24,000 bases of DNA from an uncultured Oscillospiraceae bacterium (GTDB lineage: Bacteria > Bacillota > Clostridia > Oscillospirales > SIG519). The notes beneath the pieces were generated by a model, which did no database searches, was not told where the DNA came from, and saw only the letters and a list, made by a program, of their open reading frames with translations. A program made the translations under genes and the position numbers. The stretch spans positions 6,194 to 30,193 of the forward strand of contig CAZFQD010000007.1 in NCBI GenBank assembly GCA_964520885.1, in the 5' to 3' direction. The number at the start of each line of letters is the position of its first letter. Within the stretch, counting starts at the first letter, position 1. Below, in pieces: positions 1 through 24,000 of this stretch.

Positions 1-530
1 CATAAATCAAGCAAAGTTTCACCGTTTTTCATTCCAACACTAATAGCACATACAAATTCCTTAATAGGCATTTTATTAATTTCTTTTTTTTCTAATAAAC
101 CTTTACATGCTAAATATAAAGCAATAAATCCTCCTGTTATTGCGGCAGTTCTTGTTCCACCGTCTGCTTCAATAACATCACAATCAATTACAATGCTTCT
201 TTCACCCAATAAATATAAATCACATACCCCTCGTAAGGCTCTGCCAATTAACCTTTGAATTTCTGCACTTCTTGGAGATAGCCTTAGTTTTGCTATATCT
301 CTTGTGTTTCTTTCATTTGTTGCTCTTGGGAGCATAGAGTATTCAGCAGTAACCCAACCTTTACCCTTGCCAATTAAAAAAGGCGGAACACTTTTTTCAA
401 CTGTTGCATTGCATAAAACTTTTGTGTTTCCCATCTCAATTAAAACACTGCCCTCTGCGTGTTTTGTGTAGCCTTTTGTTATTTTTGTTTTTCTAAGTTG
501 ATTTTGCTTTCTTCCGTCAATTCGTTCCAA
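1..530 (-). CDS. rph: Ribonuclease PH (N-terminal ~176 codons; the 3' end runs off the left edge)
   Basis: Absent from the ORF track because there is no stop codon in the window. My reverse-strand translation from TTG at 530-528 reads (M)[77 protein letters not shown]...[18 protein letters not shown]...[24 protein letters not shown]. RNase PH hallmarks are present: [16 protein letters not shown], [11 protein letters not shown] and [18 protein letters not shown]. GGAG lies about 9 nt upstream of the TTG. Confidence 0.85.
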
Positions 531-546
531 ATTTTTTTCTCCATTC

Positions 547-1461
547 TCAATTTTCAATTAATGCTCTTGCATAATCTTTTGAATTAAATGGTTGCAAATC
601 ATCCATCTTTTCGCCTACGCCAATATATTTTACCGGAACTCCTAATTCATTCTTAATTGAAATTACCATCCCGCCCCTTGCTGTGCCATCTAATTTTGTT
701 AAAACTATTCCTGTAATCTTTGCACAGGTCTTAAATTCTCTTGCTTGATTTAAAGCATTTTGTCCTGTTGTAGCATCTAAAACAAGCAAAACTTCTTTAT
801 CACTATTTGGCAATTCTCTATCAATTATCCTATTAATTTTTGAAAGTTCATCCATTAAATGCTTTTTATTGTGCAACCTTCCGGCAGTATCACATATTAT
901 AACATCAACAAATCGGGCTTTGCCAGCACTAATAGTGTCAAATATAACTGCCGCAGGGTCACTTCCTTCTTTATGCTTTATAATGTCAACTCCAACCCTA
1001 TAAGCCCAAATTTCAAGTTGTTCTATTGCTGCGGCTCTAAATGTATCTGCTGCACCTAATATAACCTTTTTGCCTTGTTTTTTATAAATGTTTGCTAATT
1101 TTGCAATTGTAGTAGTCTTACCTACTCCATTTACTCCAATAACAAGAATAATTGCAGGTTTAAAATTAATTTTTATACCAATATTTTCATCATACATCAA
1201 ATCATCAATAATCCGTGTTAATTCCTCTTTTAACTTTTCTATATCATCAATTTTTTTGCCTTTTGCTGTATCTCTCAAATTATCAATGATATCGGCTGAG
1301 GTTTGTGGCCCAACATCTCCCATAATTAAAATTTCCTCAAGTTGCTCTAAAAATTCTTCATCAACCTTGCGAAAATTTTTAAATAAATCATTAAGTGAGG
1401 AAGACATTCCTGCTCCTCTTGTCTTAGTAAGTCCTTCTTTTATTTTATCAAAAAAACTCAT
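547..1461 (-). CDS. ftsY: Signal recognition particle receptor FtsY
   Basis: 304-aa ORF with the SRP GTPase NG domain motifs [15 protein letters not shown] (G1), DTAGR (G3) and TKLDG (G4). It sits directly downstream of smc, the conserved Firmicute arrangement. Confidence 0.95.
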
Positions 1462-1476
1462 AAATAATTCCTCTAA

Positions 1477-4400
1477 TCAAATTTTCATATGTTTTTCAAT
1501 TTCATTTACATTAATTGCAAGCATTTTTGAAACACCTTTTTCCTGCATTGTAACTCCATAAAGCATATCAGCTTCTTCCATAGTTCCTCGCCTATGAGTA
1601 ATGGCAATAAATTGTGTGCTATTTGTTAGTTTTCTTAAATACTCTGCAAATCTCACAACATTAACCTCATCAAGAGTGGCTTCAATTTCATCTAAAACGC
1701 AAAATGGAGTTGGTCTAACTTTTAATATAGCAAAATAAAGAGCAATTGCAACAAAAGCTTGTTCTCCACCTGATAAAGCTGATAAATGCTTAATTATTTT
1801 ACCGGGAGGGGCAACAATAATTTCAATTCCAGAACTTAAAACATCTGAAGGGTCATTTAGCACTAATTGTGCTGTTCCACCGTTAAAAAGTTCTTTGAAG
1901 GTTGTGCTAAAATGAGAGTTTATAACTTTAAATTGATTGCTAAAAATTCCTCTCATTTGTTCAGTTAAATCAAATATTATTTTTTCTAAATCGCTTTTTG
2001 CATTAATTAAATCTGTTACTTGAACTGTTAAAAACTCATAACGGTCCTTAACCAATTTATATTCCTCAATAGCAGATACATTAACATCTCCCAAAGCCTT
2101 AATAGATGATTTAATTTCATTTATTCGTTTATTTGCATTAGTTTTACTTTCAATTTGGTTTCTTAGCTTTTCAGCCTCGCTTAATGTAAGTTCATATTCA
2201 TCCCAAAGCCTTGAAATAAAACCATCATATTCTATTTGAATATTCGCTTTTTTACCCTCTAAGCGTTCACTAACAGCAACTAATTTGTTTTTTAATTCAG
2301 AAGCCGACTTTTCACTTTGGCGAAGTTGCGTGATTTGCTTTTCGGCTTCAATTCTTAGCAAAGATATTTGAGCAATATTTTCTTGTTTTTCTACTAAACT
2401 ATTTCTTAATAATTCAACTTCACTTAATAATAAATTAATTTGCTCATTAATTTGAACTTTATTAACTAATATTTCATTTATTTCTTGTTCTTTTCTTTCA
2501 AAAGATAAATTTTGTTCATTTTTTTGAGTATTTAGCTCGTCTATAACCGATAAAGCCGCTTCAATATCTTTTTTAACTGCAATAATCTCCATTTTCTTTT
2601 CAGAAATAGCTAAACTTAGTTTTTCTCTATCCTCAGTAACGGTTGCTTGACTTGTTGATAACTCAAAAAGATTATCCTCAGCATCCTTTTCCTCTTGTTC
2701 AAAAACTAAAATTTCTTCTCTTGATTTTTTTAACTCTTGATTCCAATCTTTTACTTGAGTTAATTGCATTGCCTTTTCTTTATCAATATCATCAATTGAT
2801 GCCTTTAAATTAGTTATTAAAAGTTCATAATGCGTTAGGCTTGTTCTATCTTTAATTAGTTCTTGCTCAATAACTCTCAGTTCCGCATTAGCACCATCAA
2901 TATAGGCTAATAAACTTGCTAAATCAATTTCATTTGCTTTTAGTTCGTTTTCTATTATTTCAAGTTGATTTTTGATTTTAACTAATTCAATATTTAATCG
3001 CGAAATTTCATTTGCTCTTGTTAAAACCCCAACATTTTTTACATTTGAACCACCTGTCATTGCACCACCGGCATTAATTATTTGTCCATCAAGTGTAACA
3101 ATTCTATAACGATAATTTATTTTTTTAGCAAGTGCTATTGCATTATCAATCATTTCAACAACAATTGTTCTTCCTAATAGTGATTTAATAACTTCATTAA
3201 ACTTTGCATCATATTCAATTAAATCACAAGCTAATCCTATAAAGCCACTATTATTTGATATATCACTATCGTTAATGCCAACACCTTTTATACTTGATAA
3301 TGGTAAAAAAGTTGCTCTACCTGCATTTGAAGCCTTTAAAAAGTTAATGGCAGTCTTAGCATTTTCTTCATTTGTCGTTACAATGTTTTGAATAGCATTT
3401 CCCAAAGCAGTTTCTATTGCCAATGAATATTCATCTTTAACCTTTATAATTGAAGAAACAGGTCCTAAAATGCCCTTTAAGCCACCTCGCATTGATTCAT
3501 CCATAACAGCCTTTATACTGCCAAAAAAACCTTCATAATGCTTTTCCATATCAGAAAGCAAATTTATTCTATTGCTTTTCTCATTGTATTTTGAGTTAAG
3601 TTCATCTTTTTTTTGTTTTATTTTATTTGTTTTGCTTTCTTTTGTCGCAAGTTTTAAATTGTAGCCTGAAATAATATTATTAATTGAGGCTTGTTTTTCA
3701 TCTTGTTCTTTTATTCTGTTTTCACACTGTTCTTTTTCTAATATTGATTTATTATAGTTTTCTTGCCTTTGTGCTAAAGATTCATCTATTTCTTTTACTC
3801 TTAAAGATGAGCCTTCAATATTTGAAATAAGATAACTTTCTCTAATTTTTAAGTCGGTAATTAAACTCGTCTTTGAAGAAATATCGTTTCTTAGTTGTTC
3901 AATTTGAGAATTTACATCCAAAGCTGATTTATTAACAATCTCATTATGCATTAATATTTCATTTAACTGAGTTTCTAAATCATCAACAGATTTTGATAAT
4001 AAAACTATAGCCGTATTTTTTGTAGATATCTGCAAATCAATATCATTAGCTCTATTACTATCATTACTTAACTCATCTTTTAATCTCAAAACTTTATCTT
4101 CATTATGTACCAAATCATTTTTTAAAACAGCAGTTAAAGCCTCTTTTGATGAGGCTTGCTCTTCTATAGTTTTCATTTCATTTCTAATATTATCTATTTC
4201 TGAAGAATGATTTTTAGTTGCCTCAAAACTTTTATCAATATCATTTTCTGTTTTTGCTAAAGCTCTATCTGCCTCTTCTAAATTTAACTTTGCATACTCG
4301 CAATCTTGCTCTAATTTTATTATTCCATCTTTAATTTTATCAATACCGTCAAGCCAAACATTAATTTCCAAATTCTTTTTTTCTTCTCTTAAATCTAAAA

Positions 4401-5043
4401 AATTTCTTGCCTTATCAGACTGTTCCTTTAAAGGTCCAATTCTCTCTTCTAATTCAGCCACAATATCTCTTAATCTACATAAATTATCCCCAGTTGTTAA
4501 TAGTCTTCTCTCCGCTTCAACCTTACGATATCTATATTTTGAAATGCCAACTGCTTCCTCAAATATTTGTCTTCTTTCCTCACTTTTGACCGACAAAATT
4601 TCAGCTATTCTACCTTGACCAATAATTGAATAACCATCTCTACCCAATCCAGTATCCATAAACATTTCATTTATATCTTTTAATCTAACTGGAGAATTGT
4701 TTATGAAATATTCGCTTTCACCCGAACGGTAATATTTTCTAGTAACTGTAACATCACTATACTCAGATTTTAACCCTCCGTCTGAATTATCAATAGTTAA
4801 TGAAACCTCAGCAAAACCTAAAGGTTTTCTATCTGAAGTTCCATCAAAAACAACATCTTCCATTTTAAATCCGCGAAGTGTTTTTGTTGATTGTTCACCC
4901 ATAACCCAACGAACAGCATCGGCAATGTTGCTTTTACCGCTACCATTAGGTCCAACAATGGCAGTAATACCATCATTAAAATTAATATTTATTTTATCGG
5001 GAAATGATTTAAACCCTTGAATTTCGAGTTCTTTTAAAAGCAA
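1477..5043 (-). CDS. smc: Chromosome partition protein Smc (condensin)
   Basis: 1188-aa ORF. N-terminal Walker A GPNGSGKSNI, long coiled-coil arms rich in E/K/L/N, a central hinge, and a C-terminal ABC signature LSGGE plus Walker B VLDEIEATLD. Adjacent to ftsY. Confidence 0.95.
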   Translation of the reverse strand: MLLKELEIQGFKSFPDKININFNDGITAIVGPNGSGKSNIADAVRWVMGEQSTKTLRGFKMEDVVFDGTSDRKPLGFAEVSLTIDNSDGGLKSEYSDVTVTRKYYRSGESEYFINNSPVRLKDINEMFMDTGLGRDGYSIIGQGRIAEILSVKSEERRQIFEEAVGISKYRYRKVEAERRLLTTGDNLCRLRDIVAELEERIGPLKEQSDKARNFLDLREEKKNLEINVWLDGIDKIKDGIIKLEQDCEYAKLNLEEADRALAKTENDIDKSFEATKNHSSEIDNIRNEMKTIEEQASSKEALTAVLKNDLVHNEDKVLRLKDELSNDSNRANDIDLQISTKNTAIVLLSKSVDDLETQLNEILMHNEIVNKSALDVNSQIEQLRNDISSKTSLITDLKIRESYLISNIEGSSLRVKEIDESLAQRQENYNKSILEKEQCENRIKEQDEKQASINNIISGYNLKLATKESKTNKIKQKKDELNSKYNEKSNRINLLSDMEKHYEGFFGSIKAVMDESMRGGLKGILGPVSSIIKVKDEYSLAIETALGNAIQNIVTTNEENAKTAINFLKASNAGRATFLPLSSIKGVGINDSDISNNSGFIGLACDLIEYDAKFNEVIKSLLGRTIVVEMIDNAIALAKKINYRYRIVTLDGQIINAGGAMTGGSNVKNVGVLTRANEISRLNIELVKIKNQLEIIENELKANEIDLASLLAYIDGANAELRVIEQELIKDRTSLTHYELLITNLKASIDDIDKEKAMQLTQVKDWNQELKKSREEILVFEQEEKDAEDNLFELSTSQATVTEDREKLSLAISEKKMEIIAVKKDIEAALSVIDELNTQKNEQNLSFERKEQEINEILVNKVQINEQINLLLSEVELLRNSLVEKQENIAQISLLRIEAEKQITQLRQSEKSASELKNKLVAVSERLEGKKANIQIEYDGFISRLWDEYELTLSEAEKLRNQIESKTNANKRINEIKSSIKALGDVNVSAIEEYKLVKDRYEFLTVQVTDLINAKSDLEKIIFDLTEQMRGIFSNQFKVINSHFSTTFKELFNGGTAQLVLNDPSDVLSSGIEIIVAPPGKIIKHLSALSGGEQAFVAIALYFAILKVRPTPFCVLDEIEATLDEVNVVRFAEYLRKLTNSTQFIAITHRRGTMEEADMLYGVTMQEKGVSKMLAINVNEIEKHMKI

Positions 5044-5084
5044 GTCTTACACTCCATTCGTTCGCATTTTATGAAAATGTTTAA

Positions 5085-5642
5085 TTATTCAATTATTTCA
5101 TTTAACTTATTATCTTCAATAGTATAATATAAAGGTATAATATTAATATTCGGATACATAATTGATAATCTTCTAGATTCACTTAAAACAAACTGTGCTT
5201 CATTTTCTATTTCAAAAATGGGAGCATACTTTAAAAAATGTTCTAAAGCATTATTCTTATCCCACCCAGCATTTTCAACTAAGCCATTAACAAATTGTTC
5301 TTTTTTTGATATCAAATTAACCATACCACATTCATTATGAGCAATTAAAGCTATATATTTAATATTTCCAACAGCAATACAATATGAAAGTTTAAATTCA
5401 CTATTTCTTATATTTGCTCCACCTGTTCTTAAAATATAAGCAAAATTTTCAGGTAATCTTAACTGTTTTCTATTATCCATACACATTCCCACTAAAATTT
5501 GAGCATTATCATATTTAATAAACTCTTTTTTGAAGTTTTGATATTTTATTAAAGTTTCTATTGGAGTATTAATAAACTTAATGTTAATATCTTCTTCACA
5601 AAGTATTTTTTTTATTTTCATATTTATAATCTTCTCTTTCAT
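5085..5642 (-). CDS. Beta-class carbonic anhydrase-like protein (putative)
   Basis: 185-aa ORF. It has a CxDxR motif (CMDNR) and, about 50 residues later, an HxxC motif (AHNECG). These are the zinc ligands and Asp-Arg dyad of beta-carbonic anhydrases. The start could instead be the second Met (M8), because neither ATG has a strong Shine-Dalgarno sequence. Confidence 0.5.
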   Translation of the reverse strand: MKEKIINMKIKKILCEEDINIKFINTPIETLIKYQNFKKEFIKYDNAQILVGMCMDNRKQLRLPENFAYILRTGGANIRNSEFKLSYCIAVGNIKYIALIAHNECGMVNLISKKEQFVNGLVENAGWDKNNALEHFLKYAPIFEIENEAQFVLSESRRLSIMYPNINIIPLYYTIEDNKLNEIIE

Positions 5643-5768
5643 TATTGTTAAAATATTTTTATAATTCTCTATTCAATTAATTCAAACTAAATATTCCCCT
5701 TAATATTTAATTATAATATTAAATACAAATAATGTCTATACATATTTACACTATTTTTTGTTTTTTCA

Positions 5769-5805
5769 TAAAAAAGCAGGTAAATATTTAAATAATACTT
5801 ACCTG
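5769..5805 (-). terminator. Rho-independent terminator downstream of the GGDEF/HD-GYP gene
   Basis: The minus-strand RNA reads CAGGUAAGUAUU-AUUUA-AAUAUUUACCUG, a 12-bp stem with one G-U pair spanning 5777-5805. CUUUUUAU follows it. The structure begins 14 nt after the stop codon at 5819. Confidence 0.7.
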
Positions 5806-5818
5806 TTTAAAGATATAT

Positions 5819-7492
5819 TTATTTGCTATTGTTAAGTGCTTCTATAAATTGCTTAGCTAAGATTGGGTCAAAATGCTTACCACTACATTCTCGGATTTCT
5901 ACAAAGGCTTCCTTGTGAGTTAATTTTTCTTTATAAGGTCTATTATTTGTCATAGCATCGAAACTATCAACTAAGGTTAAAATTCTTGCCAAATAGTTTA
6001 TTTCTTCACCTTTAACCCCGTTCGGGTAACCACTTCCATCATATTTTTCATGGTGTTGTAATACAATATCAACTACATCTTCTAAACCCTCAATAGAACG
6101 AATAATATTTGCACTATCAATTGGATGCTTTTTAAGTTCTTCCCACTCTTCAGAACTTAACTTTTTATCTGAGATTAATATTTCCTTGGAAATATTAATC
6201 TTACCAATATCATGTAAATATGCCCCATACAATAAGTTCTTTTTTTGTTCATCACCCAGTCTAAGATACTTAGCAAATATCTCACAAAAATAAACAACCC
6301 TTTCGGTATGATTATATGTATATCTATCTCGCGAGTTGATTAAAGTAATTAAAGTTTTCATTGATTTAACGCTTTGGTCAGCAGTATCCTTAGAATTCTC
6401 AAGATGAATAAATTTATCAAATAATGAAACATAGGTTTCAACTCTGTTTTTTCTAAAATATTTTGCTCTATAAAGAGCCGCATCTGCTCTATTGATTACA
6501 TTAATATTGCTGTCTTTTTCATCATAAAGCATTGAAATTCCAATGGAAACAGTTACTTTTCTATTTGGCATATGCTCTCTACCATAAAATTCATAATTGG
6601 CAATAAGTTTTCTTAAATTATCGGATAATATTACAGCTTCATTTTGCGACATATTTGGAAGTATGACTGAAAATTCTTCTCCACCATATCTACACACAAT
6701 TTGCTCTTTACTTACATTATCTCTAATAATATTTGCAATTATTTTTAAAACTTCGTCACCCTGCTGATGACCATATAAATCATTATAATTTTTAAAATAA
6801 TCAATATCAACCATAAGCAATGAAATTGGGCATTTTTTTTCAATGCTTTCCTCGCATTTTAGTTTAAACACCTCTTGAAAATATCGGTGATTAAATACTT
6901 CAGTTAATCCATCAAGATTTGCATACTCTTTAAGGTCAGCAATATGCTGTTTTTCAATTTTTACATAATATCCCATTATCCAAGCTACAACTATAAACAT
7001 AGCCGAAAGAGCTAAATCTGTTTGAAAATATTGATTAACATCAACTCCTTTATAAAAGAATAAATCTATTCCTATTATCGTAAAAGACGATGCAACTGCA
7101 ATAGACACACCAACCTTTATACCAAATTCAATAGAATAAGAAACTATCATAAAAATAAATAAAAATTTATAATAACTTTGATAACTTCCACTTAAAAATA
7201 TAGAAAAAACACAAACAGAATAAAAAACCAATATTTCTATAAATAATATTAGTTTTAATTTTTTTCTATTATAATCCATTATTAACCACAAAAATGTTAA
7301 GGCAACCAAAATAATAAGCATTGTAATAAATGCTCTACTGTTAACTCCGTAAAATGTTGTAGTTGTTTGACCACTAAAGATTTTCTTAAATAAAGGGGTT
7401 GCACAAAAAAACAGAGCAAGGATTTTCAAGGAGAAAAACATTGTTCGATATTGATTTTGTTTTACTTCATCAAATTCCTTCAAGCACTTCAC
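5819..7492 (-). CDS. Membrane-anchored bifunctional c-di-GMP protein: about 6 TM N-terminal domain, GGDEF diguanylate cyclase domain and HD-GYP phosphodiesterase domain
   Basis: 557-aa ORF. The first ~180 aa are strongly hydrophobic with about 6 predicted helices. An intact GGEEF motif (RYGGEEFSVILP) has upstream DIDYFKNYNDLYGHQQGD. The C-terminal HD-GYP signature is HDIGK ... HHEKYDGSGYP. The track start is GTG at 7492 with only a weak GGGA upstream, so the start is uncertain. Confidence 0.9.
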   Translation of the reverse strand: MKCLKEFDEVKQNQYRTMFFSLKILALFFCATPLFKKIFSGQTTTTFYGVNSRAFITMLIILVALTFLWLIMDYNRKKLKLILFIEILVFYSVCVFSIFLSGSYQSYYKFLFIFMIVSYSIEFGIKVGVSIAVASSFTIIGIDLFFYKGVDVNQYFQTDLALSAMFIVVAWIMGYYVKIEKQHIADLKEYANLDGLTEVFNHRYFQEVFKLKCEESIEKKCPISLLMVDIDYFKNYNDLYGHQQGDEVLKIIANIIRDNVSKEQIVCRYGGEEFSVILPNMSQNEAVILSDNLRKLIANYEFYGREHMPNRKVTVSIGISMLYDEKDSNINVINRADAALYRAKYFRKNRVETYVSLFDKFIHLENSKDTADQSVKSMKTLITLINSRDRYTYNHTERVVYFCEIFAKYLRLGDEQKKNLLYGAYLHDIGKINISKEILISDKKLSSEEWEELKKHPIDSANIIRSIEGLEDVVDIVLQHHEKYDGSGYPNGVKGEEINYLARILTLVDSFDAMTNNRPYKEKLTHKEAFVEIRECSGKHFDPILAKQFIEALNNSK

Positions 7493-7567
7493 TATCCCAA
7501 AAAAATTTTTTTTTGTCTTTTTAATTTTTGTCTTGAAATCTATATAAATTATTTTTATTTTTGAATT

Positions 7568-7599
7568 TAGAGAACCTATAAATTAATATAGGTTCTCTA
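7568..7599 (-). terminator. Perfect 13-bp inverted repeat (TAGAGAACCTATA-N6-TATAGGTTCTCTA) 9 nt after the agrD stop; putative transcript-end or stabiliser hairpin, or an operator
   Basis: Read directly: 7568-7580 is the exact reverse complement of 7587-7599, with a 6-nt loop AATTAA. No U-tract follows on the minus-strand RNA (an A-rich tract follows instead), so it is not a canonical intrinsic terminator. Confidence 0.45.
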
Positions 7600-7607
7600 T
7601 AGCTACA

Positions 7608-7736
7608 TTACATATCGCTTAAGCACTTTGGCTCCTCAGGTTGATAAACAAACCAAAGGCAAGCTGAGGTTGCAACCACTGTTGCAAAAAATGTAGCAAT
7701 TACAGAAATAACAGCAAATAAAACATTTTTATTCAT
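7608..7736 (-). CDS. agrD: AgrD-type cyclic lactone/thiolactone autoinducer peptide precursor (42 aa)
   Basis: Inner ATG of the 76-aa track ORF, preceded by a strong AGGAGG 5 nt upstream (plus strand CCTCCT, 7742-7747). The product is MNKNVLFAVISVIATFFATVVATSACLWFVYQPEEPKCLSDM. It has an amphipathic N-terminal leader, a central Cys, and the conserved acidic C-terminal tail QPEEPK typical of clostridial AgrD. It lies 70 nt downstream of agrB. Confidence 0.85.
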   Translation of the reverse strand: MNKNVLFAVISVIATFFATVVATSACLWFVYQPEEPKCLSDM

Positions 7737-7806
7737 TAAAATATCCTCCTTCCCAAAATACTGTATTAAAACCAATTCTAACGAATTAGTGTTAAGCAAA
7801 TTAAAT

Positions 7807-8436
7807 TTACCTGAACTTTGAATCAATGGTTCCAACAATTATATGCCCTGTTTTTGTTAAAGTAAAAGCTTGCCAAAGTGTTGCAAAGCATAGGCAAATA
7901 GAAATATCAATAATAACATTTGATTTTGAAAAACAAACTAATATTTCTGCTATAATAAAGTAAATAAATAAGGTTAAAAATGTATTTCTTCTAAGTTTAA
8001 AAATCTTTTCTTTTTTTGTTATAGGCTTATTAGGTGAATCTACTGGGACTAATTGGTAAGCAACTATAAAACAAAAAGCAAATATAAGAAATATTAATGG
8101 AAACAGTATGTATATATTTACTTTAAATGAAATAGGAATTAAATATGTAGCAATAAATGCCATAAATGAAATAGAAATAATACTTATTATCAAACAGCCC
8201 AACATTGTTTGGCTATGTGCTCCTCCGGTGGATTTCCTAAGTAATCCAACTGCTAAAAATATAACCATACTTTCAACCCAAAAGCCTGCAAAAAAACCAA
8301 TAATTGATGAAACAATAAAAATACTTACTATTTGAAAAATTGCTATTAACCCATATTCTATAACAGCTTTTTTATCTTGGTCATAATTTAACTTAGTTGC
8401 AATAATTACAGCAATACTATGAGCTAATTTCTCCAT
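7807..8436 (-). CDS. agrB: AgrB family accessory gene regulator protein (AgrD-processing membrane endopeptidase)
   Basis: 209-aa multipass membrane ORF. It contains LLRKSTGGAHSQTMLGC, so the His and Cys are 7 residues apart, as for the catalytic H77/C84 pair of S. aureus AgrB. AAGGAG lies 8 nt upstream of the ATG. The start overlaps the upstream ORF by 20 nt. Confidence 0.85.
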   Translation of the reverse strand: MEKLAHSIAVIIATKLNYDQDKKAVIEYGLIAIFQIVSIFIVSSIIGFFAGFWVESMVIFLAVGLLRKSTGGAHSQTMLGCLIISIISISFMAFIATYLIPISFKVNIYILFPLIFLIFAFCFIVAYQLVPVDSPNKPITKKEKIFKLRRNTFLTLFIYFIIAEILVCFSKSNVIIDISICLCFATLWQAFTLTKTGHIIVGTIDSKFR

Positions 8437-8911
8437 TATTGTTCTCCTTGTTATCTGGCTTAGTATTTAATTTATAAATAAAAAGTACTGCAAACAAAAA
8501 TAAAATATTTGCTGGTATTCCTGCTATTGACCAATTAAGTTCATTTTTTGAAAACTCCGTAATATTTTCAAATCCAATTACTAAGCCTAAGAATACTCCA
8601 TTTAATATCTCTGTTAATAATATAATAACGCCAACAATTAGAACTGATAAAACTGTTTTGTAAATTGGTGTTTTAAGTAATGTAATTCCTAAAATAATTA
8701 ATACTATTAAAATAAACAAGGTATGAACTCCAAATTCAATTGGCAATAATCTTATAATAATTGCAGATGCAAAAAATATAATAGTTACCAATGAAAACAA
8801 CTTTATCTCAATTTTTTTCTTGCAAATAGCACAAACTGCCAAAACACATATGATACTTTGCAAAAGATATACCATAATATACTTTGCTAAAATAATTTGT
8901 AAAATTTCCAT
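8417..8911 (-). CDS. Hypothetical multipass membrane protein (about 5 TM), apparently translationally coupled to agrB
   Basis: 164-aa ORF that is almost entirely hydrophobic helices, with a short polar C-terminal tail (KPDNKENNNGEISS). I recognise no catalytic motif. Its 3' end overlaps the agrB start. Confidence 0.6.
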   Translation of the reverse strand: MEILQIILAKYIMVYLLQSIICVLAVCAICKKKIEIKLFSLVTIIFFASAIIIRLLPIEFGVHTLFILIVLIILGITLLKTPIYKTVLSVLIVGVIILLTEILNGVFLGLVIGFENITEFSKNELNWSIAGIPANILFLFAVLFIYKLNTKPDNKENNNGEISS

Positions 8912-8927
8912 TTAACTTCCTCCATCA

Positions 8928-9491
8928 TTAATTTTTTTTATCCATAAAAGCTTTTTTTATACTTATAGCTTTAATAGTGAAATAAACTATAACAAAAATA
9001 AAAGAATGAATTAATACATCGCCAATACTCAAAATACTAAAGCCAACATCAATATAATCTGTTAAATAAACTAATTTAGTATTTTCGTTTACTAATATAT
9101 GTAGTGCATCGCTACCTTTTTCAATAGCACCCACTTTATAGTAACCGGTTAACTTAGATAGAGTTGGATAAATTGGCATCTTACCATCATTAAAAAATAT
9201 AACAATTTTATTTAGTATGGTTCCGAGAAAAACCAAACCAGAACCAGCAATAGCGGGAACATAAAGCTTATACAATAATATCGGGAGAATTAAGACATAC
9301 ATATATGCACTTTTAATATAACCAGCATACTGCAAAAAATAATAATTGCCCATAAAAGTATTAACTTGAAAGAAAATATATGTCGCCTCAACTAAAAACA
9401 AGGGGTATAGAGAAAAAGTTTTAAATGCAAGGAGTAATTTATAACCTTTAATTTTTGCTAAAATAAAAGCAAATAATATTGAAATAATCAT
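8928..9491 (-). CDS. Hypothetical multipass membrane protein, reminiscent of the DUF5317 family
   Basis: 187-aa hydrophobic ORF with two conserved-looking polar patches, FFNDGKMPIYP and SILSIGDVLIH. From memory, DUF5317 proteins are about 180-200 aa Firmicute membrane proteins with similar NGGxMP and SxGD patches. I have not verified this assignment. It is the first gene of the apparent operon. Confidence 0.55.
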   Translation of the reverse strand: MIISILFAFILAKIKGYKLLLAFKTFSLYPLFLVEATYIFFQVNTFMGNYYFLQYAGYIKSAYMYVLILPILLYKLYVPAIAGSGLVFLGTILNKIVIFFNDGKMPIYPTLSKLTGYYKVGAIEKGSDALHILVNENTKLVYLTDYIDVGFSILSIGDVLIHSFIFVIVYFTIKAISIKKAFMDKKN

Positions 9492-9546
9492 ATTTTCTCC
9501 ACAAAAAAAAATTAATGCTAAAAAATATTAATATTTATTTTTTGTT

Positions 9547-9575
9547 ATTATAACATTATAATTAATATAAAGCAA
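9547..9575 (-). promoter_or_regulatory. Candidate sigma-A promoter for the membrane-protein/agrBD operon
   Basis: On the minus strand: TTGCTT (-35; plus strand 9570-9575), a 17-nt spacer, then TATAAT (-10; plus strand 9547-9552). This would leave a 5' UTR of roughly 50 nt before the ATG at 9491. The background is very AT-rich, so chance matches are common. Confidence 0.3.
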
Positions 9576-9643
9576 TAGTTTTTTGAAAAATTTGTCAACT
9601 TCATCAATTTCATTATAAATAGTTTTAATGCTTTTAGCAACTT

Positions 9644-10831
9644 TTATGATAAATTATCGTTTTCTCTTACAATGTCAAGCAGTGTAGCCCTTTTATTTAA
9701 TTTTGGGTTTATCAAAACTAAGTTAAAAAGCTCGTTTATTTTGCTTCCGATTTGTTTTCCTTCAAAGCCCAAACCAATTAAATCATCACCGTTTACGGCT
9801 AATTGTCGTTTGCTAATACAATCTTCATTTTTAATAATCTTATCAATTATTTGCATTTTAATTATATAATCCTCATTAAACAACACTTTTTTTGCATATA
9901 ATGAAACCTTCACAGCATCTATTCCATAAAATGCTAATGCTTTTCTAATTTCAATTTCATTTGAAAGTTCATCTTTCATAGCTTTCAAAAAATTATTTAA
10001 CTTTTTTAATACTTTTTTTTCGTATTTTAGTGCATTTAGAGAGTTTCTTATTTCAACCTCATCATTTTCATAAATATAATACTGTAAAGTTAAGAGCCTT
10101 GACAGTTTATTTGGAATAGCATTTAAATTTGGAAAATTTGTTGTTTTAATTAAAAAAAAGCGACTTAGAATGCCAAGTTCAACTAATTCTTTAATAATAT
10201 TAGGGTTAGTGCTTGATAATATTAAATCAAGTTCTATCTTTATTCTCTCTGTGCTAATATTTTTCAATAAGAATGCACACTCACAAGCAGCTTTCTTAGT
10301 TTTTTGTTCAATTTCAAAACCTAATTTTGCACTTAATCTAAATGCTCGCAAAATTCTAAGTGCATCCTCTGAAAATCGCTCTTTTGCATTTCCAACAGTT
10401 CTAATAACCTTGTTATCTATATCTGAAATTCCTCTAAAATAATCAATTAATCCACTTCTCTCGCTATAGGCTAAAGCATTAATTGTAAAATCTCTTCTTT
10501 TTAAGTCTTCCACAATGCTATTTGTATATATCACTTCTTTTGGATGACGATTATTTTCATATTCTAAATCCTTACGAAAAGTTGTAATTTGGCAAAAATT
10601 ATTATCAATTTTTACTGTTACAGTCCCGTATTTTATTCCTGTATCAAAACTTTTTTTAAATAATGCTTTTATGTTTTCAGTTGTTGCATTGGTAGTTATG
10701 TCCCAATCCTTTGGAACTATGCCCAATAAACTATCTCTTATACAACCTCCTACTGCATAAGCCTCAAAATTAGCTCTATTTAATGTTTTTATTATTTGTT
10801 CTACGAATAAAGGTAAAACGATATTATTCAT
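9644..10831 (-). CDS. cca: CCA-adding tRNA nucleotidyltransferase (poly(A) polymerase family)
   Basis: 395-aa ORF with the N-terminal class II nucleotidyltransferase head GGCIRDSLLG...DWDI and the RRDFTINA motif. Confidence 0.85.
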   Translation of the reverse strand: MNNIVLPLFVEQIIKTLNRANFEAYAVGGCIRDSLLGIVPKDWDITTNATTENIKALFKKSFDTGIKYGTVTVKIDNNFCQITTFRKDLEYENNRHPKEVIYTNSIVEDLKRRDFTINALAYSERSGLIDYFRGISDIDNKVIRTVGNAKERFSEDALRILRAFRLSAKLGFEIEQKTKKAACECAFLLKNISTERIKIELDLILSSTNPNIIKELVELGILSRFFLIKTTNFPNLNAIPNKLSRLLTLQYYIYENDEVEIRNSLNALKYEKKVLKKLNNFLKAMKDELSNEIEIRKALAFYGIDAVKVSLYAKKVLFNEDYIIKMQIIDKIIKNEDCISKRQLAVNGDDLIGLGFEGKQIGSKINELFNLVLINPKLNKRATLLDIVRENDNLS

Positions 10832-10833
10832 TT

Positions 10834-11697
10834 CTAACCTCTAAAAGGTATTGAGGACGAAGCACCTACTTTTGAAACACAAATTGCCGATGCCTTTGAA
10901 GCCTCTAACAATATTTCTTTTATTTTCACACCCTGTGAATACAAAGTTAAAAAATATCCCGTAAATGTATCTCCTGCCGCCGTGGTGTCCACTACCTTAG
11001 CATCAATTGCTTGTTGTTCTATTGTTTTGTCTTTATCCTTATATAAAACTCCATCTTTACCAAGAGTTAAAATGATTTTAGTATTTGGATATTTTTTTAT
11101 TAATTCGTTTACTATATCACAAGGTTTAGTATAGCCACTTAATTCCTTACCCTCTATTTCATTTATAAAAAGCATTGAAATATTTTCAAATTTTATGTCC
11201 CGCAAATTTTCTTTTATTGGCGAAGGATTAAATGCTATTTCCATTCCGATACTACTTGCTTTTTCTATAATATAAGGTAATGAGCTTATTTCATTTTGCA
11301 AAAGTAAAATATCATCTTTTGCAAAATTTGCTAATACTTTATCAATATCATTTTCGCTAATATCTAAATTTGCTCCCCCAAAAAGCACAATTGAATTTTG
11401 ACCGTTTTTATCAACTTGAATAATTGCATTTCCACTTTTGCCATCATTAATTAAAATAAAATCAGTATTTATCTTATCTTTTTTAAGTGCATCAATTAAA
11501 ACGCTCCCATCTTGCCCCACTTTTCCTGCATGATAGACAAGCCCTCCTGCTCGTGCTATTGCAATAGATTGATTTAAACCCTTTCCACCACAAAAGGTAT
11601 TTAAACTATTTGAGGAAATAGTTTCTCCTTCTTTTACAATATGCTCTACTTTATAAACAAAATCAATATTTAAGGAGCCAAAATTTAATATTTTCAT
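10834..11697 (-). CDS. rbsK: Ribokinase (PfkB family sugar kinase)
   Basis: 287-aa ORF. It has GGKGLNQSIAIARAG (the ribokinase GGKGxNQ signature) and a C-terminal DTTAAGDTFTG anion-hole/catalytic Asp motif. The start overlaps the cobO stop by 1 nt (TAATG). Confidence 0.8.
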   Translation of the reverse strand: MKILNFGSLNIDFVYKVEHIVKEGETISSNSLNTFCGGKGLNQSIAIARAGGLVYHAGKVGQDGSVLIDALKKDKINTDFILINDGKSGNAIIQVDKNGQNSIVLFGGANLDISENDIDKVLANFAKDDILLLQNEISSLPYIIEKASSIGMEIAFNPSPIKENLRDIKFENISMLFINEIEGKELSGYTKPCDIVNELIKKYPNTKIILTLGKDGVLYKDKDKTIEQQAIDAKVVDTTAAGDTFTGYFLTLYSQGVKIKEILLEASKASAICVSKVGASSSIPFRG

Positions 11698-12227
11698 TAT
11701 AATTCAATTCCCTTTCTTGCTTTTATTCCTTTATCGTATGGATGTTTTTTACTATTAAAATGTGTTAAATAGTCTGCAATTTCATTTAGTTCTATTGTTT
11801 CAGTATGACCGGTAATAACAATTTCAAGATTTTTCGGCTTTTCTTTTATTAACTTGACAATTTCATTTTTTTTCAAAATTCCTAATTCAATCGCATCTAA
11901 AAGTTCATCTAAAATCAATACATCAAAGTTTTGATTTATCGCATTATTTATTGCACTAATAAATAAACTATATGTGTTATTTTTTGTTTTAGTTTTTTCA
12001 TTTTCTGTCATTAAGTGAAAAAAATTATTATTAGGCTCTGCCTCTAAAATAACAAGATTTTTTTTAATTTCCCTTAATATTTTCAGTTCTGAAGAATTAT
12101 TATCCTTTAAAAATTGAACAAATAGAACCTTTAAATCTGCTCCCAATGCTCTAATACACAATCCAATTGCAGATGATGTTTTGCCCTTGCCATTGCCATA
12201 ATAAATATGAATTAACCCATTTTGCAT
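11697..12227 (-). CDS. cobO: Cob(I)yrinic acid a,c-diamide / cob(I)alamin adenosyltransferase (CobA/CobO/BtuR family)
   Basis: 176-aa ORF. It has the P-loop YYGNGKGKTSSAIG and the LDE...G....E motif pattern typical of the CobA/CobO family. The size also fits. Confidence 0.8.
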   Translation of the reverse strand: MQNGLIHIYYGNGKGKTSSAIGLCIRALGADLKVLFVQFLKDNNSSELKILREIKKNLVILEAEPNNNFFHLMTENEKTKTKNNTYSLFISAINNAINQNFDVLILDELLDAIELGILKKNEIVKLIKEKPKNLEIVITGHTETIELNEIADYLTHFNSKKHPYDKGIKARKGIEL

Positions 12228-12288
12228 TTATTTTTCCTCCAATAAGTTTTAAAACTTGAATTTTACGCATAAAATATACTAATAATTA

Positions 12289-12774
12289 ATGAAAGCTGGT
12301 GTATTTATGTTTGCAAATATCAAAATCAAGCCCTTACTTATTTCTATTGGTCTGGCACTTTTGGCAGGTATTGTCAGCTGTTTACTTGGCAATTCTTCAA
12401 GTGGTTATGAAGAATTAATTAGGCCTTCATTTGCTCCTGATGGAATAGTTTTCCCAATAGTTTGGATTATTCTATATATTCTAATGGGTATTTCTGCTTA
12501 TTTTATTTATTGTCAGCAGAGTTGTAAATCTAAAAATGCTTTAATTTTTTATTTTGTTCAATTGATAGTAAATTCTTTATGGACTTTTTTCTTTTTTGGA
12601 CTACAAATGTATTTATTTGGATTTTGGTGGATAATTCTTTTAATTGTTTTAGTTTCAATTACAATGTTTCTATTCTATAAAATTAAGCCATTTTCAGCTT
12701 ATTTACTTATTCCGTATTTGATTTGGCTTATATTTGCCGCTGTTTTAAATTACAACATTTATTTGCTTAACTAA
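12289..12774 (+). CDS. tspO: TspO/MBR family tryptophan-rich sensory protein
   Basis: 161-aa five-helix membrane ORF, Trp-rich, with PSFAPDGIVFPIVWIILYILMGISAY and a C-terminal YLIWLIFAAVLNY pattern typical of TspO. The start may be the second ATG at 12307. Confidence 0.8.
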   Translation: MKAGVFMFANIKIKPLLISIGLALLAGIVSCLLGNSSSGYEELIRPSFAPDGIVFPIVWIILYILMGISAYFIYCQQSCKSKNALIFYFVQLIVNSLWTFFFFGLQMYLFGFWWIILLIVLVSITMFLFYKIKPFSAYLLIPYLIWLIFAAVLNYNIYLLN

Positions 12775-13387
12775 AATATTTCTCATCAATAACTTTTGTT
12801 TGCGTTTTTCCATTGGTAATATTCATTATATTATCTATTAATTGTTTTGTATCTTTCTTTTTTATTGCAAAGGTTATTTTAACATTATTTAAAAATTCAC
12901 TATTTATAATTTTGGCTTCTTTTTTTAATAGTTCTATATTAACTTTATCATAAAAAGAATACTCGCATTCTAAAATTATTATATCACAAAGTCGCATTGT
13001 AATAATGCGGCTTTTTTTTATTGCTAATGAAGCGGTCCCACTATAAGCCCTCACTAAGCCTCCGGTTCCAAGCAAAGTGCCTCCAAAATATCTTGTTACT
13101 ACAACACATATATCTGTTATCTGTTCTTTTTTTATTGTTTCAAGTATTGGCAATCCTGCTGTTCCCTGAGGCTCGCCTGCATCTGAATATCTTTGCTTAT
13201 TATCTTGCCTTATATTATAAGCATAAACATTATGGCTTGCTTCTTTGTTCTTTTCTTTAATGCTATTTATAAAAGCTATTGCCTCATCTTCTGTCTTAAC
13301 AGGTGAGCAATAACCTATGAATTTTGATTTTTTTTCTATTAATTCAGATTCTGAATATTCATTAATGGTTTTGTAATTCATTTTCAT
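12767..13387 (-). CDS. yigZ: YigZ / IMPACT family (UPF0029) protein
   Basis: 206-aa ORF. It has KSKFIGY...HNVYAY...SDAGEPQGTAGLPIL...VVVTRYFGGTLLGTGGL, the characteristic IMPACT N-terminal domain motifs. Confidence 0.8.
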   Translation of the reverse strand: MKMNYKTINEYSESELIEKKSKFIGYCSPVKTEDEAIAFINSIKEKNKEASHNVYAYNIRQDNKQRYSDAGEPQGTAGLPILETIKKEQITDICVVVTRYFGGTLLGTGGLVRAYSGTASLAIKKSRIITMRLCDIIILECEYSFYDKVNIELLKKEAKIINSEFLNNVKITFAIKKKDTKQLIDNIMNITNGKTQTKVIDEKYFS

Positions 13388-13400
13388 TTCCCCATTCGTC

Positions 13401-13432
13401 TCATTTTGAGATTCTTCGCAAGCTCAGAATGA
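13401..13432. repeat. Imperfect inverted repeat / hairpin (TCATTTTGAG-N12-CTCAGAATGA)
   Basis: Read directly: 13401-13410 pairs with 13423-13432. One position is a T-G pairing, which is a wobble only in plus-strand RNA. CAATTTTGTT follows on the plus strand. Confidence 0.5.
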
Positions 13433-13440
13433 CAATTTTG

Positions 13441-13468
13441 TTCCTAACTCCTAATTCCTCGTTCCAAA
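13441..13468. repeat. Four tandem heptads TTCCTAA/CTCCTAA/TTCCTCG/TTCCAAA (four GGA/AGGAG-like motifs on the minus strand)
   Basis: Read directly from the sequence. It is non-coding and lies between the yigZ start and the polymerase remnant. Confidence 0.5.
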
Positions 13469-13556
13469 ACAGCAAGAGCAAAGCCCTTACTCTACTTTTT
13501 TAATTGTTAATATTATATATTAATTTATTTAATTTGTCTATTATTTTTCCTGTTAA

Positions 13557-13700
13557 AAGCTTAGAAAATTAGATTTAGCGACAGATAAGGTTAGAAAAAA
13601 ATATGGCAAGGAGGTAATAACAAGAGCAACAATTATGAATTATAATAGAGGTAATGTCCCCTTTAACGAGGAAATTAGGGGGATGACAACAGGGTTTTGA
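13557..13700 (+). pseudogene. C-terminal remnant (47 codons) of a Y-family DNA polymerase (DinB/ImpB-like)
   Basis: The plus-strand frame reads KLRKLDLATDKVRKKYGKEVITRATIMNYNRGNVPFNEEIRGMTTGF*. The LDxAxDKxRxKYGxxxIxRAxxx pattern is the usual extreme C-terminus of DinB-type polymerases. An in-frame TAA sits immediately upstream (13554-13556) and no N-terminal part is present. Confidence 0.45.
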
Positions 13701-13709
13701 AACATAAAT

Positions 13710-14027
13710 TTACAAAAGCCACTCGTAATTTTGCCTGCAATCTAAAATATAATCTATAAATACTGTATCTTTTTTAATCTGATAAATAAGTAAATACCGC
13801 TTTGATACAAGTGCTTTACGATATTTTTTTATTGGTAATGCTGTATCATATAAATAACTGAATCTTTCAGGCATTGTTTGTAAACTTTTTGCACTTAAAA
13901 TTATTTCCTTTCTCAATTCGTCAGCAACTTTAATACTAACCTGTGCTAAAAATCTAATATGAGACACAAGCATTTCGGAAGCTACATCAGAAATTATAAC
14001 TTTATATTCGTTGGTTTTTTTGTCCAT
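13710..14027 (-). CDS. Type II toxin, RelE/ParE superfamily
   Basis: 105-aa ORF whose start overlaps the upstream antitoxin gene by 26 nt, with GGAGG 7 nt upstream of the ATG. The size, basic character and the pattern ...FSYLYD...YRKALVSKRYLLIYQIKKDTVFIDYILDCRQ fit ParE/RelE-like toxins. Confidence 0.75.
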   Translation of the reverse strand: MDKKTNEYKVIISDVASEMLVSHIRFLAQVSIKVADELRKEIILSAKSLQTMPERFSYLYDTALPIKKYRKALVSKRYLLIYQIKKDTVFIDYILDCRQNYEWLL

Positions 14028-14295
14028 TATTAACCTCCGAAATTACATTCTTTAGCATAGTGTCAAGTTGGGGAATTGTATTGCCAACTTTTCCCGCAAT
14101 TCTATCCTCCTCGGCTAAAATTAAATTCTCTCTAAGTTTTAGCATTGTTTCACGACGAGAAAAGGCTACAATATCCATTACAACCAAATCTCCCTCACCG
14201 TTTTTTGTTAAATAAATCGGTTCGCCTGTTATTTTACACAAATTAGAAATCTCATTGTAATTATTACGAATTGATGCTGATGGCTTAATATTCAT
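14002..14295 (-). CDS. Type II antitoxin, Phd/YefM family
   Basis: 97-aa ORF. The N-terminus MNIKPSASIRNNYNEISNLCKITGEPIYLTKNGEGDLVVMDI is the classic Phd/YefM fold signature. It is the first gene of a two-gene overlapping cassette. Confidence 0.8.
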   Translation of the reverse strand: MNIKPSASIRNNYNEISNLCKITGEPIYLTKNGEGDLVVMDIVAFSRRETMLKLRENLILAEEDRIAGKVGNTIPQLDTMLKNVISEVNNGQKNQRI

Positions 14296-14342
14296 TATTA
14301 TTCATTCCCCTCATAGTAATATTATATGATTATTATACCTAT

Positions 14343-14371
14343 ATTCTACTATCTATATTCATAAATGTCAA
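14343..14371 (-). promoter_or_regulatory. Candidate sigma-A promoter of the toxin-antitoxin cassette
   Basis: On the minus strand: consensus TTGACA (plus strand 14366-14371), a 17-nt spacer, then TAGAAT (plus strand 14343-14348). It lies about 50 nt upstream of the antitoxin ATG. Confidence 0.45.
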
Positions 14372-14373
14372 GC

Positions 14374-14407
14374 AAAAACCGCCTCATAATTGAAGCGGTT
14401 TTATTTT
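14374..14407 (-). terminator. Rho-independent (potentially bidirectional) terminator downstream of glnN
   Basis: The stem AAAACCGC (14375-14382) pairs with GCGGTTTT (14395-14402) around a 12-nt loop. T-tracts follow on both strands. It starts about 10 nt after the glnN stop. Confidence 0.7.
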
Positions 14408-14416
14408 ACTTTAAAA

Positions 14417-16519
14417 CTAAATATTAAACAATAACTCTGAATATGTTGGAAATGGCCAATATTCTTGTCCTACAATTGCTTCAAGTTTATCCGCATCTGC
14501 TCTTAACGCTTCCATAACTGGAATAACTAACTTGTGGAAACTTTCTGCTTGATTATGAGCAGAGGTTTCAGAATTTGCTTTATCAACTACCTTTTCTAAT
14601 GCAGAAATATTTTTGTTCAAAGAAGATAAATTTGCAGAAATTTCTTTCAAAAGTTCAGTTTGAGCTGAAACATCAACTGTAAAGGTAGTAGCCTTTATAG
14701 AGTTAATTGTATCCGCTACCATTTTGCTAAAAGAAACAACGGCCGGTAAAATCTCTCTTTTTGCCATTTGCAACATTGTAAGAGCTTCAATATTAATTGT
14801 TTTTGAATATTTTTCATATTGGATTTCGTATCTTGCTTCAATTTCTAATTTTGAAAAAACTCCTTGATTTATAAATACTTTTATATTCTTATCCTCAATC
14901 ATTGTTGGAATACATTCAATTGTTGACTTTAAATTTGACAACTCTCTTTTTTTAGCTTCTTCAACCCACTCATCAGAATAATTATTACCATTAAATATAA
15001 TTCGTTTATGCTTTTTAACGGTTTCTTTTAATAAAAGAGCTAATTCAGCATTAAAATCCTTTGCTTTTTCTAATCTATTAGCAAAACCTTCTAAAACTTC
15101 AGCTACAATAGTATTAATTACATAATTTGCTTTTGCAATTGAAGCAGAAGAACCTACCATTCTAAATTCAAATTTATTGCCTGTAAATGCAAATGGGGAA
15201 GTTCTGTTTCTATCTGTTGTATCCTTTGAAAAATTGGGTAGACTTGTTACATTAATTTCTATTTTTTTTCTAACATTATTGTTTTGTGCTTTTCCGTTTT
15301 CAAGTTGTAATAAAATATCTGTCAATTGGTCACCTAAGAATATTGAAACAATTGCAGGTGGTGCTTCATTTGCACCTAATCTATGGTCGTTACCCGGACT
15401 TGCAATAGACCATCTAAGTAAATCTGCATAATCGTCAACAGCTTTAATAGTAGCAACTAAGAATAATAAAAACTGTGCATTATCGTGAGGGGTTTTGCCT
15501 GGATTTAAAAGATTTTTACCATCATTTGTGTTCATTCCCCAGTTATTATGCTTGCCGGAGCCATTAACACCATCAAATGGCTTTTCGTGAAGAAGACAAA
15601 CCATTCCCCTTCTAAGAGCAATTTTCTTCATAATTTCCATAACTAATTGGTTATGGTCAGTTGCTAAATTTGAAGAATTAAAAACTGTGGCTAATTCATG
15701 TTGTGCAGGAGCAACCTCATTATGCCTTGTTTTTGCCGCAACACCTAATTTCCAAAGTTCCACATCCAATTCCTTCATATATTCTGAAACTCTGTCTTTT
15801 ATATTACCAAAATAATGATCTTCTAATTCTTGTCCTTTTGGAGGCTTTGCTCCAAATAATGTTCTGCCGGTAAATATTAAATCCTTTCTCTTTTCATGCA
15901 ATGTCTTATCAATTAAAAAATACTCCTGTTCTACTCCAACATTTGAAATTACCCTTGTTGCAGTATCATTTCCAAATAATCTTAATATTCTAAGTGCTTG
16001 CTTATTTAACGCTTCCATTGAGCAAAGCAAAGGAGTTTTCTTATCTAAAGTTTCGCCGGTATATGAACAAAATGCTGTTGGAATGCAAAGTGAACCATCC
16101 TTAACAAAAGCAGGAGATGTGCAATCCCAAACTGTATAACCTCTTGCTTCAAAGGTCGCTCTTAAACCACCGGAAGGAAATGAAGATGCATCAGGCTCTC
16201 CTTTAACTAAATCCTTACCCGAAAATTCCATTATTACCTTTCCGTCTGCTGTAGGCGAAATAAAGGAATCGTGCTTTTCTGCCGTTATTCCTGTTAATGG
16301 CTGAAACCAATGTGTATAATGAGTTGCTCCTTTTTCCAATGCCCAATCCTTCATTTCATTTGCAACAACTTCAGCTATACTTCCATCTAAAGGCAATCCA
16401 TTGTCAATAGTATTCCTAAGCAACTTATAAGTAGCCATAGGTAATCTTTCGTTCATAACTGAATCATTAAAAACGCTACTTCCAAATATTGATGATATAT
16501 TATCTATAGTGCTTTCCAT
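14417..16519 (-). CDS. glnN: Glutamine synthetase, type III
   Basis: 700-aa ORF, the GSIII size class. The N-terminal [23 protein letters not shown] region and the central [10 protein letters not shown] and EVAPAQHE motifs are characteristic of GSIII/GlnN. Confidence 0.9.
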
Positions 16520-16708
16520 TTTTGTTCCTCCATAAAAATATTTAAATTTAATCTATTTTATGTATTAATGCAAACAAATTATTTATAAATCCAATTTTTC
16601 TAAATTAATATATTAATAGTAGTATTATAATACACATTCCAATATAATTGCAAGTTTTTTTATATAAATTTCAAAAATTTGTTTTAATGATAAAAATTAA
16701 AATTCAAT

Positions 16709-16724
16709 TGTGAGATTTATCACA
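16709..16724. promoter_or_regulatory. Perfect palindrome TGTGA-N6-TCACA in the divergent glnN/amtB control region (candidate operator)
   Basis: Read directly: TGTGAGATTTATCACA. Its right half overlaps a possible -35 (ATCACA), which is separated by 17 nt from TATAAT at 16742-16747 on the plus strand. Confidence 0.4.
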
Positions 16725-16851
16725 TTTTTGCAATTTTATTTTATAATATTTCATATTAATTAATAAAAATGAAGTTTTTTATAAATTTATCTTGTTTTTT
16801 GCAAGATTAGTTGTTACAATATTCATATAATGAATAGAGAGGAAGATTTTC

Positions 16852-18454
<1,603 letters not shown>

Positions 18455-18456
18455 TT

Positions 18457-18490
18457 AAAAGGTCTTGTGATAATTACCGCAAGACCTTTT
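18457..18490. terminator. Bidirectional rho-independent terminator between convergent glnK and nth
   Basis: AAAAGGTCTTG (18457-18467) pairs with CAAGACCTTTT (18480-18490). A and T tracts flank it on both sides. The nth stop codon lies within the right arm. Confidence 0.75.
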
Positions 18491-19127
18491 AATATAATGA
18501 ATTTAAATAATACTCACATAAAAAATTAATGCAACAATTTAAACATTTAGGTTTTTTCGCATTACAAATTGCTCTTCCATGATAAACTAAAAGGTGACAA
18601 AAATCTAATGAAATTTCATCTGGGACTATTTTTTTTAATGTTCTTTCTACAAATAATGGATTTACACTTTTACACAAACCTAAACGATTTGATAATCTAA
18701 TACAATGTGTATCAGTTACAATTGCAGGCTTTTTAAAAACTTCTCCTAAAATTAAATTTGCACTTTTTCTTCCTATACCTTGTAGTGTTAAAAGTTGCTC
18801 CATTGAGTTTGGTATTTTACCTTTATATTTTTCAATTAAAGTTTTGCACATCTCATTAATGCTTTTTGCTTTTATATGATAAAATCCGCAAGGTTTAATA
18901 ATATTTTCTAACTCTTCAATATCACAAAAAGCATAATCTTCAATTTCTCTATACTTTGAAAATAATGATTTTGTAATAATATTTACTCTCTCATCAGTGC
19001 ATTGGGCTGACAATCTTGTGGCTATTAAAAGTTCTAATTCGTTAACAAATTGCAAGGTGCAACTCGCATTTGGGTATTCTTTTTTTAAACAATTATATAT
19101 TGCTATTGCTTTTTCTTTATTTTTCAT
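18489..19127 (-). CDS. nth: Endonuclease III (DNA-(apurinic or apyrimidinic site) lyase)
   Basis: 212-aa ORF. It has the HhH-GPD motif LLTLQGIGRKSANLILG with the catalytic Asp region VTDTH, and a C-terminal 4Fe-4S cluster loop CNAKKPKCLNCCINFLC. Confidence 0.9.
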   Translation of the reverse strand: MKNKEKAIAIYNCLKKEYPNASCTLQFVNELELLIATRLSAQCTDERVNIITKSLFSKYREIEDYAFCDIEELENIIKPCGFYHIKAKSINEMCKTLIEKYKGKIPNSMEQLLTLQGIGRKSANLILGEVFKKPAIVTDTHCIRLSNRLGLCKSVNPLFVERTLKKIVPDEISLDFCHLLVYHGRAICNAKKPKCLNCCINFLCEYYLNSLY

Positions 19128-20382
19128 TTTGTTTCTTTATGCTTTCCCAATATTTTTTATTTGCTTGTTCAAATTTGTTGTTGCCATATTCATAATACTT
19201 TGTATTTTTAATATTATCAGGTAAATATTGCTGTTGAATATAATTGTTTTCAAAACTGTGGGGATATAAATAGTTTTTTCCTCTGCCCAATTTCTTTGCT
19301 CCATCATAATGAGCATCTTTTAGATAAGATGGAATATCGCCACTGTTACCTTTTCTAATATCTTCAATAGCATTATCAATAGCACATATTACCGAATTTG
19401 ATTTAGGAGAAGTTGCCAACATAACAACTGCTTGTGCAAGAGGAATTCTTGCTTCCGGAAAGCCTAATTGCATGGCACTATCAACACAAGACTTAACTAT
19501 TGTAATGGCTTGAGGATAGGCAAGCCCTATATCCTCTGCTGAAATAACCAATAATCTTCGGCAAATTGATGGCAAATCCCCTGCTTCCACTAATCTTGCC
19601 AAATAGTGAATAGCGGCATTTTCATCTGAGCCTCTGATAGATTTTTGAAATGCTGATAATATATCATAATGAACATCGCCATCTCTATCATATCTCATTG
19701 ATGACCGCTGAGCAACTTCTTTAGCCATTTGTTCAGTTATTACAATATCTTTATTTGTAACTAAGGTTAATATTTCAATTGCATTTATAGCTTTTCGCAC
19801 ATCTCCGCCACAAGAATGAGAAATCAATTCTAATGCGTCATCATTTATAGTTATTTTTATATTCAGCTCATTTTGTCTAAACTGAACTGCTCTATTTATT
19901 GCTTTTTTAATATCAGTAGCAGAAATCGGCTTAAATTCAAAAATGGTTGAACGGCTTAAAATTGCATTGTAAACATAAAAATAAGGGTTTTCGGTAGTTG
20001 ATGCAATTAAAGTTATTTTACCGTTTTCTATATATTCAAGTAAGGTTTGCTGTTGTTTTTTATTAAAATATTGAATTTCATCAAGGTATAAAAGAACACC
20101 ATCTATAGCCATAAGGGTATCTAATTCCTCAACAATTGCTTTTATATCATTAATTGATGCTGTTGTTGCATTAATTTTATGTAGCCTTCTTTTTGTGGCA
20201 TCAGCAATTATATTGGCAACGGTTGTTTTGCCAATTCCGGAAGGACCATAAAAAATCATATTAGGGACAATTCCAGAAGTAATAATATTACTTAATGCTC
20301 TGCCCTTACCTATAAGATGAGATTGCCCTGCAATCTCATCTAAAGTTGTTGGTCTTAACCTATCTGCTAAGGGAGTATACAT
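19117..20382 (-). CDS. rarA: Replication-associated recombination protein A (RarA/MgsA AAA+ ATPase)
   Basis: 421-aa ORF. The N-terminus is PLADRLRPTTLDEIAGQSHL. It has Walker A GPSGIGKTT, Walker B LYLDEIQYFNK, the TENP motif and a C-terminal MgsA domain (SAFQKSIRGSDENAAIHYLARL). Confidence 0.92.
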   Translation of the reverse strand: MYTPLADRLRPTTLDEIAGQSHLIGKGRALSNIITSGIVPNMIFYGPSGIGKTTVANIIADATKRRLHKINATTASINDIKAIVEELDTLMAIDGVLLYLDEIQYFNKKQQQTLLEYIENGKITLIASTTENPYFYVYNAILSRSTIFEFKPISATDIKKAINRAVQFRQNELNIKITINDDALELISHSCGGDVRKAINAIEILTLVTNKDIVITEQMAKEVAQRSSMRYDRDGDVHYDILSAFQKSIRGSDENAAIHYLARLVEAGDLPSICRRLLVISAEDIGLAYPQAITIVKSCVDSAMQLGFPEARIPLAQAVVMLATSPKSNSVICAIDNAIEDIRKGNSGDIPSYLKDAHYDGAKKLGRGKNYLYPHSFENNYIQQQYLPDNIKNTKYYEYGNNKFEQANKKYWESIKKQNEK

Positions 20383-20394
20383 AATTTCACCTTT

Positions 20395-21636
20395 TTAATA
20401 CAAAGGATATTTTTCGCAAAGTTTTGTTACTTGTGCTCTTATATAATCGCCTTTATTTTCAAAATCGGACGCAGTCAAATATAACAATTCTGCTATTTTT
20501 GTCATTTCATCTTGCTTAAAACCTCTTGATGTTGCGGCTGGAGTTCCAATTCTAACTCCACTTGTTACAAATGGACTTTGCGGGTCATTTGGAATTGCAT
20601 TTTTATTTACTGTAATATAAACTTCATCTAATCTATGTTCAAATTCTTTGCCTGTTAAATTAAATTTTCTCAAATCAACTAACATAAGATGATTATCAGT
20701 TCCATGAGAAACTAAATCAAAGCCTAAACTTATCAAACCTTCTGAAAGCACTTTTGCATTTTTAACAATTTGTTGTTGATATGTTTTAAACTCCGGTTTT
20801 AATGCTTCTCCAAAGCAAACAGCCTTAGCGGCTATTATATGCATTAATGGACCACCTTGAATACCCGGAAACACGGCTTTATTTATAGCTTTTGCTAATT
20901 CTTCTTTACATAAAATCATTCCACCTCTTGGACCTCTAAGAGTTTTATGAGTAGTTGAGGTAACAATATCAGCATAGGGAACAGGATTTGAATGAAGCCC
21001 CGTCGCCACTAAGCCTGCAATATGAGCCATATCCACCATTAAATATGCTCCAACTTCTTTTGCAATTTGAGAGAATTTTTCAAAATCAATTTCTCTTGGA
21101 TAAGCAGAAGCACCTGCTAAAATCATTTTTGGTTTTGTTTCTTTTGCTGTTTTATATAATTTATCATAATCAATTCTATGATTAACTTCATCTACACCAT
21201 AAGGCACTATATTATAATATGCACCTGAAATATTTACAGGTGAACCGTGTGATAAATGTCCCCCATGTGCCAAACTCATACCCATAACAGTATCACCCTG
21301 CTTCAATACTGCAAAAAAAGCTGCCATATTTGCTTGTGCTCCGCTATGAGGTTGAACATTTGCATGCTCGGCACCAAAAAGTTCCTTTGCTCTATTTATT
21401 GCTATGTTTTCTGCAATATCAACACATTCACAGCCTCCATAATATCTTTTTCCCGGATAACCTTCTGCATATTTATTTGTTAATACGGTTCCCATTGCCG
21501 CCATTACTGCTTCTGACACAAAATTTTCACTTGCAATTAGTTCAATATTTCTTTTTTGCCTTAAATACTCCTTTTCAATAGCATCGGCAACCTCGCTATC
21601 ACTTTGCCTTATAAAATCAATCGTTTGCTCCATCAT
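20395..21636 (-). CDS. glyA: Serine hydroxymethyltransferase
   Basis: It has [26 protein letters not shown] and the PLP-lysine motif [14 protein letters not shown]. The track ORF starts at 21657 ([11 protein letters not shown]...). I prefer ATG 21636, because the distance to the IELIASEN motif then matches typical GlyA proteins and a weak AAGGGA lies upstream. The start is uncertain by 7-8 codons. Confidence 0.9.
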
Positions 21637-21682
21637 AAGATTTTTTCGTCCCTTCATTTTTAAATATTAAGTAAATTATATT

Positions 21683-23290
21683 CTAAAACAATATTCTCTC
21701 AATAAATTCATTTTCAAAAATCGGGTTGCCTGAAAGTTCAACTATTTTTACTTGCTTTGAAATCTTATTCGCTCTTTCTCTATCATTAGATGATAACAAA
21801 GCCATAATTGCACCAGTTCCTGCCGCATTTCCTATTGATTTTGCATTTATAGTAAAATGCTTTGGTAATAAGCCTATTTCTCCTGCACTATCCATATTTA
21901 TTGCTGAGCCAAATCCACCTGCAACATAGATATTTTTTACATCAAAATCTTCAATTTGAGCACTTTTTAGCAGCATTGTTGTTCCAGCTGAAATAGCCGC
22001 CTTTGCTAACTGAACTTCTCGTATATCCTTTTGAGTAATATATATACTTTTTTTATCATTTAAACTAAAACTAATTTCGCCATCACATTCAAAAACATAT
22101 TCTTTATATATACCTTTGTAATCTTGTTCTATTCTTCCTGTTTCATCAATTATATTATTTATTTTCATTATTGAAACTGCATCAAGCAGTCCAGAACCGC
22201 AAATACCAATTGGGTTACCTTTGCCAATAATAGATAATTTAATTTTGCCGTTTTCTTGACTAACTTTTTTTATTGCACCATCAATACTTCCCGTTCCAAA
22301 TTTAATTTGTGCTCCTTCAAAGGCTGGACCTGCCGCAGTAGAGCATGCATAAATACTGCCGTTGTGCTTAATTGCCATTTCTCCGTTAGTTCCTATATCA
22401 ACCATATATGAATTATCTTCTTGCTTATCATAATCACAAGCAAGCATTACCGAAACCGCATCTCCACCTAAAAAACCCGAAATAATCGGCATAAAATAAA
22501 TATTTGCCGATTTATTAATATTAAATCCGATTTTTTCATTGCTAATATACTCACCGAAATATGATTGTGGTTCAAAAGGCAAATGTCCTAATGAAACAAC
22601 TGAAATATTTGCCGCCAAAAGTAGCATAGTTGTATTGCCCGTTAGAACGCAATCGCAAATTGTGCTACTATTACAACCACTTTCTCTACAAAATTCATCT
22701 ATCATTTCATTCAACTGTTCTATTATTACTTTATGTAAAATTTCGTTACCATCCTCATTATTTGTGCAATAATTAATTCGTGACATTACATCAGCACCAT
22801 AGGCTTTTTGCATATTAATTCGTGAAGCTGTATATAAATGCATTCCTGTTTCAAGATTATAGAAGAATGCCGCAACAGTGGTTGTTCCAATATCAACAGC
22901 CATTCCCACAATTAAAGAAACTTGATTTTTATATTTTTTAATATCAATTGATGGGTTTATCTCAATTTTAAGTCCTTTTGTGTTTGTTTCTACCTCAAAT
23001 TCATTATCATCTATGTATACTGTTAAATCGCCTTCGATTTTAGCATAGCAAGCCAATCTAAATCCTTTATTAATTTCTTCATCTGATAAAAACTCTTTTT
23101 CACCATCGGTTATTAACGAGAGTTTTCCTTTAACTTTTACCTTGCATTTTCCACATTCGCCTCTACCACCACAAGGTGCATCAAGAAAAATACTATTTGA
23201 AATTAATACTTCAAATATTGTTTTCCCTTTTAAAACATTAATTGTTTTTTTATACAAACCATTAATTATAGTGCAAATATATTTATCCAT
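21683..23290 (-). CDS. [2Fe-2S] ferredoxin domain fused to an ASKHA (DUF4445) ATPase: RACo-like corrinoid reductive activase
   Basis: The N-terminus has a plant-type ferredoxin cluster motif CGGRGECGKCKV...LAC. The body carries ASKHA phosphate motifs (VDIGTTTV, VDIGTNGE, CGSG). The preferred start is ATG 23290, with GAAGGTAGG upstream. The track uses TTG 23308. Confidence 0.75.
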   Translation of the reverse strand: MDKYICTIINGLYKKTINVLKGKTIFEVLISNSIFLDAPCGGRGECGKCKVKVKGKLSLITDGEKEFLSDEEINKGFRLACYAKIEGDLTVYIDDNEFEVETNTKGLKIEINPSIDIKKYKNQVSLIVGMAVDIGTTTVAAFFYNLETGMHLYTASRINMQKAYGADVMSRINYCTNNEDGNEILHKVIIEQLNEMIDEFCRESGCNSSTICDCVLTGNTTMLLLAANISVVSLGHLPFEPQSYFGEYISNEKIGFNINKSANIYFMPIISGFLGGDAVSVMLACDYDKQEDNSYMVDIGTNGEMAIKHNGSIYACSTAAGPAFEGAQIKFGTGSIDGAIKKVSQENGKIKLSIIGKGNPIGICGSGLLDAVSIMKINNIIDETGRIEQDYKGIYKEYVFECDGEISFSLNDKKSIYITQKDIREVQLAKAAISAGTTMLLKSAQIEDFDVKNIYVAGGFGSAINMDSAGEIGLLPKHFTINAKSIGNAAGTGAIMALLSSNDRERANKISKQVKIVELSGNPIFENEFIERILF

Positions 23291-23310
23291 TTGTTTTCCT
23301 ACCTTCAAAA

Positions 23311-24000
23311 TTATTTTAAATACGCTTGTTCTCTATAAATGCCTTTATCATTCCATGCTAAATAAATTCCGCATTTTAATTGCTTACAAATAGTAATTTG
23401 TGCTTTAATATCATCAAAAGTATAAACCTTTGATGAACTATCATAATCTCCGATAAATGGACGAAGAATTGCTTTGCAATTCTCTAATTTCATTCTATTT
23501 AAAGTTTCACTAATTGCTATGTTTAAAACTTCAGTAGCATTATCATCTGCCTTTATTATCACCTTATCATTAATGGTAACACTATTTGTATACGAAGTTT
23601 TTAGAGTGGATATTTGAAATCTCGGAGATAAATAATCTACCTTAATATTTGCCAAATCAAATGTTTGACCACCCTCAACATTAACTGTTTCACTATATGC
23701 ACCTTGTCCCGGCAAACATAACGACACCTTAAGCCCCTTACTATGGGCTCTATCAGAAAAAGCATTTACAAAATCATTAAGCATTTTTGGTTTTGATATG
23801 TTTTTTGAAATTTCTCCATAATCAAGTAAATCTAAGCGACCAAAGTCAGGAAATTTAACCTCGTCAAGCATTATTTCACTAAAACCTAATGTTGATACTT
23901 CATCACAAATTGCATATAAATAATCTTGCACTTCATTGTTGTAAGGATTAATCCAAAAAAATGTATTCCACCATTTTCCTCCACCTCTTAATGGAACTGA
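23311..24000 (-). CDS. DUF4015-like putative glycoside hydrolase (TIM-barrel GHL family), 5' end off the right edge
   Basis: The frame stays open upstream of the track's GTG at 23931: ...SVPLRGGGKWWNTFFWINPYNNEVQDYLYAICDEVSTLGFSEIMLDEVKFPDFG. The pattern W-NPYN--VQDYL------A--GF-EI--D-(I/V)-FP is what I recall for DUF4015 proteins. Confidence 0.55.
   Translation of the reverse strand, partial: SVPLRGGGKWWNTFFWINPYNNEVQDYLYAICDEVSTLGFSEIMLDEVKFPDFGRLDLLDYGEISKNISKPKMLNDFVNAFSDRAHSKGLKVSLCLPGQGAYSETVNVEGGQTFDLANIKVDYLSPRFQISTLKTSYTNSVTINDKVIIKADDNATEVLNIAISETLNRMKLENCKAILRPFIGDYDSSSKVYTFDDIKAQITICKQLKCGIYLAWNDKGIYREQAYLK

Follow-up and report, generated by a model that had tools for sequence, protein, structure and literature searches.

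Layout of the cassette and domains of the enzyme

The window analysed here, a stretch of 24,000 nucleotides from an uncultured Oscillospiraceae bacterium, contains five genes on the minus strand (Table 1), encoding a DUF5317 protein, a 164-aa membrane protein (p164), AgrB, AgrD and a protein with a six-helix transmembrane (6-TM) domain followed by GGDEF and HD-GYP domains. In gene order they are separated by 16 nt, a 20-nt overlap (p164/agrB), 70 nt and 115 nt. When ORF coordinates and gaps were recomputed, the reading frames, spacings and hairpin given in a first-pass annotation were all borne out. The absence of AgrC and AgrA within 24 kb noted there also held, with no histidine kinase or LytTR regulator found among the window's ORFs of at least 100 aa. 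The remaining ORFs of this size are toxin-antitoxin or housekeeping genes (FtsY, SMC, CCA-adding enzyme, PfkB kinase, CobA, TspO, GlnA-III, Amt, P-II, Nth, MgsA, SHMT and RACo).

Table 1. Features of the cassette, with positions in the window
Feature	Position	Strand	Basis or remark
DUF5317 membrane protein, 187 aa	8928..9491	-	Pfam PF17248, 3.6e-25
p164, uncharacterised polytopic membrane protein, 164 aa	8417..8911	-	matches no Pfam/NCBIfam family
agrB, AgrD-processing membrane protease, 209 aa	7807..8436	-	Pfam AgrB, 5.7e-34
agrD, pheromone precursor, 42 aa from its ATG, MNKNVLFAVISVIATFFATVVATSACLWFVYQPEEPKCLSDM	7608..7736	-	TIGR04223, 2.8e-12
Codons of predicted thiolactone ring C26-L-W-F-V30	7647..7661	-	analogy with C. 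perfringens AIP
Hairpin, perfect 13-bp stem, 6-nt loop	7568..7599	-	starts 8 nt past agrD stop codon
6TM-GGDEF-HD-GYP gene, 557 aa	5819..7492	-	candidate receptor for the pheromone, enzyme of c-di-GMP turnover
N-terminal 6-TM sensor domain, residues 1 to about 180	6953..7492	-	AlphaFold model and alignments
GGDEF diguanylate cyclase domain, residues 191-349, RYGGEEF active site 268-274	6446..6922	-	Pfam, 1.3e-43
HD-GYP phosphodiesterase domain, residues 380-543	5864..6355	-	Pfam HD_5, 1.7e-38
Terminator-like hairpin and T run, 3' of GGDEF/HD-GYP gene	5777..5805	-	12-bp stem then CTTTTTTATG (terminator scan)
Sigma-70-like promoter candidate TTGCTA-17-TATAAT, 5' of first cassette gene	9612..9640	-	consensus scan, 10/12 matches

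The best explanation of the region is a single five-gene signalling cassette, running from DUF5317 through p164, agrB, agrD and the hairpin to the 6TM-GGDEF-HD-GYP gene. The hairpin 3' of the enzyme gene, which was the sole T-run terminator of the cassette in the scan, is likely the end of the transcription unit. The promoter candidate is no more than a match to the consensus; the region has no more sites of this kind than shuffled sequences do.

More than 4,400 relatives of the enzyme were found, the best 120 being full length with 48-99% identity. The AlphaFold model of residues 1-195 (pLDDT 88, pTM 0.81) has six helices, in agreement with the roughly six membrane spans annotated before. In alignments of the sensor domain the first outer loop is variable and the outer motifs SGxxxSYYKF and VNxYFQxD are conserved. 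Among 23 homologues, R268, Y269, G270, G271, E273 and F274 of the GGDEF active site are invariant, and so are H427, D428, H480, H481, E482, G488, Y489 and P490 of the HD-GYP domain, whose motifs are H427-D428 and HHEKYDGSGYP at 480-490. The window protein lacks the RxxD I-site (it has SKEQ), which about half of the aligned homologues possess. Judged by sequence, both enzyme domains have intact and conserved catalytic motifs.

Conservation of the linkage and reuse of the sensor domain

The adjacency of agrBD and the GGDEF/HD-GYP gene, on which the first-pass annotation had staked its reading, is conserved in relatives. In genomes and metagenomes, agrB was directly upstream and on the same strand in all 47 scored GGDEF/HD-GYP loci that share the N-terminal TM domain, i.e., those with upstream DNA available (22 from genomes: L001-L010, L012-L019, L021, L025, L026 and L030; 25 from metagenomes), and it was usually accompanied by agrD, p164 and DUF5317. 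These loci belong to Clostridium sensu stricto, Lachnospiraceae, Proteiniclasticum, Romboutsia, Thermanaeromonas and many MAGs, and the cassette is kept at identities down to about 33% with differing flanking genes. Where GGDEF/HD-GYP loci lack this TM domain (L022-L024, L027-L029 and L031-L080), no AgrB match was found. Similarly, in the reverse survey starting from AgrB, relatives of about 40% identity (P0346, P0355 and P0360) lay in the same cassette amid other flanking genes, and therefore the unit stays together as it moves. The linkage is a conserved cassette, far beyond chance.

DUF5317 opens the cassette in most related loci. In Bacilli without agr, relatives of DUF5317 are found paired with other TM-GGDEF/HD-GYP proteins. 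Homologues of p164, which has no relatives in Pfam, NCBIfam or PDB, are present in nearly all cassettes and also beside HK-type sensors without agrBD. The protein has conserved motifs (R-LLPI-x-x-G-V-H-T, E101 and GIPS) and is hypervariable among close relatives.

As a portable sensor, the TM domain is reused on different outputs. It is carried by 125 cluster representatives, 57 with GGDEF, 23 with HisKA kinases and one with an AgrC/LytS-type GHKL kinase. For example, in C. tepidum, which has a locus of the C. botulinum group, it occurs on a PAS-kinase directly after a second pair, agrB2-agrD2. HK-type proteins with the same domain adjoin p164 without agrBD at four loci (L086, L100, L101 and L104), and a fifth (L094) has neither; thus the domain is not bound to agrBD in every context. 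A Foldseek search of the PDB with the domain model returned nothing significant. PilS-type 6TM and MASE-type sensors likewise have a six-helix membrane domain common to kinases and c-di-GMP enzymes. Some members of the family score high enough for Pfam 6TM_PilS (28.8 bits, with a threshold of 27), and kinase relatives are named 'MASE3 domain-containing' by NCBIfam; however, the window protein matches neither, and Pfam MASE3 matched no family member. The MASE9-12 domains of HD-GYP proteins are also different, and agr is unmentioned in the survey that described them.

Signal peptide, spacer and sensor divergence

The window AgrD aligns with 50 related AgrDs sharing the motif S/T-S-A-C-xxxx-[YH]QPEEP, in which the four positions following Cys are the variable part. 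The ring of the C. perfringens AIP is CLWFT (PMC12312760), and by analogy a thiolactone ring CLWFV is predicted for the window. The two precursors are nearly alike (...TSACLWFVYQPEEP in the window, ...TSACLWFTHQPEEP in C. perfringens-type contigs), the ring ending in V in the former and T in the latter.

The agrD-enzyme spacer (7493-7607) has a fold with z = -3.8, equalled by none of 200 shuffles. Its hairpin lacks a U tract and was not called by the terminator scan. A strong stem-loop of unrelated sequence occurs at the same place 3' of agrD in nearly all of the 50 related loci, and the hairpin is probably a leaky terminator or an RNA-stabilising stem. In most loci this spacer is 42-130 nt long and mostly stem-loop of locus-specific sequence; the shortest spacers (42-48 nt) therefore have no room for a separate promoter, which argues for co-transcription of agrD and the enzyme gene. 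Moreover, a consensus scan found no promoter-like site on the coding strand of the window's spacer. Full termination at the post-agrD hairpin in vivo is possible and would count against a peptide readout by the enzyme.

In near-identical relatives whose peptides differ, divergence of the sensor far outpaces that of the enzyme. The catalytic part and the first outer loop differ by 2% and 76% between L084 and L091, and by 9% and 80% between L015 and L081; the values are 13% and 27% between L001 and L002, whose peptides are identical. L026 and L083 are among the pairs with different peptides but little extra sensor divergence, and the partial Mantel correlation between ring and sensor distance, with the catalytic domain controlled, was weak (r = 0.10, p = 0.07). 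Divergence among close relatives has two hot spots, the whole of p164 and sensor loop 1. A hypervariable outer sensor region between close relatives is likewise found among the S. aureus agr specificity groups.

Related systems and the possible role of the enzyme

In S. aureus agrBDCA, as in the window, AgrB and AgrD are followed by a polytopic membrane sensor right after agrD. The S. aureus outputs are the HPK10 kinase AgrC and the LytTR regulator AgrA, whereas the window has neither kinase nor response regulator there but GGDEF and HD-GYP domains, and two extra membrane proteins precede agrB. A quorum signal read by a c-di-GMP enzyme without a kinase cascade is already represented by RpfR of Burkholderia, a cytoplasmic GGDEF-EAL protein of Gram-negative hosts that binds the fatty-acid signal BDSF directly and has a PAS domain. 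The system proposed here would differ in its extracellular cyclic peptide ligand, 6-TM sensor and GGDEF plus HD-GYP enzyme.

The published C. perfringens operon has four genes, CPE1563-CPE1562-agrB-agrD, the same first four in the same order as in the window, so the conserved core suspected in the first-pass annotation is real; DUF5317 and p164 correspond by position to CPE1563 and CPE1562, respectively. The receptor named there is VirS, which binds the peptide and is encoded with VirR away from the operon, as that annotation had noted. Contigs with the C. perfringens AgrD (L084, L085 and L109; ring CLWFT) carry the same TM-GGDEF-HD-GYP gene after agrD, across a 59-nt hairpin spacer. In searchable papers the gene downstream of C. 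perfringens agrD (CPE1560 by position) is only a landmark, and the searchable literature has no description of an agr-linked receptor role for such an enzyme. The agr-1 locus of C. botulinum group I and C. sporogenes has the same five-gene cassette in C. tepidum (L015) and a metagenome contig (L081), both with AgrD1 ...ACYWCVYQP, matching the ring residues published for C. botulinum AIP-1 (PMC12312760). The C. botulinum-type locus continues with two further modules that use the same TM domain (p132 with a TM-PAS-kinase; p155, agrB2 and agrD2 with a TM-PAS-kinase), whereas the window has the c-di-GMP module only.

We consider it rather probable that the TM domain senses the AgrD peptide and that the output is c-di-GMP, with no two-component system. 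AgrB would process AgrD, and the secreted product, a thiolactone peptide of predicted ring CLWFV, could then be recognised by the outward-facing side of the 6-TM domain, possibly jointly with p164. The signal would travel down the long TM6/cytoplasmic helix and shift the balance between synthesis (GGDEF) and hydrolysis (HD-GYP) in one direction or the other, and cell density would thus set the c-di-GMP level directly, the two-component system being bypassed. Most transcripts may stop at the post-agrD hairpin while a fraction continue past it, so that pheromone would be abundant and the receptor scarce. Published work describes receptors as missing: that of C. difficile AgrD1 is stated as unknown, Agr1 could do without a two-component system, and additional receptors are considered possible in C. 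perfringens. The enzyme is a strong candidate receptor for such "orphan" agr systems, C. perfringens included. VirS already explains toxin regulation in C. perfringens, and a second receptor is not required there.

It is also conceivable, although we regard it as rather unlikely, that the enzyme is co-regulated with agr and is not a receptor. The capacity for c-di-GMP turnover would then follow agr transcription, the TM domain would sense something else (membrane or envelope state, or a p164 or DUF5317 partner) and the peptide would be read only by unlinked VirS/AgrC-like kinases. VirS is indeed a demonstrated receptor of the C. perfringens peptide, and the kinase-borne TM domains beside p164 without agrBD and the DUF5317 pairing in agr-less Bacilli, by which part of the cassette follows a logic independent of agr, point the same way; the p164 and loop 1 hot spots could reflect contact between p164 and the sensor instead of peptide binding. 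However, co-regulation leaves unexplained why the TM domain on GGDEF/HD-GYP proteins was never without agrBD (47/47) and why the same domain sits on a kinase in the AgrC position after agrB2-agrD2, and co-regulation alone rarely holds so strict a gene order across families.

A place of the enzyme upstream of the signal is improbable. Together with DUF5317 and p164 it would control peptide production, processing or export (e.g., by c-di-GMP or membrane contact gating AgrB), and c-di-GMP status would be fed into pheromone output. In its favour, all five products are membrane proteins of one tight unit, and no second protease for the AgrD N-terminus is known in clostridia. Moreover, a C. perfringens agrB mutant was complemented by a construct adding CPE1563 and CPE1562, not by agrB and agrD alone, in published work. 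However, the enzyme gene, which lies further downstream, was missing from that construct, and C. perfringens can therefore produce the peptide without the enzyme; the operon promoter is a simpler reason for the complementation; a sensor with its output after the pheromone gene also occupies the classical receptor position.

A meaningless adjacency due to chance or hitch-hiking within one lineage, favoured by nothing but the prior that neighbouring genes need no relation, is scarcely credible, having already been refuted by the synteny survey with all 47 loci in several families, among different flanking genes and at identities down to about 33%.

Composition and transcription of the agr cassette

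The five minus-strand genes described in the first-pass annotation, together with their spacings, were borne out by ORF calls and by Pfam and NCBIfam matches (see table). In gene order they are separated by 16 nt, a 20-nt overlap, 70 nt and 115 nt. The AgrB match spans 183 of the 185 profile positions, and AgrD has the amphipathic leader, the conserved Cys for the thiolactone and the acidic C-terminal recognition tail of such a precursor, its motif (...TSAC-LWFV-YQPEEPKCL) being common to the window and 50 relatives. The order of DUF5317, the small polytopic p164, agrB and agrD is that of the C. perfringens-type operon as seen in three metagenome contigs (L084, L085 and L109), and in its AgrB/AgrD half the cassette is a typical representative of the C. 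perfringens-type agr family. Neither a histidine kinase nor a LytTR regulator was found, in agreement with the earlier claim that AgrC and AgrA are missing within 24 kb: no kinase domain was present in any ORF of at least 100 aa in the 24-kb window, nor was any REC or LytTR domain present within it. The locus falls outside the canonical agrBDCA definition because of the absence of both proteins. The organism is a low-GC member of the Clostridia (~29%), the window is identical to a metagenome contig (ENA ERZ27248965 k141_791618), and its remaining ORFs are housekeeping or toxin-antitoxin genes.

Features of the cassette and of its surroundings in the window
Feature	Position	Strand	Description
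DUF5317 gene	8928-9491	-	187 aa; Pfam DUF5317, 3.6e-25
p164 gene	8417-8911	-	164 aa; no Pfam or NCBIfam match
agrB	7807-8436	-	209 aa; Pfam PF04647, 5.7e-34
agrD	7608-7736	-	42 aa from its ATG; NCBIfam TIGR04223, 2.8e-12
6TM-GGDEF-HD-GYP enzyme gene	5819-7492	-	557 aa; GGDEF 1.3e-43, HD_5 1.7e-38
RxxD position of the enzyme	6683-6712	-	residues 261-270; SKEQ
Hairpin	7568-7599		13-bp stem, 6-nt loop; begins 8 nt past the agrD stop
Promoter-like site	9640-9612		best of the unit, upstream of DUF5317; pattern match only
Terminator-like site	5805-5777		sole site with a T run on the coding strand, past the enzyme gene; pattern match only
185-aa ORF	5085-5642	-	between enzyme gene and smc; otherwise uncharacterised; sub-threshold beta-carbonic anhydrase match (18 bits vs cut-off 25.7)
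PhdYeFM antitoxin / ParE toxin pair	13710-14295	-	between glutamine synthetase and Impact_N genes

Folding also confirmed the perfect hairpin that had been noted between agrD and the enzyme gene. The spacer folds better than 200 of 200 shuffled sequences (z = -3.8), the hairpin carries no U tract, and a pattern scan of the 115 nt gave no promoter-like site on the coding strand. Among 50 loci the corresponding spacer is usually 42-130 nt long, and almost all of these spacers open, a few nucleotides from the agrD stop, with a strong stem-loop of about -12 to -37 kcal/mol. The stem-loop sequences are unrelated between loci, so that what is conserved is the structure and not the sequence. U-rich tails follow the stem in some loci (e.g., L002, L006, L096 and the C. 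perfringens-type contigs) and are absent in others, the window included. In the shortest spacers (42-48 nt; L096, L118, L114 and L007) the hairpin fills most of the available length, and therefore a separate promoter and leader would not fit. Most simply, the cassette would be a single operon in which a leaky terminator or an RNA-stabilising stem would make the agrBD message abundant and the receptor message scarcer. In C. perfringens, the published RT-PCR ended at agrD.

Conservation of the agrBD-enzyme linkage

For the genome scan, an alignment of the enzyme family was applied to one genome per species, giving 80 loci (L001-L080) that were then searched with the window proteins. Loci were scored when the enzyme reaches the TM domain and upstream DNA is present (L001-L010, L012-L019, L021, L025, L026 and L030). 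AgrB was located immediately upstream on the same strand in all 22 of these, and most keep the full order of DUF5317, p164, AgrB, AgrD and enzyme, with identity dropping to ~33%. They include Clostridium tarantellae, C. chromiireducens, C. tepidum, C. estertheticum, C. tagluense, Proteiniclasticum ruminis and Romboutsia maritimum, as well as a Thermanaeromonas MAG and Lachnospiraceae and Eubacteriales MAGs. In the same scan, the GGDEF/HD-GYP loci without the TM domain (L022-L024, L027-L029 and L031-L080) showed no AgrB match. The metagenome scan was seeded with five kinase-type TM domains, a 16-sequence alignment being too diverse, and gave 30 loci; AgrB was upstream of each of the 25 enzyme-type proteins having upstream DNA.

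The first-pass annotation had made its hypothesis depend on the adjacency being conserved in related genomes, and agrB was upstream in 47 of 47 loci (about 41 once near-duplicates are removed). A given gene would adjoin one of the one or two agrB genes of a genome by chance in about one of 1000 genomes; the association is therefore not due to chance, and chance adjacency is excluded by this conservation. The same five-gene cassette is occupied by AgrB relatives of ~40% identity (the search hits P0346, P0355 and P0360). Its neighbours vary, being hydrogenase and NUDIX genes in one case, RecQ and TetR genes in another, and the CCA-adding enzyme and SMC genes in the window.

Three contigs of 0.74-0.87 Mb (L084, L085 and L109) encode the AgrD MKKLNKNLLTLFAALTTVVATTVATSACLWFTHQPEEPKSLRDE, whose length of 44 aa equals that of the reported 135-bp agrD of C. 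perfringens strain 13, located between CPE1561 and CPE1560. The CLWFT ring is that of the published C. perfringens peptide (PMC12312760). In these contigs agrD is followed by a 59-nt spacer and then by a TM-GGDEF-HD-GYP gene, and therefore CPE1560 would, by position, be this enzyme. The AgrD1 of C. tepidum (L015) and of contig L081 (...ACYWCVYQP) is the published C. botulinum AIP-1 (PMC12312760). Both loci (7735-18623 in L015) contain three sensor modules in tandem, all with the same TM domain: the first consists of DUF5317, p150, AgrB1, AgrD1 and TM-GGDEF-HD-GYP, the second of GNAT, p132 and a TM-PAS-kinase, and the third of p155, AgrB2, AgrD2 and a TM-PAS-kinase. As all three sensors share the TM domain, it is this domain that fills the position of the staphylococcal AgrC, with c-di-GMP or a kinase as the output. 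The AgrC-like receptors missing in the C. botulinum group may be these two PAS-kinases.

A cassette without DUF5317 was seen in Romboutsia maritimum (L021, 6723-11515), where p164, AgrB, AgrD (39 aa, ...TLCMCLFYEPEVPESL) and TM-GGDEF-HD-GYP directly follow two ORFs of 244 and 257 aa that by eye resemble sigma-70-family sigma factors. The cassette thus also occurs in the Peptostreptococcaceae, the family of C. difficile.

The membrane sensor, the enzyme and their divergence

The AlphaFold model of residues 1-195 of the enzyme (pLDDT 88, pTM 0.81) has six helices, the sixth of which extends as a long helix up to the start of the GGDEF domain. Given the even number of helices and the basic loop at residues 75-79, the enzyme domains would be cytoplasmic and three loops would be exposed on the outer face. 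Loop 1 (residues ~40-51) is variable and modelled with lower confidence; the two other outer loops are conserved, one with SGxxxSYYKF and one with VNxYFQxD.

When searched by word index, the TM domain on its own gave no relatives; those considered here come from an exhaustive HMMER search with the same domain, in which 125 cluster representatives share it. GGDEF is present on 57 of them (24 also with HD-GYP, many of the rest being fragments). HisKA/HATPase kinase domains, frequently with PAS, occur on 23. Pfam 6TM_PilS (PF25323) matches nine of the 125 (best 28.8 bits vs cut-off 27), and the NCBIfam model MASE3_PAS_HK, named 'MASE3 domain-containing', matches kinase relatives (562 bits vs cut-off 560). 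Pfam MASE3 matched none of the TM-domain relatives, and in the Pfam scan the window enzyme itself matched neither 6TM_PilS nor MASE3. The domain is also not among MASE9-12, the domains described for HD-GYP proteins. Judged from these architectures, it behaves as a portable membrane sensor domain. One metagenome cluster representative (P0230) has a homologous TM domain (hhalign probability 98%) fused to an AgrC/LytS-type GHKL kinase (HATPase_c_5, 8e-25), a third output type of the same sensor.

Thousands of relatives of the enzyme were found. The best 120 are full length, mostly with 96-100% coverage and 48-99% identity, and thus the N-terminal domain is kept together with the enzyme domains. 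In an alignment of 23 homologues the cyclase site RYGG[DE]EF (RYGGEEF in the window, residues 268-274) is invariant, as are, in HD-GYP, the HD dyad H427-D428, the HHE metal ligands H480-H481-E482 and the GYP residues G488-Y489-P490, and both activities, GGDEF synthesis and HD-GYP hydrolysis, are therefore plausibly intact. The RxxD inhibitory site, which lies five residues upstream of the GGDEF active site, is common and not obligatory. It is absent from the window protein and, as read from the alignment, present in 12 of the 23 sequences. Lineages may therefore differ in their feedback inhibition by c-di-GMP, the site being lost from about half of the aligned sequences as well.

The variable part of AgrD consists of the four ring positions after Cys, which are aromatic-rich and lie between constant flanks (S/T-S-A-C and [YH]QPEEP). 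Across 38 cassettes the mean difference was 62% in the TM domain, 85% in loop 1 and 43% in the enzyme part. Between L084 and L091 (rings CLWFT vs CIWFT) the enzyme part differs by 2%, the TM domain by 12% and loop 1 by 76%; between L015 and L081 (CYWCV vs CVWCV) the values are 9%, 35% and 80%, and between L001 and L002, with identical rings, 13%, 15% and 27%. A DNA sliding window over L084 and L091 gave a background of ~94% identity with two sharp hot spots of divergence, one covering the whole p164 gene (L084 6407-7105, 63-82% identity) and one the codons of sensor loop 1 (L084 8102-8198, 60% identity). AgrB is 91-99% identical in this pair, whose rings are distinguished by a single L-to-I substitution. 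The pattern resembles the hypervariable specificity region of staphylococcal agr; it suggests that p164 and the sensor loop may diversify together and points to p164 as a putative partner of the sensor. In L026 and L083 the rings differ and loop 1 differs little, and a partial Mantel test of peptide against sensor, controlled for the catalytic domain, gave a weak correlation (r = 0.10, p = 0.07). Peptide-specific divergence of the sensor is thus suggestive only.

A proposed reading of the peptide through c-di-GMP, and the companion proteins

The linkage is real and strongly conserved, and a mechanism built on it is plausible. With moderate confidence we favour reading the cassette as a complete pheromone circuit in which the 6-TM domain of the enzyme acts as receptor: the AgrD-derived peptide would bind this domain, and binding would alter the balance of c-di-GMP synthesis and hydrolysis. 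Evenly poised, in our judgement, is the broader proposal of a widespread clostridial receptor family, in which a 6-TM peptide sensor is carried on a c-di-GMP synthase/hydrolase or a histidine kinase, the linked receptor of 'orphan' agrBD loci turns the cyclic peptide into a c-di-GMP level, and p164 serves as specificity partner.

Alternatively, the enzyme could be co-expressed with agr and sense something else, perhaps via p164 or DUF5317, with the peptide read only by unlinked kinases like VirS. VirS does bind the peptide in C. perfringens, where further receptors may exist. Kinase-type relatives of the TM domain also occur without agrBD, four of them retaining the p164 neighbour (L086, L100, L101 and L104) and one having neither (L094). 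Moreover, in Pseudoneobacillus (L022, 7235-9598) and Alicyclobacillus (L024, 8836-11206) a DUF5317 homologue lies directly upstream of a multi-TM GGDEF/HD-GYP protein of 607-615 aa with a different membrane domain, and both loci are devoid of agrB and agrD. DUF5317 thus seems to go with the c-di-GMP enzyme and not with the pheromone genes. This main alternative is less likely than the receptor reading, being weakened by two observations: no enzyme locus among the 47 lacks the upstream agrB, and the kinase version occupies an AgrC-like position. An action of the enzyme upstream, on peptide production, is improbable, since a C. perfringens construct without the enzyme restored signalling.

Toxins, sporulation and biofilm are under agr control in clostridial pathogens, and to our knowledge most clostridial agrBD loci have no fully identified receptor. 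The fatty-acid signal BDSF is read directly by a c-di-GMP enzyme, RpfR, and we know of no such case for a Gram-positive cyclic peptide. If the broader proposal of a receptor family is true, agrBD loci would lose their orphan status in C. perfringens, in the C. botulinum group and in many Clostridia from gut and environment, and for the first time a Gram-positive peptide pheromone would be directly coupled to a nucleotide second messenger. If the receptor reading is confirmed, c-di-GMP would be a new output class for peptide quorum sensing, agr phenotypes outside VirS/VirR would be explained, and the uncharacterised sensor domain would gain a ligand class and the DUF5317 and p164 families roles. 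Type IV pili under c-di-GMP control have been reported in C. perfringens. With a receptor candidate beside agrD in every such cassette, the experiment is direct and cheap in tractable organisms, C. perfringens included. Recent papers state that the receptor of C. difficile AgrD1 (Agr1) is unknown, and in a 2025 agr primer (PMC12312760) the clostridial systems appear simply as agrBD. Searches of full texts that paired agr terms with GGDEF, HD-GYP, diguanylate or c-di-GMP gave only reviews or unrelated work; figures of earlier papers may label the neighbouring gene, and the adjacency itself may have been drawn there, uninterpreted.

Neither p164 nor DUF5317 had a sequence relative in PDB, and Pfam scans of 23 p164 homologues gave noise only. 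A paralogous relationship of p164 to the TM sensor was rejected (hhalign probability 3%). The invariant residues of DUF5317 loosely recall GxGD aspartyl proteases, with no sequence match to solved structures. A role as a GxGD-type protease of the AgrD leader was not adopted, its basis being only conserved Asp and Gly residues, and is weakened by the pairing with GGDEF/HD-GYP genes in Bacilli without agr. These invariant residues are N101, M105-P106, H131, D145, D148, G150, S155 and G157-D158, and the S-x-G-D motif sits in a predicted membrane helix.
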